In this document: positions 1-64,000 of the stretch, piece by piece
How positions within the stretch are numbered: position 1 is the stretch's first letter
Layout: each line of letters begins with the position of its first letter
Source: a virus
IMG/VR virus record: IMGVR_UViG_3300042691_026427
Location: 85,249-149,248 of that record
DNA: 64,000 nucleotides
Strand: one strand, 5' to 3'
Notes under the pieces: generated by a model
What the model saw: only the letters and a program-made list of their open reading frames with translations
Databases searched by the model: none
What the model was told of the DNA's origin: nothing
Program-made: the position numbers and the translations under genes

Positions 1-2788
1 TATTAAAAGTACCAGTAGTTGAACCAACAATTTGTCCAGTTGAGGTACTGAAAAATAATGTACCCGGTAATGAGCTAGGACTTAAACTAAAACTTAATGT
101 TCCAACACCACCCGAGGCACCGATTGGAGTTAATAGGAAAGGTCCTGCATATGCAGAAAACACAACTGTTGAAGAATTAACAACAATAGTTGGCGGAACA
201 GGAGGTTTAATATATAAAGTAAATGTTCCAGTGTTAATCTGATTCACTGAATCACTAACACTTACACTGAAAGTATTTGTATTATAAGTCGATGTGGTTG
301 ATCCAGATACTCTGCCGGTTGATGTTGTAAAGGTTAATGGTGAAGGTAAAGGTTGATTAATATTATAAACTAACGAGCCTTTGCCTCCGGTACCAGTAAC
401 TGGAAAAAATGAATATGGGCCGCCAAACGAATCTAAAATTAAATTAGGATTATTAACAGTTATCGTAATTGGTGTCGGCGGTGGTTCTGGGGCTACATAT
501 AATGAGAATGTACCTGTATTGTTACCTCCAAGAGAATCCGTAACAGTTACTATATAAGTAGATGTAATTAATGTTGTAGTTGCTGTTCCAAAAATTGTGC
601 CTGTATTAGTAAAAGTAAGACCGTTGGGCGGCGGAATACTAGGACTTACAGAATATGTAAATGGCGCTACTCCACCTGAGCTTGCTGTAATTGGTCGAAT
701 ATAATTTGCAAATGTTATATTTTGAACTAATCTTATAGAAGACGATGTTTGCGTAAGAACTATTGGTGGCAGATTAACTGCAAGTAAAAATGAACTGGCA
801 GTCGTTTGTGCTAGCCAATCAGTTACTGTTACTGTATAAGATGTGCTACTACTCTGCACAGTAGGAACACCACTATAGGTGCCTGTACTTGTGTTAAATG
901 ATAAACTTATAGGTAAAGAAGGACTAATGCTAAAAGTAGAAGTTCCGAATCCTCCTGTAACATTGACAGGTTTAACTGGTGATGTTATAGGTACATTGTA
1001 GGTTAGATTTTGCGGACCTACTACAGAAGTTACAACTAAGGCCGGCGGAGGATTAATAGTTAAATTAAAATTCGACGAAGTTGTAGCACTAATTTCATCA
1101 TAAATGGTAACTGTATATGTAGTTTGAGGTAGTATACTTGTTGCAGTTCCACTAATTGTACCTGTACTAGAAAAAGTTAGACCAGTTTGAGAATTTAGAT
1201 TGGGACTTATAGTATATGTAAGGCTACCAAACCCTCCAGATCCTGTAATTGGTCTAAATGGGACAACAGGAACAGTATTTTTAACAAGAACAACACTACT
1301 ACTTGAAACAACTGCTGTTAACGGTCCCGAAGTTACACTTAATGAAAAAGATTTTGAATCGGTCTGCGAAATACTATCAGTAACACTTACTGTAAATGAT
1401 TGAGATATCTGGGAAGTAGGGGTGCCAGAAATTTGTCCAGTAGATGAGTTAAACGTTAATCCTGTTAAAGTCTGAATATTAGGATTAATTGACCATACAA
1501 CAGTTCCATAGCCCGCAGCAGTGGGGACTAGTGTAGCTGGTGAAAATGCGGTGATTGCGGCATTAACAGAAAATTGATAGCTTGTAACAGTCTGTTGTAA
1601 ATTTAATGACGGTACAGCTAAGACTGAAAGTGTAAAACTTTTTGCACTAGTATTTGCAGTAGGAGTAGTACTGTCTGTAACTGTTACTGTTACCGTTGCT
1701 GTACTAACTTGTGTAGCTACTCCTGAAATAAAACCAGTTGATGGATCAATACTTAATCCGGCAGGTAATCCAGTTTGACTGTAAATATACGGGGTTTTAC
1801 CACCACTAGCAGTCACTGGCTTAAATGCTGTAAATGATTGGCCTACATATAATGTAGGAATAGTTCCTAATGTGCTGCCCAGCGGCGCAGTTACTGTTCC
1901 GGCTGCAATAGCAATAGAATAAGATTGTTGGTTGCTTTTAGGAGGAGCAAAACTATCTGCAACTGCAATTGTAAAATTTGCAGTACCTGCTGGGCCAGTT
2001 GGTGTTCCGCTGATAACACCAGTAGTTGAATTTAACGTAAGTCCGTTTGGTAGACTACCACTTTGTACGGCAAATATAAATGGAGCAGTTCCTGTTCCTG
2101 AATTTACTGAAACAGTAGTAGTATATGCAACACCTACTGTTCCGGCTGGTCGAGCAACAGATGTTAATACTGGTGCAGTAGCAACAACGGTTCCAGATCC
2201 AGTTACAACTTCTAAATTAAAACTTACAGATTTTGTCGAACCGGCTTGGTCAGTAATTGTAATTGTATACGAAGTAGATGGAGATGTAACAGTAGGGGTA
2301 CCTGTTACTGAATAGGATACAGAGTTGTGCAGCCAAGGACCTGTTCCGTCACTTGCATTTGCAGACTTAATGGAACCGGTGCCTATTAATGTTAAACCGG
2401 CAGGAAGAGCAGGAACAATTGCTGATGTGTAAACCGGTGTAGTACCAGGCTTAGTTGCTGACGTTCCGCCAGTTGGGTATATAGATGTTCCGCCATAAAA
2501 TTCAACAACACCTTGATTTGCAAGCGCATTTACACCAAGAGAGAAGGTAGTACCGAGGGCAGTACCAATTAATTCAGGAATAAATGGTGCAATAACAGTG
2601 TTTACGTTGCGAGGATAAGGACCTGCGGCCGGTTTTGCCCATAGGATTTTACCTGCGTTGATACCCGTACCAACGCTGGCTTTAGATTGGCTACCGGCGT
2701 TGGTAACATACCAATCGCCGGCTCCGTAATTATAATTGGAGGCTACCGGAGTGGCTGCGGGGTAAGTGGAATAAAAAATTGCTGGCAC
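1..2788 (-). CDS. Large Ser/Thr-rich protein with tandem putative Ig (He_PIG-like) domains; 3' end runs off the window
   Basis: Absent from the ORF track because it is partial. GTG at 2788 follows TAAATA. The frame reads repeated 'LTFNSSTGQISGTPT...FTVSVTDS...SFSLSV' units and is in frame with the window edge. Confidence 0.8.
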   Translation of the reverse strand, partial: MPAIFYSTYPAATPVASNYNYGAGDWYVTNAGSQSKASVGTGINAGKILWAKPAAGPYPRNVNTVIAPFIPELIGTALGTTFSLGVNALANQGVVEFYGGTSIYPTGGTSATKPGTTPVYTSAIVPALPAGLTLIGTGSIKSANASDGTGPWLHNSVSYSVTGTPTVTSPSTSYTITITDQAGSTKSVSFNLEVVTGSGTVVATAPVLTSVARPAGTVGVAYTTTVSVNSGTGTAPFIFAVQSGSLPNGLTLNSTTGVISGTPTGPAGTANFTIAVADSFAPPKSNQQSYSIAIAAGTVTAPLGSTLGTIPTLYVGQSFTAFKPVTASGGKTPYIYSQTGLPAGLSIDPSTGFISGVATQVSTATVTVTVTDSTTPTANTSAKSFTLSVLAVPSLNLQQTVTSYQFSVNAAITAFSPATLVPTAAGYGTVVWSINPNIQTLTGLTFNSSTGQISGTPTSQISQSFTVSVTDSISQTDSKSFSLSVTSGPLTAVVSSSSVVLVKNTVPVVPFRPITGSGGFGSLTYTISPNLNSQTGLTFSSTGTISGTATSILPQTTYTVTIYDEISATTSSNFNLTINPPPALVVTSVVGPQNLTYNVPITSPVKPVNVTGGFGTSTFSISPSLPISLSFNTSTGTYSGVPTVQSSSTSYTVTVTDWLAQTTASSFLLAVNLPPIVLTQTSSSIRLVQNITFANYIRPITASSGGVAPFTYSVSPSIPPPNGLTFTNTGTIFGTATTTLITSTYIVTVTDSLGGNNTGTFSLYVAPEPPPTPITITVNNPNLILDSFGGPYSFFPVTGTGGKGSLVYNINQPLPSPLTFTTSTGRVSGSTTSTYNTNTFSVSVSDSVNQINTGTFTLYIKPPVPPTIVVNSSTVVFSAYAGPFLLTPIGASGGVGTLSFSLSPSSLPGTLFFSTSTGQIVGSTTGTFN

Positions 2789-2820
2789 GGTATATTTATT
2801 GCTTGTTAAAGTTCAATTTG

Positions 2821-5814
2821 TTATCGAGGTGTAATATCTTTTAATTGATAAGCGGTAAAGGATGCAGTTGTTACGGATCCAATTAACGGCTGTGTCAAAT
2901 AAATTGTATAGTTTCCCGATGCATCGGGACCTGAATATGCAGCAGAAAGAGGATCGGCTGGATCATAATTAGCAGTGATAGTATTAACATCAACTCCGTC
3001 ACCTCTTACATCCATACCAGGCATAATTCCAATAGGATTAGCAGGAGTTGTAACTGTAGTGGCTAATAAGTAAGAGTCGCCAGCAGTTCCAATTACAGGA
3101 AGATCAAATACAGGAGGAGTTATTTCTGCCATAACAAATACTGCTTGATTAACATCATCAAAATATGTGTCGCCGGGGCGCAGTGAAGAATACGGATTAG
3201 CTACAAAGTCTGTATAGTTTGTAAAATGTTTTGGTGCTCGTCTGTCTTGGTGTATGCCTTCGTCACCTAGGTCAATTCCTATATTTTTAACCCATTCAAC
3301 ATAGCCACCTGGGTTTATTGTTATATTTGTAAATGTTACAGATGCTGTTACAGCAACATCTTGCCCAATAGAAATAGTAGAAGTAGTGCCGGAACCTGTA
3401 TTAACAGAAACGCCAATCCCTCCTTCTATATTAGCCAACGAACTGCCGCCTGTACCCGGACTTCCTACATAACCAATTACGCCGGAACTACCGACAAAGC
3501 CGATACCTTCACTGCCAGTATAACCAAATGAACCTACAAATCCTTGACTACCATTATAACCGAAACTACCAGTAAAACCCACGGGTCCTTCACTGCCAGT
3601 ATATCCAATTGAACCTACAAATCCTATTGAACCTGTGTAGCCTTCACTACCAGTATATCCAATTGAACCTACAAATCCTATTGAACCTGTGTAGCCTTCA
3701 CTACCAGTGTAACCAAATGAACCTACAAAACCTTCACTTCCAGTATATCCAATCGAACCTACAAATCCTATTGATCCAGTATATCCAATCGAACCTGTCG
3801 ACCCTACAAAACCTTCACTACCGGTATAGCCAAATGATCCAAAGTAGCCTATTGATCCAGTATATCCAATTGAACCTGTTGAACCTACAAATCCTTCACT
3901 ACCAGTGTAACCAAATGATCCAAAGTAGCCTATTGATCCAGTATCGCCTTTGTCGCCCTTCGGTCCTTTGATTTCTCCTACGTCTGACCAAGATGATCCT
4001 GTCCATACGTTTAGGTGCCCGTCGTCATTAGTAATATATCCATCGCCGATATCTCCTGTATAGGGCAAAGGTAATAATGTGTAAGTTGATGTATTTCCAA
4101 CGATAGTTACCGATGTGCCATCATTTCCTTTGCTACCAGTATAACCAAATGATCCGGTATAGCCAAATGATCCTACAAAACCTTCACTACCAGTATAACC
4201 AAAACTACCAGTGTAACCAAATGATCCGGTATAGCCAAATGATCCTACAAAACCTTCACTACCAGTATATCCAAAACTACCAGTATAGCCTATCGATCCA
4301 GTATAACCAAATGATCCGGTATAGCCAAATGATCCTACAAAACCTTCACTACCAGTATAACCAAATGACCCAGTATAACCAAATGAACCAGTATAACCAA
4401 AGCTACCAGTGTAACCAAATGAACCTACATAACCTTCACTACCAGTAAAAGCTCGACTTCCAGTATAGCCAAATGATCCAGTATATCCAAATGATCCTGC
4501 ATAGCCTTCACTTCCTGTGTAACCAAATGACCCAGTGTAACCAAATGATCCGGTATAGCCAAATGATCCTACAAAACCTTCACTACCTGTATAACTTTGA
4601 CTACCAGTAAATCCAATGCTACCAGTAAATCCAATGCTACCAGTGTAACCAAATGAACCTACATAACCTTCACTACCTATAAATCCTCGTGAACCAGTAA
4701 AACCCTGACTACCTGTAAATGCTCTACTACCGGTATAACCAATGCTACCAGTGTATCCAAATGAACCTACATAACCTTCACTACCTGTATAACTTTGACT
4801 ACCAGTGTATCCAAATGAACCTGCATAGCCTTCACTACCAGTATAACCAAATGAACCTACAAAACCGTCGCTACCAGTATAACCAAATGAACCTACAAAA
4901 CCGTCGCTACCCTGAAAACCCTGACTTCCTACAAATCCCCTACTGCCAGCGAATCCTCGACTGCCAGTGTATCCAAATGAACCTACATAACCTTCACTAC
5001 CGGTGTAACTCTGGCTACCTGTAAAACCAATACTACCAGTATAACCTTCACTACCAGTAAATCCGAAACTACCGGTATACCCAAATGAACCTACAAAACC
5101 TTCACTACCAGTGTAGCCTATACTACCAGTGAAACCTTCACTACCGGCGTAGCCTATACTGCCGGGGGCGCCTTCACTACCGGTATAACCAAATGAACCT
5201 ACAAAACCTTCACTACCAGTGTAGCCTATACTACCAGTAAATCCAGTTTGTCCCACACTGCCCACATAGCCAATAATCTGACCTACGTTGACCCACTGCG
5301 AGCCATCCCATACATATAGATCTCCAGTGCTTTCTGCAATAAAACCATCAGATTGAGAAGCGCCAGTTGGCAATCCACTAGGATTAGTAACTGTTCCTTG
5401 AATTGTAACCGATGCACCTGGGGCACCTGGTTCTCCTTTTAGACCTTGACTACCAGTAAATCCAAAACTACCAGTATAACCTAAACCACCTAATTCTATT
5501 TGTTCCCAATTGGCATTAGCATTGGGCAAGTTACCGGTTGCTGTATTTCTATATTCACCTGGCAAAGAAACGTATTTGTAGTATTTTCCGCCTAAGAATG
5601 TTCTTCCGCTATTTGTATAACCAGTGACAACATAGACCAACATACCATCTTGCAGACGTTGTCCGGTTATGTTATGTAGTTGATCCCCAGAATTACCAGT
5701 TATAGAACGAAGAGAACCCCGTATTTCTGCATCTAATACGATGGGATGATTACTAGTCGGGCTCCATGTGCCCGGCCAAGTATTTCTTGTTAAGCCGTCA
5801 TAATTAGAAGTCAT
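2821..5814 (-). CDS. Collagen-like (Gly-X-Y)n tail fibre/whisker protein
   Basis: Long runs of G-X-Y triplets (GYT-GSF/GSE-GFV) interrupted by 'GDxYI...LxVWxGSxWxxVGxIxG' knob motifs. Confidence 0.85.
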   Translation of the reverse strand: MTSNYDGLTRNTWPGTWSPTSNHPIVLDAEIRGSLRSITGNSGDQLHNITGQRLQDGMLVYVVTGYTNSGRTFLGGKYYKYVSLPGEYRNTATGNLPNANANWEQIELGGLGYTGSFGFTGSQGLKGEPGAPGASVTIQGTVTNPSGLPTGASQSDGFIAESTGDLYVWDGSQWVNVGQIIGYVGSVGQTGFTGSIGYTGSEGFVGSFGYTGSEGAPGSIGYAGSEGFTGSIGYTGSEGFVGSFGYTGSFGFTGSEGYTGSIGFTGSQSYTGSEGYVGSFGYTGSRGFAGSRGFVGSQGFQGSDGFVGSFGYTGSDGFVGSFGYTGSEGYAGSFGYTGSQSYTGSEGYVGSFGYTGSIGYTGSRAFTGSQGFTGSRGFIGSEGYVGSFGYTGSIGFTGSIGFTGSQSYTGSEGFVGSFGYTGSFGYTGSFGYTGSEGYAGSFGYTGSFGYTGSRAFTGSEGYVGSFGYTGSFGYTGSFGYTGSFGYTGSEGFVGSFGYTGSFGYTGSIGYTGSFGYTGSEGFVGSFGYTGSFGYTGSFGYTGSEGFVGSFGYTGSFGYTGSKGNDGTSVTIVGNTSTYTLLPLPYTGDIGDGYITNDDGHLNVWTGSSWSDVGEIKGPKGDKGDTGSIGYFGSFGYTGSEGFVGSTGSIGYTGSIGYFGSFGYTGSEGFVGSTGSIGYTGSIGFVGSIGYTGSEGFVGSFGYTGSEGYTGSIGFVGSIGYTGSEGYTGSIGFVGSIGYTGSEGPVGFTGSFGYNGSQGFVGSFGYTGSEGIGFVGSSGVIGYVGSPGTGGSSLANIEGGIGVSVNTGSGTTSTISIGQDVAVTASVTFTNITINPGGYVEWVKNIGIDLGDEGIHQDRRAPKHFTNYTDFVANPYSSLRPGDTYFDDVNQAVFVMAEITPPVFDLPVIGTAGDSYLLATTVTTPANPIGIMPGMDVRGDGVDVNTITANYDPADPLSAAYSGPDASGNYTIYLTQPLIGSVTTASFTAYQLKDITPR

Positions 5815-5815
5815 G

Positions 5816-7465
5816 TTATATTATACTAACGTATGTATTCCCTGGTTGTAAAATAATACCATATAAATTATAAGTTTCCGAGACATAACCTACTGGTACA
5901 GAATCTGGTGTTAAAGACACTGTGCTGGTTGTTCTAGTCACGTCACTTAGTAATGTAGAGCTTGCTCCTGTTTGAAACGATGTAGGCTGCGCAACTGAAC
6001 TTCTAACACCCAACCAAAATACTCTAGGAACTAATGCAGTGTTATTAACAAAACTGGCAAAGTTTTTTACTTGATTTCCTAATATTGTTACTCCTGCTGC
6101 AAATGTTGATCCTGTTACTATATTTGTTCTCAACGGCGGCTGTGCAGATGAATCAGTCCATACCCAAAAACTAGGATAGGTAAATGCCATTGTCAGTGCT
6201 AGATCATTAGCCGATGCCTGTGCATTATATGCAATTCCAGTAACGGCTGCTGGTCTAGTAAATGTTGCAACAACAGCTACTGATACACTGTTGCCTGCAC
6301 TGTTTTTATGTAGGGGCGCAGAAAATAGTAAACTTCCATTACCAATTAGATTACTAGGAGTTCCGCCAACGCTGGTAACAGCTAACGTATAATTTGACGA
6401 TGAAGATATTCCTGTTACGGATATTGCATAATTTGTTTGAGTATAATTCTGTAGGAAATTATTTCCAGTAAGATCAGACATACTAATTGATATCGAAGGA
6501 GTAGCCCATGCAACTGTTGCAGTTACTATGCTATCGATGTATTCTGTTTCTGTTGGAGAATTACTTGATCTAAAGTTAAAATGTATATTTGCAGAAGCAG
6601 TGCCGCCGCTTAATGAAGAACTTGTTGATCTAATTACTGCGGTGCCGTTTGTATTAAAAATTTGAGACCACGAAATTCCAGCAGCTGGAGAAACACTAGG
6701 TCCTGTAGTGGTATAACTGGCAGCGGTAACTGTTACAGTTCCTGACAATTGTGTTAAACGTCTTACTGAAGAAATCCATTGATCCAAAAAGTCTGTTGGA
6801 TTAGTTACATTTACGGTAAATCCAGTGCAGGGCACATCCCAATTCAATGCATTGGATGGTAGTATACTGCCCGTTAACGTAGGAGTAAATCCTGCTAGAT
6901 TCAATATAAACGAACCGTTGATTAATTGTGTTTCACGGACGGTATAAGAAATTCCACCAGGGTCTACATAGCCAGTTAGTAGTCGTCTTGTACCTGTAGA
7001 AGTCCATACTAAATTGTTAGTACTAGTGCTAATTCCAGCAGAACCAGTATAACCTATCGATCCTTGACTGCCTGTAAACCCGACAATAACTGTAGAAGTC
7101 CCGGTGGTAATAACAGTGGTGCCGCCGCCAACAGGATTTCCATTGATAAACAGTGTACCTGTATTAGAAATGGTAACAGTATTTCCACCAACAAAAAAAG
7201 TACTAGAACTTAAATGTAGAGTTCTCCATCTATTAGTAGGACTGCCTAAATTATAGGTGTTGTCAATTCCCGGGAGAAAATTGTTGAATACTGTAGAAGA
7301 AGTAGCTGCGCCCGAAAAATTCAGCGGAATTCCGCCGGGAGTAATGCCATCTCCGATGCGTAATACACCTGTTTCGTCGTAAAAAAGCAGGTCTTTGTCG
7401 CCTACATACGCAGATGCAGCAACATTTGATACCCTACCAGCTTGTATTTTTAAGAGAGACGACAC
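5816..7465 (-). CDS. Virion structural/tail-associated protein
   Basis: N-terminal 'YVG...LFYD...LRIGDGITPGG' motif, 'YNLGSPTNRWRTLHL' fibre motif, short GFTGSQG repeat. Confidence 0.7.
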   Translation of the reverse strand: MSSLLKIQAGRVSNVAASAYVGDKDLLFYDETGVLRIGDGITPGGIPLNFSGAATSSTVFNNFLPGIDNTYNLGSPTNRWRTLHLSSSTFFVGGNTVTISNTGTLFINGNPVGGGTTVITTGTSTVIVGFTGSQGSIGYTGSAGISTSTNNLVWTSTGTRRLLTGYVDPGGISYTVRETQLINGSFILNLAGFTPTLTGSILPSNALNWDVPCTGFTVNVTNPTDFLDQWISSVRRLTQLSGTVTVTAASYTTTGPSVSPAAGISWSQIFNTNGTAVIRSTSSSLSGGTASANIHFNFRSSNSPTETEYIDSIVTATVAWATPSISISMSDLTGNNFLQNYTQTNYAISVTGISSSSNYTLAVTSVGGTPSNLIGNGSLLFSAPLHKNSAGNSVSVAVVATFTRPAAVTGIAYNAQASANDLALTMAFTYPSFWVWTDSSAQPPLRTNIVTGSTFAAGVTILGNQVKNFASFVNNTALVPRVFWLGVRSSVAQPTSFQTGASSTLLSDVTRTTSTVSLTPDSVPVGYVSETYNLYGIILQPGNTYVSII

Positions 7466-7506
7466 GTTAAAGACCTTACTTTAACATATTTACCGAGAAA
7501 CGGTTT

Positions 7507-7854
7507 TTAAGATTTTCGAGCTTCAACCAAACGATTATATTCTGCAGAAAGTTCTTCAAAATCTTCCGAAATGTCAAATTCTGTTCTTTCATTAGTATTT
7601 TCGTTTGATGCTGCGCCATTGTCGTCTAAAATCTGGTTGATTACGGCACTACGTTTGCCGGATTTATGTTTTTCTAATTCTAAAGATTGCTGTAACGGAG
7701 AAACAAACACTGGTTGATCTGGTAGATCCTCCGGGTTGATAGGATCAGTAGACACAACCGGATCACCACTACCGTTAGGAATTGTAATGTTTATAGGTAT
7801 ATTGATAGTGACGGTTCTACTGTCAGCTTCGGATAGAAATTCTTTTGCTCTCAT
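7507..7854 (-). CDS. Hypothetical protein, possible internal head protein; paralog of 56003..56389
   Basis: MRAKEFLSE N-terminus and SPLQQ motif shared with 56003..56389; TAAATA 5 nt upstream. Confidence 0.6.
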   Translation of the reverse strand: MRAKEFLSEADSRTVTINIPINITIPNGSGDPVVSTDPINPEDLPDQPVFVSPLQQSLELEKHKSGKRSAVINQILDDNGAASNENTNERTEFDISEDFEELSAEYNRLVEARKS

Positions 7855-7967
7855 AATAATATTTATCGTTGTGCGTTAGCTGTTTATAATTAAGATATGT
7901 TAGTAAAACTCATTCTACGGTCACTCTCTTTTAACTATTTAGCTAGTTTTCTGTTAATAAATATCCC

Positions 7968-8426
7968 ATGGACAATATACACAAAGATCAAGAGTATTGG
8001 TCCAATTTAACTTGGCCGGCGGCTCCTAATAATAGTGACTATGCGGTATTTGAGCACTATTGCAAAGGTAGTGTACTACTTTTAGGCAGTACACAACTGC
8101 TATTAACGTTAGCAGATGAAGCATGGGATTTAGAGCCCAAGTACTCTAACCCTAAGATTAAGAATCGTGATTGGTTTACGCTAGACGAACACTGGGATAC
8201 TGTTATTATTGATGGCGGATTAGCATTGGGCAAAGAGTTTACAGAACGTGTGCTCTCCGCAATATTACCAAACTGCGATAGATTTGTTGCCCGTGCTTTC
8301 TTAAATCCTAACTGGCCCACAAAGTACGCCTGCTATTTCCCCCGTGCTGAAGAACTAACACCACAACCTACGGAACACCCTATTAACGAGGTATATACAT
8401 TTTACATATGGAATCAAAACCAATAA
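7968..8426 (+). CDS. Hypothetical protein with degenerate class I methyltransferase-like motifs
   Basis: 'VLLLGST' motif I-like, 'RDWF', 'WDTVIIDGGL'; TAAATA 4 nt upstream. Confidence 0.5.
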   Translation: MDNIHKDQEYWSNLTWPAAPNNSDYAVFEHYCKGSVLLLGSTQLLLTLADEAWDLEPKYSNPKIKNRDWFTLDEHWDTVIIDGGLALGKEFTERVLSAILPNCDRFVARAFLNPNWPTKYACYFPRAEELTPQPTEHPINEVYTFYIWNQNQ

Positions 8427-9004
8427 TATTAGCCATGTACTCAGGTGGGTTAGACAGTTTAGGCATGGTCTACAAGCTACTAGCTGATCCTGCGTATAAG
8501 GACTACAGTATCCATATCCATCATATACACAATCGTAATATAGAAAATAGGGATCGTGCTGAAGCCGTAGTAGTAGAATTAGTATTAAAAGAACTCAGAC
8601 GATTAAGTTTTAATTTTGTTTATAGTGAAAGCCAAATAGCATCACAACCCTACAATGGCAAGTTTCTGTTTGACTCAGATACAATCAACTTCTTTGCTGG
8701 ATATATTTGCAGTGTCAATCCCAGTATAGTAAATGTTGCTATGGGTATGCAGGCCAATGATGCTAATCAATCACTGGAACTACGGCGAAAACGTGCTGAT
8801 GCTATACTTGCAGCATTTACAACAGTTAAAAAGATTTTCCCTGTGTTAGAAATGACAAAGCGTGAAATACAGGACAGTTTACCAGACTCACTTAAAAAAA
8901 TGTTCTGGAGTTGTCGCCGTCCCGTGTACACAGAAAAAAATATCGCACCTTGTGGACAGTGCGATACTTGTGTTAAATTACGAGACCAGGGTATAATTAC
9001 TTGA
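8408..9004 (+). CDS. queC: QueC-like PP-loop ATPase (7-cyano-7-deazaguanine synthase family)
   Basis: SGGLDS PP-loop; C-terminal 'WSC...PCGQCDTC' Zn site. Confidence 0.7.
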   Translation: MESKPIILAMYSGGLDSLGMVYKLLADPAYKDYSIHIHHIHNRNIENRDRAEAVVVELVLKELRRLSFNFVYSESQIASQPYNGKFLFDSDTINFFAGYICSVNPSIVNVAMGMQANDANQSLELRRKRADAILAAFTTVKKIFPVLEMTKREIQDSLPDSLKKMFWSCRRPVYTEKNIAPCGQCDTCVKLRDQGIIT

Positions 9005-9446
9005 AATTAAATGCTACAGTAATTCTGTAGTCGTTACTTCTATTCTGCTGTACTCTGTGTGCTAGGTTACCAGGAAATTGAATTAAATCTCCCACAGTGG
9101 GCATGAATATTTGATATTCTTCATACTTGCGAAACTCTATGCCACCTGAGTTCTCAGGAACCTGTACATACAGCACACCAGAATGTTGATACGGACCATG
9201 ATCGTGCCAACGATATTCGTCGCCTTGTTGACCGCAATTAAACCACCATTGATCTATTCTTAATGGTGCCACTGCTGCTACCACACGATCAAATGTCTGT
9301 TGAAACCACGGATAAGGATTATTTCGCATACGCTGGCCGTGCCAGGTACCAAACTTTCCTCCACGACCGCGATCTAGTTCTTTAAACAACTTAATCACCT
9401 CTGAGGCTACATTAGGGTCTACATCAATACAACTCTCACTGTACAT
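8997..9446 (-). CDS. 2OG-Fe(II) oxygenase superfamily protein
   Basis: 'WHDH...SGVLYVQVPENSGGIEF...GDLIQFPGNLAHRV...RITVAFN'. Confidence 0.85.
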   Translation of the reverse strand: MYSESCIDVDPNVASEVIKLFKELDRGRGGKFGTWHGQRMRNNPYPWFQQTFDRVVAAVAPLRIDQWWFNCGQQGDEYRWHDHGPYQHSGVLYVQVPENSGGIEFRKYEEYQIFMPTVGDLIQFPGNLAHRVQQNRSNDYRITVAFNFK

Positions 9447-9449
9447 TGA

Positions 9450-10175
9450 TTAAACACCGTAGGCAGTTTGTAGTGTTGCGTAAGCAGCAAGCACGCCAAA
9501 TTCATCTAACCCGTAATCATGGACTCTAACATAATAATAAGTGCCATTGCAAGGATCGGTGGCACCTACGCCATTGTTGCCGTGTCTGGAACCAATAAAC
9601 AGGTTGCTAGTAGCAGTGTCGATCGGTGCTACATACCCCGAACTAACTGTAAGTTGAACACCGTTTCTATAGACGGCCATAACTCCGCCTATGTTGGTAA
9701 ATGCCCAGTGTGCCCTAGTTGATAAAGTAATGTTTGGAGTGGTTAGATCAACGCCCGCTGTACCCGAAGGTGATCCAACTTGTAGATCCATAGAACCACT
9801 AAGATAAGCCAAATAGCCCAAACTGCCATCGTAAACCTCATTGCCCCACAATGCTGCCCAGTAACTGGTAGGAACTAAACTACAGACCATGTCAACAGTC
9901 CAATTGCCTCGGTTTAGATTAACAGGAATATCAATATATCCCGAGTTTGTTAATATACCGTTGACTCCGCCCGAGGCGTTAACGCTCCAGCCAGATGATA
10001 TAGTTGCGTCACTACCAATACCGGCAAGCCAAGTACTGCCACTTGTTGGAACAGTACTTGATTCCCAAACAACACTAGAACCCGGTGTTCCTGATTCAGA
10101 ACCACCGCCGCCACCGCCGCCACCGCCTCCACCGCCAGTGGTATTGCTGGTTAATAATATCTGTGTAATAGGCAT
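9450..10175 (-). CDS. Concanavalin A/LamG-like lectin domain virion protein
   Basis: Poly-Gly linker; 'HWAFT...VYRNGV...LFIGSR...GTYYYVRVHDYGL' LamG pattern. Confidence 0.7.
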   Translation of the reverse strand: MPITQILLTSNTTGGGGGGGGGGGGSESGTPGSSVVWESSTVPTSGSTWLAGIGSDATISSGWSVNASGGVNGILTNSGYIDIPVNLNRGNWTVDMVCSLVPTSYWAALWGNEVYDGSLGYLAYLSGSMDLQVGSPSGTAGVDLTTPNITLSTRAHWAFTNIGGVMAVYRNGVQLTVSSGYVAPIDTATSNLFIGSRHGNNGVGATDPCNGTYYYVRVHDYGLDEFGVLAAYATLQTAYGV

Positions 10176-10184
10176 TGTGTTTCC

Positions 10185-13100
10185 TTAATCTACTGAAACA
10201 TTACCAGTCATAAACCAAGTTGAATTATCCACCTTGATCAATGTGGCCATACCTGGGTTGGCAAGATCCCAATAGGTTGCAGTATCCACTCCCGGAACTA
10301 TGATGTTGATAGTTCCGAAACCATCACCGTCAATTGACACTGTGCCGCCACTGTTGTTGATGATTACCACTGTGAATCCAATTGGTAATGGAACATCTTC
10401 ATGGTATGGTACAGCAATTCTAGTTTCGTTATCGGTAATGTAGATATGCTTACCCATATCTTCTAGACTGAGTCTATGATCCGCACCATTGAAAATTGCT
10501 CGTTGTGGAATCTGCTGTGCTGAGCTAGTCTGACGAGTACCATCTGCAAATTCAATAGCACCACCATCACGATCACGGATCTCTGACAAGGTATGATAAT
10601 GATTATCGCCATTGCTAGGATCCCACCAGTTTGATTCAAAGTCCGGATTCCAAGTTTCAAATTCACCTGTGCCAATGTTAGGTGTAAATGCTGTAGCTCT
10701 TGTTGAGTTAATCTTGTCCACATCATAGGCATCCATCATTACAGTCCAAGCACCGTAGATGCCATCACAGTCTCCACTCTTAGGCAGTTTGACCAAGAAA
10801 CCATTATCGTACTCGTTGTCAAAGGCTGTAGTGATTCCTGAAACATAAAGGTGCGTTGCATCTAGATGCAGATTGCGACCTTCACGTAAGTAATCATTCA
10901 ATGACTGTCCGTTGCTACCAATATGTGTGGCTAAAATCTTACGCCATACAACTTCACCGTAGGTGTTCAATCTAACAAGTCTAATACATTGGTTATATTG
11001 GCTTTCACTGAAGCTTTCTATTGCAGCGTAGATGTCACCGTTGGTGTCAACAGCTACTGAACTGTCACTATCATTAGCAACTACATCTCTCTGCCACTTG
11101 ACCGCACCAGTAGCGTCTAGTTTAGTGATCACAGTTCGATTATTATCATTATTATAATGTGACACTGCTATAGTGTTGCCAAGAACTGCTACAGATTTGG
11201 CATAATGGTCATCAAGACTGGTATTTAGAGCCTTGGTCCATTGATGAACACCAGTACTGTTAAATTTACTTACAACTGCACACCAATAGCTGTTTAGATC
11301 CGCACCTGCCGCATTGTTGACAGCAATCATTTCACCTACAGCATAAACGTTGTTGCTGGCATCTACTGCCACGGATCTGTAGCGTTCATTGTCAGTGCTG
11401 CCACCAGCACTGAGTACCTTGGTCCATACAGGAGCAAATGGTACACCCGACGCTGTGCCTACATATACAAATGCTTCACCGTTTATACTTTTTTGTACAG
11501 TCCAAGTTCCTGTGCTGCTGTAGTCCGGTGTTTGATTAGTGGTCTGTACTCTCCAGTGAGTAGTTGGAGCAGATCCTCCAACTGAATCAGTGCCGTTAAC
11601 ACCTCCAGGGCCAGCACCGCTGTTGTCAATTACAATCATTGTGACATCGTTACCGGCAAAGAAGTTTATAACACCACCACCATCACTACCACTAATCATG
11701 GTAAAAGCAACACCCCAGTTGGTTCCATCGGCATCTCGAACAACAGTAACTCTTCCGATAGCACCAGTTGCTTCAAATTTAGCAATAGCACCTCCGGATA
11801 CTGCGTTTAGCGTATCATTCAATGTTGGGTATGTAGATTTTGAGAAAAATGCCTCACCGCTGTAAGCCACAGTAGTTGCAGATAATATTTGGCTACTGGT
11901 TGTACCACCTAGGAACTGTGTGCCTGGGACAGTTAGTACATCGCCTATAACATAGTTTGTACCCGTAGTATCAAACGCATAAACAGAATTAACTATTCCG
12001 GTTGGCTCAAATTGCAATGTCATTGTACAACCACTACCTACGTTGTGGTTGATGCCAGTTCGTCCAGTATACGAAGCAGGCGATACACCGGCTGCTGTTC
12101 CCGCAACAGCGGTGTCAAAACTGTCAATAACGCCACCAGGGTCAATTGCTGAAACTGTAAGGACAGCATCGTTGACACCATCTGCACCGCCCAGTAATGA
12201 TCCTAGCACCTTAAGTTTATGCCCTACTAGATAGTTGGTACTGCCAACGCCATTAAAGGCAACAAGTGAATATGTTCCGTCGCCAACATCGTCGATATCA
12301 AAAGTTACAGTTCCACTACCTTGACGAACTGTAGTAGTCAATCCAGGATAACGATTCACTGAATCAATATTCACACGGGTACCAGTAATGTTAGCGCCAG
12401 CCACATACCAACTGTCAGTAATAGTCTCACCTGGGACATTTGATCTAAGGAATGACAATACACCAACGCCACTGCCTGTAGTGACAGGTGTCACTTGATA
12501 GGATTGATATTCGTCATACTTGCTGCCAACTACTACAATCTTGCCATCACTGAGAAAGTCAAAGTCATAGCCGTATGTGCCTGAATTGTTATTCAAGTCA
12601 CGGACACCTGCGGAATTGACCACACGAGCAGTATCTGGATCAATCTCAACTAGTAAAATATCACTATCATCGTAGATTGCCAATACCACAAGATTTCCCG
12701 TGGTAGGATTAATTTTCATAGCATATATGCCTGAAACATAACCTTCGTCATCGTCAAAGAGTCTAATACTCCACAAGACTTCACCCTGGCTGTTGTAGCG
12801 AGCTACAAATCCTCGCTGGTCGTCCTCCTCCTCGCCGCCTATATAGACATCACCTGTAGTGAAATCTACACAATTAGTACGGACGTCAATGTCATAAGTG
12901 TTGATATTGTTAGGTGGTCCAAATACAGAGAACCAACCCAATTGTGTTTGTGTTAATTGGATGTCGCCATCGTTAGGTATAGTCAATGTGCCATCATTGC
13001 CAAATACATATTCATAAGGTGCTGACTTGATCACTAACTGTGCCAGTTCAGGATCAGCGTAGGTAATTGTAGGAGTAGTAACTACAACATCTGCTGTAAT

Positions 13101-15008
13101 ATCTGCAACTGTTACAGTGACTGGACCACCTTCGACTACTTCCACATCATCTAGGGTTACAAACTTGCCCGGAATACGGCTTTCTTTAACTGTGAATTTT
13201 TCATTGCCCGAACCCACAGTCATTTCACGACCGTCTTGATCAATTTGGAAGGTTATGCTTTCCCAGTATTGTGTATCGTCATAACTAGTATCTGGATCAA
13301 GATTTTTTACTGTGACTTGGACTGCTAACTTGCCGGAGTTGTTGACTGCTAAACTACGTCCCATGCTAGCGCCATAATCAAACACTCCCGGAGCACCTTC
13401 AAAGTTGGCAGTAGTTCTGTTCTGAACAAACTGGTATCTGTCTGCTTCAATATAGCGTTGCCAAAGCACAGCACCTGAAGTAGAATATTTGGCAATGGCT
13501 AGGACATCTTTAGCAGGAGGATCTGAAAAATTGTAGTTATCGTTATCTCTGTTAGGATCTTTCTGTGCTGTGGTTAGAGCACTGAGATAGACATTGCCTA
13601 GACTATCGCAGTCGATACCTGTACCAACTGACGCACAAGGTCCTGGGCCCGCTCTGCGTATCCACTGTGTTACACCTGAGGTGTTGAGTTTTACAATGTA
13701 GACCACAGTTTTAGTATAAGTGTCGGATTGATCGTGTACAATATTGATACGACCGTTGATACTGACAAACACATTACCCTGACTGTCCGCAGTGATGTCA
13801 GCACCACTAGATTCACCTTCTAGGTTGCTTAGTACTCTAGTCCAAACTTCTGTGCCAGTTGTTCCATCAAATTTAGTAACATAGGCAAAAGTTGGTCCAG
13901 GAGGAACAGACCAACCTCCAGTAACAACAAGATCACCGTTAGAGTCTATTTCCATCCCTTGTGGCCTAACAACAAACCCTGGTTCTTCAAGATAAAAAGA
14001 TTTAGCCCATGTTAGCGATCCGTCAGAGTTGGAAATTTTTAGTAGAGCACCGATAGGGTCGTCATTGACGTTTTCTAGGTACCTTGCGGCAATAAAAGTA
14101 TGTGTACCGTTGGTAACTGCTCCTGCTAGTTCTAAATCACTGTTTACGCCCTGGCGAGTTAACCGATAAGCATACGGATCGTTGTTTATTATTTCTACAG
14201 GGGAGTTGGCTGCTATATATAGGGGAGTGGTATCAGTACCACTATTGTATGCTCCTATGCCTAATACTGCGGCAATTGTGGCATAGGTTGTGCCGGTGTT
14301 AGAGCTTTCCTGTAGGCTCCACCCGGTGTTGTCACTGAAATAAGCATAGTCCCCTGAAATAGTTACTACATCAACTGTGTTGCCCCCAAATGTTCCTGAG
14401 GTAACACCGCCGGCGCCTAAATTGAATCCTTCAGTAATTGGTACTAGCACCGAAGGACGATAGTCCTTCTTCCACAGTTCTGCACCCGATGATGTATATT
14501 TGATCGCCTGTAGTCTATCAACACTGGCGTCGCGGCTGAACAATACAATGATGTTGTCATCTGCGTCTATAACGACATCGTGTGACTGATCGATGTCCAT
14601 ATCTTCCTGTATCTCTTTTTGCCAGAGCAGAGTGGCTGAAGAATTAAACTTTGAGATTATTAATCGGTCTACATTGAATGGTCCAGTATCAACTTCGCTA
14701 ATGTGTAAGGTGATTAAATTGTCCTCACTGTCGTAGGCCACTGCTGATGATTCAACACCGTCATCTTCGTTGTTAGAACGATTTACAATGGCAAAGTAAT
14801 CTGTGTTGCCCACTGTGACAGTAACTGCTTGATCGTCTGTAAGTGTGTCGCCGCCAGCGTGTTGTAATCCAGACCAAGCAGTTACACCGTCACCGTATTT
14901 GACCTTGCCGGTGTCGGTTTCTAAACCCGGTTCACCTGCGGCCAAGATTGGATTAGTGTTTAGCCAATTAGCGGCTGTATCTCTGCGTAGTTTGATTCTT
15001 GTTGTCAT
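10185..15008 (-). CDS. Tail fibre/receptor-binding protein with Mtd N-terminal-like domain and beta-propeller repeats
   Basis: 'IKLRRDTAANW...NPILAAGEPGLETDTGKVKYGDGVTAW'; repeated 'K(Y/F)xSSGxxxW' and 'VAVDxxxNVY' blades. Confidence 0.8.
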   Translation of the reverse strand: MTTRIKLRRDTAANWLNTNPILAAGEPGLETDTGKVKYGDGVTAWSGLQHAGGDTLTDDQAVTVTVGNTDYFAIVNRSNNEDDGVESSAVAYDSEDNLITLHISEVDTGPFNVDRLIISKFNSSATLLWQKEIQEDMDIDQSHDVVIDADDNIIVLFSRDASVDRLQAIKYTSSGAELWKKDYRPSVLVPITEGFNLGAGGVTSGTFGGNTVDVVTISGDYAYFSDNTGWSLQESSNTGTTYATIAAVLGIGAYNSGTDTTPLYIAANSPVEIINNDPYAYRLTRQGVNSDLELAGAVTNGTHTFIAARYLENVNDDPIGALLKISNSDGSLTWAKSFYLEEPGFVVRPQGMEIDSNGDLVVTGGWSVPPGPTFAYVTKFDGTTGTEVWTRVLSNLEGESSGADITADSQGNVFVSINGRINIVHDQSDTYTKTVVYIVKLNTSGVTQWIRRAGPGPCASVGTGIDCDSLGNVYLSALTTAQKDPNRDNDNYNFSDPPAKDVLAIAKYSTSGAVLWQRYIEADRYQFVQNRTTANFEGAPGVFDYGASMGRSLAVNNSGKLAVQVTVKNLDPDTSYDDTQYWESITFQIDQDGREMTVGSGNEKFTVKESRIPGKFVTLDDVEVVEGGPVTVTVADITADVVVTTPTITYADPELAQLVIKSAPYEYVFGNDGTLTIPNDGDIQLTQTQLGWFSVFGPPNNINTYDIDVRTNCVDFTTGDVYIGGEEEDDQRGFVARYNSQGEVLWSIRLFDDDEGYVSGIYAMKINPTTGNLVVLAIYDDSDILLVEIDPDTARVVNSAGVRDLNNNSGTYGYDFDFLSDGKIVVVGSKYDEYQSYQVTPVTTGSGVGVLSFLRSNVPGETITDSWYVAGANITGTRVNIDSVNRYPGLTTTVRQGSGTVTFDIDDVGDGTYSLVAFNGVGSTNYLVGHKLKVLGSLLGGADGVNDAVLTVSAIDPGGVIDSFDTAVAGTAAGVSPASYTGRTGINHNVGSGCTMTLQFEPTGIVNSVYAFDTTGTNYVIGDVLTVPGTQFLGGTTSSQILSATTVAYSGEAFFSKSTYPTLNDTLNAVSGGAIAKFEATGAIGRVTVVRDADGTNWGVAFTMISGSDGGGVINFFAGNDVTMIVIDNSGAGPGGVNGTDSVGGSAPTTHWRVQTTNQTPDYSSTGTWTVQKSINGEAFVYVGTASGVPFAPVWTKVLSAGGSTDNERYRSVAVDASNNVYAVGEMIAVNNAAGADLNSYWCAVVSKFNSTGVHQWTKALNTSLDDHYAKSVAVLGNTIAVSHYNNDNNRTVITKLDATGAVKWQRDVVANDSDSSVAVDTNGDIYAAIESFSESQYNQCIRLVRLNTYGEVVWRKILATHIGSNGQSLNDYLREGRNLHLDATHLYVSGITTAFDNEYDNGFLVKLPKSGDCDGIYGAWTVMMDAYDVDKINSTRATAFTPNIGTGEFETWNPDFESNWWDPSNGDNHYHTLSEIRDRDGGAIEFADGTRQTSSAQQIPQRAIFNGADHRLSLEDMGKHIYITDNETRIAVPYHEDVPLPIGFTVVIINNSGGTVSIDGDGFGTINIIVPGVDTATYWDLANPGMATLIKVDNSTWFMTGNVSVD

Positions 15009-15013
15009 TTTGT

Positions 15014-15223
15014 TTATGCTCCGCCACCGTCTATGGTGTTATCTGTTAGTTCGTTGTATACCGTATCAGAGTACCCGCCATCTGCTACTGAATATGCTTG
15101 CCCGTTTATTACAGGCCATGCTGTGCTCCATCTATTCCCAAGCCAGACATAAACTGCTGCGTTGTCAGGAATGTATTCCTGCCCCATTGTGGGTGTTGTG
15201 GGAAATGTGATCGGTGCTGTCAT
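15014..15223 (-). CDS. Small virion-associated protein
   Basis: 'FPTTPTMGQEY...YVWLGNRW...IDGGGA', typical of fibre-associated modules; TAAATA 6 nt upstream. Confidence 0.6.
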   Translation of the reverse strand: MTAPITFPTTPTMGQEYIPDNAAVYVWLGNRWSTAWPVINGQAYSVADGGYSDTVYNELTDNTIDGGGA

Positions 15224-15335
15224 AATATATATTTACTTGTTTTTATTGTTTAGCGTACCCAGTACCAACTAACACCTAGGTTGTTGCTCAATTCATTCCA
15301 AGGTGCAGTTGTAAATCCTGAATTTAATATTAGTC

Positions 15336-18300
15336 TCATAGTGCAGCAATTCTAGTCTTGAAGTTTGCAAAATCAGTACTAGCAGCTACTAAAGTTTTTA
15401 GCTGTGCAATACTTATAGATGCTCCAGTTTGCTGTGTACCATTTGGAAATACTACAGTACCTGTAGTGCCAACAGACACAGTCCATGTACCGTTGGCAAT
15501 TGTAGCAGATTTGTCTTTGACTGGTAGGTACAAGGACCATGCATATCTATTAGTCGATGTTGTTTCTGCAACATCAATACCCACCATCTGATATCCACCG
15601 CTTCTAATATATTCTCTAGTATTGCCTACAATTGTGAACTCTTGATCAAAACCAGGAGCACCTGTTGCTCTAATTTTATTTCCCGGTTTTAGATCATAGA
15701 TAGCTGTTAATAATTCTTTTCCAGGAGTATCAAATGTAAATGTAGAAGTGTTCCATGCAATAGCAACAGCATCTCTAGGACCATAACCTTCTCCGCCAAA
15801 ATATTCTAATTTAGAAACTGCGTCATTACCGTTGACTAACATCTGACCTTCAGAAGATATAGATATTGTGCTGGTTCCTAAATAAATGGTACTAGAACTT
15901 ACATAGATATCCCTAAATCGGTTAGTAGGGCTTCCTAAATCGTATGCAACATCAGTGTCTGGAATAATGTTGCCCGGAACAGTTAAATTACCGGCCGCAC
16001 CAAATTCCCAAATATTATCTGTTACTGGTCCATTAACTGCTCCTGTTGCTATTTGTACAGTGCCGCTACTTGCTGAGAAAGGACTATTAACAATCACCGC
16101 TGCTGCGTTGGTAGTCGATGTAGTAGTGTCACCTATCCATTGTAAGGCAGCATATCCGCCCGTGCCTTGGGTAAGAACACCCACTGCGGTGCCGGTACTG
16201 CCCGCAATAACATCATTACCAGCACCATAAACATCACCAATACGAGTATTGCCGCCAGGTAATGTCAGTACACCATCTGCACCTAAAACTACGCTGTAAC
16301 TACCTGCAGTAATTCTATCTTTATTATCTTCAAGAGTAACTGTTCTACCAGCAAGTTCATCTAAGCCCGCTGTTATTGTTCCAACTGTGGGACTACCTAG
16401 CCAGTCTGCCGGAGTAGTCGGTGTGTAAATACTTCCGCCAGTGCCAGTGACTTCGCTGCCGTTAACTAACAACACACCAGCAGTGTTAATTGCCAGTGTG
16501 CTGCCATTCATATTAATGGTTGAACCGTCAATAGTGATCTCATCTAGGTATGTACCAGGTGCTGGAACTACTACAGGATTTGTGTCTACCCAAGTTCCGT
16601 TGTAGGAAACATAAGTTCTGCCGTCTAAATTATTATACCATAATTTACCTTCTTGACTAGCACTAGGAGCAGTGTCATCAACCGTTACAGGATTTGATGC
16701 ACCACCCAATACACTTTGTCCACTGCTGTTGACAATGTCGCCGCCTGATGGCAGTCTCAGTACTCCACGGTCATCAAACTCAAATACGTATTCGTCATTA
16801 TCCGTATTGGTGCGAATCTCAATGCCGCCTTGGCCGATCAGTTGTATGCGACTTGTAGAAGTTCCTTTGTTATAAATCTCTAGTGGCTGGCCACTTGTTT
16901 GATTTGGTACACTTGGGATAGTAATATATGCGTTGCTTTCGCCGCCTGGATCAAGGTACATATTATAGTAACCCCAACCAGTACCGCTTTGAGCCTTTGT
17001 TCCCAATGTGTTGTCTGATATCTTAAAATCACCTAGATCTGCGGTACCACCGCCTATTTCATACTCAACGTCAGCAGCTTCTGTGCTAACTGTGAATGGT
17101 ATAACTATCCAATCATTGGCTTGAAAGTTGTTGATAGGATTTAGATTACTACCAACATAGGCTCTCATCTGATCTCGCATCTTGGCTGCTACTGTTTGAG
17201 TTAATCCAGCGCCGCCATTGACTACAATGATCCTATCAATTTCACCGTCATCCATTTCATCTACTTCATACTGCGGAGGTTGATAGCCTTGCGGAGCAGT
17301 CAATACATTGCGTAGTATATCATAGTAGGCTGCGTCAATGACTATTGGCGTGCCAGGAAATGAGTAAGTTTGATCACCGTTTTCTTCTACTTCATCTATA
17401 GTGTAGTTAACACCTCGAGTAATACCTGGCAACACCAATTTGCCTGTAACAGATTCACTGATTACAGAATTACCAATAGTAATACTTCCAGGACCTACGT
17501 AGATATGTCTAACTCTGTTTGTAGGACTACCAAGATCTTGTAGGTTGTCTGTGCTAGGAACAAAGTTGTTACTAGCATCAACTGCCCAACTTGCTGATCT
17601 CGAACCAGTGATAGGAGTACCGTTAATTGCGATACCGCCATCAATAACACTCAATGATGTGCCACCTATATAGATAGTGCTTGTACCAACATACAGACTA
17701 CGCCATTGGCTTGATGTAGAACCTAAATCGTATGTTAGATCAGCTGCTGGTAGAATATGATTTCCTACATTTAATAAATCAGCACTAGTGCCACCTGATG
17801 GAGTTACCCACTCAACTGTATCTACATAAGTAGAAGTAGATGTTACTGCTAAAATCTGCCCAAATCGACCACGTGATAACGGTAATTTATATCCTTCAAA
17901 AGAACTGTCACTATTACCTGGATTTCCGCTTCCTTCTGTATCACTTAGACCAATATAAACGCCCTGCTGAGATATACTGAGTAGACCTGAAAATTCTATA
18001 TCTAAAGTTCTTGTATAGTCAGTAAGCGTATTTGAAATTAATGAAACAATATCGCCTTTTAAGTTCAGTGGAGAAAAGGTATTAGTGTCTTTTCGTGAAG
18101 TTATAGTCTGAGGTATAACTACATCTTCATCATAGAACGTTCTTAGCCAACTGTTTCTAGTAACTTCTAGATAATGATCACCGGACGTTAACAAAGTAGT
18201 GCTGGTAGATAAACTGGTAACAGTGGAAATTTGTCCTTGTAATCTTAAAGGTAAAGAAAGATTTCCCAGTATTAAGACTCCAGTTTGTGTGAGTCTCAAT

Positions 18301-19172
18301 TGCGTATCTCCGGATACTAAAGAAACGCCTGCTGTACCAGTGTTTACCAATGACGCTGCTTCAAAATTATTAGCGTTTATCCCAGGTAATTGTAACCATG
18401 CAGACGAATTCTGTATCCCGTTATTATTTGTAATGCTAAAAGAAATTTGATCAGATCTACTAATACTAGCAGCATTGAAAGTAAACCCTCCCAATGGGTC
18501 ATTGCCGTCTACTAACAATTTTCCAGATAGGGGTTCTATACTGATTCCGATACCCTTAATGTATACAGCATCAGACAGATATAATGTGCTCCATCTAAAT
18601 GATTCTTCTCCTAGGTTAAAGATATCAGCTTGAGCTGGAATTATACTGGTATCATTGACTTCTTGGAAAATTCTTGTATTGGTATAATTTCTTATAAGAG
18701 TGTCATTCGCTGCTAATTCAGTTTCAGTAACATATTGCGTTAAAAAGTTAGGAAGATTGATAGATGTAAGATACTGTTGATCATCTAGATAAGTTAATGT
18801 TGGGTATTCTGTTAATTTTAAATCTACATAATTTGTAGATGCAAAATTGTATGTCGATAAATCGGAAACAAATACAAAGGTAGTGTTTACATAATCTATC
18901 TTTGCATAATTTGACAAAGCAACAGTACTACTGGTAATAAATCCATCCGGATTTGTACTAGGATAAGGTGTGTAACCTAATAAAGTTAATAGATCTGTAT
19001 TAGTAAATTCAACAATACCAACCCTGCCATTCCAGCTAGTAACTCCTGCGGCGACAAAATTACTGACCAAACTGTCAAAATTTGAATTTATTTTACTAAA
19101 AGCCGTTCTTAAACTGTCGCCGTCTCCCGAGTTTGCTCCAGAACCTGTGTTTATATAATTGATAATAGCCAT
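15336..19172 (-). CDS. Tail fibre/baseplate wedge-like protein
   Basis: T4 gp9/gp10-like N-terminus 'INTGSGANSGDGDSLRTAFSKINSNF'; repeated 'ILP..D..YDLGS....W..LYV' motifs. Confidence 0.75.
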   Translation of the reverse strand: MAIINYINTGSGANSGDGDSLRTAFSKINSNFDSLVSNFVAAGVTSWNGRVGIVEFTNTDLLTLLGYTPYPSTNPDGFITSSTVALSNYAKIDYVNTTFVFVSDLSTYNFASTNYVDLKLTEYPTLTYLDDQQYLTSINLPNFLTQYVTETELAANDTLIRNYTNTRIFQEVNDTSIIPAQADIFNLGEESFRWSTLYLSDAVYIKGIGISIEPLSGKLLVDGNDPLGGFTFNAASISRSDQISFSITNNNGIQNSSAWLQLPGINANNFEAASLVNTGTAGVSLVSGDTQLRLTQTGVLILGNLSLPLRLQGQISTVTSLSTSTTLLTSGDHYLEVTRNSWLRTFYDEDVVIPQTITSRKDTNTFSPLNLKGDIVSLISNTLTDYTRTLDIEFSGLLSISQQGVYIGLSDTEGSGNPGNSDSSFEGYKLPLSRGRFGQILAVTSTSTYVDTVEWVTPSGGTSADLLNVGNHILPAADLTYDLGSTSSQWRSLYVGTSTIYIGGTSLSVIDGGIAINGTPITGSRSASWAVDASNNFVPSTDNLQDLGSPTNRVRHIYVGPGSITIGNSVISESVTGKLVLPGITRGVNYTIDEVEENGDQTYSFPGTPIVIDAAYYDILRNVLTAPQGYQPPQYEVDEMDDGEIDRIIVVNGGAGLTQTVAAKMRDQMRAYVGSNLNPINNFQANDWIVIPFTVSTEAADVEYEIGGGTADLGDFKISDNTLGTKAQSGTGWGYYNMYLDPGGESNAYITIPSVPNQTSGQPLEIYNKGTSTSRIQLIGQGGIEIRTNTDNDEYVFEFDDRGVLRLPSGGDIVNSSGQSVLGGASNPVTVDDTAPSASQEGKLWYNNLDGRTYVSYNGTWVDTNPVVVPAPGTYLDEITIDGSTINMNGSTLAINTAGVLLVNGSEVTGTGGSIYTPTTPADWLGSPTVGTITAGLDELAGRTVTLEDNKDRITAGSYSVVLGADGVLTLPGGNTRIGDVYGAGNDVIAGSTGTAVGVLTQGTGGYAALQWIGDTTTSTTNAAAVIVNSPFSASSGTVQIATGAVNGPVTDNIWEFGAAGNLTVPGNIIPDTDVAYDLGSPTNRFRDIYVSSSTIYLGTSTISISSEGQMLVNGNDAVSKLEYFGGEGYGPRDAVAIAWNTSTFTFDTPGKELLTAIYDLKPGNKIRATGAPGFDQEFTIVGNTREYIRSGGYQMVGIDVAETTSTNRYAWSLYLPVKDKSATIANGTWTVSVGTTGTVVFPNGTQQTGASISIAQLKTLVAASTDFANFKTRIAAL

Positions 19173-19275
19173 TTGTTTGTCCAGTTATAAGGTATTTATT
19201 CAAAATGTCCAGGTTGCTCTTTGTGCAAATTCATGCTACAATATACGAATCTAAACCAGAAATAAATAGTTCATC

Positions 19276-19797
19276 ATGGGATCAACATTAGTACTTAACA
19301 CCGACGGATCACCAGTTTCCATGCTGCCTTTGAGCGTAATTCCTTGGGAAGAAGCCATTCGTTACATGGTTTTGGACAAGGCTATCGTTCTAGAATGGCA
19401 CGATGACTGGATTGTCCACTCTGCACATTGGGAAACTCAAGTCCCTGCTGTAATCATGCTGAAAGAATACATGAAAAAGAAAGCAGGCGTGCGTTTCAGC
19501 AAAAATAACGTATTTTTACGTGACGGGTATCGCTGTGCCTACTGCGAAACAGATGTTAGCAAGAAAGAAGCTACGTTGGATCACGTGCTGCCAACCAGCC
19601 ACGGTGGTAAAACTACCTTTGAAAACACTGTAACTGCCTGCGGTCCATGTAATGCTAACAAAGGCAATAACAAGAAGATTGTGCCAAAATTCAAGCCAAC
19701 AAAGCCCACATACTTTCAGTTGGTGGAAAAGCGCAAGAAAATGCCGTTTGATTTACAGCACCACAGTTGGGAACAATACTTAGGTGTTAATCGTTAA
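19276..19797 (+). CDS. HNH endonuclease (McrA-like)
   Basis: 'RDGYRCAYC...TLDHVLPTSHGGKTTFENTVTACGPCNANKGN'. Confidence 0.9.
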   Translation: MGSTLVLNTDGSPVSMLPLSVIPWEEAIRYMVLDKAIVLEWHDDWIVHSAHWETQVPAVIMLKEYMKKKAGVRFSKNNVFLRDGYRCAYCETDVSKKEATLDHVLPTSHGGKTTFENTVTACGPCNANKGNNKKIVPKFKPTKPTYFQLVEKRKKMPFDLQHHSWEQYLGVNR

Positions 19798-19820
19798 AAA
19801 GCCCCGCAAGGGGCTTTTTT
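19796..19820. terminator. Bidirectional intrinsic terminator
   Basis: aaaaaGCCCC-gcaa-GGGGCtttttt between convergent genes. Confidence 0.85.
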
Positions 19821-19882
19821 ATTGGCTGTATTTTAATAGATATCCATAAGGATAAACGCATCCTCAATGGAATTTGGCACTT

Positions 19883-20101
19883 TCACTTTGATCTATATAC
19901 TATACGACATTTTGTTAAGTCGTACGGGCTCATTTCTACCTTAACTCGGTCGCCTAACAAAATTTGGATTCTATTTTGTCGCATCTTTCCCGAGATGAAC
20001 CCTAAAACTGCGGAACCTTGTTCCAATCTTACCCTGAACATTGCGTTAGGTAATACTTCTTCTATTTTACCCTCTAGACTGATAACGTCTTCTTTTGCCA
20101 C
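19883..20101 (-). CDS. infA: Translation initiation factor IF-1
   Basis: 72 aa '[33 protein letters not shown]...[22 protein letters not shown]'. Confidence 0.95.
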
Positions 20102-20103
20102 GA

Positions 20104-20346
20104 TTAAACACTTTCTCCTTTTAGTCCTTTGATGACCATTTCCTTAGCTCTCCTATCTAAATCGGCTACTTCAGCCGTGTGTATATTTACTGCCATTTGA
20201 GTCATGAAGTCTTTTATAGCAACCTGGCCTCGATCAGTAAAATAACAATACTCGGGCGATACTTCGCTACGATGATAGTATCGGCTGTCGCGAATCAGCT
20301 CGCAGAAGCCCCCGAACATTAAATTTTTAACAGCTTCTTTGTCCAT
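20104..20346 (-). CDS. Hypothetical protein (80 aa)
   Basis: ATG at 20346 directly after the ligase stop; the longer track ORF overlaps the ligase. Confidence 0.65.
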
Positions 20347-20347
20347 A

Positions 20348-21640
20348 TTATAGTTTTTCGCCTGCTGTAAAACCTCGGAATCGAAGAGCCCGTGGAAAGC
20401 GGAGGCTGTATACGTCTTCACTATCTTGGCTCCGAGTAATTGCATCTGCTCGCACTTCCAAGACTTGACCAATAACCTCATCGTTAATCTCGGCTCTCTG
20501 ATCATCTGTCCAGCCAGAGCCAACGTTAACACGGATGAACTTGCCATCGTCCTCGCCTTCGCAGATAGCCGCGCCCATTTTGCCTTCATTTTTACCCGTT
20601 CCTGGCTCAATGCCCACAATAGTCAAACTTACTTCGATGAATGGCTTTTGTTTAAGCCAAGCCACATGTCGTTTGCAAACATAGGGAGCATCGACATCTT
20701 TAATCATAATGCCTTCGAATCCTGAATCGATAGCTTCCTTGTTGTACTGCTTGAATTGCATTTCGCCCACAGCCGTACCTAGATCAACTTCGATCTGAGG
20801 AATAATATCGATACTGCCAATTTTCTTAAAAATTTCAGTCATGCCTTTCAGCATATTGGTTCGACGCTTTTGTCCAAGAATGCTTTTGCCTTTTTGGAAT
20901 TCGCTGAGAGGAATGATGTCAAACAACATTAACACAGCATCGCTAGCTTCTACATTGTCTTTTCGGTGTACCTGCTTCATCAGTGCTTGGAAGCTGGTGC
21001 TGACAATTTCACCGTCCAGCATAACACTGCGTCCAATTAGATCAATGTTTGCTTCAATAGCTTTGGTAATATGGCTGAAGTTTTCCAAAACTTTGCCGTT
21101 GCGACTGTATTGTGTAACAGTTCTTGTCTGCATGTCTACCAATGTAAGAACACGAACTCCATCTAACTTAGGTTCAATAAGTTTCTTACCTGATACCTTG
21201 CTTTCGTGATTAGCACCATCGTGAGCCAACATGCATTCAAATACAGGTACAGCATTTTTCTTGATCTTGTTGATTGTCTTTTCGCTAACGCCGCAACGAA
21301 GATCCTTAATAAGGATACGACGATACCAATCATTCCATTGTTTTTGTTTACTTGCGCCCAAAGCTAGTTCAATAGCATCACGTGCGGCGTCGCCTGTAAG
21401 TTGTCGGGTACTTAACAAGTGGCAAAGCTCTTTGAATGCCGCCCAAGGTAGACCCTGCCCATCTGGTCCGCTGTGGCTAGGGACCTTTTTAACACCGAAT
21501 GTGATAAACGGGCTAAGTGCAAGTCGGAAGCCTTCGAACAATTCTGCATTGTCTTGCTCTGCTTCGATAATTGCTTCTTTGTTGAGACGACTGGGATGTT
21601 CTTCCAGACTGCGGATAACTGCATCGCAAGGAGTTGTCAT
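20348..21640 (-). CDS. ATP-dependent DNA ligase
   Basis: Motif I 'EPKLDGVR', 'LDGEI', 'EGIMIK', 'WLKQK', OB-fold 'SLRFPR..RFR'. Confidence 0.95.
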   Translation of the reverse strand: MTTPCDAVIRSLEEHPSRLNKEAIIEAEQDNAELFEGFRLALSPFITFGVKKVPSHSGPDGQGLPWAAFKELCHLLSTRQLTGDAARDAIELALGASKQKQWNDWYRRILIKDLRCGVSEKTINKIKKNAVPVFECMLAHDGANHESKVSGKKLIEPKLDGVRVLTLVDMQTRTVTQYSRNGKVLENFSHITKAIEANIDLIGRSVMLDGEIVSTSFQALMKQVHRKDNVEASDAVLMLFDIIPLSEFQKGKSILGQKRRTNMLKGMTEIFKKIGSIDIIPQIEVDLGTAVGEMQFKQYNKEAIDSGFEGIMIKDVDAPYVCKRHVAWLKQKPFIEVSLTIVGIEPGTGKNEGKMGAAICEGEDDGKFIRVNVGSGWTDDQRAEINDEVIGQVLEVRADAITRSQDSEDVYSLRFPRALRFRGFTAGEKL

Positions 21641-21671
21641 GTGTGTTTCATTAGTGTGTTACTATAAGACA

Positions 21672-21700
21672 ATTATACAACATTTTGAGCAGTTTGTCAA
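21672..21700 (-). promoter_or_regulatory. sigma70 promoter for ligase-infA
   Basis: TTGACA-N17-TATAAT on the minus strand. Confidence 0.8.
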
Positions 21701-21703
21701 GCA

Positions 21704-22030
21704 TTATTTTACCGAAAAACTACTGCCGCAGCCACAGCTAGATTCAGCATTTGGATTTAGTATGTTAAAACTAGCACCTAAGAGGTCTTCTTTATAGTCT
21801 ATTACCGCACCGGTCATATATTGCATACTCATTGCATCAACTAACAGAGTAACACCATCTTTTTCCACAACAAAGTCATCCTCATTTTGTTGTTCGTCAA
21901 AGGTAAATCCATATTGAAATCCACTGCATCCACCGCCCTGCACAAATGATCTCAATTTCAAATTGGGATTATTTTCTTCAGCTAATAGACTGGTAATTTT
22001 ATCAATTGCGTTGTCAGTTACTTGTATCAT
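21704..22030 (-). CDS. erpA: Fe-S cluster insertion protein ErpA (A-type carrier)
   Basis: '[21 protein letters not shown]...[14 protein letters not shown]'. Confidence 0.9.
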
Positions 22031-22347
22031 ATTCTAAAACTTTCACCGCATCCGCAGCGGTCGCGTTCATTTGGATTTTTAAAATCAAATCCTTCGTTAA
22101 GTCCATTCCGAACCCAATCAATTTCAACACCTTGAATATATGCACAGCTTTTAGGATCAACATATAGTTGGCAACCATACGACTCAAAGCATCGATCTTC
22201 CGGGTTTGGTTGATCCACATATTCTAACACATAGGCCAGTCCAGAACATCCAGTAGTTTTAACGCCTACTCGTAATCCTATACCTTTACCTCTTTTGGAT
22301 AAGGTTGCTTTGACTTTTTTAGCAGCCTGTTCAGTTAGTGATATCAT
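22027..22347 (-). CDS. iscA: Fe-S cluster assembly protein IscA
   Basis: '[25 protein letters not shown]...[23 protein letters not shown]'; start reassigned to ATG 22347. Confidence 0.92.
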
Positions 22348-22714
22348 GTTTGTTTTTGTAATCAGCCACGGCTGCTTTGATAGCATCTTCTGCTAAAATG
22401 CTACAATGTATCTTAACTGGGGGTAGTGCTAGTTCTTCAGCAATCTCACTGTTCTTGATAGTGCCTGCTTGATCAAGTGTCATGCCTTTGACCATTTCTG
22501 TTATAAGACTGCTGCTGGCGATAGCACTGCCGCAGCCATAAGTTTTGAAGCGAGCATCAGTAATAATACCATCCTCAACTTTGATCTGTAGTTTCATTAC
22601 ATCACCGCAGGCAGGTGCGCCAACCATGCCAGTTCCTACTGTGTCGTCAATATCAAATTTACCTACATTGCGAGGATTTTCATAGTGATCAATTACGGCG
22701 GCCGAATAAGACAT
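22331..22714 (-). CDS. iscU: Fe-S cluster scaffold IscU
   Basis: '[10 protein letters not shown]...[13 protein letters not shown]...[14 protein letters not shown]...[19 protein letters not shown]'. Confidence 0.97.
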
Positions 22715-23343
22715 ATAATTCCTCTAATTTAATGGAACATTTTGTTCCTTTACTAACATTTACATTATACGGAATAAATTCCAAATTGTAAATACTTCCG
22801 ATGACTTTAGGAGGAACTTTATTTTTAAATCCCTCTGTTATACTATACTTATGATCTAAGTGGTAACCAAATCTACTTCTTTTTTCATGATACCCTAGCT
22901 GTGTTAAATCATTTTTGCTAGTCCAATAATAAACTTTCCTGCGGTATTTTTTAAATTCAATATATTCAGGATCGTCTGGTTTCCAAAAAAATACCTTTAT
23001 CTATCTTAGTTTGAATCATTTTTTTAATAGACTCAGGTTTTACTTCTCTACCCGTTAATGCTATTGAACGTTTTCTATTAGATTCTTCTGTTTGACTTTT
23101 GCCAGCCATACCTTTTCTATTTAAATTAGCTAAACTATTTGTATTAGTTTGTCTTACACCAAACATAGGATTGTTTTCTCCTTGTTTAGCAAGGCTAGCT
23201 TTTTGTTTCCATGTTTCTGAACGATTATTTGCGGACCATCTTCTTGAACAAATAGGACCACAAAATCGTCTTGCTTGTTCTTTTTTGCCAGTCTTTAGTA
23301 ATATAAATTTATTGTTACAATGTTCGCAAATTTTTTCTAACAT
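22689..23343 (-). pseudogene. NUMOD3-like/HNH homing endonuclease split by a frameshift in a T7 run (22985-22991)
   Basis: The N-half has CEHC/FCGPIC and 'GENNPMFG'. Removing one T continues it as 'WKPDDPEY...YHLDHKYSITEGF...IGSIYNLEFIP...NVSKGTKCS' to TGA at 22689. Confidence 0.75.
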
Positions 23344-23403
23344 AATAGAAACCTCGTTGTGTTCTATTATTTAGTCTGTTACGAAAATATGCCATATAGT
23401 TGA

Positions 23404-23814
23404 TTATGTCAGGTCAGCAATCATAAACTCTTCATCGAAATATTGACGAACATCTGGAACCATTCCTTGACTTGTGTCAAATTGCCATTGCCCAATGACT
23501 TCTAGTATTTGATTGTAAATTGTCGAGTTGTCTGTGTATCTTACAAAATATGGATCATTGCCGTATAACAGATCAGCATCGTCCAAATAGTCAATAGGAT
23601 CGCCACCAAAGTATTCCGATAACCAACGAGCGTAGCATATGCCTACCATGTAGCTTTTTGCAGGATAGATCCATCCGATATCTTTTTCAGTAAAATATCT
23701 TACAGCATTATTTGTTATGTCATCAGACAGCACAATTTCTTTGGTATTGAGATCGTCATCAAACACTTGATTGATCCGATGATAAACTTCTTGTCGTATT
23801 TTCCATTCTTTCAT
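23404..23814 (-). CDS. Hypothetical protein, last gene of the radical SAM operon
   Basis: Overlaps the upstream rSAM gene; 'WIYPAKSY.V.ICYA.WL...DPYF..Y'. Confidence 0.75.
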   Translation of the reverse strand: MKEWKIRQEVYHRINQVFDDDLNTKEIVLSDDITNNAVRYFTEKDIGWIYPAKSYMVGICYARWLSEYFGGDPIDYLDDADLLYGNDPYFVRYTDNSTIYNQILEVIGQWQFDTSQGMVPDVRQYFDEEFMIADLT

Positions 23815-24724
23815 TTTTGTACCAGTTTATTAAATTGTAATAACCATTACAACTATTGTCAAGATCCTTAACATACCTATAGTGCTCAGTTAAGCACCCG
23901 CCAAAGTAATCACAAGTGCGGCAAACATCACTGACATTAGCTTGTTTTTCTTTCTTAGTCCATTTAATGTAGTCATCAAATGAATCAAGTCCTAGAAAGT
24001 ATTCTCTATCGTTAAGATCAAATTCAAGAACACCAAAGTTACCATTAGGAGTTATATAAACATGATCATCACTGAATGCATTTCGTTGCTTGTTTATCAC
24101 ATCTTCTATATAGTATTCATTAATAAATTCAAACTGTTTAGGTATTGAAGATGCTATCCATTTTTTAACAAATTTTTCGTAATCAGCATGGCTAACATTG
24201 TAGCAGTTGGCCTGATTAATACTATAAGGTTTTATCTCAACACTTTCGACACTTGAACATAAATTCATAGATTCAATTAACTCATCTACATTCATTTTCA
24301 ATACTTCAGGACTTGCCAATACTAACACTGCAATAGGCACAGGACTCATTAACATATTTTGATAAACTCGATCATGCTTTTCACGAGCTGACCAATCGTA
24401 ACTAACACTTAGATAAAAGTCATCTTCGTAAAATCCCTCATGTAACATTGAAAAATTAGTAATAACATTAATCTTTCCTTGATAATGTTTACGAATAACA
24501 TCACGCATTGCATAGAAGTAATCTTTTTTTAGAGCACCAATTTCACCGCCATATAAATCTATATGGCCTATCTCAGGTATTTGAGCCAATAGGCTATCTA
24601 ACTTATCTAAGTCTATTTTATTAGTATCGGCAAGTTGCTGTTCAGTAAGATAACAGAAGTCACATCTAAAATTACAAAAATAACTAGGATTGATCGAAAC
24701 GGTAATAGGCTTATTCATGTTCAT
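23759..24724 (-). CDS. Radical SAM enzyme with C-terminal Cys cluster (SPASM/twitch-like)
   Basis: CNFRCDFC, YGGEI, C-terminal CRTCDYFGGC...C. Confidence 0.9.
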   Translation of the reverse strand: MNMNKPITVSINPSYFCNFRCDFCYLTEQQLADTNKIDLDKLDSLLAQIPEIGHIDLYGGEIGALKKDYFYAMRDVIRKHYQGKINVITNFSMLHEGFYEDDFYLSVSYDWSAREKHDRVYQNMLMSPVPIAVLVLASPEVLKMNVDELIESMNLCSSVESVEIKPYSINQANCYNVSHADYEKFVKKWIASSIPKQFEFINEYYIEDVINKQRNAFSDDHVYITPNGNFGVLEFDLNDREYFLGLDSFDDYIKWTKKEKQANVSDVCRTCDYFGGCLTEHYRYVKDLDNSCNGYYNLINWYKNERMENTTRSLSSDQSSV

Positions 24725-25781
24725 TTACATAAGGTGTAGGATCTACTTTTCCAGTCAATCCGTTTGCTTCAATTATGAGAGGCGCTAGAGTTTTCATCTT
24801 AACACAATGAGCTTCTACCATATTGTGGTCTTTTAGATCTTTGATTGTTTTCTTGCAACCGTTGCATATTTGAAACATAGGGCAAGTCCAACAGCTCTGT
24901 TTTAAACTTTGTAATTCAGGTTGAAACTGTAAGGGAAATACTTTCTCCCCTTTCATTTCTTCTTCAAAGTTTATATTGTAGATCCGGTCATCACCAAATG
25001 CTCCGCAACTGTAATAATCGCCTGTAGGCTGCAAGGTTCTTATACCACTATCGCACGATCTGTTCTGAGGACAACTTGTGGCATATCCGTTCAAACGATT
25101 TACCATTTGTTTTGTGTTAAATTCCCATTCAGTTAACCCTTGTTGCCAAATTTTTACATATATTTCGTATATGTCAGCTAACATGTATGGTCTACCTTCT
25201 TGTCCCATAGTAATATTTTTAAATTTAACTGGAGGGCCACTGCTAAATGCATAATTGAGTTTACATTCAACATTCATTTCTTTTGCCAGCTCTACATTCT
25301 TAATTGCAAGATGTTGATTCTCTTCTGTAATTACTGTGATAAAATCAGGACGATATCCTATGCGCTCTAGCATCATATTGCTGACTGCCCAAAAGTCCTC
25401 TTCGCTGAATTCTGTTAGGTCTCCCTTAAGACGGCCGCCGCCATATTGGAAACTAGTTGTGACTCCTAGGCGAGGATGCTTAAACAGAGATTCCCACTTG
25501 GTAGGATTTTTATAAAATGGCCACAGATTACTTGTAAAACTGATAGTAGCTGTCGAGCCTATATTGTCTAAGTGTTCAATAAGTTTCCAATAATAATCTG
25601 GTGGCATCATTAAGGGGTCGCCGCCATTGACAATTATAGTTCGAGTTTCTGGAAATCTTTCTAAGAAACGAAAGATATATTCATGATCAAGCTCTGCAGA
25701 CTTATCTTCAGTAATGTTCGTGCTAGAACAAAATGTGCATTTAAAATTGCACCGTTCAGTTGGCTTGATTATTAGATCCAT
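24711..25781 (-). CDS. Radical SAM/SPASM enzyme
   Basis: CNFKCTFC, NGGDP, 'CPQNRSC...YSC...CWTCPMFQICNGC...C'. Confidence 0.92.
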   Translation of the reverse strand: MDLIIKPTERCNFKCTFCSSTNITEDKSAELDHEYIFRFLERFPETRTIIVNGGDPLMMPPDYYWKLIEHLDNIGSTATISFTSNLWPFYKNPTKWESLFKHPRLGVTTSFQYGGGRLKGDLTEFSEEDFWAVSNMMLERIGYRPDFITVITEENQHLAIKNVELAKEMNVECKLNYAFSSGPPVKFKNITMGQEGRPYMLADIYEIYVKIWQQGLTEWEFNTKQMVNRLNGYATSCPQNRSCDSGIRTLQPTGDYYSCGAFGDDRIYNINFEEEMKGEKVFPLQFQPELQSLKQSCWTCPMFQICNGCKKTIKDLKDHNMVEAHCVKMKTLAPLIIEANGLTGKVDPTPYVNEHE

Positions 25782-27426
25782 ATTCTACTATTTCTTCAAA
25801 GAGGTTATTATAGATTAACTGCTCGTTTGAATTTATAAATTCTTCGATTATTTCTAATCTATTTTTTCCATTTATTTTTGTTATATCCTTAGCAGCAGTT
25901 TCGTAATTTAGTGTATCTTTTACATCGTTGTATATCTCTTTAAAAGAACTAATGTTATTCATAGCGGTCCAACAATATTCAAGAAATGTCCGAACATCTG
26001 GTAAAACATCTTTTAAGTTTTTCCAAAGTTTCCTGACTAATGTATCTGATGCAAAAGACATAATAAACATTTGAATGTTATCTTCTAATGTATAAGAGTT
26101 ACAACTGGATATAGTTTTAAAATAATTTTTACGATTTTTATAAAGGCCGCTTGAAATAAAAGAAATTCCTTCTTCTACGGTTTGTGTGAAAACTTCTACT
26201 AATTTTATTTTATTTAAAGCACAATAAAGATCATCAGTAATTTCACTATCTGGTAGAGCCATATAATCATAAAAACAATATTGAATATTATTGTTTTCTA
26301 AACTATTGTATATCACTAACAGTTCATCATAAAAATCATCCAATGTTGAACCCGGCATTGCTCTTATAAATTCCATAAAAGGAGATGATGCTCCAAAATT
26401 TTTTTCGCAGTATTCAATTAATTGTATTTTATCTATCTTGTTTAAATCAACACGTTTAGAAATCTTCATTGCATTATCACTTAAACTCTGAATACCTATA
26501 TTAGGAACTATCGATTTTCTCCCGTTTGACGTATCTGTTCCTGTTATTTTGAAAATCTCATCAATTATCTTAATTTTTTTATCTAGATTTGTTGTTTTAA
26601 ACAATGAAGAGTTTATAAATGACATTCCCAAGTCATATGCATATTTTAAGAAAAACAAGTCTCGTTCTAAGAATAATCCAAAGTTTGCATCAACATTATA
26701 AATTTGCTTATAACCTAATTTGTGCAGCACATCTATTTCTCTAATTACAATATCTTCAGGTTTCTTTAACACCTTAGTTCCAATGCCGCCACCCCATTCA
26801 CAATATGTACAATGAAATGGGCACCCTCTTGTAGTTTCTATTAATACGTGTGGAAATATTCCCTCAATATCGGCGTAGTCTTTTATCTTTTTTAAGTAAT
26901 CGAAATTTTCTTCATATGCACAAACATTGGGAAATTGCCATTCTCGGCATTTAGTACTTCTTAATTCAAAACTAATATCTTCTATGTTAGGTATTCCGTT
27001 ATTTTCAAAATAGGAATCTATAAAATCTTGCATGAATAGTTCGCCTGGTTTTGTTACCTGACAGAAATAATCATACATAGTTTTCTTTTTGAAGATATCT
27101 ATATCTTTCTGCCCTATTTGCGGACCGCCCAACACATTAACTATATTAGGGTTAATATTCTTTGCCAATCTTGCAACTTCATCTATGATATCAGTATTCC
27201 AAATGTAAGAACTGTATAAAATTATGTCAGCAGTATTAACTTCTTCCCATATTTCTTTACAACTTTGATATCTGTTATATTTGAATGGTGGCTCTAACCA
27301 TTCAACTAAATCTTTGTATTTTCCAAAATTATCATAGTATGATTTCATCCATATCCAAGTCACTGGACTGAATAGCTCAGTGTCAATGCTAGGAGGATTT
27401 ACAAAAGCTATTTTAATTTTTTTCAT
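25756..27426 (-). CDS. Cobalamin-binding (class B-like) radical SAM enzyme
   Basis: N-terminal B12-binding-like domain ('SSYIWN...NVLGGPQ'), 'IETTRGCPFHCTYCEWG', 'DANFG', 'IQS'. Confidence 0.88.
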   Translation of the reverse strand: MKKIKIAFVNPPSIDTELFSPVTWIWMKSYYDNFGKYKDLVEWLEPPFKYNRYQSCKEIWEEVNTADIILYSSYIWNTDIIDEVARLAKNINPNIVNVLGGPQIGQKDIDIFKKKTMYDYFCQVTKPGELFMQDFIDSYFENNGIPNIEDISFELRSTKCREWQFPNVCAYEENFDYLKKIKDYADIEGIFPHVLIETTRGCPFHCTYCEWGGGIGTKVLKKPEDIVIREIDVLHKLGYKQIYNVDANFGLFLERDLFFLKYAYDLGMSFINSSLFKTTNLDKKIKIIDEIFKITGTDTSNGRKSIVPNIGIQSLSDNAMKISKRVDLNKIDKIQLIEYCEKNFGASSPFMEFIRAMPGSTLDDFYDELLVIYNSLENNNIQYCFYDYMALPDSEITDDLYCALNKIKLVEVFTQTVEEGISFISSGLYKNRKNYFKTISSCNSYTLEDNIQMFIMSFASDTLVRKLWKNLKDVLPDVRTFLEYCWTAMNNISSFKEIYNDVKDTLNYETAAKDITKINGKNRLEIIEEFINSNEQLIYNNLFEEIVEYGSNNQAN

Positions 27427-28475
27427 TAGTTATATTTTAACACATTTTCTTCGTCGAGTCTATTAAAAAATTCTCTAAACAGACATTCGTCATTGCGTTC
27501 CAATTTTGCCCAATCAGCTTGCACAAAACATCTAAATGAGCAACGATCAAACCATTTACATCCCAAGCATTTGTTGCGTTCAAGATGCGCTTCTATAATA
27601 TTGCTGTTAGAAGAAAAATTAACCGGAGTTAGAAAATCTTCAGGCTCTGTCTTTACATAACGACAAGTTACTTCTCTACCTGACGGAAGTATAGTAGTCT
27701 TGTTCATCGAATAACAAGTCATCTTATTACGACTGTTTTCCAATAGATCTTTTACGGGATAAATGTTGGGATAATTCTTGGCAATATACATCATACAATC
27801 CAACATTTCCTGTTCACTAGGCATCATCTTATCTGCAGACAATTCTGGAACATAATAATCAAAATACAATGTATATTTTTTATACAGTGTATCTATAAAA
27901 AATTTGTCTTGGTTGCGTAATATCTTTCTAATAGCCGGAGCAGTGAGTACAAATCCAATAACAGTGATCCAATCTCCAAATATTTTTAAGTTATTTTCAA
28001 ATTGTAATGATCTGTTTAAATTAAAACCTCTGCCTGCAAAGTCATAAGATGTCGAGATATATGCATTATTTCCCACAGCTCGCATACGAGTTATTAAGTC
28101 AATTACACGTTGACTCTTGTTGAATATCAAATTAGTTACCCAATTAAATCTAACAATCTTGTTGTTGAGGTTAACCCAATCATTTATTTTTGAATAGAAT
28201 TCCCAATAAGATTCAAATGTGTTATCTGGCACTAGATCATTAAAAATCTCTCCACCCATGACGTTTACAATATGGGAATCCTTATCAGATGCCGTCATGA
28301 AATCTATAACTTGCTGAGCCTTATCAACAATACTGTTAAGTTCCATTCCTTCTGTAGAATCGTGATCTTGTCCGCAAAATGCACAACTTAGATTGCAAAA
28401 TTCAAATAGATGCAACTCGATTTCAGATGAATCGGGTACCTTATCTCTTAATACATGTTTTAGAAAATCACTCAT
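27426..28475 (-). CDS. Radical SAM enzyme with C-terminal Cys cluster
   Basis: CNLSCAFC, MGGEI, 'CLGCKWFDRCSFRC...C'. Confidence 0.9.
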   Translation of the reverse strand: MSDFLKHVLRDKVPDSSEIELHLFEFCNLSCAFCGQDHDSTEGMELNSIVDKAQQVIDFMTASDKDSHIVNVMGGEIFNDLVPDNTFESYWEFYSKINDWVNLNNKIVRFNWVTNLIFNKSQRVIDLITRMRAVGNNAYISTSYDFAGRGFNLNRSLQFENNLKIFGDWITVIGFVLTAPAIRKILRNQDKFFIDTLYKKYTLYFDYYVPELSADKMMPSEQEMLDCMMYIAKNYPNIYPVKDLLENSRNKMTCYSMNKTTILPSGREVTCRYVKTEPEDFLTPVNFSSNSNIIEAHLERNKCLGCKWFDRCSFRCFVQADWAKLERNDECLFREFFNRLDEENVLKYN

Positions 28476-28881
28476 ATATATGTTCCTGTGTCACGTTGTC
28501 TATATTAAAATCTTTTGATAATTCAAAACAATATTTAGGCGACGTCTTAACATGGACCACTGCCAGTTTAAATTCATTCGACCATTTCTCTTCTTTATTC
28601 ATAGACGACGTTAATATTTTAAACAACTCCTCCATAGAAGTTATTCCTAGTTCTTCTGTTAGATATAGAATATTATTATCTATTAATCTAAATTCCATTG
28701 TTAACGGATAGTAGTATCGACAATTGTACTCGTATATTACAATAACAGATACAGGAAACAAGGCTTTCTTAAAATATGAATACTCTGTTACTGCTTTGGC
28801 ATTATCTATAGCAGTAATAGTGCATGATATTTCTATGTCTGTATTTTTTCTAATAAACACATCATCTGTAGATTGTAACAT
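28468..28881 (-). CDS. Hypothetical protein in the rSAM operon
   Basis: Coupled start/stop overlaps on both sides. Confidence 0.65.
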   Translation of the reverse strand: MLQSTDDVFIRKNTDIEISCTITAIDNAKAVTEYSYFKKALFPVSVIVIYEYNCRYYYPLTMEFRLIDNNILYLTEELGITSMEELFKILTSSMNKEEKWSNEFKLAVVHVKTSPKYCFELSKDFNIDNVTQEHIYE

Positions 28882-29813
28882 TATCTCACCTCAAACATTT
28901 TATATATAGCGTTTGGATTATCACTGTGTTTATATGCCCAATAGACTTTGCTCACAAACGTGCAGATTGCATTTTTGCCCAACGAATCTGATAGATAGGT
29001 AATCCTACAATCATTGCCTAGATCTCTATATAGTAGTTCTTCATATTGTTCTGCATATATAAGAGAAACAGGTTCTAAATAACTATCAACGCCAGCAGCA
29101 TCTCTGTGAGCTATTGCATGATTATTAAATATTTTGATCATTTCTTTATAGTCAGGGAACAGTTTTCTTAATGCATGTTCGACATTAACATTGTTATGGT
29201 CAAAATCATAACCTAATATAAAATACCAGTCATTGTGATCTAGCATTTTTTTCGGAATATCAGAAAGTCGACTGGTTGAAAATTCTAAATCAGTTCCTGT
29301 AATATAATGAGCATTAAAAATGTCTCTCTTCATATCAGTTGCATACATTTGAAGTTCTTGAGATAACAATGACCAACAACAGAATTTAACGTATTCTAAT
29401 AGTTTAGTTTTTCCCAAACCGCTTAATAGAAAGTTTGGTAATAAAAACTCGTAACCTAAATTGTCAATTGACAATTCTTCTAGACAAGAAATCTTATTAT
29501 AATCTGTTTGGAAGATATCAACATATTTTTCTAAATTACTTTTTTCGTTATTCAAAGATAAATTTAAGAAGTATAACTCAAACAAATTGGTTAAGTTTTC
29601 TTTGCTGTTATCTTTTAATATATTTGAAAAAAAATCTCTAAAAATAGTTACAAACTGTTCTTCACTGCAATTAATCTTTATACTCTTTTCTTGGAATAAT
29701 AATGTTTGCCAAAAAGCATCACTATTCTTTCCCAAAAGGTTGTCAGCAGATATTGTTGAATCATAATCAGATTTACAACGTGTTAACCAAACATTGTTGA
29801 ATAATCTTATCAT
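28881..29813 (-). CDS. Hypothetical protein; paralog of 35663..36715
   Basis: Shared 'M..LF...(W/Y)L', '(Y/F)E(F/Y)LLP.(F/Y)L' and 'E.LL.RD' motifs. Confidence 0.7.
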   Translation of the reverse strand: MIRLFNNVWLTRCKSDYDSTISADNLLGKNSDAFWQTLLFQEKSIKINCSEEQFVTIFRDFFSNILKDNSKENLTNLFELYFLNLSLNNEKSNLEKYVDIFQTDYNKISCLEELSIDNLGYEFLLPNFLLSGLGKTKLLEYVKFCCWSLLSQELQMYATDMKRDIFNAHYITGTDLEFSTSRLSDIPKKMLDHNDWYFILGYDFDHNNVNVEHALRKLFPDYKEMIKIFNNHAIAHRDAAGVDSYLEPVSLIYAEQYEELLYRDLGNDCRITYLSDSLGKNAICTFVSKVYWAYKHSDNPNAIYKMFEVR

Positions 29814-30553
29814 AATTTACAAACTTCAGACAATAAAATATCTTTTGCCCATCTAATAGGAATATGTTTAGATACATCTCTATTAGATGCAATAACTAGT
29901 GAGTTATCATGAGCCAATAAGCATTCTTCTACAGTACGATCTGACATAGTTAATGTGCCAATATCTTTTTCAAAACTTAATGCTGCTACTAAATTTGCGT
30001 AATTGAATAGTTTATATAAGTTTTCTCCATATATATTTTCTACATACTGTTTTATTTCTAGGAAGTTTATGGGCACAGCTAGAGTATGTGTATCTCTTAG
30101 CATATCGTATCCCATTAATAACTGATCACTAGTAAATCTTATCAATGATCCCATAAAGAAATATGTAGTGTTCTGTTCAATTGACTTCACGGGCTTATCT
30201 ATTTCAAGGAGTGCAATATCGAACTGAGACGCACTGGTCATCCACTTTAAATATCCTTGGTCAATAATTTCGTATACTGCACTATCAGACCTAGATTTAT
30301 TACGACTGTCTAGAGTACTGTGACGAATTTTACAATAAGATACCCAGTCTGATCTAGAATAGCGTAATCCAGTAGCTAGTTGACCAAAATAAACAGACAA
30401 CATTCCACTTATCGACAAGTGTCCTGGCTCATAATTTCTATCACCTAATGTAAATCTATAAAATCCTGGAAAGAAATCCCCAGAAGATAAAATTACCTTT
30501 GCAAATTCTTCGTCTGTAATATCTCTAGCTAGATATATTAAATCAATTGCCAT
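29810..30553 (-). CDS. Hypothetical protein in the rSAM operon
   Basis: Overlap-coupled ORF, 247 aa. Confidence 0.7.
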   Translation of the reverse strand: MAIDLIYLARDITDEEFAKVILSSGDFFPGFYRFTLGDRNYEPGHLSISGMLSVYFGQLATGLRYSRSDWVSYCKIRHSTLDSRNKSRSDSAVYEIIDQGYLKWMTSASQFDIALLEIDKPVKSIEQNTTYFFMGSLIRFTSDQLLMGYDMLRDTHTLAVPINFLEIKQYVENIYGENLYKLFNYANLVAALSFEKDIGTLTMSDRTVEECLLAHDNSLVIASNRDVSKHIPIRWAKDILLSEVCKL

Positions 30554-31646
30554 ACGGAAGTGTACCCATTGCGTTTACTACTTCAAGGGCATTCTTTGCA
30601 ACTAGACAATCTTTTACATTATGAACATCCATTAGATGCAAAATACCACGATCAACACACGATCCTAAGAAAGGGCAGTCACCACATTCAGTCTTATCTC
30701 CGACATTAGAATACTGTGCTAATTGAACTGTCTGTTCAAAATTTTCAAAGTCTGTAGCGTGATGATTAGGTGTTGGAATTTTTAAGTCATCAATAAAACT
30801 AGCATATCGTTCATACAGTAATGGTGAGTAATAAAATTCTCCATTCTTCCAATTGTATTGTTTTTCAACTAGCGAATCAGATAGTCGTCCAAACGAAAAT
30901 CTTAGATAGTTATTTTTTTCATTAGTTACTACAGAATCATTAAACATTTTTTTAATTCGTTCTGCTGAATTAAAAAATTCTTCTGTAGTTAATTTCTCGT
31001 CTTTTCTTCCAAAAGAAAAATTAAAATCAATTGTGGTTTCGAATAAATGATTTACTCTCTTGTGTAGGTAATCATAATTTTTTAAGAGATCAGATATTTT
31101 AGTATTATCATAGTCGTAAACGTTCATAATGCCAAATGATCTTAGCTTTGTAGGCCAGTTCATCAATCGAATTACTTCTTCTTGATTTTTCTTAATTGTT
31201 TCTAAGTATTTGTCATTTTCTATCTGTTCAGGTTCGATAATGACATTGATTTCTAATTCGAGATTTGAATAATGATCTCTCAACACATCGGCAATTAAAC
31301 TGGCCTTGCTGATGTCTAAGTAAGTTGTTTGAAAAGATAATCTTTTAAATTTATTGAATATCTCTATAATTCTCTTGTCTGTTAGTAATGCATATGCATT
31401 TTTTGCTGAAAGGAAATCAGTAGGGCCAACAAATGCAATGAACGGACTGTAATAATTGCCAGTGTTAAATGAATTTAAAACATTTTTTAAATCTTCATAG
31501 TGTGCATCTGTAAGAGGTTCTGCACCTTCTTTGTTTACATGACATCCTTTGCAATTCCACTGACAGCCATTTAATAATTCAAAATTTAAATTAAAATAAA
31601 ATGTATAGGAATCATTTAAATTACCAGAAGCAAGATAGGCATCCAT
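30543..31646 (-). CDS. Divergent radical SAM protein (PTD in place of the GGE motif) with C-terminal Cys cluster
   Basis: CQWNCKGC, 'VGPTDFL', 'CGDCPFLGSC...C'. Confidence 0.8.
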   Translation of the reverse strand: MDAYLASGNLNDSYTFYFNLNFELLNGCQWNCKGCHVNKEGAEPLTDAHYEDLKNVLNSFNTGNYYSPFIAFVGPTDFLSAKNAYALLTDKRIIEIFNKFKRLSFQTTYLDISKASLIADVLRDHYSNLELEINVIIEPEQIENDKYLETIKKNQEEVIRLMNWPTKLRSFGIMNVYDYDNTKISDLLKNYDYLHKRVNHLFETTIDFNFSFGRKDEKLTTEEFFNSAERIKKMFNDSVVTNEKNNYLRFSFGRLSDSLVEKQYNWKNGEFYYSPLLYERYASFIDDLKIPTPNHHATDFENFEQTVQLAQYSNVGDKTECGDCPFLGSCVDRGILHLMDVHNVKDCLVAKNALEVVNAMGTLPYGN

Positions 31647-32366
31647 TTATTCTACTCCAAATACTTCTTCCGGATTTAGCGGAATTTCTTTGTTTATCAT
31701 TTGATACAATAAGGGAACAAACATATTTAAATCATTATTATAGTAGTCAAATAACGATTTTCCCTTAAACATGTGTGCTTCAAATTGTTGAGTAAAATAC
31801 GTTAAACTTAAAGGTCTGTCTACTGAAAAGTATATTTCTAAAAAGCCTGGCAAACTAAAAAGATTAACAACATTTAATCCAACATAATGGGGATCATCAA
31901 TATTTTCAAAGTTCTCTTTAACATTAAGTTCTGCGTTTAAGTCTTCAAAACTTTTAATTAGAAACAACATAGTAGAATCAATAAAATGAATCCAACGACC
32001 TACTAAACTTTCATTCTTAGTAATAAATTCTTCACACTCTTCTTTGGATAGCAAGCTCTTTCCATAATTTGCATCAGGATAAATGGCTTGTAAGATAATT
32101 TGAGCCGCAGCAACATTCAGATATGCAATGTTCGAAACACTGTTCCCCCCAAAATAAGCTTCAATTAATTCAAACTTTTGTTCTTTGGTTACTGACTCAT
32201 TTAGAACCAAGTCAGAAGGAATATCTAAATTTGAGAGGTATACTAACAGTACTTTTCCTTGAATTTTTGACTGTTGGTAATCTACCATAAAGAATGTATT
32301 TTTATCTTTAAAGTACTCTTTGATTTGATCAATTGGTATTGGTGCAATCGTCTGAACGTAATTCAT
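31647..32366 (-). CDS. Hypothetical protein in the rSAM operon
   Basis: 'TIAPIPID..K.YF.DK...F..DY..SK..GK..LVYLSNLDIP'; coupled to its neighbours. Confidence 0.72.
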   Translation of the reverse strand: MNYVQTIAPIPIDQIKEYFKDKNTFFMVDYQQSKIQGKVLLVYLSNLDIPSDLVLNESVTKEQKFELIEAYFGGNSVSNIAYLNVAAAQIILQAIYPDANYGKSLLSKEECEEFITKNESLVGRWIHFIDSTMLFLIKSFEDLNAELNVKENFENIDDPHYVGLNVVNLFSLPGFLEIYFSVDRPLSLTYFTQQFEAHMFKGKSLFDYYNNDLNMFVPLLYQMINKEIPLNPEEVFGVE

Positions 32367-33480
32367 TATAATTTTTCCTAAGTTCTGTTAAATTTTGTTT
32401 TGCTTTTGTTTCGTATAGTTGTATAAAGGTAGATTTGTTATTTCTAATCCTCGATATAACTTTTTTCGACAACGGGCATTCATCGCTGTCATCAAACAGA
32501 CTTGCATCACAATTTCCGCCGCAAATATCATAATGTTCACATGTGAAGCACATTTCATGTTGTGTCATTTCGGCTAATTTATTTATAATGACATCTACGG
32601 CCTTGGTTTGAAATGTATCCCAGTCGTTTACCATTTCATCAACTGTAGATACAGGTTCAACATAAGTCTTGTCGGGGCAAAATCCAACAGTACCATTTGG
32701 ATTTAACGTAAATGTTCTTTTATCGCAACAATTACATTTACAATCAAACATTTGACCGCTCAATAGAGTTTTGGTGAATAGATCTACTTGTGGTAAGCAC
32801 CAAGTAGTTTCATTATGTTGGTAATATTCAACCAAAGTATCTAACCAATTTGCCCATTTGATATTATTTGGTTTTAAACTTCTTGTCTGTTCATCAAACG
32901 TAGTGAGCAATTCAAAGTCTATAGAATCAACTCCATCAAATAGTTTTACAATTTCGAGAGGATCATAATTTAAAAGATATTTCTGTGCTGTGATAGATAT
33001 ATGCACTTTTATACCTGCATCTATTAATTTTTTTAAATTACCAAAGAATAAATCTTCTTGCTCATGTTTTTTATTAATTGCAATAGATCCAAATCTTATA
33101 TCAGCGTCCCAACTTACTCCAATAGTTGATCTATATTCATCCTTAATAAATTGAATAAATGTATCGTCTACCTTATAGAGTAAATTGGTTTGGGGTACAA
33201 TGTCCATCGGCATTGAGCCAAAAGTATTTCTTATTATTTCATTTACTTTAACTAAATGTTCGTAAGGTGATAAAAATGTCTCGCCACCATGTATGTAAAA
33301 AGTAGCCTTGGCAGGATCAACATTTTTTTTAATTGAGGTTAGAAATTTTTCAATGTAACCTAAATCAGTAAGCATATAGGGATCTTTGTCTCCTAATGTA
33401 AAACAGTGAGTACAATTTAAATTGCAACCCTGTATCACTCTTAGATAGATTACATTGAATTCGTTTGAAAAAACGTTCAT
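32329..33480 (-). CDS. Radical SAM/SPASM enzyme
   Basis: CNLNCTHC, HGGET, 'CKCNCC...FCP...CFTCEHYDICGGNC...CP'. Confidence 0.92.
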   Translation of the reverse strand: MNVFSNEFNVIYLRVIQGCNLNCTHCFTLGDKDPYMLTDLGYIEKFLTSIKKNVDPAKATFYIHGGETFLSPYEHLVKVNEIIRNTFGSMPMDIVPQTNLLYKVDDTFIQFIKDEYRSTIGVSWDADIRFGSIAINKKHEQEDLFFGNLKKLIDAGIKVHISITAQKYLLNYDPLEIVKLFDGVDSIDFELLTTFDEQTRSLKPNNIKWANWLDTLVEYYQHNETTWCLPQVDLFTKTLLSGQMFDCKCNCCDKRTFTLNPNGTVGFCPDKTYVEPVSTVDEMVNDWDTFQTKAVDVIINKLAEMTQHEMCFTCEHYDICGGNCDASLFDDSDECPLSKKVISRIRNNKSTFIQLYETKAKQNLTELRKNYNELRSDDCTNTN

Positions 33481-34349
33481 AACTTCGGCTTGCTTGCCAC
33501 AATAAAATAATAGTTAAGTTTATTGTTTTTATGATTTTCTATAAAATATTCTTCAATGCCACTTTTAAGTTCCCACTGAGATCTCAATTCCCAATAAGGT
33601 ACCAAATCTTTAGTTCTATCTTCAGTAAAAATTAAGTTTAAGCCTGAGTTAACTATTGCAGTTTCGTATTCATTAATACCATGCATGGTAGATGCGTAAT
33701 GATCGTTAATAGGTTCAATAAATTCATTAAAATTATTAGTGTCTAGATTGTCGTTAAAACACCAAGTGGCAATTACAAAGCGGCCACCGGGTTCTAAAAC
33801 TCTGTATACTTCCTTAAACAACATGTCAAGTTCTAATGCATATTGAGTAACTTCGCAGCAATATGCATGACTAAAAGTAGCATCAGCATAGGGAATACTT
33901 AGAAAATTAGCCTGTCTAACTTCTGCTCTATCTTGTAAATTTCTTTTTTCTATTTCGTCTTTACAAAAATTAGTTTGATACTCAGTTAAATTTACACCAT
34001 CGACTTTGACATTTGAAAACTTTTCTATAATCCTAAACATGGTGCCTCCGCGTCCGCAGCCCAAGTCAATGACTCGTTGTGGTGTACCAAATAGTTTATC
34101 AAACTGTAAAAATGTTATTAAGTGACTAGTCAGTTTGTTTTCTTGTCGTTGGACTTCTGCTGTAATTTCTTCTGTAGTTGCAGTAGTAGCATCTATTTCA
34201 GTAGGGCCTAAGCCAAAGTGATGATGAACAAAACCATCAACTGCTTGTAGCAAGTTTCTATCATTCTTTTTATTGTTATAATAATCAAATACCGCAGTAC
34301 TAAGCGTGTTTTGAGTTTGGGTATGATCGTTGTTAAATTTTGTATACAT
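33477..34349 (-). CDS. SAM-dependent methyltransferase resembling geranyl diphosphate 2-C-methyltransferase
   Basis: 'VDGFVHHHFGLG', 'DLGCGRGGTM', 'INDHY...H...EY', 'PYWELR.....SGIE..FIE' match the GPPMT family signature as recalled. Confidence 0.8.
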   Translation of the reverse strand: MYTKFNNDHTQTQNTLSTAVFDYYNNKKNDRNLLQAVDGFVHHHFGLGPTEIDATTATTEEITAEVQRQENKLTSHLITFLQFDKLFGTPQRVIDLGCGRGGTMFRIIEKFSNVKVDGVNLTEYQTNFCKDEIEKRNLQDRAEVRQANFLSIPYADATFSHAYCCEVTQYALELDMLFKEVYRVLEPGGRFVIATWCFNDNLDTNNFNEFIEPINDHYASTMHGINEYETAIVNSGLNLIFTEDRTKDLVPYWELRSQWELKSGIEEYFIENHKNNKLNYYFIVASKPKL

Positions 34350-34970
34350 TTAAATTTCCAGTAGTGCTTTTGCGTCTGTTGCAAAAGAATATCGTGTGCC
34401 AATAAAAGGTTTTGCCCTATGCCAAACATCCGACGCCATTACTATCATAGTATACGGGATAGGAGCATATTTGTAAACCGGATTTAAATTTTCAGGCAAC
34501 CAAACATGTGATAACGGGTTTTCTTTTAAATCTTCATAGAATTCAAAACATCCGTTATCCATTCCAATAGTATCATCTTGTTTGATATATAATACTGTGG
34601 TCACGTCACCGATTTCATCTGCTCTTAAAAAAGGTTGCCAGTGACGATGTATACGTTGGCCTTGCCAACTGTTAGGAGTGTTGAGCCATGAATCCTTGTC
34701 TAGATAATAGTTCTGGCCTTTGCCAGCAAATCTAGGATGCACCGTATCTAGAAAATCAAAAATAATGCTGTCTATTACAGCTTCAAACATCTTCACTTCT
34801 GGTGTATTTGTTTCCCAGACGTTTAATTTGTTTTTTTCATCATCGGGTCCCAAAAAATACATTTGCGTATTGTCAATTAACGAATTACAAAATGGTTCTA
34901 TAAGTTCTTTGTAATCATTTAAATCATATATCATTGCATTAAAGTTAGGAACTTTAAATTTGTTTGTCAA
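34350..34970 (-). CDS. 2OG-Fe(II) oxygenase-like protein
   Basis: 'IHRH...TVLYI...GCFEF...WHRAKPF.G.RYSFA' double-stranded beta-helix pattern. Confidence 0.75.
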   Translation of the reverse strand: MTNKFKVPNFNAMIYDLNDYKELIEPFCNSLIDNTQMYFLGPDDEKNKLNVWETNTPEVKMFEAVIDSIIFDFLDTVHPRFAGKGQNYYLDKDSWLNTPNSWQGQRIHRHWQPFLRADEIGDVTTVLYIKQDDTIGMDNGCFEFYEDLKENPLSHVWLPENLNPVYKYAPIPYTMIVMASDVWHRAKPFIGTRYSFATDAKALLEI

Positions 34971-35656
34971 TTTTGAACCTCATCAAATACAGTAGATTTC
35001 ATCAAGGGGTCGGCAGGATAGTAATATAACTTTAACTTCAATGGTTGATAGGTAGTTGCGTTATATGTCAAACCAAACACCTTCATAAAAGTAGTGTCTT
35101 TGCAAAATTCTTTAACAGATTCGATGAACGGAATTGGAAGATTATAAAAATTTGCAACTGTTTCAACATTTTGATGCATAAAATATAAATCTTTCTTTTC
35201 GGGATTAACGCTGATACCTTGTCCCCAGTGACTTAATATTTGACTTCCTGCAACTATCATCGGCTGTGTATGTTTCCACAGATCTAAATCATAAAATTTT
35301 GGAACCTGTTGTTTGCTATCTAAAAAATAATTGATACAATAATCGTCATGTGGTCTAACGATATTAATGTTAAATTTGTTGCAATCGATCCTTCCTCCGG
35401 AATATACAGCCATGAACTTGTGTTCGGTATAGTTTATACCATCTGCAGGTTGGAAACTAAATTGTTGCAATTTTTCTAAGTTCACACCTTCATTAAAGAT
35501 AGAACCCATAACATCAATATAGGCGAACAAATAATCGTCTGGAACTTTTTTAGAATTAAACAAGTTCTCTTCTACTTTGTTACCTACGATTGTTATCTCT
35601 TCGGCATGTTGATTTATTTCTTTGCTTATTTCTTTAAAAAAGTCAATACTATTCAT
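34967..35656 (-). CDS. Hypothetical protein, possibly ABBA/PT-barrel prenyltransferase-like
   Basis: Beta-hairpin-like motifs 'GISVNPEKKDLYF' and 'FGLTYN...LKLKLYYY'. The ORF is solid; the function is speculative. Confidence 0.5.
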   Translation of the reverse strand: MNSIDFFKEISKEINQHAEEITIVGNKVEENLFNSKKVPDDYLFAYIDVMGSIFNEGVNLEKLQQFSFQPADGINYTEHKFMAVYSGGRIDCNKFNINIVRPHDDYCINYFLDSKQQVPKFYDLDLWKHTQPMIVAGSQILSHWGQGISVNPEKKDLYFMHQNVETVANFYNLPIPFIESVKEFCKDTTFMKVFGLTYNATTYQPLKLKLYYYPADPLMKSTVFDEVQN

Positions 35657-35662
35657 AGTACA

Positions 35663-36715
35663 TTAGTAAAGTCTAAATGGAGCCAAATCTGCTGTTAAAT
35701 TTTGTCTCTTTTTTCTATAGCAATAAGTTGAAAATATTTGATTAGATTTTTCTCTAAATAATTCAAATGTATAAAGACACCCAAAGTTTCTATTGATGTC
35801 TCGATGTAGTAATCCTTCCCAATCTTCAGCCATAAGCATTTGGTTTACTTCAAACATATCTTCATTACCTGTATGATCGGGCACCCATATTCTTTCTAAG
35901 GAATGCCATTGATTAACAAGATTGTTGTAATCATAGTTAGAAGTAATGTAGGAAGGTTCTGCTGAGAAATTCTCATCAACCATCCAATTTAACGTTGAGC
36001 TGTTTTTCAATTGGTCTTCGACGTTACCTATTTCAAAGTTGCTGTCAGGGTCTATTACACCCATGTCTAAGAATCCAAACATCGTTTCTAATCTTAGTTG
36101 CTCCAACTCATCTCGCCAGTTGTCAATACTAATGATTCTAACACGGTCTAGTATTTCTTCTTTGCATAGACTTTCTTCACCATGATATAGATAGTCGGGC
36201 AAAAGATATTCGAACGAAACATCCTGTTTATTAATGACATTTCTTAAAAAATTAGAAACTGGTTGAGCATCGTATATAACTTTGAATTCTTCGAATGATT
36301 TCATCTTAAAAGTATCTCTTACCATTTGATGTCGCGTATCGGGTGCATTAACTTGTATATAGGATCTTACTCGCACACTTTCAACCATTGATTTATACAG
36401 GAGGTAAACATCTTGCTCTGAAGCATATTGAAATATACTTTTTGCATATTGTATTAACAATCTCTCAGTAACATCGGTTTTTAAATAGGCGATAAGTTTG
36501 TGATCAGCTTCGTACATATATTGCCAAAATTGTTCAACATCGTTTTCAAAATTGTTTGCCAATAACTCGTCAAATGTGCCAACTGACGGCAGTATACAAA
36601 TATCTGTTGGCATTGGAAAGAGATTGTATAAATCGGTTGCCATTAACATTTTGTAACCAATACTGTCGAATTTATAATCAAATTCTAAATAAGCTCTTTT
36701 AAATAAGTGAAACAT
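35663..36715 (-). CDS. Hypothetical protein (350 aa); paralog of 28881..29813
   Basis: ATG at 36715 overlaps the upstream TAA (TAATG); starts MFHLFKRAYL. Confidence 0.75.
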   Translation of the reverse strand: MFHLFKRAYLEFDYKFDSIGYKMLMATDLYNLFPMPTDICILPSVGTFDELLANNFENDVEQFWQYMYEADHKLIAYLKTDVTERLLIQYAKSIFQYASEQDVYLLYKSMVESVRVRSYIQVNAPDTRHQMVRDTFKMKSFEEFKVIYDAQPVSNFLRNVINKQDVSFEYLLPDYLYHGEESLCKEEILDRVRIISIDNWRDELEQLRLETMFGFLDMGVIDPDSNFEIGNVEDQLKNSSTLNWMVDENFSAEPSYITSNYDYNNLVNQWHSLERIWVPDHTGNEDMFEVNQMLMAEDWEGLLHRDINRNFGCLYTFELFREKSNQIFSTYCYRKKRQNLTADLAPFRLY

Positions 36716-37377
36716 TATCTTCTTCCTCTTGATCCGTGGCAATTATTATGGCACGATGAATGACACACACGTAAATCAACTGTTCCTATTGAACCTCTTA
36801 GTGCAGTAACTGCGGCAGCTAAATTAGTATAAAAATTGTTGATATTGGCTGCAGAAATAGTAGCATTTGTACTTGGTTCAGATGATACGAACCCTACAGA
36901 TTGCAAATAATTATTATTAAGATGGGCTTGGCCATAAGTTAATAAAACTGTTCCGGAGAAAAAGGGGATGTTTGCATTGTCTGACGGTACGCCAGTTTGA
37001 GTATATTGACCGTTAAAATATTGAGTATAATAAAGGCCCCAAACAGCTGGACGTAATCTAGTAGTAGCATTGGCAAATGCTTTGCACATATTAACAATTA
37101 AACTGGCGTTTATTGTCAAACCGGATGCTCCTGAACCAGGTAGATTAGAAGTCGTTGGATATGCGTATGTATTCGTACCTAACTCACTTAACCTTGCAGA
37201 GAGGTATGCTCCTGTCCAGCCGATAACAGTACCGTTGTCCCACATTCTAACGTTAATTACTGGAACGTTGTAGTAGTGTATGCTTCCACTAGGGTCCATT
37301 CGCGAGGTATTCATCACTGTTGCAATAAAGTCATTAACTACGCTGGCTTTGGTTATAACTTGTCCTGTAGATGCCAT
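36715..37377 (-). CDS. Candidate substrate of the rSAM cluster: virion-like protein with C-terminal CHSSCHNNCHGSRGRR
   Basis: S/T/N/G/A-rich body with three 'I.(A/K)..+.N' repeats, then (CHxx)3-RGRR; sits between rSAM genes. Confidence 0.7.
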   Translation of the reverse strand: MASTGQVITKASVVNDFIATVMNTSRMDPSGSIHYYNVPVINVRMWDNGTVIGWTGAYLSARLSELGTNTYAYPTTSNLPGSGASGLTINASLIVNMCKAFANATTRLRPAVWGLYYTQYFNGQYTQTGVPSDNANIPFFSGTVLLTYGQAHLNNNYLQSVGFVSSEPSTNATISAANINNFYTNLAAAVTALRGSIGTVDLRVCHSSCHNNCHGSRGRR

Positions 37378-37390
37378 TTATCCGTTCCTT

Positions 37391-38392
37391 TTATTTAATA
37401 TCCAAAAAACAACCCATGTTAAAATCTCTTGCTATAGGAAAATACCCTTTTCCCATGCAGTGGGTTAAATTTTTACAATTGACACATTTGTCTAGTATCA
37501 CGTTATTTATATCATCTATACTGCTGTAAGTTTTAATAAAACCTTCGTAATTTGGAGTCAGCACTCTAAATCGAGGATTATCTATAAAAACGTATTCATC
37601 AAAAGGAATAATAGGAGTTAAAAAAATATCACCCGGTGACCCTAAAAAAGTAAATGCAGGTTTTCGCAACAGTGTTCTGTCGTTGTATTGTTTTGTTGCA
37701 TTCTCTGTACCTAAATAATGATCAGTTATGTCATGTATGGTTCTAATGCTTTCTTGCAACATGTTTGTTTTTTTCTCCAAACTTATATCTGGATTATACA
37801 AAAATGTAAAATTTAGTTCAATTATCTCATCATCGGATAAAAAATCTAACATTTGGTTTAGTTTAACTTTTTCCTTATCGGACAATGTAAATCCGGTATT
37901 GATTGCCAAGTTGATTATAACATCATCGCCGTATGTTTCTTTAATCTTTGCAATTCTAGATTTTATTGTTATTTGATAGTTTATGTCAAACAGTTTTGCT
38001 ATCAATAGATTGACCTGCAATTCAATTTTGGCCAATGGATTATTGTTTTTTACAATTTTAAAAAATTCTGGATCAAACCCTGTTTCTAACGTAGATGCCA
38101 CACCCACATACTCAAACAATGAAACTGTTTCTGCAAATTCTGCATTTTCAAACAGTTTGTAATTGTCCTTGTTATCAAATATATCAGTTGGCAATAGATA
38201 ACAAGTTTCCAATTCATAACCGTTTTTCAACAAGTCTTTGGCCAACGATAACGAAGATGTAAAATCGTTGTAATTATTTTTAGTTCTGTTGTAAAAACAT
38301 CCCCGGCAATCCATGGAACAGTCATTCAATACCAGCATTCTAAATTCTGCCAGTTTGTATGGGTCACCATATCTTTCGTAGGAATTATACAT
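37391..38392 (-). CDS. Divergent radical SAM protein (PTD in place of GGE) with C-terminal Cys cluster
   Basis: CSMDCRGC, 'LLPTDIF', 'CVNCKNLTHC...C'. Confidence 0.8.
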   Translation of the reverse strand: MYNSYERYGDPYKLAEFRMLVLNDCSMDCRGCFYNRTKNNYNDFTSSLSLAKDLLKNGYELETCYLLPTDIFDNKDNYKLFENAEFAETVSLFEYVGVASTLETGFDPEFFKIVKNNNPLAKIELQVNLLIAKLFDINYQITIKSRIAKIKETYGDDVIINLAINTGFTLSDKEKVKLNQMLDFLSDDEIIELNFTFLYNPDISLEKKTNMLQESIRTIHDITDHYLGTENATKQYNDRTLLRKPAFTFLGSPGDIFLTPIIPFDEYVFIDNPRFRVLTPNYEGFIKTYSSIDDINNVILDKCVNCKNLTHCMGKGYFPIARDFNMGCFLDIK

Positions 38393-39440
38393 GATGTACA
38401 GCCTTGATAGGAATTGTAATTCTCTTTGGCTTTGCCAATGCTTTCATCAAACTTTTCGGTGCTCCGCATATATCGTCCTGCCATTCTAGTTGATGACAAT
38501 CGCTGTTGCAGTATTCAAATACTTCGCAAGTATAACATCTAGGATCCCTAGCTCTTTCGCAAGAAATGTTTTCTAATCTCTGGGGACTTGTTAACAAAGA
38601 GGCAATGTCATCATCAATGTGGCCAAATTGATGTTCTGGGGCGCTATTGGGGCAACCAGATATAGTTCCATCAGCATTTAGGGTAAACAGCTTTTCTTCA
38701 CAGTCCCTGCAAAATGTAGCGCCATTGGTAAGTCCAATTTCAAATTTAGCATAGATGCTTTCCATAAATTCGTTACTGAACCATGACCTTGCGTCATGCT
38801 CTACTATCTGATGGTGCATCTTTAAAAACCACTGATCTTGTTCTAAGTTTGTGGGAAATATATGCAAATTTTCTCTTGCGCTGCCGTTCATAGTGAGACG
38901 CTCAAGTGCTAGATCAGTAACGCCTAAATCTCTTATCCATTCCAGCAGATCAATAGGTTCCATGGCAACGGTGCCTCGGGTAACACTGACAAACAGTTTG
39001 ACCTCAACTCCTAGATCAATTAGGGTCTGCAGATTCTTTCGCCATAAGTCGTATTGTTTAGGACTGGCAAATCTTATGTCTGGATCCCAGCTAGTTCCTA
39101 TGCGGCCTCCCAATGGCCCCATGATAAAATCAATCTTGTCCTGTGTTAACTTATAAGTTAAGTTGGTAGTGACACCCCAGCTGCGACTAGCCCATAATTC
39201 CTGGCATTGATCATACACATACTGCATCGATGATATATCTGCTAAAAAGGGTTCGCCGCCGTGAAACTCTAAATGTACATGGGGCGCACTAGCTGTTTCA
39301 ACATGTAGACGTTTAAGCCAATCGGCAACCTTTACATGATCCCAATATATCTTTGCGCCTTTGCTGCCGCTAGTAAAACAGTGCAGGCAATTGAGATTAC
39401 AGGTTTCTGTAGTCTTGAGGTAAATCATTAATTCTTTCAT
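38385..39440 (-). CDS. Radical SAM/SPASM enzyme
   Basis: CNLNCLHC, FHGGEP, 'CRDC...GCPN...CYTCEVFEYCNSDC...C'. Confidence 0.93.
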   Translation of the reverse strand: MKELMIYLKTTETCNLNCLHCFTSGSKGAKIYWDHVKVADWLKRLHVETASAPHVHLEFHGGEPFLADISSMQYVYDQCQELWASRSWGVTTNLTYKLTQDKIDFIMGPLGGRIGTSWDPDIRFASPKQYDLWRKNLQTLIDLGVEVKLFVSVTRGTVAMEPIDLLEWIRDLGVTDLALERLTMNGSARENLHIFPTNLEQDQWFLKMHHQIVEHDARSWFSNEFMESIYAKFEIGLTNGATFCRDCEEKLFTLNADGTISGCPNSAPEHQFGHIDDDIASLLTSPQRLENISCERARDPRCYTCEVFEYCNSDCHQLEWQDDICGAPKSLMKALAKPKRITIPIKAVHHV

Positions 39441-39448
39441 CAGAATAT

Positions 39449-39919
39449 TTAATAGCCTACGCTAAGGGCCCAAGTATTTTGTACACTGCTGACTCGATGT
39501 AGATAGCCCCGTGGTATTATCACATGCTGACCCGGATGCAATACAACCTTTTTATTTCGAATGTAAACTGTCTTTCGACCCTTTATTACATGCAGTAATA
39601 CATTTACATCGTCTTTGTGCCAATCAAAACTGTAGCCAAATTTTTGATTGACAAATAGGTGTATGTTTTTAAAATTTATCTTGTTAAAACAAGAACTGAC
39701 AGCGTGATCTGTTTCAAGGCCTTCAACTTTTATCACAGGATAGGATTTATGCTGTTCTATCCATTGAGAAAAAGTAAAAAAATCTTTAACTATGCAATCA
39801 CTGTGTTTATAGTCAGGGTGACCTATAACTTTTATTAAACCCTGTTCATACTTGGAATAATCTAACAGCTGATCGGCCAGTAATTTACTTACTGTCTTGG
39901 TCAGGCAGTGGTCCGCCAT
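39449..39919 (-). CDS. JmjC/cupin-type oxygenase
   Basis: 'FDWHKDDVNVLLHVIKGRK...L.PGQ...IPRG.LHRV' gives an HxD...H triad. Confidence 0.8.
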   Translation of the reverse strand: MADHCLTKTVSKLLADQLLDYSKYEQGLIKVIGHPDYKHSDCIVKDFFTFSQWIEQHKSYPVIKVEGLETDHAVSSCFNKINFKNIHLFVNQKFGYSFDWHKDDVNVLLHVIKGRKTVYIRNKKVVLHPGQHVIIPRGYLHRVSSVQNTWALSVGY

Positions 39920-40757
39920 ATTTAGAGCCTCTTATCTTTTTGCCTTTGATATAATTGCCCTGGCCGTCTGTATGGCCCTTGCCCTTGCTTTGATGTGCTC
40001 TTAACCCTTGACTGACGCAACTGCTGTGATCGCTGCTGCCCAATCGTTTGCTACTGCGGCAAAGGTCGGGATCAGTTTTTTCGGATACCGATTGATCTTC
40101 TGCCATAGCTGGCTGAGTATCGGAGTAGGCTGAAAATGCCTGCAATGCTTTGGGATTTTGTTTTAGCCATTGTTCAAACCGTTGAGCATTCATATTGGCA
40201 AAAATACCAGTACCTAGTACCCCAGGACTCGGCGGTCTTCCACCTAACTTTAACGCAAGTTCATGCGCTTCTTTGTCTCGTAGAATGTTTGCTTGATATT
40301 CTCTTTGATTGGCTTTGTCTTTCCAATCCATATAACTAGTCCACGAAGAGCCGGCTGGCGATCCTTTTCGTAAGTCAGCAGTAGCTGCTGGTCCAAACGC
40401 CTCCTCCACACCTTTCTTTTGCAAATAGAAATAGGAACTGACTAAATCACTAGGAAAGTCTTCATCGTAATTAAACAAGTGTCCTGCTTTCTTACGGCCC
40501 ATGTCACGGACAACATGCTCCCATGCGGCATTTAATACATCATCTTCAGACGTCAAATCTGGATATTGACTGAACACTTTTGATGCAATGTTTTCATTGT
40601 AGTAATTGCCAAAGTTCTCTCCAACAAGATCGCCCTGACTGGCAGGGCGTTTCATTGAACCTTTGAGGTGCCCAGCAGGGCCTAGTTTGTTTTTATCGCT
40701 GCCCGCAAAGGCTGATGTGGGCATGAAAGCTTCGGTGACAAGTTCGTGTATTCGCAT
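39885..40757 (-). CDS. Hypothetical protein, possible internal head protein
   Basis: MRIHELVTE N-terminus; TAAATA 8 nt upstream. Confidence 0.6.
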   Translation of the reverse strand: MRIHELVTEAFMPTSAFAGSDKNKLGPAGHLKGSMKRPASQGDLVGENFGNYYNENIASKVFSQYPDLTSEDDVLNAAWEHVVRDMGRKKAGHLFNYDEDFPSDLVSSYFYLQKKGVEEAFGPAATADLRKGSPAGSSWTSYMDWKDKANQREYQANILRDKEAHELALKLGGRPPSPGVLGTGIFANMNAQRFEQWLKQNPKALQAFSAYSDTQPAMAEDQSVSEKTDPDLCRSSKRLGSSDHSSCVSQGLRAHQSKGKGHTDGQGNYIKGKKIRGSKYGGPLPDQDSK

Positions 40758-40788
40758 AATGTTTTTATTTAGCGAACAACTGGGTCAA

Positions 40789-41115
40789 TCACCTAAACAG
40801 GATCAGGCCCATGATGAACGTCTGGGCGGCAAAGCCCAAACAGATAGTGGCAATGTAGGCCCGGTTGCGTTCAATCAAACTCTTGAAGAACAATGCAATC
40901 AAGGCGCTCCACACAAAAATCATAAGATCTACTGGAGGCAATCTATCACTGTCCGCCATTAGTACAGCCATCAAGGTAGGAACACTGGCAAGGTGCAACA
41001 ATAAGATCACTATCCAACCTAGGGTATTGCCCGTAACCCTGCCCAAATGATCACGTAGAAAATACCACACCCAACGAGGGGCCATACTCAACATTTCCAT
41101 AATTCGACGATTCAT
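40789..41115 (-). CDS. Membrane protein (about 3 TM), downstream of the cell wall hydrolase
   Basis: Three hydrophobic segments. Confidence 0.65.
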   Translation of the reverse strand: MNRRIMEMLSMAPRWVWYFLRDHLGRVTGNTLGWIVILLLHLASVPTLMAVLMADSDRLPPVDLMIFVWSALIALFFKSLIERNRAYIATICLGFAAQTFIMGLILFR

Positions 41116-41123
41116 GATAATCC

Positions 41124-41717
41124 TTATTTGTAAAAGATGTGACGGCCGATATGTGCCACTTTGGTACGTTTCCAGCCGGGGTTGATATAGTCTCCGTGAA
41201 AATACAGAGCCTGCTCTAGACTGGGTAGTCTAAATCCTTCTAGCAAGACTTTCTTGGCCACAGCCATGCTTTCTTCATATTCGCGGCCATTAGCTGGCTT
41301 GACTTTGGTCACGCCCGAGCAGGTCCAACTGAACTGGCACACGACCTTATCCATTATGGGGCTCTTTTGATAGATAACCCTGCAGATGTCATCAGGGAAC
41401 TGGCTGCTTTTAACTCTGTTGAGAGTAACCTGAGCTACAGCTACCTTGCCCTCAAAAGGCTCACCTCCAGATTCGTAATAGATATTACGGGCTAAACAGT
41501 CTAATTGGCGCTCACGTACAGCTACAGTAACTTCTGCGGTGTCGGGCACTGCTCGGGCTTGTGCCTTGTGATCCATGGCCCAACTTAGTAGATTGATCGA
41601 TACCCAAAGAGCTGCCACGGCAAAAATCACTGTAAGGATCATGCCCAATGCACCAGCTATCTTTTGATCAGTGGACCAACGTTGCTGTTGATCCGCTGTG
41701 TTCATGATATTATTCAT
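41124..41717 (-). CDS. SleB/CwlJ-like cell wall hydrolase (Hydrolase_2) with N-terminal membrane anchor
   Basis: 'CLARNIYYESGGEPFEGKVAVAQVTLNRV....FP..IC.VIYQ...CQFSW...ALYFH..YI.P.W...IGRHIFY'. Confidence 0.9.
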   Translation of the reverse strand: MNNIMNTADQQQRWSTDQKIAGALGMILTVIFAVAALWVSINLLSWAMDHKAQARAVPDTAEVTVAVRERQLDCLARNIYYESGGEPFEGKVAVAQVTLNRVKSSQFPDDICRVIYQKSPIMDKVVCQFSWTCSGVTKVKPANGREYEESMAVAKKVLLEGFRLPSLEQALYFHGDYINPGWKRTKVAHIGRHIFYK

Positions 41718-41853
41718 AACAATGAACCTCCTTGTATATGGTTAATAAGTAATGATGTTATGACAGGTTTTAAACACAGTGTTGAACACACTAGTATAAC
41801 CCTACATCTTGCGGAACTGGACACACAAGTGTGTGTAATCCAGCATAGTGTTA

Positions 41854-41882
41854 ATTATACGATCTAGTCAGCATCCCGCCAA
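41854..41882 (-). promoter_or_regulatory. Putative sigma70 promoter of the hydrolase
   Basis: TTGGCG-N17-TATAAT; perfect TTGGTAAAACCAA palindrome at 41901-41913 just upstream. Confidence 0.5.
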
Positions 41883-41953
41883 GTGTGGATCTATCCACTC
41901 TTGGTAAAACCAAATCTAACACATACTAATATTTAACAAGAAACAACTTATCT

Positions 41954-42742
41954 ATGCAAAACCAAAGTACTGGCACAGCCCTGGGCATTATCCAAAGTAG
42001 AGGCCTAGGCGACATTTTTATAGCCCTGCCTATAGCCAAGCATTATCATGATCAAGGTCGCAAGATCATTTGGCCTATTTGTGAAGAATTCCACAGTGCT
42101 GTAGCCCACACGGTGCCCTGGATTGAATGGGTACCTATTCCTGTAGATCCTATGGGCAAGTTTTTTTATGATAGACCATATTTTGAACTAGGTCGTAGGG
42201 GATGTAGTGAACACATTTGCCTATATCAGGCGCTAACAGGTCATCCAGAATTCAGCAGTGCAGCCTGGTTTCAAATCCAAAAGTTTGATGAATACAAATA
42301 TACTCGTGCCCAGGTGCCATTTTATAAAAAATGGACACTGAGAAACTGTTACGAGCCTAACAAAGAGCAGACTGCTAGCCTAAAAACTCAATTGCAGTTA
42401 GAAGATGGTCAACCTTACTGTGTTGTACATCGCAAGGGCAGTAACTATACCGCCAGCCCAGATCTATCCAGCTTGCCCCCTGAGTGGCGTGTAATAGACG
42501 TAGACAGCTACCCGGGCTACAGTCCGTTTGATTGGGTTCCCCTAATTGAAGCAGCGGATGCATTTATTGCCATTGATTCAGCATGGAGCAACATGGTGGA
42601 CCAATTGGATCTCGCGGTGGACAAGTACTGGATTCCTCGCAGTCACATACACTTAACTCCAGTATTAGGATCAACATGGACAATATTAGAGCCGCCCCAA
42701 GATAGCATGGCGGCAAAAGCAATATTTCAGGCAACAAAATGA
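41954..42742 (+). CDS. GT-B glycosyltransferase (GT9/heptosyltransferase-like)
   Basis: 'SRGLGDIF...PIA' and 'LIEAADAFIAIDSA..NM'. Confidence 0.65.
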   Translation: MQNQSTGTALGIIQSRGLGDIFIALPIAKHYHDQGRKIIWPICEEFHSAVAHTVPWIEWVPIPVDPMGKFFYDRPYFELGRRGCSEHICLYQALTGHPEFSSAAWFQIQKFDEYKYTRAQVPFYKKWTLRNCYEPNKEQTASLKTQLQLEDGQPYCVVHRKGSNYTASPDLSSLPPEWRVIDVDSYPGYSPFDWVPLIEAADAFIAIDSAWSNMVDQLDLAVDKYWIPRSHIHLTPVLGSTWTILEPPQDSMAAKAIFQATK

Positions 42743-43476
42743 AAATTTGGATTTATTATCATATAGCGCAATTTCCCGGATGGGAAGAACTGGTAGACGA
42801 AAAAATCGCCCTGATGAAACAACACGGGCTCTGGGATCGTGCAGATCGTATTGTGTTGCAATTACATTATGATCCAGACGCAGCATTAAGGTGGATGTTG
42901 AAACATAAGGATATCAGAACCGATCCTAGAATCGAAGTTCGTCGACACATAGAAGTTTTTGGAATCTTTGGAATCTTTCCCACACAGAAACCTGTAGGAG
43001 AAGTGTATTCAATTAGAGAACTGCATGATCAAAGTTTAAAGACTACGGAAAATACCGCAGTGTTTCACTATCATACCAAAGGTATTACTCATCGCTGGGA
43101 CGAAACATGGCCAGCAGCACAAGAGTGGAATCGATATTACGACTACTGGAACATTGAAAAATGGCAATTGTGCTATCAAGCATTGCAAGCAGGCTATGAC
43201 ACTGTAGGAGCCAATTGGCATAACGGGTGCTGGAGTGGCACTATCTGGTGGGCCACTACTGATTGGATGAATCAAATTCCCAAATTAAAATGGCCGCACG
43301 AAGTCAATTTTGAAAAGCAATTAAACAGCTGGAGTGCTCGACATGATGCAGAGCATTGGATTGGTTATTGTAATCCTCGCAGGTTAGAATTAGATCACTT
43401 CGAACATGCTGCCGATTGTAGATGGCAACCAGACGCTTCAGTTTACAGACTTGATCAAGATCAGCCTAAAGAATAA
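42739..43476 (+). CDS. Hypothetical protein, possibly glycosyltransferase-related
   Basis: 'IYYHI', 'YHTKG', 'YDTVG', 'SG..WWA', 'E.WI'; coupled to the upstream GT. Confidence 0.55.
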   Translation: MKIWIYYHIAQFPGWEELVDEKIALMKQHGLWDRADRIVLQLHYDPDAALRWMLKHKDIRTDPRIEVRRHIEVFGIFGIFPTQKPVGEVYSIRELHDQSLKTTENTAVFHYHTKGITHRWDETWPAAQEWNRYYDYWNIEKWQLCYQALQAGYDTVGANWHNGCWSGTIWWATTDWMNQIPKLKWPHEVNFEKQLNSWSARHDAEHWIGYCNPRRLELDHFEHAADCRWQPDASVYRLDQDQPKE

Positions 43477-43494
43477 AACATTTATTTAGATCAT

Positions 43495-43523
43495 AAAAAA
43501 CCCCGGAACTTCCGGGGTTTTTT
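43495..43523. terminator. Bidirectional intrinsic terminator
   Basis: aaaaaaCCCCGGAA-c-TTCCGGGGtttttt between convergent genes. Confidence 0.85.
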
Positions 43524-43542
43524 GTGGGTGCATAATCTAGCG

Positions 43543-46401
43543 TTATGCTTGTGCTTCTGACCAGTTCATACGTGCTGTAACTGATGCGTTGCCTGCAAGT
43601 GGAACAACAGCAACAGTCATAATATCAGGACCGTCTGGATATTTGTTAATGTCAGTAGTTGGGTAGTTTAGTGAATTTCCACCACCCAAAATACTGTTAC
43701 CAATGTCTCGTAACCTGAACAAATCTTGTGAACTAACACCACCAGCCGGTGCAATAAAGGTAAACATAGCCTCGCCCGATGACATAGTTTGAGTGTTGGT
43801 ATGTAGTGCAACCTGTGCAAGACTTGATCCACCGATGTTTACAAAAGTGCCGCCGGTTACCCTAGCATTTAACCAAAGTTCAACACGAACCGCAGCAGTG
43901 GTCGTAAACGTTCCAATACCTACAGGTTGTAACTGCATACGATTGATAAGTTCACGAGCACCTAAAATTCCAACGATACCAGAGTCAACTGTTGGTCCTA
44001 ATCGAATACTGAAAACAGGATAACGTTGACCAGCAGTGGCATAAGTGATAGGTGATACCATACCGTAGTTAAACAGAATAGATTTATCATCATCGTAACG
44101 TCCGTCCATGATAACTGAGCTACCCCAGTGACTGATTGTATTACTACACTGAGGACTAAAATACGTTACTCCGATTGGAGCCGTTGCACTGAATGTAAAT
44201 GTTTGACCGGTTGCAGCGCCACCACCACCAGTTAACCCCAACGGACCAGTTAAGTTAGTTCTTGCACGAGTTAATCCCGTAAACGATGTAGCAGTTCTTC
44301 CAGTATAGCTGATATACTCAATTGCTGCACCAGTATTTCCACTCTGTGTAACAACCAGTATTCCTGCTGGTGGAAAGCCAGCAGTGGTTACTACGTTTAT
44401 TGAAGTTGTTTCAGTGTTGCTAACTGTACCAGTAATCTTAGTATATGGAGCAATAGTGTTAACTTCATATCGAGCGGGCATGTTACCCGATCGCATAAAT
44501 GCTTCAGTTAAACTGTTTGCGTGGGCAATTCTATGTGCAAAAGTAAATTCACCTCTGGCATTCTTAACACCAAATCGAATTGCACCGGCACCGTACCAAC
44601 TGTAATCTAACATCCACATTTGTATTTTGGTAATATCGAGGTTAAATCCACTTGCTCCCGTTCCATCTAGTCTGTCAATGTTGAAACTGCTTTGTGGAAT
44701 TCTTAGATTGTCAGTACGACTGATAATACACTGAGTTGGGGATGCAATAGCAGTACCTCTATATTCAGGGTAGATAGTCATGGATGTATTGCTTTCAATA
44801 CTGACCACTGTATGACTCATTCCTCGTATAACAATAAAGTCTCCTGGGGATAGCTGTAACGCCCACTGTGTGTTTATTCCAGTACATATTTGGCCGTTTG
44901 CTGCCAACGTACTGATATATCCGGCTAACTGGAATGTGCTTGATCTGCGGACTACGTTGATACCCTGACCATCATATTCCCAGAAGAATCCATTTTGATT
45001 GTCAAACATGCCCAGTCGAATAAATGCTCCAAACCAGGTAAAAGGTTGTACAGTAATACCAGTACCAGTAGCAGGAGTAACACCGGGACTGCCGCCTGCT
45101 GTATAGGTAAATGTTAGTTCTGTCGGAACACCAGTTACTGTAAAAGTACCGTTATATGCTGCTTGATCAGCACCGCTAACTCTAATAACAGCATCAGTAA
45201 ACAAGTTATGAGGGAACTTGGTAGTAACTGTAACAGTTGCACCACTTGCAGTCAAACTGTCAAGCACGAATGGACTGGTCATACAACTACCAGTAGAGAA
45301 CTGCATACCTTTACCAGATTGGTAACGGAAATATCGACGAGTCTGACGAATTAGTTGGTTACCATGATATGGTGCACCAGCAGTAAAATATACGCCGCCG
45401 TCAAAAGGTCTGTGAATAGCATTACCCCAAGGACGAGCAAACAATGACAGTTGTGCACCGGCGGCGGCAGTTATTGCACCAACTGGTGCAGTGACTACTT
45501 CAAATGTAAATGTGTTACTAGTTGGGGTTGTTCTAACAAACCAAGATCCGTTTGGAGGATTTGACGTCGCTGCTGTTGTTCCTACAACGTAAACAGCATC
45601 GCCCACAGACAATCCATGGTGGAAAGTTGTTGTGCAAGTTACCAATGTACCAACGTTGGTAAATGCTGCACCAGATCCAGTGCCAACAGTAATACCAGCA
45701 CCTGTGTAAAATACTCCAATAAACACCAATGTCTTTGTAGCATCAAAAATGTTACCGTTAGTTACGTTTCCTCTGGCAATGTATGTAAGTGTACCGGAGC
45801 CAACAGTAGCGGGCAAATACCAACCGTTGGCAGAAGGATCAGCCGAATCTTGAACGAAAATTGGTGTGCTAACGGACGGTGCAACACTAGGTGTACCACT
45901 CCAGTTAAGTGTAACAGTTCTAGTTCCGTTGCCGGAAATAGCAGTTAAGGTAATGGAAGCTGTGGGATCATAAAATGCACTAGGTCTGTTGTTTAACAAA
46001 CTGATAGTTTCCCATTTAGTAGGCTGTGTTCCGAATTCAAAGTCAGTATCAATTAATGATTGAGGAGTACTGACTTTGAATTTTTGGTTGGCATCCATCA
46101 TAACTTCAGCCGGATACATTGTTTCATTTGTTTCGTCAACAATAATACTCAACTTATCACTGTTGCTCATTGAGCCAGTATTATAAGTCAAAACAATTAC
46201 AGTAGTTTCTACGTTGTTGGTTTGCGATGTAGTGTAACTGCTGGCAGTTAACGAACTATCTGCAAAATTGTAGATAACAGTATTTGTTGTGACGTTGGTA
46301 ATTAATACTAACTGCTCTCGCCTTACGGTTCTGCCATTAATAGTAATTGTTCGTGTACTAGCATTGAAAGAATAGGCTTCTAAAATTACGTGTTTAGCCA
46401 T
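43543..46401 (-). CDS. Virion structural/tail-associated protein
   Basis: Thr/Gly-rich beta repeats 'VT.TT..(P/H)H.L...D.(I/V).VSG.....NG.F.V...PT..TFT(Y/F)'. Confidence 0.7.
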   Translation of the reverse strand: MAKHVILEAYSFNASTRTITINGRTVRREQLVLITNVTTNTVIYNFADSSLTASSYTTSQTNNVETTVIVLTYNTGSMSNSDKLSIIVDETNETMYPAEVMMDANQKFKVSTPQSLIDTDFEFGTQPTKWETISLLNNRPSAFYDPTASITLTAISGNGTRTVTLNWSGTPSVAPSVSTPIFVQDSADPSANGWYLPATVGSGTLTYIARGNVTNGNIFDATKTLVFIGVFYTGAGITVGTGSGAAFTNVGTLVTCTTTFHHGLSVGDAVYVVGTTAATSNPPNGSWFVRTTPTSNTFTFEVVTAPVGAITAAAGAQLSLFARPWGNAIHRPFDGGVYFTAGAPYHGNQLIRQTRRYFRYQSGKGMQFSTGSCMTSPFVLDSLTASGATVTVTTKFPHNLFTDAVIRVSGADQAAYNGTFTVTGVPTELTFTYTAGGSPGVTPATGTGITVQPFTWFGAFIRLGMFDNQNGFFWEYDGQGINVVRRSSTFQLAGYISTLAANGQICTGINTQWALQLSPGDFIVIRGMSHTVVSIESNTSMTIYPEYRGTAIASPTQCIISRTDNLRIPQSSFNIDRLDGTGASGFNLDITKIQMWMLDYSWYGAGAIRFGVKNARGEFTFAHRIAHANSLTEAFMRSGNMPARYEVNTIAPYTKITGTVSNTETTSINVVTTAGFPPAGILVVTQSGNTGAAIEYISYTGRTATSFTGLTRARTNLTGPLGLTGGGGAATGQTFTFSATAPIGVTYFSPQCSNTISHWGSSVIMDGRYDDDKSILFNYGMVSPITYATAGQRYPVFSIRLGPTVDSGIVGILGARELINRMQLQPVGIGTFTTTAAVRVELWLNARVTGGTFVNIGGSSLAQVALHTNTQTMSSGEAMFTFIAPAGGVSSQDLFRLRDIGNSILGGGNSLNYPTTDINKYPDGPDIMTVAVVPLAGNASVTARMNWSEAQA

Positions 46402-46415
46402 TTGTTATTTCCTAA

Positions 46416-46646
46416 TTATTCTTCTGTAACTACATCGATTGGACTACCAGATACTGGGCGTAGCCATTCAATTCCGGTTCCTAGATCGTGTTTTAATGCA
46501 AATATAATATTGCCGTTGTAGTTCATTACCTGTGGATTATCCCCAGTTAGCCTAGCACATCTGTCCATAGCTTCGTTCATTGTAATACCTAATACTTCGT
46601 AAAAATGTGTATGGTCTGGAAATGCGTTGTTTAGTTCTTGAAACAT
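46416..46646 (-). CDS. Hypothetical protein
   Basis: In an operon; AAGGA SD and TAAATA upstream. Confidence 0.65.
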   Translation of the reverse strand: MFQELNNAFPDHTHFYEVLGITMNEAMDRCARLTGDNPQVMNYNGNIIFALKHDLGTGIEWLRPVSGSPIDVVTEE

Positions 46647-46679
46647 GTTAAGTCCTTGTGGAAAATATATGTTATTTAG

Positions 46680-49600
46680 TTAATTCCAAAACTGTATTGG
46701 TTCCTTTTTAGGAGCTGCTACGTCTATAATTCCGGTGCTGCCGGTCTTAAAATCGCCCGTTTTAAGTTTTAGTATATTTTCAACTATTTGGAATTTGAAT
46801 GTCTCGGCAACTTTTTCTGGCGGAACACGGTATCTAAAAATATCGCCCCGTGAGAAGGACAAATCAACTGGTAATCTTACCTTGATGGAATCTTTTTGTA
46901 AATTGCCTTGTAAAATTATGGCAGATACGTCTTTGATCTTTGTCGAATCTCTTTGTAACAGTCCAGAGGTGATTCTAAAATTGCTGTCATCTAACGAACT
47001 GCCAAACGGTGTGTTGACAACTCCATATCGGTATCCTCCAGCCAACTCAGCATAGAATAAACTTTCTCTAGGTCGTGTTGGGGGAACTGTTGTTCTTACG
47101 CTTGATTTTGGATATATCGAAACACTAGCACTGGCAATAGTAGCGTTTGCTGTTTGATCTACATAAAACTCGTTAGATGTTTTTGTGTAAGTAATAAAAT
47201 TAGTGCCTGCATTTGTTACAGGAACAGTTATGTATGAACTATTATTGTTGTTAGTTATACGTACAAAAGATCCCACAACATACGGAATTAATGTTGTACT
47301 ATTATTAAAAAATACTGAAACATCATAACCAGTGTCTATCCTTTGAATAGTCATGCCACTGATACTAGGAAAATCATCTAATTCTAAAATTGTCACACTA
47401 TCAATAGTAGCAGACAATACTGTTACATCTCTTCCATAGTTTACATTGCCATTGTAAATTCTAATTCTATTACCCGCTGCAAATGTCTGAACTAATGTAG
47501 TAGAGAAGTATAATGTAATTGTTGGAGTACCCACAGGTAACACGGTAAGCACATCACGATCTTCAATATACCATAACACCGCATCATTGGTAAATTGACT
47601 AGTTCTACCCGTTACAGAAACTCTAGGGTCAGTAGATACATTGACTGAACTAAAAGGTTCACTAATTATGCCTTCATTATCAAATGTTGACAGTTTAGAT
47701 GCAGTTATTGTTGTATTATCTGGTGCAAACGCTCTTCCTTGATTATAAGTAGAATTTGATCTAAATCCTGGAGCAATGACAGAATATCTATACCATGCAG
47801 CAGGACTATTTGGTACAGTAATAGCTGAATAGTTGCTCTGATCAAAATAATTGTCAGTTATTCCAATTCTTACAGGTCTGTTTGCAGGTTCCTTAACTCT
47901 AATGGCCGCTGATAATTTATTAACAGTTAGTCTATTTCCGTCTGCTTTTACTTTAATAGCCGCTGATAATTTACTCGATGTAGGTGCAAAGAATACTTGA
48001 GAATATAATACTGAGAATTTAAATTTAGTAAGAGCACCTGTTAAAAAATACAGAGGTAATAGTGTGTCTGAACGTAGTTGGGATACAAATTTTATCTTTT
48101 CTGGAGTAAACGGAGCAATTACTGATGCTAATTTTACTATAGGTTTATTAATGATCTCTGTTCTAAATCTAACACCGTCACTTCTAACAGGTGATACTGA
48201 TCTTAATTTGCCTAGACCGGGTGTATAAAATACTTCATTGGTATTGAATTTAAATTTAACAGGTTCTAAATTGCCTTGCTCTAACAGATAAATTATATCT
48301 GTTACTTTTATAGTAGGTTTTCTAATTGACTCAGCAGGATTAAAAACAATCTTGTCTCCTTTTAGGGGAGTGATAGATTTTAATTTACCAATAGCAAGTG
48401 CCCTATCAGAAGATTGATCAGTAGCTAGTTTAAGTAATTGCTTGTTTAAATTTGCCGAAGTTGGTGCAAAGAATAATTGAGTTTTGAATAGTTGTTTGTT
48501 TAAATTGGCAGATGTAGGTGTATAAAATACTTCAGTATTTAAAAACGGTACTTTAAATTTATCAACTAGTGCTGTGTTTATTTCTTGAGGATCTGCACGC
48601 AATTGAGATACAAACTTTATCTTTTCTGTTCTAAATATTACGCCATCGCCCTTAACAGGTGACATTGATTTCAATTTACCAGTGATCGATAGTCCTTGCT
48701 CAATTGTATTACTGGTCAATTTAAACAGTTGTTTTGCAAGTTGGCCAGATGTTTCTGGCAACAAAAATACTTGATTTGTATTACTTCTAAATCTAATAGG
48801 ATTATTAATTGCACCTGCAGCAGATATTACTTTGTCACCACGTAGTTGAGATACAAATCTTATCTTTTCTGGTTTAAAAGAAGAATCCACTGATGCTAAT
48901 TTTAGAAGTTGTTTATTAATTGTTGCTGTTCTAAACCTAGTATCATCTGATGTTAATTTTAGTAGAGGTTTATTAATTGTTGCTGTTCTAAATCTAGTAC
49001 CGTCACTCTTGACAGGTGCTACTGATTTCAATTTACCAAAAGATCTCTGTGCATTATCTGCTGCAAAAGTTCTACCATAGGAATAGGTACCATTGTTTCT
49101 ATATCCAGGTGCAAGATTAAAATAATAAAATCTTTCAGCAGGAGTTATTGGTCGTGTAGTAAGTCTAACACTAGTCTGTGATGTTAAACTTTCTACCCTA
49201 TTCATATAGGTAGCAGTGGTAGTCACAGTGATAGTTACGGCTTTTAGTCTGTTGGCAGCGTTTACTTCATTAGTGTTTATTTTAGCAACTGACGGTATTA
49301 GTCTAGTAACTGCACTAACTTTAGCAACTGTTAAGTTTCTGCCTACCGATTCTACAGTGGCAGCAGACTGGCCTCTCAACCCAGGGGCCAATTCAAAATA
49401 GTATAAATTTTCTCTGGCGTTTGTAGGTGCTTCAAGTGGTTTGACAAACAACCTAGGATAGACGCTAGTCACAGTCTGCTCAATTGTAGAAGTTCCGGCG
49501 GGGAAATCGTTAGGATCTAATATTGTTACACTAGAATTTGTTCCTGTGATAACTGCAAATATTTTATTGTATCCATTAGAAGAATTTGTTACTCGAACAG

Positions 49601-51830
49601 TTGATCCTGAAGCAAATACAACTGACCCTTGCTCTGGAAAATAAATTGTTTTAATTAATGAATTTACCGTTGTTGCTGTAAAAATATCTCTGTCATTTAT
49701 ATACCAATTGACAGTTGGATATATCTGTTCAGTATTTTGTCCTACAATAGATAACGGAAAGTCTCCAGGCAGATTAGGTAACTGGAATAATTCTAATCTC
49801 TTAGTAGTTTGAGAAAGATCAATTGTATCATTTCCAATGGCTCTATCAATTGTATATACAACAGTTCGTCCTGGAATTAACGGTCTATACTCACTGTAGA
49901 ACAAATTGTTTCTAGGACTATCAACATTTACTATCGGAAGTTGAACTGGAAATAAATTTTCTGCAACTTTTTCTTTTGGATAAACAGCCGGGCTCACACC
50001 TTGAATAGTTAAACCACCTAAGCTATTAGAAGGAAAACCAATTACTGCATCAAATAAAATACTTCCAGGTGACGATGCTAACACCTGTACTGCCTGTCTA
50101 AATCCAGAATTGGCATCGATAATTTCGACATAGCTACCAGCTGGGAATCTAACTGTAAAAATTGAATTTGGTAATTCGGGATTATAATACAGAGTAGTTG
50201 GAGGCTCGAATAATATAATAGGAGATATGATATAATCGTCATATAGATAAGACGACAGAGCGTTATAATCTAATGTGTTATCTTGTGTTATGAATTTAAT
50301 ATTGTCTTGGCCTGTAACACCTACAATGGGGCCATCTAAAATTCCCTGATTGTCAAATGATTCCAACCTGTATACGTTTTCAAATTGAGGTGCTCCAATA
50401 ATACCACCTGGCAAGAAAGCAGGTTCTATAGTTAATACTGTTCCATTTAGGTATTCATAACCTAGTTTGTAAATCCCAGAAGGCCATCCACTAGCATATG
50501 CCGGACTAAGGAAACCAGTAGCAGTTGTAAAAGTTTGAATCTTGCTCGGTAGTCTACTAGGTGCAACTTCTCTTGGTTGAATGACTGAGGTAAGTTTTGC
50601 AGGCTGATAAGCTATTGAAGGCGTTTTCAATGTGTTTATAGATTTAGTAGTGCCCATAGAGCTAAATCTTAAATCAGTAAACTCTTTGTTTTCGAGAGAG
50701 TATGTAACAGCTCTACTATTCGGAGTTAATGTACTTAGATATAATGATTGTCTGCCACTGGTAATCTGTGTTACACCTCGTTTGTACGTTGCTAGATTAA
50801 TATATTCAAGTGCCGCTGGATATACTGACGGCGTGGGGTTAGTTAATAATGCACCATTATAGGGAATTGTTGCAGTAGTATTAATTGTAATTGTAGTTGG
50901 TGTAAAAGAAGTTACTGTAAAATTTTGTCTGTATACCGGTCTATCGTTTGATATAGTAACTGTATCTCCAACATTATAAGGACGGTTTGCAAAATTAGGT
51001 ATGTCTAATACGTTATTCCCAGTTCTGCTAGAATATGTTAAGATACTGCTGTCGTAGATGTAATCATTTACCACATTCCATTTGACTTTACTTTGTCCGT
51101 TAATGCCAATAGAATCAAAATTTATAGCCGGATCACTAAATGTAGATAATCTTGTAATTCCATATGATTGTTTAACAACAGATGGTATCCCTAATGCAGC
51201 AAAGCTAGTATCTAATGTCGCATTATATCCCGTTGAAGTATTTCCAATTTGTACTTGTGGGGCAGCAATATTTACAGACCCTGGACTACCAGATGCAATT
51301 GTCCATAGAGGATAAAATACAATTTCCGATGTAAATGGATTTGTTGTAAAACTAAAAGTAATTTTAGTATAGGTAGAAGTTGTTTGATTATAATAACTGG
51401 TCGGTGCTACAATCGTCGAAGAGTTTGTACGATCATAAACTCCGTACGACATATTGGTAGCAGATCCCCTCTTGGCAAAGAAACTAGCAGTATATCTAGT
51501 ATTGCTAGACACCGTTAGCACTTGACCAATGTAGGCAGTACTGGTACTAGTAATTACTAAGTTGTCTCCAAAGCCGTTAGACAACACGTATAAATCGTTA
51601 AATGGTAATATGTCATTATCGCTAACATACCAATCAACAACATCATAATTGGCTGTAGTAGGGCCGGCGGCCGATCCTTTAATCCACGAAGACTTAGATA
51701 GATCATTACTATTTTGTAAGAGGTTAACAAACGTTCCTCCACTACTGGATAGAATATCAAATCCTAGTAATATATCTGGAAATCGTTGTCCATCTGCACA
51801 ACCTGGTGCGGGGAATATTAATGCCGGCAT
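46680..51830 (-). CDS. Very large virion-associated protein with N-terminal carbohydrate-binding-like domain and internal repeats
   Basis: 'NLL.NS..L...SW...YTASFFAK' CBM-like start; repeated 'L(F/Y)Y.ELAPG.R' and Lys-rich 'KLKS..PVK.DG..FRT' units. Confidence 0.7.
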   Translation of the reverse strand: MPALIFPAPGCADGQRFPDILLGFDILSSSGGTFVNLLQNSNDLSKSSWIKGSAAGPTTANYDVVDWYVSDNDILPFNDLYVLSNGFGDNLVITSTSTAYIGQVLTVSSNTRYTASFFAKRGSATNMSYGVYDRTNSSTIVAPTSYYNQTTSTYTKITFSFTTNPFTSEIVFYPLWTIASGSPGSVNIAAPQVQIGNTSTGYNATLDTSFAALGIPSVVKQSYGITRLSTFSDPAINFDSIGINGQSKVKWNVVNDYIYDSSILTYSSRTGNNVLDIPNFANRPYNVGDTVTISNDRPVYRQNFTVTSFTPTTITINTTATIPYNGALLTNPTPSVYPAALEYINLATYKRGVTQITSGRQSLYLSTLTPNSRAVTYSLENKEFTDLRFSSMGTTKSINTLKTPSIAYQPAKLTSVIQPREVAPSRLPSKIQTFTTATGFLSPAYASGWPSGIYKLGYEYLNGTVLTIEPAFLPGGIIGAPQFENVYRLESFDNQGILDGPIVGVTGQDNIKFITQDNTLDYNALSSYLYDDYIISPIILFEPPTTLYYNPELPNSIFTVRFPAGSYVEIIDANSGFRQAVQVLASSPGSILFDAVIGFPSNSLGGLTIQGVSPAVYPKEKVAENLFPVQLPIVNVDSPRNNLFYSEYRPLIPGRTVVYTIDRAIGNDTIDLSQTTKRLELFQLPNLPGDFPLSIVGQNTEQIYPTVNWYINDRDIFTATTVNSLIKTIYFPEQGSVVFASGSTVRVTNSSNGYNKIFAVITGTNSSVTILDPNDFPAGTSTIEQTVTSVYPRLFVKPLEAPTNARENLYYFELAPGLRGQSAATVESVGRNLTVAKVSAVTRLIPSVAKINTNEVNAANRLKAVTITVTTTATYMNRVESLTSQTSVRLTTRPITPAERFYYFNLAPGYRNNGTYSYGRTFAADNAQRSFGKLKSVAPVKSDGTRFRTATINKPLLKLTSDDTRFRTATINKQLLKLASVDSSFKPEKIRFVSQLRGDKVISAAGAINNPIRFRSNTNQVFLLPETSGQLAKQLFKLTSNTIEQGLSITGKLKSMSPVKGDGVIFRTEKIKFVSQLRADPQEINTALVDKFKVPFLNTEVFYTPTSANLNKQLFKTQLFFAPTSANLNKQLLKLATDQSSDRALAIGKLKSITPLKGDKIVFNPAESIRKPTIKVTDIIYLLEQGNLEPVKFKFNTNEVFYTPGLGKLRSVSPVRSDGVRFRTEIINKPIVKLASVIAPFTPEKIKFVSQLRSDTLLPLYFLTGALTKFKFSVLYSQVFFAPTSSKLSAAIKVKADGNRLTVNKLSAAIRVKEPANRPVRIGITDNYFDQSNYSAITVPNSPAAWYRYSVIAPGFRSNSTYNQGRAFAPDNTTITASKLSTFDNEGIISEPFSSVNVSTDPRVSVTGRTSQFTNDAVLWYIEDRDVLTVLPVGTPTITLYFSTTLVQTFAAGNRIRIYNGNVNYGRDVTVLSATIDSVTILELDDFPSISGMTIQRIDTGYDVSVFFNNSTTLIPYVVGSFVRITNNNNSSYITVPVTNAGTNFITYTKTSNEFYVDQTANATIASASVSIYPKSSVRTTVPPTRPRESLFYAELAGGYRYGVVNTPFGSSLDDSNFRITSGLLQRDSTKIKDVSAIILQGNLQKDSIKVRLPVDLSFSRGDIFRYRVPPEKVAETFKFQIVENILKLKTGDFKTGSTGIIDVAAPKKEPIQFWN

Positions 51831-51844
51831 AGCAGTATTTACTC

Positions 51845-51876
51845 AAAAAAATAGCTGCCTGGTGGCAGCTATTTTT
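51845..51876 (-). terminator. Intrinsic terminator hairpin
   Basis: aaaaaaaTAGCTGCC-tggt-GGCAGCTAttttt. Confidence 0.8.
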
Positions 51877-51889
51877 GAGTCGCAGCATA

Positions 51890-54811
51890 TTAGGAAGGAA
51901 TTGCCCAACGGAAGCTGTTTAGGAATACAGCATTCTGGTTAGCAGCAATTACTGAACCGTCTTCCAATGAACGAGTACTTTGGAAGTTTGTACCTGCCAA
52001 TGAAGTTCTGAATGTTGTAGTGTTAGCAGTGGCTACCCAATGATCAGCAGCAGGTTGTGCTGCATCATAGAAGTCGTTGCTGTCAATAGTTACACTCACA
52101 GTATCCATCAATGTACCTAAGGCACTTGGAATAACTTTCAATCCGTATAGACGTCCACGGATGTCTGGATCGTATGATGGTCCAAGAACAACTACAGGAC
52201 TAAACATGAAACGCTTACTGTTATACACGTTGGTATAAACAGGAACCATATGACCCATGTGTGGTTGGAATATTGTGTTGGCGGCGCCAGTTAGTACACC
52301 AGTAGCTACGGTACCGGCTGACTGATACGAACCGCCACCACCTAATTCAAACAAGTGGCCCCAACGACCTGTTGTGATAGTACATGCAGAGTATACGTGA
52401 GCATTGGCACCAACTAGGTCGCCAGTACTTGCACGAACACGAGGAACAGCCAATACTCCACCGTGTACTGCTTGAGTATGGGCAACTGGTAATGTAGGTG
52501 TCAATGATAAGCCAACTGGGAATCTATTACCGTTGATGTATGCATAGCACGGCCATGGTGCAACACCTGGTGTTCCAGAAACTGGTGCACCTGTGCTGTA
52601 GTTAATACCAGAACTGGTTCCTAGACCTGCACCGCTATCTTCTGGCTGAGCACGTTCAAATTCCACACATCCTAACCATTGGGTTTGTACGTTGGCAAAA
52701 GTTTTTCCTTGGACCATTAAGTAGCGAGGTTTAGCAAACAGGTACATGAATCCACCAGTAGTTTGTGACATGCTTGTAAGATCAACAACGCCACCTGTTG
52801 CTGCTGTAGCTGGGATAGTGGTGTTGTCACTCAAGTGAGCAATGTTAACACCAACGCCATTAGTCAATCCGTATGCTGCTACCCAACGCTCATAGACTGT
52901 TAAGTTATATGCACTACCAGCGTTGGTAATCAAGTTACCAGCACCAGCACCAGTTGCCAATGGATAGAAACGGAATCCAACGTATTTGCGATCCAAACTG
53001 TTGTTGAATAACAATACACTGGCTTCTGTACTCTTATTTGGAGCACTGTAGATATATTCTAAGAAGTCAGTTGCAGCACTTGGTGTATAGATAGCCGGAG
53101 GGTTAGCACCGTTACTATATACAGTGTGTCTAATAGGATGTCCCAATGTCATGATTGCACCGCTGACTGCTGCAATGAAAGTGTAAAGAGGCATTGTCCT
53201 GTATATTGGACTTGCAGCAGCAACCGTTACAGTCTGTGATACTGTCAGTGCTGTGTTGCTTGCAATTGCAGTAACAGTCAAATACTGTCCGGCAATGGCA
53301 ATTTCTGCGCCAACGTGCAATTCTGTTGTAAACAGAGTGTTGACACCAGTTACGGTGTTGGTTGCCGCAGTACATTGTCCAGTTAATGCCACTGGTGGTC
53401 CGCCTGCACCTTGAATCTTAATTAGACCAAACTGGCTAAAACCTGTAGCAGTGGCCACAGTTACAGTGGTACTGCCAGCAGCAAAAAGAGTACCAGGAGC
53501 AACTACTGAAGTAGTCTGCGTGGTAAATTTGTTACCAGTGCCTGCACCTTCACGACTTCCTTCCATTACAAATCCGTGAAGTTTTCTCTTCTTGTAAACA
53601 GTTCCGCCTGTTAAAGAATGACTATAATCAAACGCTACTCTAAATTGAGCTGCGTTTATGATCTGGATTACCTTGACTTCATTACTGTCAATTATCAAAT
53701 CATCACCTACTCGTAGGTCAGTAGTAAATGTACTGCCAGAACCGTTAATGTAAGTGTCATCACGTTTAAAAGGTATTGCAGTAACAGTTTGACGTAGCAC
53801 GTTGATAGCTGTTCCAGAATAGCCAAGATAGTCAGTCAATGTCGCTGCTGTTGTTGCGTTAGCAGCAAAAGAGAATGTACGTAATTCATCACCAAGCAAC
53901 ACTTGATCACCTGTGACCAAATCCCAACTGAAGTTAGTGGCTGTACCAGTAACTGAAGCAGTTCCGCCTGTGACTGTTACCGTACCCCGCGGATATGCTT
54001 TCACATGTAAATTACTGTCAGTAAAATCCATTGGTACATTCAGCGTCATAGAAATGTTGCTGGCAATGGCGGTGATTTGTCTCACCCTACCGTTGATCAT
54101 GACAGTTCTTCCTGTTGCACCGTTAACTGCTTTGGAAATACCTTGACCGCTGGAAATGGCCACACTTGGAGATACCAATACAGTTGCGCTGGTGTCATTG
54201 GTAACTGTGCCAACAACAAAATATTGGCCAGCAACTAAAATACCGTCACCTGGTTGCAATCTGTTTGGGCTGCCGTCTGCACCTGTGGCAAAACTTGTGC
54301 CGACACCGGTAATTACACCGTTGGTAGCAATGGCTACTGTACCTGCTAGGGTAGCTGTGGTAACACTGTTGGTCAAGTCACTTAGAAAGAAAGTACCAGT
54401 ACCTACTACGGTTGCACTGCCGTTGGTCACGTTAACTCGGCCGCTGGTGTCGCCTCTTGCAACAATATCAACTGTACCAGTTACTGTAGCTTGAATAAAT
54501 TTAACAGCACTGGGCAAGGTAATAGCAGGGCTAAATCCCGAAGTGACTGTAAAAGCACTGTCGGAGGAAATTGCCAATACAGTTCTCACCTGTCCAGCAA
54601 TCATAATTGTATCGCCTGGTGTCAGCTGAGTTGTAAAAATTGTTCCCACACCAATAACGTTGGAGCCCGATGCTGTAACGCTTCCTTGAAGTGTGTCGTT
54701 TGTTAACCATTGGTCAAACAAAGCAAAGGAAGGCCACATTTCAGCGCCAGTTGCTGATGGTCCATATGTAATCGATGCACTGTTTTTACCAAGTTCGTTT
54801 AGTGTTGCCAT
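51890..54811 (-). CDS. Tail fibre/spike-like protein with repeated beta modules
   Basis: Repeats 'GTV.VT.GS.TV.G.GT.F...L..GD.I.(I/V).GQ...V..I.S.T.LT'; AGGAG SD. Confidence 0.75.
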   Translation of the reverse strand: MATLNELGKNSASITYGPSATGAEMWPSFALFDQWLTNDTLQGSVTASGSNVIGVGTIFTTQLTPGDTIMIAGQVRTVLAISSDSAFTVTSGFSPAITLPSAVKFIQATVTGTVDIVARGDTSGRVNVTNGSATVVGTGTFFLSDLTNSVTTATLAGTVAIATNGVITGVGTSFATGADGSPNRLQPGDGILVAGQYFVVGTVTNDTSATVLVSPSVAISSGQGISKAVNGATGRTVMINGRVRQITAIASNISMTLNVPMDFTDSNLHVKAYPRGTVTVTGGTASVTGTATNFSWDLVTGDQVLLGDELRTFSFAANATTAATLTDYLGYSGTAINVLRQTVTAIPFKRDDTYINGSGSTFTTDLRVGDDLIIDSNEVKVIQIINAAQFRVAFDYSHSLTGGTVYKKRKLHGFVMEGSREGAGTGNKFTTQTTSVVAPGTLFAAGSTTVTVATATGFSQFGLIKIQGAGGPPVALTGQCTAATNTVTGVNTLFTTELHVGAEIAIAGQYLTVTAIASNTALTVSQTVTVAAASPIYRTMPLYTFIAAVSGAIMTLGHPIRHTVYSNGANPPAIYTPSAATDFLEYIYSAPNKSTEASVLLFNNSLDRKYVGFRFYPLATGAGAGNLITNAGSAYNLTVYERWVAAYGLTNGVGVNIAHLSDNTTIPATAATGGVVDLTSMSQTTGGFMYLFAKPRYLMVQGKTFANVQTQWLGCVEFERAQPEDSGAGLGTSSGINYSTGAPVSGTPGVAPWPCYAYINGNRFPVGLSLTPTLPVAHTQAVHGGVLAVPRVRASTGDLVGANAHVYSACTITTGRWGHLFELGGGGSYQSAGTVATGVLTGAANTIFQPHMGHMVPVYTNVYNSKRFMFSPVVVLGPSYDPDIRGRLYGLKVIPSALGTLMDTVSVTIDSNDFYDAAQPAADHWVATANTTTFRTSLAGTNFQSTRSLEDGSVIAANQNAVFLNSFRWAIPS

Positions 54812-54874
54812 TTATATATTCTCCTGTTGATTATATCGCTAATCAAATCTTATTTTGTATTTAGTTCTCGTATC

Positions 54875-55990
54875 TCAAATGTTGAACAAAGCCAGCGAAA
54901 AATTAACGCCTGCGCCGCTGACCACATTTACTGTCAAATAATCATTAATGTTGATGGGATACTCTAGATCCCCGTAGACATAGGTAAAATTGCCCGCAGG
55001 CAGGGTAAAAAAGTTCAACAGTGTTCCATTTCTATAAAGACCCACAGTTAGGTCAACACCCGCTATTTTACCGTTGGTCAATCTAACTGATCTCACTGTG
55101 TCATTTGCATTGGGTGCAAAAACAGCACTGCCCAACAAGGGCGCATTGAAATTATTCAGTATATTAAAAGTTTTTATGGGCTGATCCGAAGCGCCGCCAC
55201 CACCCCCTCCAGAACTGGTAAAAGTGATAGTTTTGGGCGAAGCTGCATTGTTTGTCACAATGGACATGCCAGCACCCGCTACAAATCGAACAGTGTCAGC
55301 ACCCGTGGCAGTTATGGTGTTTTGTCCTGTAACTGCTATGCTTTTGAAACTGTCGGGATTTAGCAAACTGCTGTTGATGCTGACACGGGCAATGCCCGAG
55401 CCCAAATTGGTCACAATCAAACCGCTGGCATTGTCAAAGCGCAGGCTGACCACATTGGTCACTGTGGTCACAAGATCGGTTATGCTGCTGAGACTGCCGC
55501 CTCCTCCACTACCCCCACTGCCAGTAAAACCAACAACACCCTGTGGACCCTGTGGGCCAAATGAACCCACAAAGCCTCGAACGCCCATGCTGCCCACAAA
55601 GCCTGACTCACCCAGAGAACCAGTGAATCCACGAGACCCAAAGCTACCAGTATAGCCACGTGGACCCTGTACTACGCCTAGATCAACCCAATTGTTGCCG
55701 TCCCAAATGTACAGTGTGCCCGTGTCACGAGCCAGTACAGTGTCACCAACAGCACCAGTCCAGGGATCAACCAAATCCGCGGCAGTGTTGACATAGTTGG
55801 TAATGGTGATGGCCACTCCGGGGCCCCCGCTGCCCCCGGAAGCCACAATGGGTATGCCCCCGGGTGTGACACCGTCACTGTAGCGCAGTTCCGCTGAGTC
55901 GTTGTCGTAGAATAGTTCACCCTTGCGACCCACATAAGTGGCCGCAGTGCCCCCGCTTTTACTGGTCCATATAGTACGGATAATGGCCAT
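54875..55990 (-). CDS. Virion protein with short collagen-like segment; N-terminus paralogous to 5816..7465
   Basis: 'YVGRKGELFYD....LRYSDGVTPGGIPI'; GYTGSFGSRGFTGS repeats. Confidence 0.72.
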   Translation of the reverse strand: MAIIRTIWTSKSGGTAATYVGRKGELFYDNDSAELRYSDGVTPGGIPIVASGGSGGPGVAITITNYVNTAADLVDPWTGAVGDTVLARDTGTLYIWDGNNWVDLGVVQGPRGYTGSFGSRGFTGSLGESGFVGSMGVRGFVGSFGPQGPQGVVGFTGSGGSGGGGSLSSITDLVTTVTNVVSLRFDNASGLIVTNLGSGIARVSINSSLLNPDSFKSIAVTGQNTITATGADTVRFVAGAGMSIVTNNAASPKTITFTSSGGGGGGASDQPIKTFNILNNFNAPLLGSAVFAPNANDTVRSVRLTNGKIAGVDLTVGLYRNGTLLNFFTLPAGNFTYVYGDLEYPININDYLTVNVVSGAGVNFSLALFNI

Positions 55991-56002
55991 TGCTGGGGCC
56001 TG

Positions 56003-56389
56003 TTAACCCAATACGCCGGGCTGGATAGTTTTGGGTGCCAATGATTTGGCTCTTTTGACAGCCACTGGTGTCAAGTGAGCAGGGCCATTGACTTGACCTG
56101 CACCATGTGGACTGTGCTGTTGTGCGTCAGCTGATTCACTGTCCAAACTCACTGCTTGATCACTGGGTCCAACGGAATCTTTCACAGTGTCCAAATGTTG
56201 TTGCAATGGAGGCGACCATTTGACATCACCCTTGCTGTCTATTCTCTTGCCGGGATTGACAACGGCATCATCGTCCTCACCCCCGCCAACTCCCAGTTGA
56301 TTCTTAATGGCGCTGAGTGGCACCTGTACCGTGACCATTTGATCCGGTATATCTAGTTTAATTTCTTTGAGGAATTCACGTGCTCGCAT
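56003..56389 (-). CDS. Hypothetical protein; paralog of 7507..7854
   Basis: MRAREFLKE, 'SPPLQQHL'; TAAATA 6 nt upstream. Confidence 0.62.
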   Translation of the reverse strand: MRAREFLKEIKLDIPDQMVTVQVPLSAIKNQLGVGGGEDDDAVVNPGKRIDSKGDVKWSPPLQQHLDTVKDSVGPSDQAVSLDSESADAQQHSPHGAGQVNGPAHLTPVAVKRAKSLAPKTIQPGVLG

Positions 56390-56434
56390 AAGTGTTATTT
56401 ACCATAGTGTGAGAGAATAAAATACGAGACAGAG

Positions 56435-57031
56435 TCAGCGTATAAACTCCAGCTGACTAGGCCCGTCAGTGACAGCAACTTCCACAATGATGCGACGACT
56501 GCCCCGGATCAGTATATCAAAGTGCTCAAAGTCCTGGGACTGTGCTATTGTTAAAGTGTAAGCTGCTCGTTGATCTGGTGCAATATACTTTCTCACTTGA
56601 CCCCGCATGTTGCTGTCTATTCTGGGCAGTCCCAAACCACAATCGTCATTGAGATCGGGTCTGGTAAAACAAGGAGGCCATAAGAACAGGTGTCTATCCT
56701 TCATGACTCCCATGTTACGTAACTGTAGTATAGAAGCTATGTCCGGATCAAATCGTATGGTAAATCTATTGCTGGTAAACACAGGCCACTTGAATGCTTC
56801 CGGATTTCTAAAGTGTACTCCCACTTGCCGTATAGCAGACTTGTGCTGTATCTGAGCAGTTCTTTTGCCATAATCAACAACGAGCACACTATTACCATCT
56901 TCGCTGTGACAGTCTATTTGTTGTAGTTGATGATCTCTTATCTTGTCCCAAAAGTAATAACAAGCAGCCCAGCTGTGTGAACTAAAAGACAGTAGAGCCA
57001 ATACAACAAGAGATCGAATGAATGTTAACAT
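56435..57031 (-). CDS. Secreted/periplasmic protein with signal peptide
   Basis: Start reassigned to ATG 57031, giving 'MLTFIRSLVVLALLSFSSHSWA' signal peptide; TAAATA 10 nt upstream. Confidence 0.65.
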   Translation of the reverse strand: MLTFIRSLVVLALLSFSSHSWAACYYFWDKIRDHQLQQIDCHSEDGNSVLVVDYGKRTAQIQHKSAIRQVGVHFRNPEAFKWPVFTSNRFTIRFDPDIASILQLRNMGVMKDRHLFLWPPCFTRPDLNDDCGLGLPRIDSNMRGQVRKYIAPDQRAAYTLTIAQSQDFEHFDILIRGSRRIIVEVAVTDGPSQLEFIR

Positions 57032-57622
57032 ATATGAAACGTATTTACAATTAGACACATATATATGTATATACACAGTAAGACCCCGCTGTAGTAACTT
57101 TGGATCGAGTGTGTGATAGATACACATATACACATATACACATATATACACTGGAGAGATCAGTTAGAATGCTGTATATACACAGTGTGGGAGAACTGTG
57201 GGAGAACTGTGGGTCCAGAATGGGGTTAGGGTGGTTGGCACCATTTGAGCATAGCCTCTCTTCCCCACCGCCTACCACTGTGCTGACACTGTGAAAACGG
57301 TGCCAAAACTGTGAAAAATACTCCCAAATGACGCCAATAGTGGTGATTTTTCGCCCCATATTCCACCTATTTGGCACCGTTTCTCACCGTTTTTTTGCTG
57401 ATTTTCCACGGTAGTTCGTTGCTCACTATAGTGCTGCAACGAGCTAGTTCGCTGATCAACGGTGGACCGCAACGATGTCTACACTGTATATATACACTAT
57501 ACATAAACTCTACACTGTATATATACATACACACAATGACCCCGCTGCTGTAGATCTCGTTGTATATGTATATGTCTATATATACACATAGATTGACTAT
57601 ATACAGCACTGTAAATATCAAT

Positions 57623-57826
57623 ATGAGCAAGCAAGATAACACACCCGTTGAAACTCTTATATATAATGCGGCTCTCAAAGAGCTCAATCGAAGTGACTAT
57701 AAGAACAGCACTAAAGAGATTCAAAAGGCTTGGGTTATGGGATGGCTGATATCACAGCTGAAAATGGAACATCAATACAGCTACGATCTCAAACGTAGGA
57801 TAGATCACATAATCCACAGTAGATAA
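57623..57826 (+). CDS. Hypothetical protein (67 aa)
   Basis: TAAATA-5nt-ATG; ordinary-complexity sequence inside a repetitive region. Confidence 0.5.
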   Translation: MSKQDNTPVETLIYNAALKELNRSDYKNSTKEIQKAWVMGWLISQLKMEHQYSYDLKRRIDHIIHSR

Positions 57827-57827
57827 C

Positions 57828-57909
57828 ATGACCCCGCTGCTAGTGTATATGTATATACACAATGACCCCGCTGCTAGTGTATATGTATATACACAATGAC
57901 CCCGCTGCT
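57828..57909 (+). repeat. 34-bp tandem repeat (2.4 copies) containing an 8-bp inverted repeat
   Basis: ATGACCCCGCTGCTAGTGTATATGTATATACACA at 57828 and 57862, partial at 57896; GACCCCGCTG core also near 57082 and 57538. Confidence 0.9.
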
Positions 57910-57939
57910 CCAAGTGGGGTTTTTTGCGGCAAAATCCCA

Positions 57940-57968
57940 TTGACAGGCTCTTTGTTTTCGTGTATAAT
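57940..57968 (+). promoter_or_regulatory. Consensus sigma70 promoter for the tRNA operon
   Basis: TTGACA-N17-TATAAT. Confidence 0.9.
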
Positions 57969-57984
57969 AACTACTGTTGAGAGG

Positions 57985-58062
<78 letters not shown>

Positions 58063-58069
58063 GAATAAC

Positions 58070-58154
58070 GCGACTGTGGTGAAATAGGTAGACACAAGAG
58101 ACTTAAAATCTCTCGCTTAACGGCGTGCCGGTTCGATTCCGGCCAGTCGCACCA
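58070..58154 (+). tRNA. tRNA-Leu(UAA)
   Basis: GCGACTG/CAGTCGC acceptor, AGAGA-CTTAAAA-TCTCT anticodon arm, long variable arm, CCA. Confidence 0.93.
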
Positions 58155-58199
58155 AATGGTATCTATATACACATGTAGTATATAGTAGTAGTGATAAAC

Positions 58200-58400
58200 C
58201 CTAGAACAACAGGATATTCTGTGGGGCAGTTGACAGGCACTTACCAGCCGAGAGTCAACAAGATCACAGAGAGGATAGGGTCTTAGACCGCCGCAACTGT
58301 TGAGAATCCAGGACCTTATGTGGTAAGAGGTTAGGGCTCGCTCAATGAGCAGGAACAACTGGATGGGGACAGGATCGGAGACCTGCCGAGTTCTGTACTG
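58200..58400 (+). ncRNA. Candidate structured ncRNA downstream of the tRNAs
   Basis: No credible plus-strand ORF; several complementary segments; 8 GGA motifs; followed by a terminator. Confidence 0.4.
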
Positions 58401-58436
58401 AAAAACCCTATAACCCTTGTGGCGGTAGGGTTTTTT
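58401..58436. terminator. Bidirectional terminator-like hairpin
   Basis: aaaaaCCCTA...TAGGGtttttt. Confidence 0.65.
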
Positions 58437-58437
58437 C

Positions 58438-58555
58438 TTATCCACAGGTTATTCACACATTATTCACAGGTTATCCACAGGCCGAGGGAGTTGTGGATAA
58501 CCTGTGGATTTGCTGTGGATAACCTGTTGGCAAGCTGTGGATAACCTGTGGATAA
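58438..58555. repeat. DnaA-box array (oriC/datA-like)
   Basis: TTATNCACA forward at 58438, 58449, 58460, 58471; reverse TGTGGATAA at 58492, 58514, 58536, 58547; degenerate slots at 58503 and 58525; 11-bp period. Confidence 0.9.
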
Positions 58556-58643
58556 CTTCCGAGCAGGCTGTAGTATTTTCGTATGCAGAAAAACCGTTCG
58601 CGCAGCCTCGCCGTCCACCCCCACTATGTTCGAACATGCGTGT

Positions 58644-58672
58644 ATTATAACATGGTTTTACCAAATTGTCAA
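58644..58672 (-). promoter_or_regulatory. sigma70 promoter firing leftward into the DnaA boxes
   Basis: TTGACA-atttggtaaaaccatgt-TATAAT (17-bp spacer, extended -10). Confidence 0.85.
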
Positions 58673-58711
58673 CCGGTAACCCTATAACCCTGCGGGCTTC
58701 TGGGTCTTTGG

Positions 58712-58740
58712 TTGCATGGGAGACGTTTTGCTGTTATAAT
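58712..58740 (+). promoter_or_regulatory. Early sigma70 promoter
   Basis: TTGCAT-N17-TATAAT with TGn extension; AAGGAG SD downstream. Confidence 0.75.
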
Positions 58741-58768
58741 ACACACATACACTAAAAAGGAGCTCAAA

Positions 58769-59017
58769 ATGTTTAATACACTTGCAAAAGCAAAATTAGT
58801 TCATAATAAACAAAAAGAATTGTATAAACTAGTTGTCGCATTTAATGTACATACTAAACAAAAAGATAATGGAGATATTGTACACATATTCCCTACGCAA
58901 AAAAAATGTGCTTATGTTAGCGGAGATATTAATTATGAGGAACTGCAAAAAGAAGTATCTCGTTTAACAGAAACTGCTAAAAAGCAATTGCGTACAGATA
59001 ATATTGAATTTGTTTAA
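58769..59017 (+). CDS. Early hypothetical protein (82 aa)
   Basis: AAGGAG SD then ATG 58769. Confidence 0.75.
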   Translation: MFNTLAKAKLVHNKQKELYKLVVAFNVHTKQKDNGDIVHIFPTQKKCAYVSGDINYEELQKEVSRLTETAKKQLRTDNIEFV

Positions 59018-59032
59018 TTAAAAGGAGCTATT

Positions 59033-59173
59033 ATGCAAGATAATGTTAAAGAGAAACTCACTAGTTTAATGTTGCAAATGCAAGACATTATTATGGAGGA
59101 TTACGAGGATAATGTCGACATACAGGATGCATTTAATGCATTAGCAAGTGCATTTGATTATTATATAGATTAA
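59033..59173 (+). CDS. Small acidic early protein (46 aa)
   Basis: AAGGAG SD; MQDNVKEKLTSLMLQMQDIIMEDYEDNVDIQDAFNALASAFDYYID; below the ORF-track cutoff. Confidence 0.7.
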   Translation: MQDNVKEKLTSLMLQMQDIIMEDYEDNVDIQDAFNALASAFDYYID

Positions 59174-59214
59174 TATTATATAATCAAAGGCCCTATGCAC
59201 TGTAGGGTCTTTGG

Positions 59215-59243
59215 TTGACGGATTGGTAAAACCTTGTTATAAT
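59215..59243 (+). promoter_or_regulatory. Early sigma70 promoter with TGGTAAAACC in the spacer
   Basis: TTGACG-N17-TATAAT. Confidence 0.85.
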
Positions 59244-59249
59244 ATACAC

Positions 59250-59588
59250 ATGACACAGACACTAGCACCCCGTAAGAAGCGAGCAGACCGCAACCACATC
59301 ATATACGAGCTGGTTGTCAACGGTCTCAACTACATTGGCGTCACTGCCAAGACAGAGTCTACAGTGAACAAGAGCGTGCTGTCGCGTGCGGCCAAGCACT
59401 TCTACCGTGCTAAGACTGAAGACAAGAACTGGTTGCTCTGTGCTGAACTTCGTAAGTTGAACAGCAAGGATGAGATCCTTGTATATGTACACGAAGTGAT
59501 CCGCGGCAAGGCGGCTGCTCACAAGCGTGAAGTTGAGATCCGTCGTATGGTCAAGCCTGTATTGAACACTGACACAAGAGGAGATTGA
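59250..59588 (+). CDS. GIY-YIG-like nuclease domain protein (probably leaderless)
   Basis: 'IIYELVVNGLNYIGVT...R...H...A...E...I....P.LN'; ATG 6 nt after the -10. Confidence 0.7.
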   Translation: MTQTLAPRKKRADRNHIIYELVVNGLNYIGVTAKTESTVNKSVLSRAAKHFYRAKTEDKNWLLCAELRKLNSKDEILVYVHEVIRGKAAAHKREVEIRRMVKPVLNTDTRGD

Positions 59589-59589
59589 G

Positions 59590-59787
59590 ATGTATCGTTA
59601 TATATGTAAGATGTTCTACGGTGACAAACTCTATACGGGCCACTATTGGGGCGATGACTACAGTTTGGCCCGTGCTCGCAGGGAAGTTGTAAAAATGCAA
59701 CGGATGCATCCTGTCATGCGATTTGAGTTGACAGATGGTAAAACCGGTGTTACAATAGATACATACACTAACAAGGAGCTGGCATGA
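59590..59787 (+). CDS. Early hypothetical protein
   Basis: GAGGAG SD. Confidence 0.6.
   Translation: MYRYICKMFYGDKLYTGHYWGDDYSLARARREVVKMQRMHPVMRFELTDGKTGVTIDTYTNKELA
59728..59756 (+). promoter_or_regulatory. Early sigma70 promoter embedded in the upstream ORF
   Basis: TTGACA-gatggtaaaaccggtgt-TACAAT, followed by ACATACAC..AAGGAG. Confidence 0.75.
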
Positions 59788-60059
59788 GTTATACACTATA
59801 CATCTACAAAGCAGACAAGCGGTGCAAGACAGGGGAGCGCCTGTTCTCTACAACTGTTTGGCCCGTAAAGGACGACAATGCCATGCGTCGCACTGTGGCA
59901 GAACTGTTTCCCTTGTATCGTCCAGAAGACGGCTTCCGCTTTGATTGGACACCCAGCATGAAGACTGTTCGTAACCTGATGTCGGGTGTTGAGATCGAAA
60001 TCCCGCATGATACTCCTCGTTCATGCGATCCCTCTAGCGAACTCTATTGGAGTATGTAA
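59784..60059 (+). CDS. Early hypothetical protein
   Basis: AAGGAG SD; 'NLMSG...I..DTP.SCDPSSE.YWSM' C-terminus. Confidence 0.8.
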   Translation: MSYTLYIYKADKRCKTGERLFSTTVWPVKDDNAMRRTVAELFPLYRPEDGFRFDWTPSMKTVRNLMSGVEIEIPHDTPRSCDPSSELYWSM

Positions 60060-60226
60060 TGGTTTGTCCTCACTGTACTAGTTCTACGCCTGTGTTCAGC
60101 ACCAAATGTCCTCACTGTACTGGTGAGTTCGGGCTGTTGGAACTGTGGTTCCTCAACTCGATCTACGCTATTACACTGGTGATCGGAGTTGGCGTCATGC
60201 TGTGGTTGTTTTCGCTGATGCTGTGA
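60059..60226 (+). CDS. Small zinc-ribbon membrane protein (55 aa)
   Basis: TAATG coupling; MVCPHCTSSTPVFSTKCPHCTGEF plus a hydrophobic C-terminal helix. Confidence 0.7.
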   Translation: MVCPHCTSSTPVFSTKCPHCTGEFGLLELWFLNSIYAITLVIGVGVMLWLFSLML

Positions 60227-60240
60227 TAAAGCCCTTTCGG

Positions 60241-60270
60241 TTGACAGGGTTACCGGTTTTACCATATAAT
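60241..60270 (+). promoter_or_regulatory. Early sigma70 promoter
   Basis: TTGACA-N18-TATAAT; spacer holds GGTTTTACCA (motif reversed). Confidence 0.8.
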
Positions 60271-60296
60271 ATACACTTACACACAAAGGAGCTGAT

Positions 60297-60587
60297 ATGT
60301 CTATTCAAACTGTTAACGCAGAGATCCTCGCAGGCAACTTCACTAACGAGCAACTGGGCTCTATCATCGACGCTGTGAAATTTGCCAGGTCACGTTTGGG
60401 TCAGATGAACAAGCGGGCACTGAGCATCGGCAGTAACGTCAACTTCACCAGCACCAAAACGGGCGTGAACTACACGGGCGTGGTCACAAAGATTGCGATC
60501 AAGTACATCACAGTCAAGACCGTCGGCGGCCTGTGGAAAGTGCCTGCTTCAATGCTCACTGTGATCGAAGATCACGAGTTTGCTTAA
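60297..60587 (+). CDS. Early hypothetical protein (SH3-like C-terminal half)
   Basis: AAGGAG SD; 'G..V.F......YTG.V.KI....I.V......WKVPASML'. Confidence 0.75.
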   Translation: MSIQTVNAEILAGNFTNEQLGSIIDAVKFARSRLGQMNKRALSIGSNVNFTSTKTGVNYTGVVTKIAIKYITVKTVGGLWKVPASMLTVIEDHEFA

Positions 60588-60598
60588 TAACCCTACGG

Positions 60599-60627
60599 TT
60601 GACAGGGACTTAGTTCCCTGTTATAAT
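60599..60627 (+). promoter_or_regulatory. Early sigma70 promoter
   Basis: TTGACA-N17-TATAAT; ACAGGGA...TCCCTGT inverted repeat spans the spacer. Confidence 0.85.
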
Positions 60628-60653
60628 ACATACATCGCAATAAGGAGCAGACA

Positions 60654-61016
60654 ATGACTGTAGTGTATAGAGCAGGTGATCAGACGTTTAAGGCCGTAGA
60701 GTTCCTGTTTGGCAAGCGTGAGCTGGTCAACGCAATTGTAGAGCAGGCCTTGATCAGCCAGACAGAAGCGTTCATTGAGATGATCATGGACGGGCAAGCA
60801 GACATGTCGCGCAATGGGATCAACGAAACACTGCGGGGCGTTAAGGACAGCGCCACTGACTTCATTGGCGACATGATGGGCGATCTCGAAAGCATGATTC
60901 GCGAGCGCATGAAGGCAGTGAACTACGGCGCGGCAGTTACTGGGATCAAGTACGATCTCGCTGGCGACGTTATAGACATCGAAGTTGATGTAAGCGTGGG
61001 CGTAGAAGTTCAATAA
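60654..61016 (+). CDS. Early hypothetical protein
   Basis: TAAGGAG SD. Confidence 0.75.
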   Translation: MTVVYRAGDQTFKAVEFLFGKRELVNAIVEQALISQTEAFIEMIMDGQADMSRNGINETLRGVKDSATDFIGDMMGDLESMIRERMKAVNYGAAVTGIKYDLAGDVIDIEVDVSVGVEVQ

Positions 61017-61024
61017 CCCTTCGG

Positions 61025-61053
61025 TTGACAGGGCTATTGTTTCCTGTTATAAT
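61025..61053 (+). promoter_or_regulatory. Early sigma70 promoter
   Basis: TTGACA-N17-TATAAT. Confidence 0.85.
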
Positions 61054-61081
61054 ACATGCATAGACAACAAAGGAGCTAGCA

Positions 61082-61315
61082 ATGCGCAAATACACTACAA
61101 AGCTGTTGGAAATGATGGACGAGGGTTTGCTCTCTGCAGAAGCTGTGGCAGAGATGTGTCTTGCTTACATGAGCGAAGACGACGTCAAAGACATGTGCCG
61201 TGCTAACGACATCCTGGACGAAGAGGACGAGGACTACATTGTAGAAGAAGAGGACGAAGAGTGGACTCCGGACAATGCAGACTTCAATGATCCCGGCTCA
61301 CGTCACCACTATTAA
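61082..61315 (+). CDS. Acidic early hypothetical protein
   Basis: AAGGAG SD; Asp/Glu-rich tail. Confidence 0.75.
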   Translation: MRKYTTKLLEMMDEGLLSAEAVAEMCLAYMSEDDVKDMCRANDILDEEDEDYIVEEEDEEWTPDNADFNDPGSRHHY

Positions 61316-61322
61316 TTAAGGA

Positions 61323-61706
61323 ATGAACATGCGATACTATGACGAACTGGCAACTTACGAGCGCGATGGCTTTACTGTGATCGTAGACAAGAGCTGGGAA
61401 GATCTCAGCGTCCGTGACTGTTTCGACGAAGAGTGCCACGACATTGATCAGATCTGCCGAGACATTGATTCGGGCAACTTGGATTGGTTCATGCTGCGTG
61501 TACGTGTAATGGTTGACAGTCTTGAGGTGGGCTCGCACTACCTGGGAGGGTGCCTGTACAAGGACGCTCGTGAAGTACTTACAGACGGTACCGCAGAGGA
61601 CTGCATTGGTGAAGCACTGCATGAAGCCAAACGTGAAGTCTACAAATATAAACAGAAGTTCGCTGAACTGAGCGACATGGTGGATCGTGAAGGCATTGAT
61701 GCGTAA
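61323..61706 (+). CDS. Early hypothetical protein
   Basis: TAAGGA SD; 'YLGGCLY' motif. Confidence 0.75.
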   Translation: MNMRYYDELATYERDGFTVIVDKSWEDLSVRDCFDEECHDIDQICRDIDSGNLDWFMLRVRVMVDSLEVGSHYLGGCLYKDAREVLTDGTAEDCIGEALHEAKREVYKYKQKFAELSDMVDREGIDA

Positions 61707-61926
61707 TATTAATGAAGTACTACAGTGGGCAGGTACAGTGTGCATTTTGACAATGTACGTGCTCATGAACTTCTTTCGGGAGTTGGGTCTAGATCCGTTG
61801 TTTGGACTCCTGGGCGGGTTGTGCTATGCCACCTGGGCATATCGTGTGGCAAATAAGCCACAATTGCTAGTTAACGTTGTGGCAATATCCGTATGTGTTG
61901 TAGGGTTATTCAAAGCACTTGGTTGA
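61699..61926 (+). CDS. Small membrane protein (about 3 TM)
   Basis: Hydrophobic segments; overlaps the upstream stop. Confidence 0.65.
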   Translation: MRNINEVLQWAGTVCILTMYVLMNFFRELGLDPLFGLLGGLCYATWAYRVANKPQLLVNVVAISVCVVGLFKALG

Positions 61927-61951
61927 CAAAGTGGTAAAACCTTGCTATAAT
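61923..61951 (+). promoter_or_regulatory. sigma70 promoter driving the ncRNA
   Basis: TTGACA-aagtggtaaaaccttgc-TATAAT. Confidence 0.85.
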
Positions 61952-61957
61952 TAGCAC

Positions 61958-62179
61958 ATGGACAGTTAGAAAAGAGTTAAAGGTTACCTAGACCACTAGG
62001 CGACTGGGATGATGACAGTACCGACGGGAGCTGGTCAAGTCCAGGAGCATGAAGCAGGAGCAATCCGGAGTTGCGGTGGACAATCTAGGAGTAATGACCG
62101 TGCAGGCCCTTGACGGAGACGTTCCCCTGGGTAGAGACAGATGCACAATGGTTCCTTTAATTCTTTTCTAACTGTCCAT
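61958..62179 (+). ncRNA. Candidate 222-nt structured ncRNA with a 26-bp closing stem and GGA(G) repeats
   Basis: 61958-61983 pairs with 62154-62179 (25 Watson-Crick + 1 G-U); starts at the predicted +1; no ORF (ATG GAC AGT TAG). Confidence 0.75.
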
Positions 62180-62185
62180 AAGGGG

Positions 62186-62214
62186 TTGACAGGTTGGTAA
62201 AACCGTGTTATAAT
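62186..62214 (+). promoter_or_regulatory. Early sigma70 promoter
   Basis: TTGACA-ggttggtaaaaccgtgt-TATAAT. Confidence 0.85.
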
Positions 62215-62245
62215 ACATACTTACACACAGCAACTAGGAGCAAAG

Positions 62246-62512
62246 ATGAAAGCACTACAAGAGTTCATTGCACAGAAGAATCACTGGAACTCATTCTTCA
62301 AAGGCGAGCAATACGAGATCAAGACTGCCAAAGGTCGTCAGCGTGTCGCAGATATGATTGACAGCGCACTGAGTCCCGAGAACTTGACCTGTGATGGAGA
62401 ACTTCCCCGCACAGAGGTCAATCGGAGATACAAAGAGCTGATGACTGCGGCCAAGCAACTGAAGAAGATGGACCCTGCTGTTAAGTTCTACGAATACGAA
62501 ACGGAGATCTAA
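62246..62512 (+). CDS. Early hypothetical protein
   Basis: AGGAG SD; 'LSPENLTCDGEL' motif. Confidence 0.8.
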   Translation: MKALQEFIAQKNHWNSFFKGEQYEIKTAKGRQRVADMIDSALSPENLTCDGELPRTEVNRRYKELMTAAKQLKKMDPAVKFYEYETEI

Positions 62513-62513
62513 T

Positions 62514-62726
62514 ATGCAAGCACAAGTCACAACCATCCTCCGACAGACTATCGAAGTGCCGGAAGGCACCGATCGACAGAGCGTGCTAGAGTTCCTAGCA
62601 GAGAATCAAAGCTTCAGTGAAGCGTTCATTGGGGTTAGCGACATGACACAACGGTTCCGCATTGTTGATATCAGTGTGGTGGAAGAAGAGATTACTGAAC
62701 TTGGTGAGGAGAGCTACGATGCCTAA
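62514..62726 (+). CDS. Early hypothetical protein
   Basis: GGAG SD; coupled to its neighbours. Confidence 0.7.
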   Translation: MQAQVTTILRQTIEVPEGTDRQSVLEFLAENQSFSEAFIGVSDMTQRFRIVDISVVEEEITELGEESYDA

Positions 62727-63270
62727 TTGGTGTAACAATACGCTGGAGCTCCAGCACGAAGACCCTGCAATGATCGAGCGTGCCAAGGCCGCTATGATGC
62801 GAGGCGAGTTCCTACAGGAGTTCATTCCTGTGCCCAAAGAGCTCAGCGAGGCAACTGCTAACTTCACAACCAACGAAACATTGGTGGAGAAGTATGGATA
62901 CAGTTCTTGGTACGACTTCTGTGTAGCCAATTGGGGTACCAAGTGGGATGTGGGCGGTGATGACTACGGTACTCCTACCATTACCGAAGACGGCAAGATG
63001 ATCGCAGGCTTCGACAGTGCCTGGGCTCCTCCTACTACTGCAATGGAGCGGTTGGTAGAGATGGGGTTCACTGTCAAGCTCTACTACTACGAGCCTGGTA
63101 TGTGCTTTGCTGGCATTTGGGAAGACGGTATCGATTCCTACTACGAGTACGGTGATATGTCGGCAGCTGAAGTCGCAGAGTGTTTCCCTAAGGAGCTGGA
63201 CGAGATGTTCTGCATTAGCGAAAGCATGGCAGAGTGGGAAGCAGAGAACGCCGAAGAAGATCAAGAATAA
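62719..63270 (+). CDS. DUF1281/YubB(Api92)-like ferredoxin-fold protein
   Basis: 'MPNWCNN.L...WYDFCVANWGTKWDV...FDSAWAPP...YYEPGMCFAG'; start reassigned to ATG 62719. Confidence 0.8.
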   Translation: MPNWCNNTLELQHEDPAMIERAKAAMMRGEFLQEFIPVPKELSEATANFTTNETLVEKYGYSSWYDFCVANWGTKWDVGGDDYGTPTITEDGKMIAGFDSAWAPPTTAMERLVEMGFTVKLYYYEPGMCFAGIWEDGIDSYYEYGDMSAAEVAECFPKELDEMFCISESMAEWEAENAEEDQE

Positions 63271-63294
63271 CCCTAAGCCCGCAAGGGCTTTTGG

Positions 63295-63323
63295 TTGACG
63301 CTGTGCGCTTTTTATTGTATAAT
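63295..63323 (+). promoter_or_regulatory. Early sigma70 promoter preceded by a hairpin
   Basis: AAGCCC-gcaa-GGGCTT hairpin, then TTGACG-N17-TATAAT. Confidence 0.8.
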
Positions 63324-63349
63324 ACACATACACTAACAAGGAGCACTAA

Positions 63350-63535
63350 ATGACAATTTACATTTTGCAAGCACAAGGGCTTGGGGACTTAGAGGACGCT
63401 TTTTACAACATAGGCGTTTACAGTACACACGACAAAGCACTGAACGCAGAGGAAAACTTTGTACGCGACTATTACAGCGAAGAGGGTTTTGCTGTAGCAA
63501 CTAACATAGAGATGATAGAGTTGGACATGGAATAA
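63350..63535 (+). CDS. Early hypothetical protein
   Basis: AAGGAG SD; 'IGVYST..KA'. Confidence 0.7.
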   Translation: MTIYILQAQGLGDLEDAFYNIGVYSTHDKALNAEENFVRDYYSEEGFAVATNIEMIELDME

Positions 63536-63559
63536 CACTACAGCGTATAGGGTTACTAG

Positions 63560-63588
63560 TTGACACTATGCGCTTTTTATGCTATAAT
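63560..63588 (+). promoter_or_regulatory. Early sigma70 promoter
   Basis: TTGACA-N17-TATAAT. Confidence 0.85.
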
Positions 63589-63612
63589 ACATTTTTAAAC
63601 GGAGCACACACT

Positions 63613-64000
63613 ATGCAAGCACTTAACGCACAAACTGTACAGCAGTTTATTGAAAATACAGAAGACGGCTTTAATTTTGAGATAGTTGTTAATAAAACAT
63701 TTACTACAGCAGGCGACGGCTTGTGGAGTAGTATTAGCAAAGCAGTATTTGTTGAAAGTATTAGTATGTTTATTAGTACAGAAAATAATGAAGGCGATTT
63801 TTACGACGGCGATTTAGCTATTAACTATACAAACGCTACATGGGATAATGATGTAGACGGATTAATTTATACTGACAGAGCATTTATTGCACAAGTAAAA
63901 GCATTTTTAATTAATGCGGGCTTTGATAATGAAGCTGTTAATGCTATTAATTATAGCGAACAAGGTATGCAAGACGACGAGCGTGTTAGTTGCGACGCTT
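63613..64000 (+). CDS. Early hypothetical protein, partial
   Basis: GGAG SD; open to the window end; 'GDGLWS...GLIYTD...YSEQGMQ' motifs. Confidence 0.75.
   Translation, partial: MQALNAQTVQQFIENTEDGFNFEIVVNKTFTTAGDGLWSSISKAVFVESISMFISTENNEGDFYDGDLAINYTNATWDNDVDGLIYTDRAFIAQVKAFLINAGFDNEAVNAINYSEQGMQDDERVSCDA

Follow-up and report, generated by a model that had tools for sequence, protein, structure and literature searches.

The window analysed here is the final 64 kb of the IMG/VR virus record IMGVR_UViG_3300042691_026427, a record that is 44% complete, and it encodes tail-fibre, collagen-like and Mtd-type proteins. Transcription changes from the late to the early strand near 57.4-57.6 kb. An array of DnaA boxes (Table 1) follows some 1 kb into the plus-strand block, on the left margin of a dense cluster of early promoters. 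The initial annotation had set this array at the early/late divergence point itself, which must be corrected, as the strand switch lies about 1 kb further left. An untranslated, repeat-rich zone (57.05-58.7 kb) borders here on genes with strong host-type promoters. The strand-switch zone (57050-57910) contains palindromes of alternating TA/CA, a tandem repeat of 11 bp (TGTGGGAGAAC) and a repeated unit that ends in GACCCCGCTG and, near 57824-57910, is arranged as 34-bp tandem repeats; the last unit of this type in the zone also serves as a terminator. A small plus-strand gene without family (57623-57826, 67 aa) lies inside the same zone.

Table 1. Features of the DnaA-box array and its surroundings, in positions of the window.
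Feature	Position	Strand	Description and basis
Sigma70-type promoter	57940..57968	+	perfect TTGACA-17-TATAAT, drives the tRNA/ncRNA unit, which stops shortly before the array; promoter scan
tRNA-Met (CAT) and tRNA-Leu (TAA)	57985..58154	+	85-100% identical copies in many relatives
ORF-free, possibly structured RNA	58160..58400	+	~240 nt, cotranscribed after the tRNAs; no Rfam family
Hairpin	58401..58435	.	T-run on both strands, abuts the first box; 10-nt arms, 100% complementary; folding
Forward sub-array	58438..58479	+	four perfect DnaA boxes TTATCCACA, TTATTCACA, TTATTCACA, TTATCCACA, 11-bp period
Spacer	58480..58491	.	GGCCGAGGGAGT, GC-rich (9 of 12 G/C, 75% G+C), 12 bp, divides the opposed sub-arrays; sequence
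Reverse sub-array	58492..58555	-	six 11-bp slots, four perfect and two degenerate; word search and repeat finder
Variable part of leader	58556..58607	-	between the invariant 5' block and the first box; comparison with relatives
Near-invariant leader block	58608..58638	-	31 nt, palindrome ATGTTCGAACAT followed by G-rich GTGGGGGTGGACGGCGA; single copy per genome
Leftward sigma70 promoter	58644..58672	-	perfect, TG-extended -10, kept in relatives; promoter scan
Rightward early promoter	58712..58740	+	TTGCAT-17-TATAAT with TG extension, back to back with the leftward promoter, first of the dense early-promoter block; sequence
First early gene	58769..59017	+	82 aa, no known family; homologue adjoins the module in relatives; inverted where the array is missing

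An exact word search found eight perfect TTATNCACA words in the 64-kb window, and all eight lie inside 58438-58555; shuffles gave a chance expectation of about 5.5 per 64 kb, or about 0.01 per 118 bp. The entire 149-kb record holds only six further matches, all scattered. Perfect forward boxes start at 58438, 58449, 58460 and 58471 and perfect reverse boxes at 58492, 58514, 58536 and 58547, the latter occupying four of the six 11-bp slots that the repeat finder delimits on the reverse side (58492-58547). The two remaining slots are degenerate, with TGTGGATTT at 58503 and TGTTGGCAA at 58525, and the second of them includes CTGTTGGCA, a word common to the array of a relative (G003). From centre to centre, the first forward and the first reverse box are 54 bp apart, that is, five 11-bp periods minus 1 bp, which places all ten slots nearly on one face of the helix. 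These searches confirmed the composition and geometry first described for the locus: eight consensus boxes in 118 bp, arranged as four forward boxes and six reverse slots (four of them perfect), with an 11-bp period and a GC-rich spacer of 12 bp. Since the units of the array have been copied from one another, relatives give a stronger argument for its meaning than do the shuffles.

Promoter, start site, leader, array and hairpin make up one leftward unit, a defined module of about 270 bp. Transcription is predicted to start at 58637, the first box begins at about +83, and only the leader and the array lie downstream of the leftward promoter. The hairpin is absent from the list of a simple terminator scan; by its structure it is likely a bidirectional terminator, which would end the leftward array transcript. 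On the other strand, the ORF-free stretch behind the tRNAs is possibly an unannotated structured RNA, parts of which are 73-78% conserved in three relatives (L155, L156 and L220). The rightward early promoter at 58712-58740 fails the promoter scan, since its -35 matches in only three of six positions. A coding reading of the leftward unit was considered, as an ATG stands at the predicted start and opens a frame of 58 codons through the array. Only the first ~10 codons of this frame are common to the relatives, every difference there alters a residue, and the lengths vary, so we treated the unit as non-coding. Rfam holds no family for the leader and gave only far-sub-threshold microRNA-hairpin matches, which are caused by the inverted boxes; nor has the leader a match in any cellular genome. 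Among the neighbouring early proteins, none matched a DNA-binding, Rep or other replication family.

A G-rich, G-skewed 5' end of a transcript favours RNA-DNA hybrids. The leader has a G skew of 0.38 with a G5 run, the strongest among the early transcripts of the window, and an AT content of 35-38% over 58580-58640. Leaders of relatives have skews of 0.24-0.52 versus 0.03 +/- 0.20 for 159 other promoters; as an outlier, the G skew stays under 2 sd.

Logan contigs from two public runs span 58126-58632 and 58163-58637 with zero differences from the window. Their depth over the array equals that of the flanking phage DNA, and they extend from the array into the tRNA/ncRNA unit in one direction and into the leader in the other. 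As independent assemblies bridge the array, the segment is not an assembly chimera. The chimeric host fragment that the initial annotation had named as a danger can be ruled out: both junctions are bridged without differences in contigs from two runs, the leader is foreign to all cellular genomes searched, and phased arrays of four boxes are rare in such genomes (114 stretches among the genomes of 185,579 prokaryote species). There was no RNA run among the public runs listed for the sequence.

A strict pattern derived from the leader retrieved 15 viral stretches. Together, the pattern and loci anchored on proteins yielded 13 leader-bearing stretches, which became 11 distinct versions after two near-identical pairs were merged. 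All belong to related jumbo phages, and ten of the 11 have three to seven perfect boxes within 200 nt downstream; wherever boxes are present, the first lies between +50 and +83 relative to the predicted start. Across versions, both promoter elements (-35 and -10) and the initial 31 nt of the transcript (58638-58608) are near-invariant, and the sequence drifts beyond them. Variant leaders precede the arrays of G002 and L147. One locus, L232 (700-900), has kept the leftward promoter and the invariant leader with zero DnaA boxes downstream, and is a natural control for the leader alone.

The leader, with the exception of L232, goes with the array. Both are present in G000, G007 and G011, and both are absent from G009 and from the complete genome G008. 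Because a complete relative lacks leader and array, the promoter-leader-array module is, to judge from these genomes, accessory. Roughly one fifth of the relatives with a full 10 kb upstream have the array and about four fifths do not; no substitute repeat was found in these array-less relatives. In the four relatives examined, the leftward promoter of the module forms the left edge of the block of rightward early promoters, and in the window the module is second from the left, with one rightward promoter, that of the tRNA operon, further left. In the complete genome G007 some 87 kb separate the module from the contig end, and nothing nearby points to fixed termini. A conserved gene of 67-79 aa without family (L158:3583-3789, L151:4134-4337, L188:1716-1931) ends just before the array in most module-bearing relatives; it is convergent with the leftward promoter and has no homologue in the record of the window. 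Several array-less relatives (L144, L145, L161-L163, L165 and L166) carry the homologue of the first early gene in inverted orientation beside tRNA-Met (~7.3-7.8 kb in L144), under the control of a leftward early-promoter copy. The near-identical promoter cassettes are the apparent means by which early modules are inverted and shuffled. A further candidate relative (L129/G001), reached through the 973-aa protein of the tail-fibre region, was uninformative, having only that module in common and no array.

The alignments of homologous arrays indicate that the DnaA boxes are under selection in relatives. In one alignment, 25 of 27 columns inside boxes are identical versus 19 of 207 between them (p ~1e-19), and in another 34 of 54 versus 54 of 189 (p ~1e-5). 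This far stronger conservation of box columns than of spacer columns gives direct evidence of selection on the 9-mer itself. Spacing is constrained as well: 34 of 46 box-to-box gaps in relatives fall within 1 bp of a multiple of 11 versus 29% under the null, with a p-value of 2.5e-10 that is optimistic because the arrays are related to one another; they had been picked by protein or leader and not by a phased pattern. The search in related phages that had been proposed for this locus thus found the promoter-leader in 11 versions, boxes in ten, and boxes that appear both selected and phased.

Box number, order and orientation change fast among relatives, and box spelling is held. The usual order in relatives is an AT-richer tract, TGTGGATAA boxes, TTATCCACA boxes and a leader read from an inward promoter; the AT-richer tracts are modest (68-84% AT over 25 bp) and distal to the array. 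The window has the opposite, convergent order, with four TTATCCACA followed by six TGTGGATAA slots, in an array that is more compact and more regular, and it has the hairpin at the place of the AT-richer tract. A simple inversion as the source of this reversed polarity was rejected on logic, since a divergent array remains divergent when inverted; duplication and trimming could have led to the convergent order. The main array of G002 consists of seven boxes in a single orientation. A second array in the same genome (L139, G002:20598-20632) resembles a DARS core, with two boxes in the same direction and one opposed after a 6-bp gap; it is placed between the homologue of the window's first early gene, just upstream, and an early promoter whose -35 follows after about 10 bp. 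A 5-kb fragment (L143 / L130, G003:4418-4900), which shares a 74%-identical protein with the window (22331-22714), has a convergent DnaA array with CTGTTGGCA, an adjoining AT-rich tract and two perfect sigma54-type promoters (TGGCAC-N5-TTGCA) downstream.

The 88-aa early protein of the window led to two complete relatives, G007 (383 kb) and G008 (349 kb), each with genes for a helicase of the DnaB family and a polymerase of family B. Among cultured phages, the closest to this polymerase, at 45-49% identity, are jumbo phages of the Rak2, Atu_ph07 and Phosso types, within the T4-type clade; the description of the phage as T4-like is in this loose sense right. The T4-type replisome was not found in the window's own, incomplete record. 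We searched for a phage DnaA or DnaA domain IV as the reader of the boxes and found none in G000, G007, G011 and G002; G008 gave only a sub-threshold match (E 0.09). With no phage DnaA-like reader found, the DnaA of the host is the sole evident candidate, and its binding is a sensible reading. On the comparative evidence, it is highly probable that selection maintains the array as a docking site for DnaA, the initiator of the host, and the phage probably docks this protein there.

Clusters of DnaA boxes are textbook elements of bacterial origins, of the datA and DARS loci and of plasmid replicons. Like E. coli oriC, the array contains tandem consensus boxes (eight perfect ones, where at least two are expected of an oriC-type element), arranged in two opposed 9-mer sub-arrays with 2-bp gaps, strong boxes alternating with weaker ones, and a promoter, there that of mioC, transcribes into it. 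The relatives also match E. coli in overall order, which there is DUE-R1...R4 with PmioC. Unlike oriC, the array of the window is convergent, is built almost entirely of top-affinity sites, belongs to a virulent-type jumbo phage whose complete relatives encode a replisome of their own, and lacks a 13-mer-type unwinding element, DnaA-trios, a match to the IHF consensus and a GATC cluster. Both strands of 58330-58700 were scanned by regular expression for DnaA-trios, which would stand 5' of a box in TGTGGATAA orientation with a short GC-rich spacer between, and none were found; the sole match was the A-tract that belongs to the terminator hairpin and lies on the wrong side for trios. The flanks are 35-62% AT in 40-bp windows, compared with a mean of 60% for the whole window and a 95th percentile of 77% for 30-mers, and the nearest 30-mers with at least 83% AT lie inside the first early gene, 240 bp from the array. 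Divergent half-arrays (TGTGGATAA ... TTATCCACA) occur in relatives and not in the window, where the convergent order puts the 'outside' of both halves into the GC-rich spacer. There is no cluster of GATC in the array flanks, and the IHF consensus WATCAANNNNTTR, which may not be that of the host, has no match in 58330-58700. The first interpretation of the locus is thus supported in part, in that the boxes are real, phased and, by comparison, selected. Its term oriC-like is not borne out in the window, where three defining features, the unwinding element, the DnaA-trios and the polarity of E. coli oriC, are all absent. GC skew, suggested as a further check on an origin, was uninformative, since in the complete relative G007 it follows transcription only, by gene strand, with no replichore signal.

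The resemblance to other classes is also partial. As in datA and in the non-origin clusters of B. subtilis, high-affinity boxes are densely clustered outside the chromosomal origin and away from an unwinding element, with room for many DnaA molecules; datA, on the other hand, needs an IHF site and a particular set of boxes, and the array described here has no IHF consensus, has a dedicated promoter and is phage-borne. The core of DARS consists of three boxes with a 5-bp gap between an opposed pair (PMC6868365). Opposed neighbouring boxes stand beside same-direction boxes both in the DARS1/DARS2 core and here, where the opposed pair is 12 bp apart in an array of ten slots; the three-box array of G002, with its 6-bp gap, comes closer. 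Iteron replicons (P1 oriR, F, RK2, pSC101) differ in that no Rep gene lies near the array and the DnaA box is the only repeat family at the site. Like oriF (uvsY) and oriG of T4, the module has a promoter with a short non-coding transcript that runs into the element (58672-58644, with a leader conserved at the nucleotide level only), is accessory, redundant and poorly conserved in its distribution, and belongs to a family with a T4-type polymerase and helicase. T4, however, uses an AT-rich, easily unwound element downstream of the promoter and no host DnaA, whereas here a GC- and G-rich leader and a DnaA-box array take that place. ColE1/pBR322 offers a further parallel, with a transcript-primed start (proposed here), a G-rich RNA-DNA hybrid and a DnaA box nearby; that box can load DnaB, and a DnaA box in the stem of a single-strand hairpin is a priming signal. 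These plasmid elements and the ABC-primosome signals differ from the array in having a single box and in depending fully on host enzymes. The array belongs to none of the oriC, datA, DARS or iteron families, and is a phage-borne DnaA-box array within a promoter-leader cassette.

Among the possible uses of such a docking site, we rank first, and tentatively, a transcription-coupled auxiliary start of replication, in which DnaA binding, the R-loop and the replication start itself are steps that we infer. Host RNA polymerase would fire leftward early in infection, the G-rich 5' leader would favour a stable RNA-DNA hybrid, and the polymerase would meet a DnaA-loaded, helically phased array 50-85 nt downstream. 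DnaA may then halt the polymerase and so leave a fixed R-loop and a primer end for the phage T4-type replisome; alternatively, or in addition, it may bend and destabilise the DNA and recruit helicase loading. Such a mechanism would resemble T4 oriF/oriG, PmioC reading into oriC and the DnaA-stimulated transcriptional activation of ori-lambda. The ranking rests on the coupling of promoter and leader to the array, on a patchiness that fits T4 biology and on the G-skewed leader with its G5 run. The E. coli-like order of elements in relatives also counts in its favour. The strictness of that coupling argues against a purely passive sink, and the patchy, accessory distribution makes it less likely that the module is the sole essential origin. 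In T4, origins are R-loops driven by promoters; they are redundant and little conserved between related phages, so that a patchy module is compatible with T4-like biology.

Several observations speak against a replication start. There is no unwinding element; the hairpin abuts one side of the array and the GC-rich leader the other. The polarity is the reverse of that in both E. coli oriC and the relatives, so the geometry lacks the conservation to be expected of a precise origin. Nor is it obvious why a phage that encodes its own helicase and polymerase should need DnaA. The complete genome G008 and about four fifths of the relatives (over 10 kb upstream) are array-less, L232 is boxless, and GC skew is silent. 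The more specific version, in which a wall of DnaA acts as a stop sign that halts the polymerase 50-85 nt after its G-rich start and thereby fixes an R-loop primer for the T4-type replisome, is in our view improbable. If it were true, it would define a new class of hybrid origin, with the host initiator as roadblock and phage enzymes as replisome; this origin would be an exchangeable cassette of the early region, and unannotated arrays in other lytic phages could be variants of it.

Less probable than an auxiliary start is that the array works as a high-affinity decoy, titrating or inactivating host DnaA as phage copies rise and so stopping new rounds of host replication. The boxes of the window and its relatives nearly all have the strongest spelling, TTATCCACA, which suits capture of DnaA regardless of its nucleotide state, and the turnover of number, order and orientation under a fixed spelling is the pattern to be expected of an element in which nothing but the number and affinity of its sites counts. 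The missing unwinding element, the accessory nature of the module among early genes of host-takeover type, and the rarity of four-box phased arrays in cellular genomes, beside three-box arrays in more than 120 viral contigs among the matches listed, all fit a decoy. A passive sink, however, needs neither promoter nor leader, and yet the leader is strictly tied to the array across genomes; strong transcription reaching the boxes would also tend to displace DnaA. Eight to ten sites per genome would matter only late, at high copy number, and an IHF consensus site of the datA kind was not found.

We give a similarly low probability to a DnaA-gated barrier or sensor. Here the roadblock would set the 3' end of a short functional leader RNA, or would insulate the convergent upstream unit (the tRNAs in the window, the 67-79-aa gene in relatives), and an early decision would in this way be tied to the DnaA state of the host, which we likewise consider rather unlikely. 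The narrow placing of the first box after the start would suit a roadblock, as would the position of the module between convergent units and the conservation of the RNA, which is strongest in its 5' 31 nt and starts with a hairpin-forming palindrome. The second, three-box array of G002 stands in a regulatory position upstream of its early promoter, and promoters near 84 unrelated viral arrays point away in 38 cases and toward the array in 12, which suggests that such arrays are often upstream regulatory sites. Insulation would not require a protein roadblock, because an intrinsic terminator-like hairpin follows the array in the window; ten phased sites exceed what a roadblock needs, and the leader RNA has no known target, Rfam family or cellular-genome match.

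That the 9-mers are read by a phage protein, or that the inverted array acts as an RNA or single-stranded DNA hairpin, with a merely coincidental match to the DnaA box, appears quite improbable. The opposed boxes do fold strongly, into a long hairpin of -86.8 kcal/mol for a 240-nt transcript (z -5.1) as RNA and to -34 kcal/mol (z -8.0) as single-stranded DNA, and since a hairpin carrying a DnaA box is a known ABC-primosome signal, the structure could matter. Relatives, however, keep the exact 9-mer while its order and orientation change, the seven boxes of the main G002 array, all in one orientation, cannot form a hairpin, selection acts on the letters of the boxes and not on pairing partners, and the neighbouring early proteins offer no DNA-binding family.

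Clusters of DnaA boxes in virulent phages with their own replisome are almost unstudied, and the only discussion we found is an untested model for T5. Its injection-stop (iss) region has eight DnaA boxes beside the pre-early genes, for which a tether was proposed, and its authors regard the region as unlikely to be an origin (bioRxiv 10.1101/866236). Both cases concern a lytic phage with its own replisome, here as seen in complete relatives, and about eight paired, opposed boxes that lie in an untranslated zone rich in repeats, next to genes with early promoters of host type. In T5, the paired boxes are 3 bp apart in long inverted repeats of the terminal repeat, and half of the boxes have variant spellings; the array of the window is a single compact, 11-bp-phased one with no known terminal repeat and within a promoter-leader unit. 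By analogy with this layout, the boxes might hold incoming or early phage DNA to membrane-associated DnaA at the first-expressed border, pausing or positioning the genome, which we regard as very improbable, because the T5 model is itself a proposal, the module of G007 lies far inside its contig with no fixed termini seen nearby, and a tether explains neither the promoter-leader coupling nor the patchy distribution.

New in this analysis, as far as the sequences of the relatives tell, is that the array is one half of a conserved module whose other half is an early promoter with a near-invariant leader. The cassette is optional and returns again and again within a large family of uncultured jumbo phages from fresh water. 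If true, a DnaA-assisted origin, a DnaA decoy or a DnaA-gated switch would each be a new phage use of a core host cell-cycle protein, and an auxiliary replication start, if true, would be relevant to jumbo phages in general, whose origins are unmapped. Comparable phased arrays occur in unannotated stretches of cultured phages of Lactococcus (AM1 type), Klebsiella, Shigella, Escherichia and Vibrio and of microviruses, which opens the question to bench testing. Examples are KY554768 (Lactococcus AM1, ~14822-14868), PQ006258 (a microvirus, ~3787-3832) and MK685668 (Shigella A7, 80-147); in the single-stranded DNA microviruses, a DnaA-box hairpin could serve as a priming signal for the complementary strand. 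A general rule of promoters reading into phage DnaA arrays is unsupported: since promoters near unrelated arrays mostly point away, the inward promoter is a trait of the phage family of the window.

Close cultured relatives were found neither for the flank DNA nor for the 973-aa protein or the 88-aa early protein. The latter (62246-62512, +) belongs to no Pfam or PHROG family and lacks homologues in the records of cultured phages, and at least 588 viral contigs hold relatives of it, with 83-94% identity among 80 of these. The second early gene (59211-59588, +), whose own product is below Pfam significance for GIY-YIG, has 35% identity over 103 aa to a 107-aa protein of relatives (L193:2223-2546) that matches the GIY-YIG nuclease domain (E 9e-6).

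Follow-up and report, generated by a model that had tools for sequence, protein, structure and literature searches.

An uncatalogued family of tightly folded RNAs predicted in uncultured T4-like giant phages

Introduction

Phages and prophages carry large, ornate RNAs of open function, GOLLD and ROOL, which are about 600–800 nt long and often lie near tRNA genes. Stable and intricately folded RNAs without a known role are rare, and past ones proved to be ribozymes, riboswitches or parts of protein–RNA machines. In the rrn transcripts of bacteria, the rRNAs are excised by RNase III cleavage of the stalks that enclose them. The T4 RNAs C and D (rnaC and rnaD, the species 1 and species 2 RNAs, of 139 and 119 nt) are small and stable, and their roles are still open (PMC3014915). 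T4-like phages also show modular shuffling of their genomes at repeated early promoter–stem-loop (PeSL) motifs (PMC2839356, PMC4122927).

Here we describe a 222-nt element from an uncultured phage. Comparison with its relatives marks it as a genuine RNA gene of uncultured T4-like giant phages, whose non-coding product has a tight fold; it represents the stand-alone, early-cassette copy of an RNA family that has not been catalogued.

Results

The element and its neighbourhood

The window analysed, a stretch of 64,000 nucleotides, is the final 64 kb of a 149-kb IMG/VR phage record with a CheckV completeness rating of 44%. One virion protein encoded in the window is about 42% identical to its counterparts in T4-like cyanomyoviruses, the nearest cultured relatives, and because the identity is only of this order we assign the source phage to the distant, uncultured T4-like giant phages. 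The features at the locus are as follows.

61923–61951, + strand: sigma-70 consensus early promoter (-35 at 61923–61928, -10 at 61946–61951, with a TG extension)
61958–62179, + strand: structured RNA of 222 nt (RNA position 1 = 61958)
62186–62214, + strand: second consensus promoter, 6 bases past the helix and 263 nt behind the first; serves the next gene
62246–62512, + strand: gene for 88 amino acids without assigned function, downstream of the RNA and not its obligate partner

A sequence-only reading of this DNA had proposed a promoter-driven non-coding RNA of 222 nt in an early cassette of its own, with a predicted start on the first base of a 26-bp closing stem. All of this was supported. 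The promoter is a perfect TTGACA-N17-TATAAT with TG directly 5' of the -10 and belongs to a repeated promoter family, D1, its spacer containing GGTAAAACC. Nine such perfect sites occur in the window, where 0.19 are expected, and eight of them fall in the plus-strand early region between 57.9 and 63.6 kb. The predicted start at about 61958 lies seven bases past the -10 and coincides with the first base of the 5' arm of the closing helix, P1. The 26-nt inverted repeat (61958–61983 with 62154–62179) is 96% complementary, and the sole deviation in the 26-bp helix is read as G-U on the plus strand and as C-A on the minus strand. The folding energy was -88.2 kcal/mol for the plus strand (z = -6.0) and -75.8 kcal/mol for the minus strand.

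No terminator-like site was predicted 3' of 62179, so that no intrinsic terminator stands behind the element. The window copy has neither a boxA nor a tRNA beside it and forms a stand-alone early cassette. The 88-aa protein has no relative among cultured phages. In two complete genomes the RNA sits 1.5 kb and about 53 kb from the homologue of the 88-aa gene, and its presence 5' of this gene is patchy among relatives.

Recovery and distribution of the family

Relatives on related IMG/VR contigs were reached in three ways: from the flanking proteins, by a scan with the 5' arm, and by a scan for core motifs. Altogether 92 distinct cores were obtained from IMG/VR phage contigs, 88 of them with full flanks, and we named the group the Lake-phage folded RNA family. 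Its members are about 205–280 nt long. The window carries both the core motifs in their order (GGUUACC, P2, P3, UAGG, P4/P4b, A-GAA, P5, P3', P2' and GUAAUG) and the long closing P1. As expected of a non-coding RNA, all 77 members inspected have stops in all three frames (77/77), and the median longest internal open reading frame is 22 aa.

A covariance model, R1, describes the 124-position core only; P1, P5 and P6 were analysed by scripts. The window scored 102.8 bits with R1 (E = 2e-23), being itself among the sequences from which the model was built, and independent members scored between 48 and 115 bits. R1 gave one match in the window's own 149-kb record, a single match in each of 19 out of 50 related records, both 100%-complete ones included, and a single match in each of five further near-complete genomes. 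The family is single-copy in eight records, namely the window's own and seven near-complete genomes. Members that were found by the model alone (L180 and L181) retain the same conserved motifs.

Outside these phages the family was not encountered. Rfam 15, searched with the window and 12 diverse members at the gathering cut-off and at E up to 10, returned tRNAs only. There was no blastn match of the element to cultured phages, and no match of R1 to the whole T4 genome or to three cultured cyanomyoviruses. A motif-pattern scan of 185,579 prokaryote genomes yielded eight chance matches, none of which was upheld by the core model. We found no description of the family in the literature searched, and it has no entry in Rfam 15. 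A survey of IMG/VR lists 8,495 unnamed candidate RNAs of 29–151 nt (PMC10690425), and fragments of the family may be among them.

Fold and covariation

In the predicted architecture, P1 opens into a three-way junction. One of its arms, P2/P3, leads to a second junction that bears P4/P4b and P5, and the other arm is P6. In the window copy the parts follow one another in RNA numbering order.

61958–61983, + strand: 5' arm of P1, 26 nt (RNA 1–26)
+ strand, between the P1 5' arm and P2: junction UUA
61987–61991, + strand: 5' strand of P2, CCUAG (RNA 30–34), partner 62085–62089
+ strand, between P2 and P3: one-base bulge
61993–61997, + strand: 5' strand of P3, CCACU (RNA 36–40), partner 62075–62079
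+ strand, between P3 and P4: junction UAGG
62000–62048, + strand: P4 domain, outer helix RNA 43–51 with 83–91, containing tandem G-A/A-G
62023–62026, + strand: tetraloop GACG of the inner hairpin P4b (RNA 66–69)
62049–62053, + strand: junction J4/5, AUGAA, in which A, G, A and A are at least 95% conserved
62057–62066, + strand: P5 hairpin GGA-GCAA-UCC with a GNRA tetraloop (RNA 100–109)
62067–62074, + strand: purine-rich junction J5/3 (RNA 110–117), containing the sole GGA with both G's unpaired
62075–62079, + strand: 3' strand of P3, GGUGG (RNA 118–122)
62085–62089, + strand: 3' strand of P2, CUAGG (RNA 128–132)
62090–62097, + strand: junction J2/6, AGUAAUGA (RNA 133–140), its GUAAUG near-invariant and partly fixed by the search pattern
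62098–62151, + strand: P6 domain (RNA 141–194), P6a CCGUGCA with UGCAC..GG plus an inner helix
62117–62123, + strand: conserved 7-nt loop of P6, AGACGUU (RNA 160–166)
+ strand, between P6 and the P1 3' arm: linker UU
62154–62179, + strand: 3' arm of P1, 26 nt (RNA 197–222)

In an alignment of 87 distinct cores, which was fitted to R1 and is thus biased towards the model's own structure, 92.3% of the cells of P2, P3, P4 and P4b held standard pairs as against 68.9% after partner shuffling, and both-sided changes were seen in 492 cells as against 150. Pairing reached at most 43% when the partner strand was slid by 1–3 columns. P2 was paired in 99.5% of the cells (87 sequences) and P3 in 100%, with both-sided changes in two of the five pairs of each helix; in P4 and P4b proper, 12 of 13 pairs showed such changes. 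A core alignment of 29 sequences gave the same picture, and RNAalifold on a plain MAFFT alignment predicted P2 and P3 independently. In 52 of 87 members (4.1 expected), P5 ends in a GNRA loop with 3 or more closing base pairs. P6a also covaries: it was paired in 97% of cases compared with 82% for permuted partners, and its third base pair is G-C, A-U or C-G.

For P1, 59 members representing 33 different arm sequences were compared in a gapless register that starts at the junction. Over base pairs 1–20 pairing was 96.5%, compared with 66.4% for permuted partners (best permutation, 72.1%), and most positions displayed three to six pair types with compensatory changes among them. Pairing dropped to background past base pairs 21–23. 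The helix is 26 bp long in the window copy, and the family median is 21 bp. Across the family, P1 contains 146 G-U or U-G pairs and only 7 A-C or C-A mismatches, an asymmetry which fixes the plus strand and argues that selection acts on an RNA rather than on a palindrome in the DNA. Such RNA-level selection had been surmised from the single G-U pair of the window copy; the relatives agree, with covariation in every helix. The comparison with Rfam and the search for covariation that had been suggested with it returned no Rfam family, and covarying helices.

The inner hairpins drawn from the single sequence fared less well. All four are present in the letters, but relatives support only GUGCA/UGCAC, which is the covarying P6a. 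The CCUAG of CCUAG-acca-CUAGG pairs instead over a long range with CUAGG at 62085–62089: where the 5' strand of P2 is changed to CCUAC, CCCAC or CCAAG, the distant strand follows, whereas the nearby UAGG is invariant. GCAAU-ccgga-GUUGC gives way to the family-wide P5, which is revealed by insertions (an extra hairpin in L013). The GACG-gaga-CGUU stem is specific to this member, its AGACGUU being conserved as a loop.

About 16 junction bases are near-invariant, and the positions conserved to at least 95% cluster in the junction strands, several of these bases having been set by the search pattern. A CAUGAA/AGUAAUG pseudoknot (loop-E-like AGUA/GAA), examined by eye, was dropped: none of its registers held for all three types (CAU, CAA and CAC), and the search pattern had preset one of the strands.

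Loop–loop contact and molecular mimicry

The loops of P4b (G-N-C-R) and P6 (A-G-A-Y-G-N-N) are always able to form C-G plus R-Y; an A-U variant is confined to five members, those with GGCA/AGAUGCG. A pair forms at the variable loop position in just 35 of 79 cases, and the complementarity of native loop pairs did not exceed that of permuted ones (3.19 vs 3.08, P = 0.28). A P4b–P6 kissing loop, performing no better than permuted partners, was therefore rejected; a contact of 2 bp is possible.

The predicted fold is compact: a strand containing GUAAU links two hairpin loops, both borne by a long helix. The RNA might be a molecular mimic or decoy that resembles the tRNA elbow or the SRP Alu domain and occupies the ribosome, a tRNA enzyme or an RNA-sensing defence protein. 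Such a role would suit the loops, with their constant C-G and R-Y complementarity, as well as the co-expression with tRNAs in units that resemble rRNA operons (see below), and the junction GUAAU presumably resembles the UGUAAU turn between helices 3 and 4 of the SRP Alu domain. We nevertheless regard it as quite unlikely. Besides the permutation result and the poor pairing of the variable loop position, no SRP, tRNA-like or Y-RNA model of Rfam matched any of 13 members at E up to 10, the RNA has neither a T arm nor a CCA end, and the resemblance is topological only.

GGA motifs

The sequence-only reading had counted eight internal GGA motifs in the window RNA, six of them GGAG, and five spaced 10–13 nt apart. 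The counts are correct, and the five motifs start at 62044, 62057, 62067, 62078 and 62088, that is at spacings of 13, 10, 11 and 10 nt. On this basis a CsrA/RsmA sponge or a Shine–Dalgarno mimic had been put forward, an RNA that would sequester the regulator or ribosomes on its multiple exposed GGA motifs. GGAG is indeed nominally enriched in the window RNA (6 vs 2.5 expected, P = 0.02), an outlier limited to this member. However, eight GGA do not exceed what composition gives (6.2 ± 1.7 in dinucleotide shuffles, P = 0.2), and across 59 members the mean is 4.41 as against 4.47 expected, with a range of 1–8. Similarly, GGAG averages 1.53 per member (1.49 expected) and is absent altogether from 15 of the 59.

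Nor are the motifs kept or exposed. With P2–P4 taken from covariation and the end pairs of P4 and P6 assigned by hand, seven of the eight internal GGA have one or both G's within assigned helices. The only one with both G's free, at 62067–62069, is kept in 30 of 87 members. Among the seven core sites, just those at RNA 121 (71/87) and RNA 131 (63/87) are conserved, with G's that lie in P3 and P2, on the 3' side of each helix; conservation at the six non-structural sites checked ranges from 1 to 30 of the 87. The sequence-only reading had itself held that unconserved or buried motifs would speak against a sponge, and the motifs divide accordingly into two that are conserved but helix-paired and others that are poorly kept.

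No CsrA gene was found in five related phage records by a search that was positive in only 3 of 14 control bacteria. In the same five records there was no homologue above the cut-off of RegB, the nuclease that cleaves GGAG (PMC3014915), and no phage RNase III gene. The lack of a terminator behind the element and of any match to an Rfam Csr/Rsm family at E up to 10 also disagree with a sponge. The motifs being unenriched, unconserved and paired, and CsrA, RegB (above the cut-off) and RNase III not having been found in those five records, the sponge and the Shine–Dalgarno mimic are unsupported, and we consider them very improbable.

Genomic settings

Members of the family occur in two settings, as stand-alone early cassettes and in units resembling rRNA operons, which consist of a boxA-like box, a stalk of about 21 bp with the RNA, and tRNAs. 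A near-consensus promoter ends directly 5' of P1 in 27 of 77 members, and in 27 of 77 a promoter abuts or overlaps the 3' end. A same-strand tRNA (Asp, Glu, Ser, Leu or Tyr) starts within 60 nt 3' of P1 in 25 of 77, often at 6–20 nt, and 8 of 77 have a tRNA directly upstream. The boxA-like TGTTCTTTAAAAA was present in 21 members about 50 nt upstream of the core (in three, about 105 nt); it and the boxA of E. coli rrn operons differ at three positions at most. Some stand-alone relatives have a P1 of just 8–13 bp, whose 3' arm also supplies the -10 of the next promoter, the 3' strand of P6 serving as the -35 of that promoter. In L056 and L109 a ribosome-binding site and an ATG follow directly behind the RNA without a second promoter.

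These settings bear on whether the fold could be a cis-acting leader or processing module that controls its own transcript and has no function in trans. Transcription should continue into the next gene, as no terminator intervenes; the RNA stands directly before a ribosome-binding site and start codon in L056 and L109, being the sole 5' leader in L056; and in tRNA operons it is often the first unit past boxA. But the downstream partners are heterogeneous, comprising tRNAs for five amino acids, unrelated open reading frames and separate promoters, and a separate promoter, as in the window, makes a leader unnecessary. In addition, a processing site could do with far less than about 16 near-invariant bases in the junctions, a P5 with a GNRA cap and five inner helices. 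A role in cis alone is thus unlikely. In cis, the fold might act through RNase III cleavage to fix where the downstream mRNA or tRNA precursor begins and how stable it is, or it might aid antitermination.

The close relative L008 shares with the window both the upstream membrane-protein gene and the 88-aa gene, with one promoter between them and the RNA absent. The two loci differ by a 263-nt unit composed of one promoter and the RNA, not by a segment bounded by the inverted repeats. This single comparison points to gain or loss of the RNA cassette through exchange between the repeated promoters, and such exchange would place the RNA before different genes in different relatives. It recalls the PeSL cassettes (PMC2839356, PMC4122927), in that early-promoter repeats flank small swappable cassettes and the RNA is present or absent together with one promoter. 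The cargo of the PeSL cassettes is an open reading frame, whereas here it is an RNA gene.

The same comparison concerns the possibility of a DNA-level element, either a MITE or a palindromic mobile or replication sequence, whose repeats would merely resemble an RNA helix. The terminal inverted repeats of 26 bp, an interior that varies among the closest relatives although their ends are well kept, and the patchy presence upstream of the 88-aa gene would all fit. Against this, the element is single-copy in eight records, P1 shows the wobble asymmetry of 146 to 7 and the inner helices covary, and the empty site of L008 lacks the promoter and the RNA, not the stretch from repeat to repeat. Target-site duplications at the inverted repeats, which the sequence-only reading had named as the mark of a MITE, are absent, the flanks TAGCAC and AAGGGG being different. 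The probability of a DNA element is practically negligible.

Discussion

The sequence-only reading was confirmed in part: its promoter, closing helix and GGA positions stood, three of the four inner hairpins did not, and the GGA number is no more than chance gives. A CsrA sponge is a tempting label from the GGA count alone, and was corrected by comparison across the family.

We favour a processed RNA that binds its partner in trans, and assign this reading a probability of roughly 0.55 from the comparative data. The way the family is expressed, from consensus promoters or next to tRNAs, points to an abundant, stable RNA made early. The primary transcript would read on into the next gene or tRNA, as the absence of a following terminator implies. 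P1, where it has at least 21 bp, would then act as a processing stalk for the host RNase III, cleavage of which would release a compact RNA closed by about 8–12 bp. The released RNA would serve in trans as a specific platform to which a protein of the host or the phage binds, or else the machinery of translation or of tRNA processing. Excision by the host RNase III is suggested by the rrn-like layout, by the AU-rich, gapless 21 bp and by our not having found a phage RNase III in five related records. The short P1 of some relatives (8–13 bp) fits the size of helix expected after cleavage of a long stalk; at the same time, RNase III cannot be required everywhere if such relatives exist. Members with a P1 of 8–13 bp being no substrates of RNase III, the stalk may perhaps be mainly structural.

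Invariant junctions, covarying helices and a GNRA cap are typically seen in RNAs with a specific pocket or a platform for proteins, and sponges are not of this type. The heterogeneous downstream contexts likewise argue for an autonomous, trans-acting product. No partner protein was seen to co-vary in position with the RNA.

The invariant junction core might alternatively form a catalytic or small-molecule pocket, making the RNA a new ribozyme or ligand sensor. It is mainly the junction strands that are conserved, the helices varying in a compensatory way, and the GNRA-capped P5 is a hallmark of tertiary contacts, as in riboswitch aptamers and ribozymes. Yet the downstream contexts vary and contain no conserved expression platform, no known ribozyme or riboswitch model of Rfam matches, and there is no sign of a cleavage site or of a linked metabolic gene; we hold this to be clearly improbable. 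A bolder proposal, to which we give a rather low probability, is a new class of compact phage RNA made like a miniature rRNA, which would either dock on the translation or tRNA machinery as a mimic or be a catalytic or ligand-binding RNA. The components that recall an rRNA are the strong promoter, the boxA, the RNase III stalk and the tRNAs. If it were true, giant phages would supply an RNA effector of a kind that has not been described.

Apart from its mechanism, the family is of interest because it occurs widely among uncultured giant phages, themselves an abundant group, and is kept in single copy. Its members would be made from the strongest promoters or along with tRNAs, the fold is clear and testable, and at about 200 nt it offers a compact target for RNA structure determination and the search for partners.

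Three known classes were considered and rejected. Y RNA and YrlA, the partners of Ro60, gave no Rfam match, and the CAGCA handle is absent from 61958–62179. Membership among the SRP RNAs was discarded, since no SRP model matched and an S domain is lacking; what likeness there is to the SRP Alu domain is topological, with the GUAAU strand lying between loops able to form C-G and G-C. In the case of riboswitches, what lies downstream is tRNAs, promoters or unrelated open reading frames, and no known class matches.

The remaining systems are alike in part. The sponges CsrB, RsmY and RsmZ are also non-coding RNAs with several GGA motifs, a likeness confined to the window member; unlike theirs, its motifs are paired, unconserved and unenriched, and it has no terminator and no model match. 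With the rRNA operon, the operon-type members share the boxA-like box, the gapless stalk of about 21 bp and the tRNAs that follow. Such a stalk, of about two helical turns and rich in AU, suits RNase III as a substrate. The RNA enclosed here, however, measures about 170 nt and is unrelated to rRNA, and the window copy is without boxA and tRNA. Like rnaC and rnaD of T4, which adjoin tRNA genes and are co-transcribed with them (PMC3014915), most family members lie in tRNA arrays, whereas the window RNA differs in having its own promoter. T4 rnaC ends in a tRNA-like T arm, while the family RNA has a closing stalk of 21–26 bp and a different core, and no homology was detected: R1 scored at most 4.7 bits on the T4 tRNA region (69000–74000) with filters off. 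Compared with GOLLD and ROOL (about 600–800 nt), the family RNA is much smaller, at about 220 nt, matches no Rfam model and gives no sign of multimers, but it shares with them a phage origin, a complex fold, conserved junctions and motifs for tertiary contacts, and like them it became known through comparative genomics, to which structures have been added for GOLLD and ROOL. The T4 tRNA-region RNAs C and D and these large ornate phage RNAs are thus its closest known kinds.

The RNA gene and its neighbours

The 222-nt structured non-coding RNA lies between two short protein genes, in the following order along the window:

61699-61926, small hydrophobic ORF of ~75 aa
61923-61951, promoter of the RNA gene
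61958-62179 (+), RNA gene
62246-62512, gene of an 88-aa protein

The stop codon of the ~75-aa ORF overlaps the -35 element of the RNA gene's promoter, and no Pfam match was found for its product. The 88-aa protein has more than 588 relatives in IMG/VR and none in cultured phages, and belongs to no Pfam family.

Compared with window positions 61640-62260, positions 2400-3015 of the related phage contig L008 form an empty site. The two share their flanking genes, but L008 has a single promoter and no RNA; the two sequences differ by an indel of 263 nt, a unit consisting of promoter and RNA together. Another arrangement was seen in four relatives with a short closing helix (P1), namely L164 (1300-1700), L165, L169 and L170, where the promoter of the downstream gene is contained within the RNA gene: the 3' strand of domain P6 (62098-62151 in the window's own copy) reads TTGACA, and TATAAT follows 17 nt on, in the 3' arm of P1.

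Strand asymmetry of the closing helix

In the window P1 comprises 26 bp. Across 59 family members its 5' arm was purine-rich, A-U pairs outnumbering U-A pairs (622 vs 310) and G-C pairs C-G pairs (283 vs 116). Wobble pairs recurred at fixed places, U-G at base pair 7 in 33 and G-U at base pair 8 in 21 of the 59 members, and the most frequent mismatch was U-U. The asymmetry and the fixed wobbles possibly mark a docking or recognition site.

The tRNA genes and the region behind them

Shortly 3' of tRNA-Met and tRNA-Leu (57985-58154), about ten DnaA-box-like 9-mers (TTATCCACA and its complement) were noticed at 58437-58560, spaced 11 nt apart in two opposed clusters; this is a putative oriC-like or DnaA-titrating array. 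Between the tRNA pair and a hairpin with a T-run (58404-58435) there are some 200 nt without an ORF (58200-58436). This stretch is not a further member of the folded-RNA family, because R1, the covariance model of the 124-position conserved core, matches the complete record at a single place.

Similarity to known systems

Eight perfect sigma-70 consensus promoters are found within 5.7 kb (window 57940-63588), and several of them have in common a spacer with GGTAAAACC and an ACAC-rich leader with AAGGAGC. The arrangement is similar to that of the PeSL (promoter-stem-loop) cassettes of T4-like phages. In 21 relatives, tRNA-operon members such as L186, L188, L203 and L261, a boxA-like TGTTCTTTAAAAA precedes the core by ~50 nt (~105 nt in three of these) and so mostly lies ~25-30 nt 5' of P1, giving these relatives a layout similar to that of an rrn operon.
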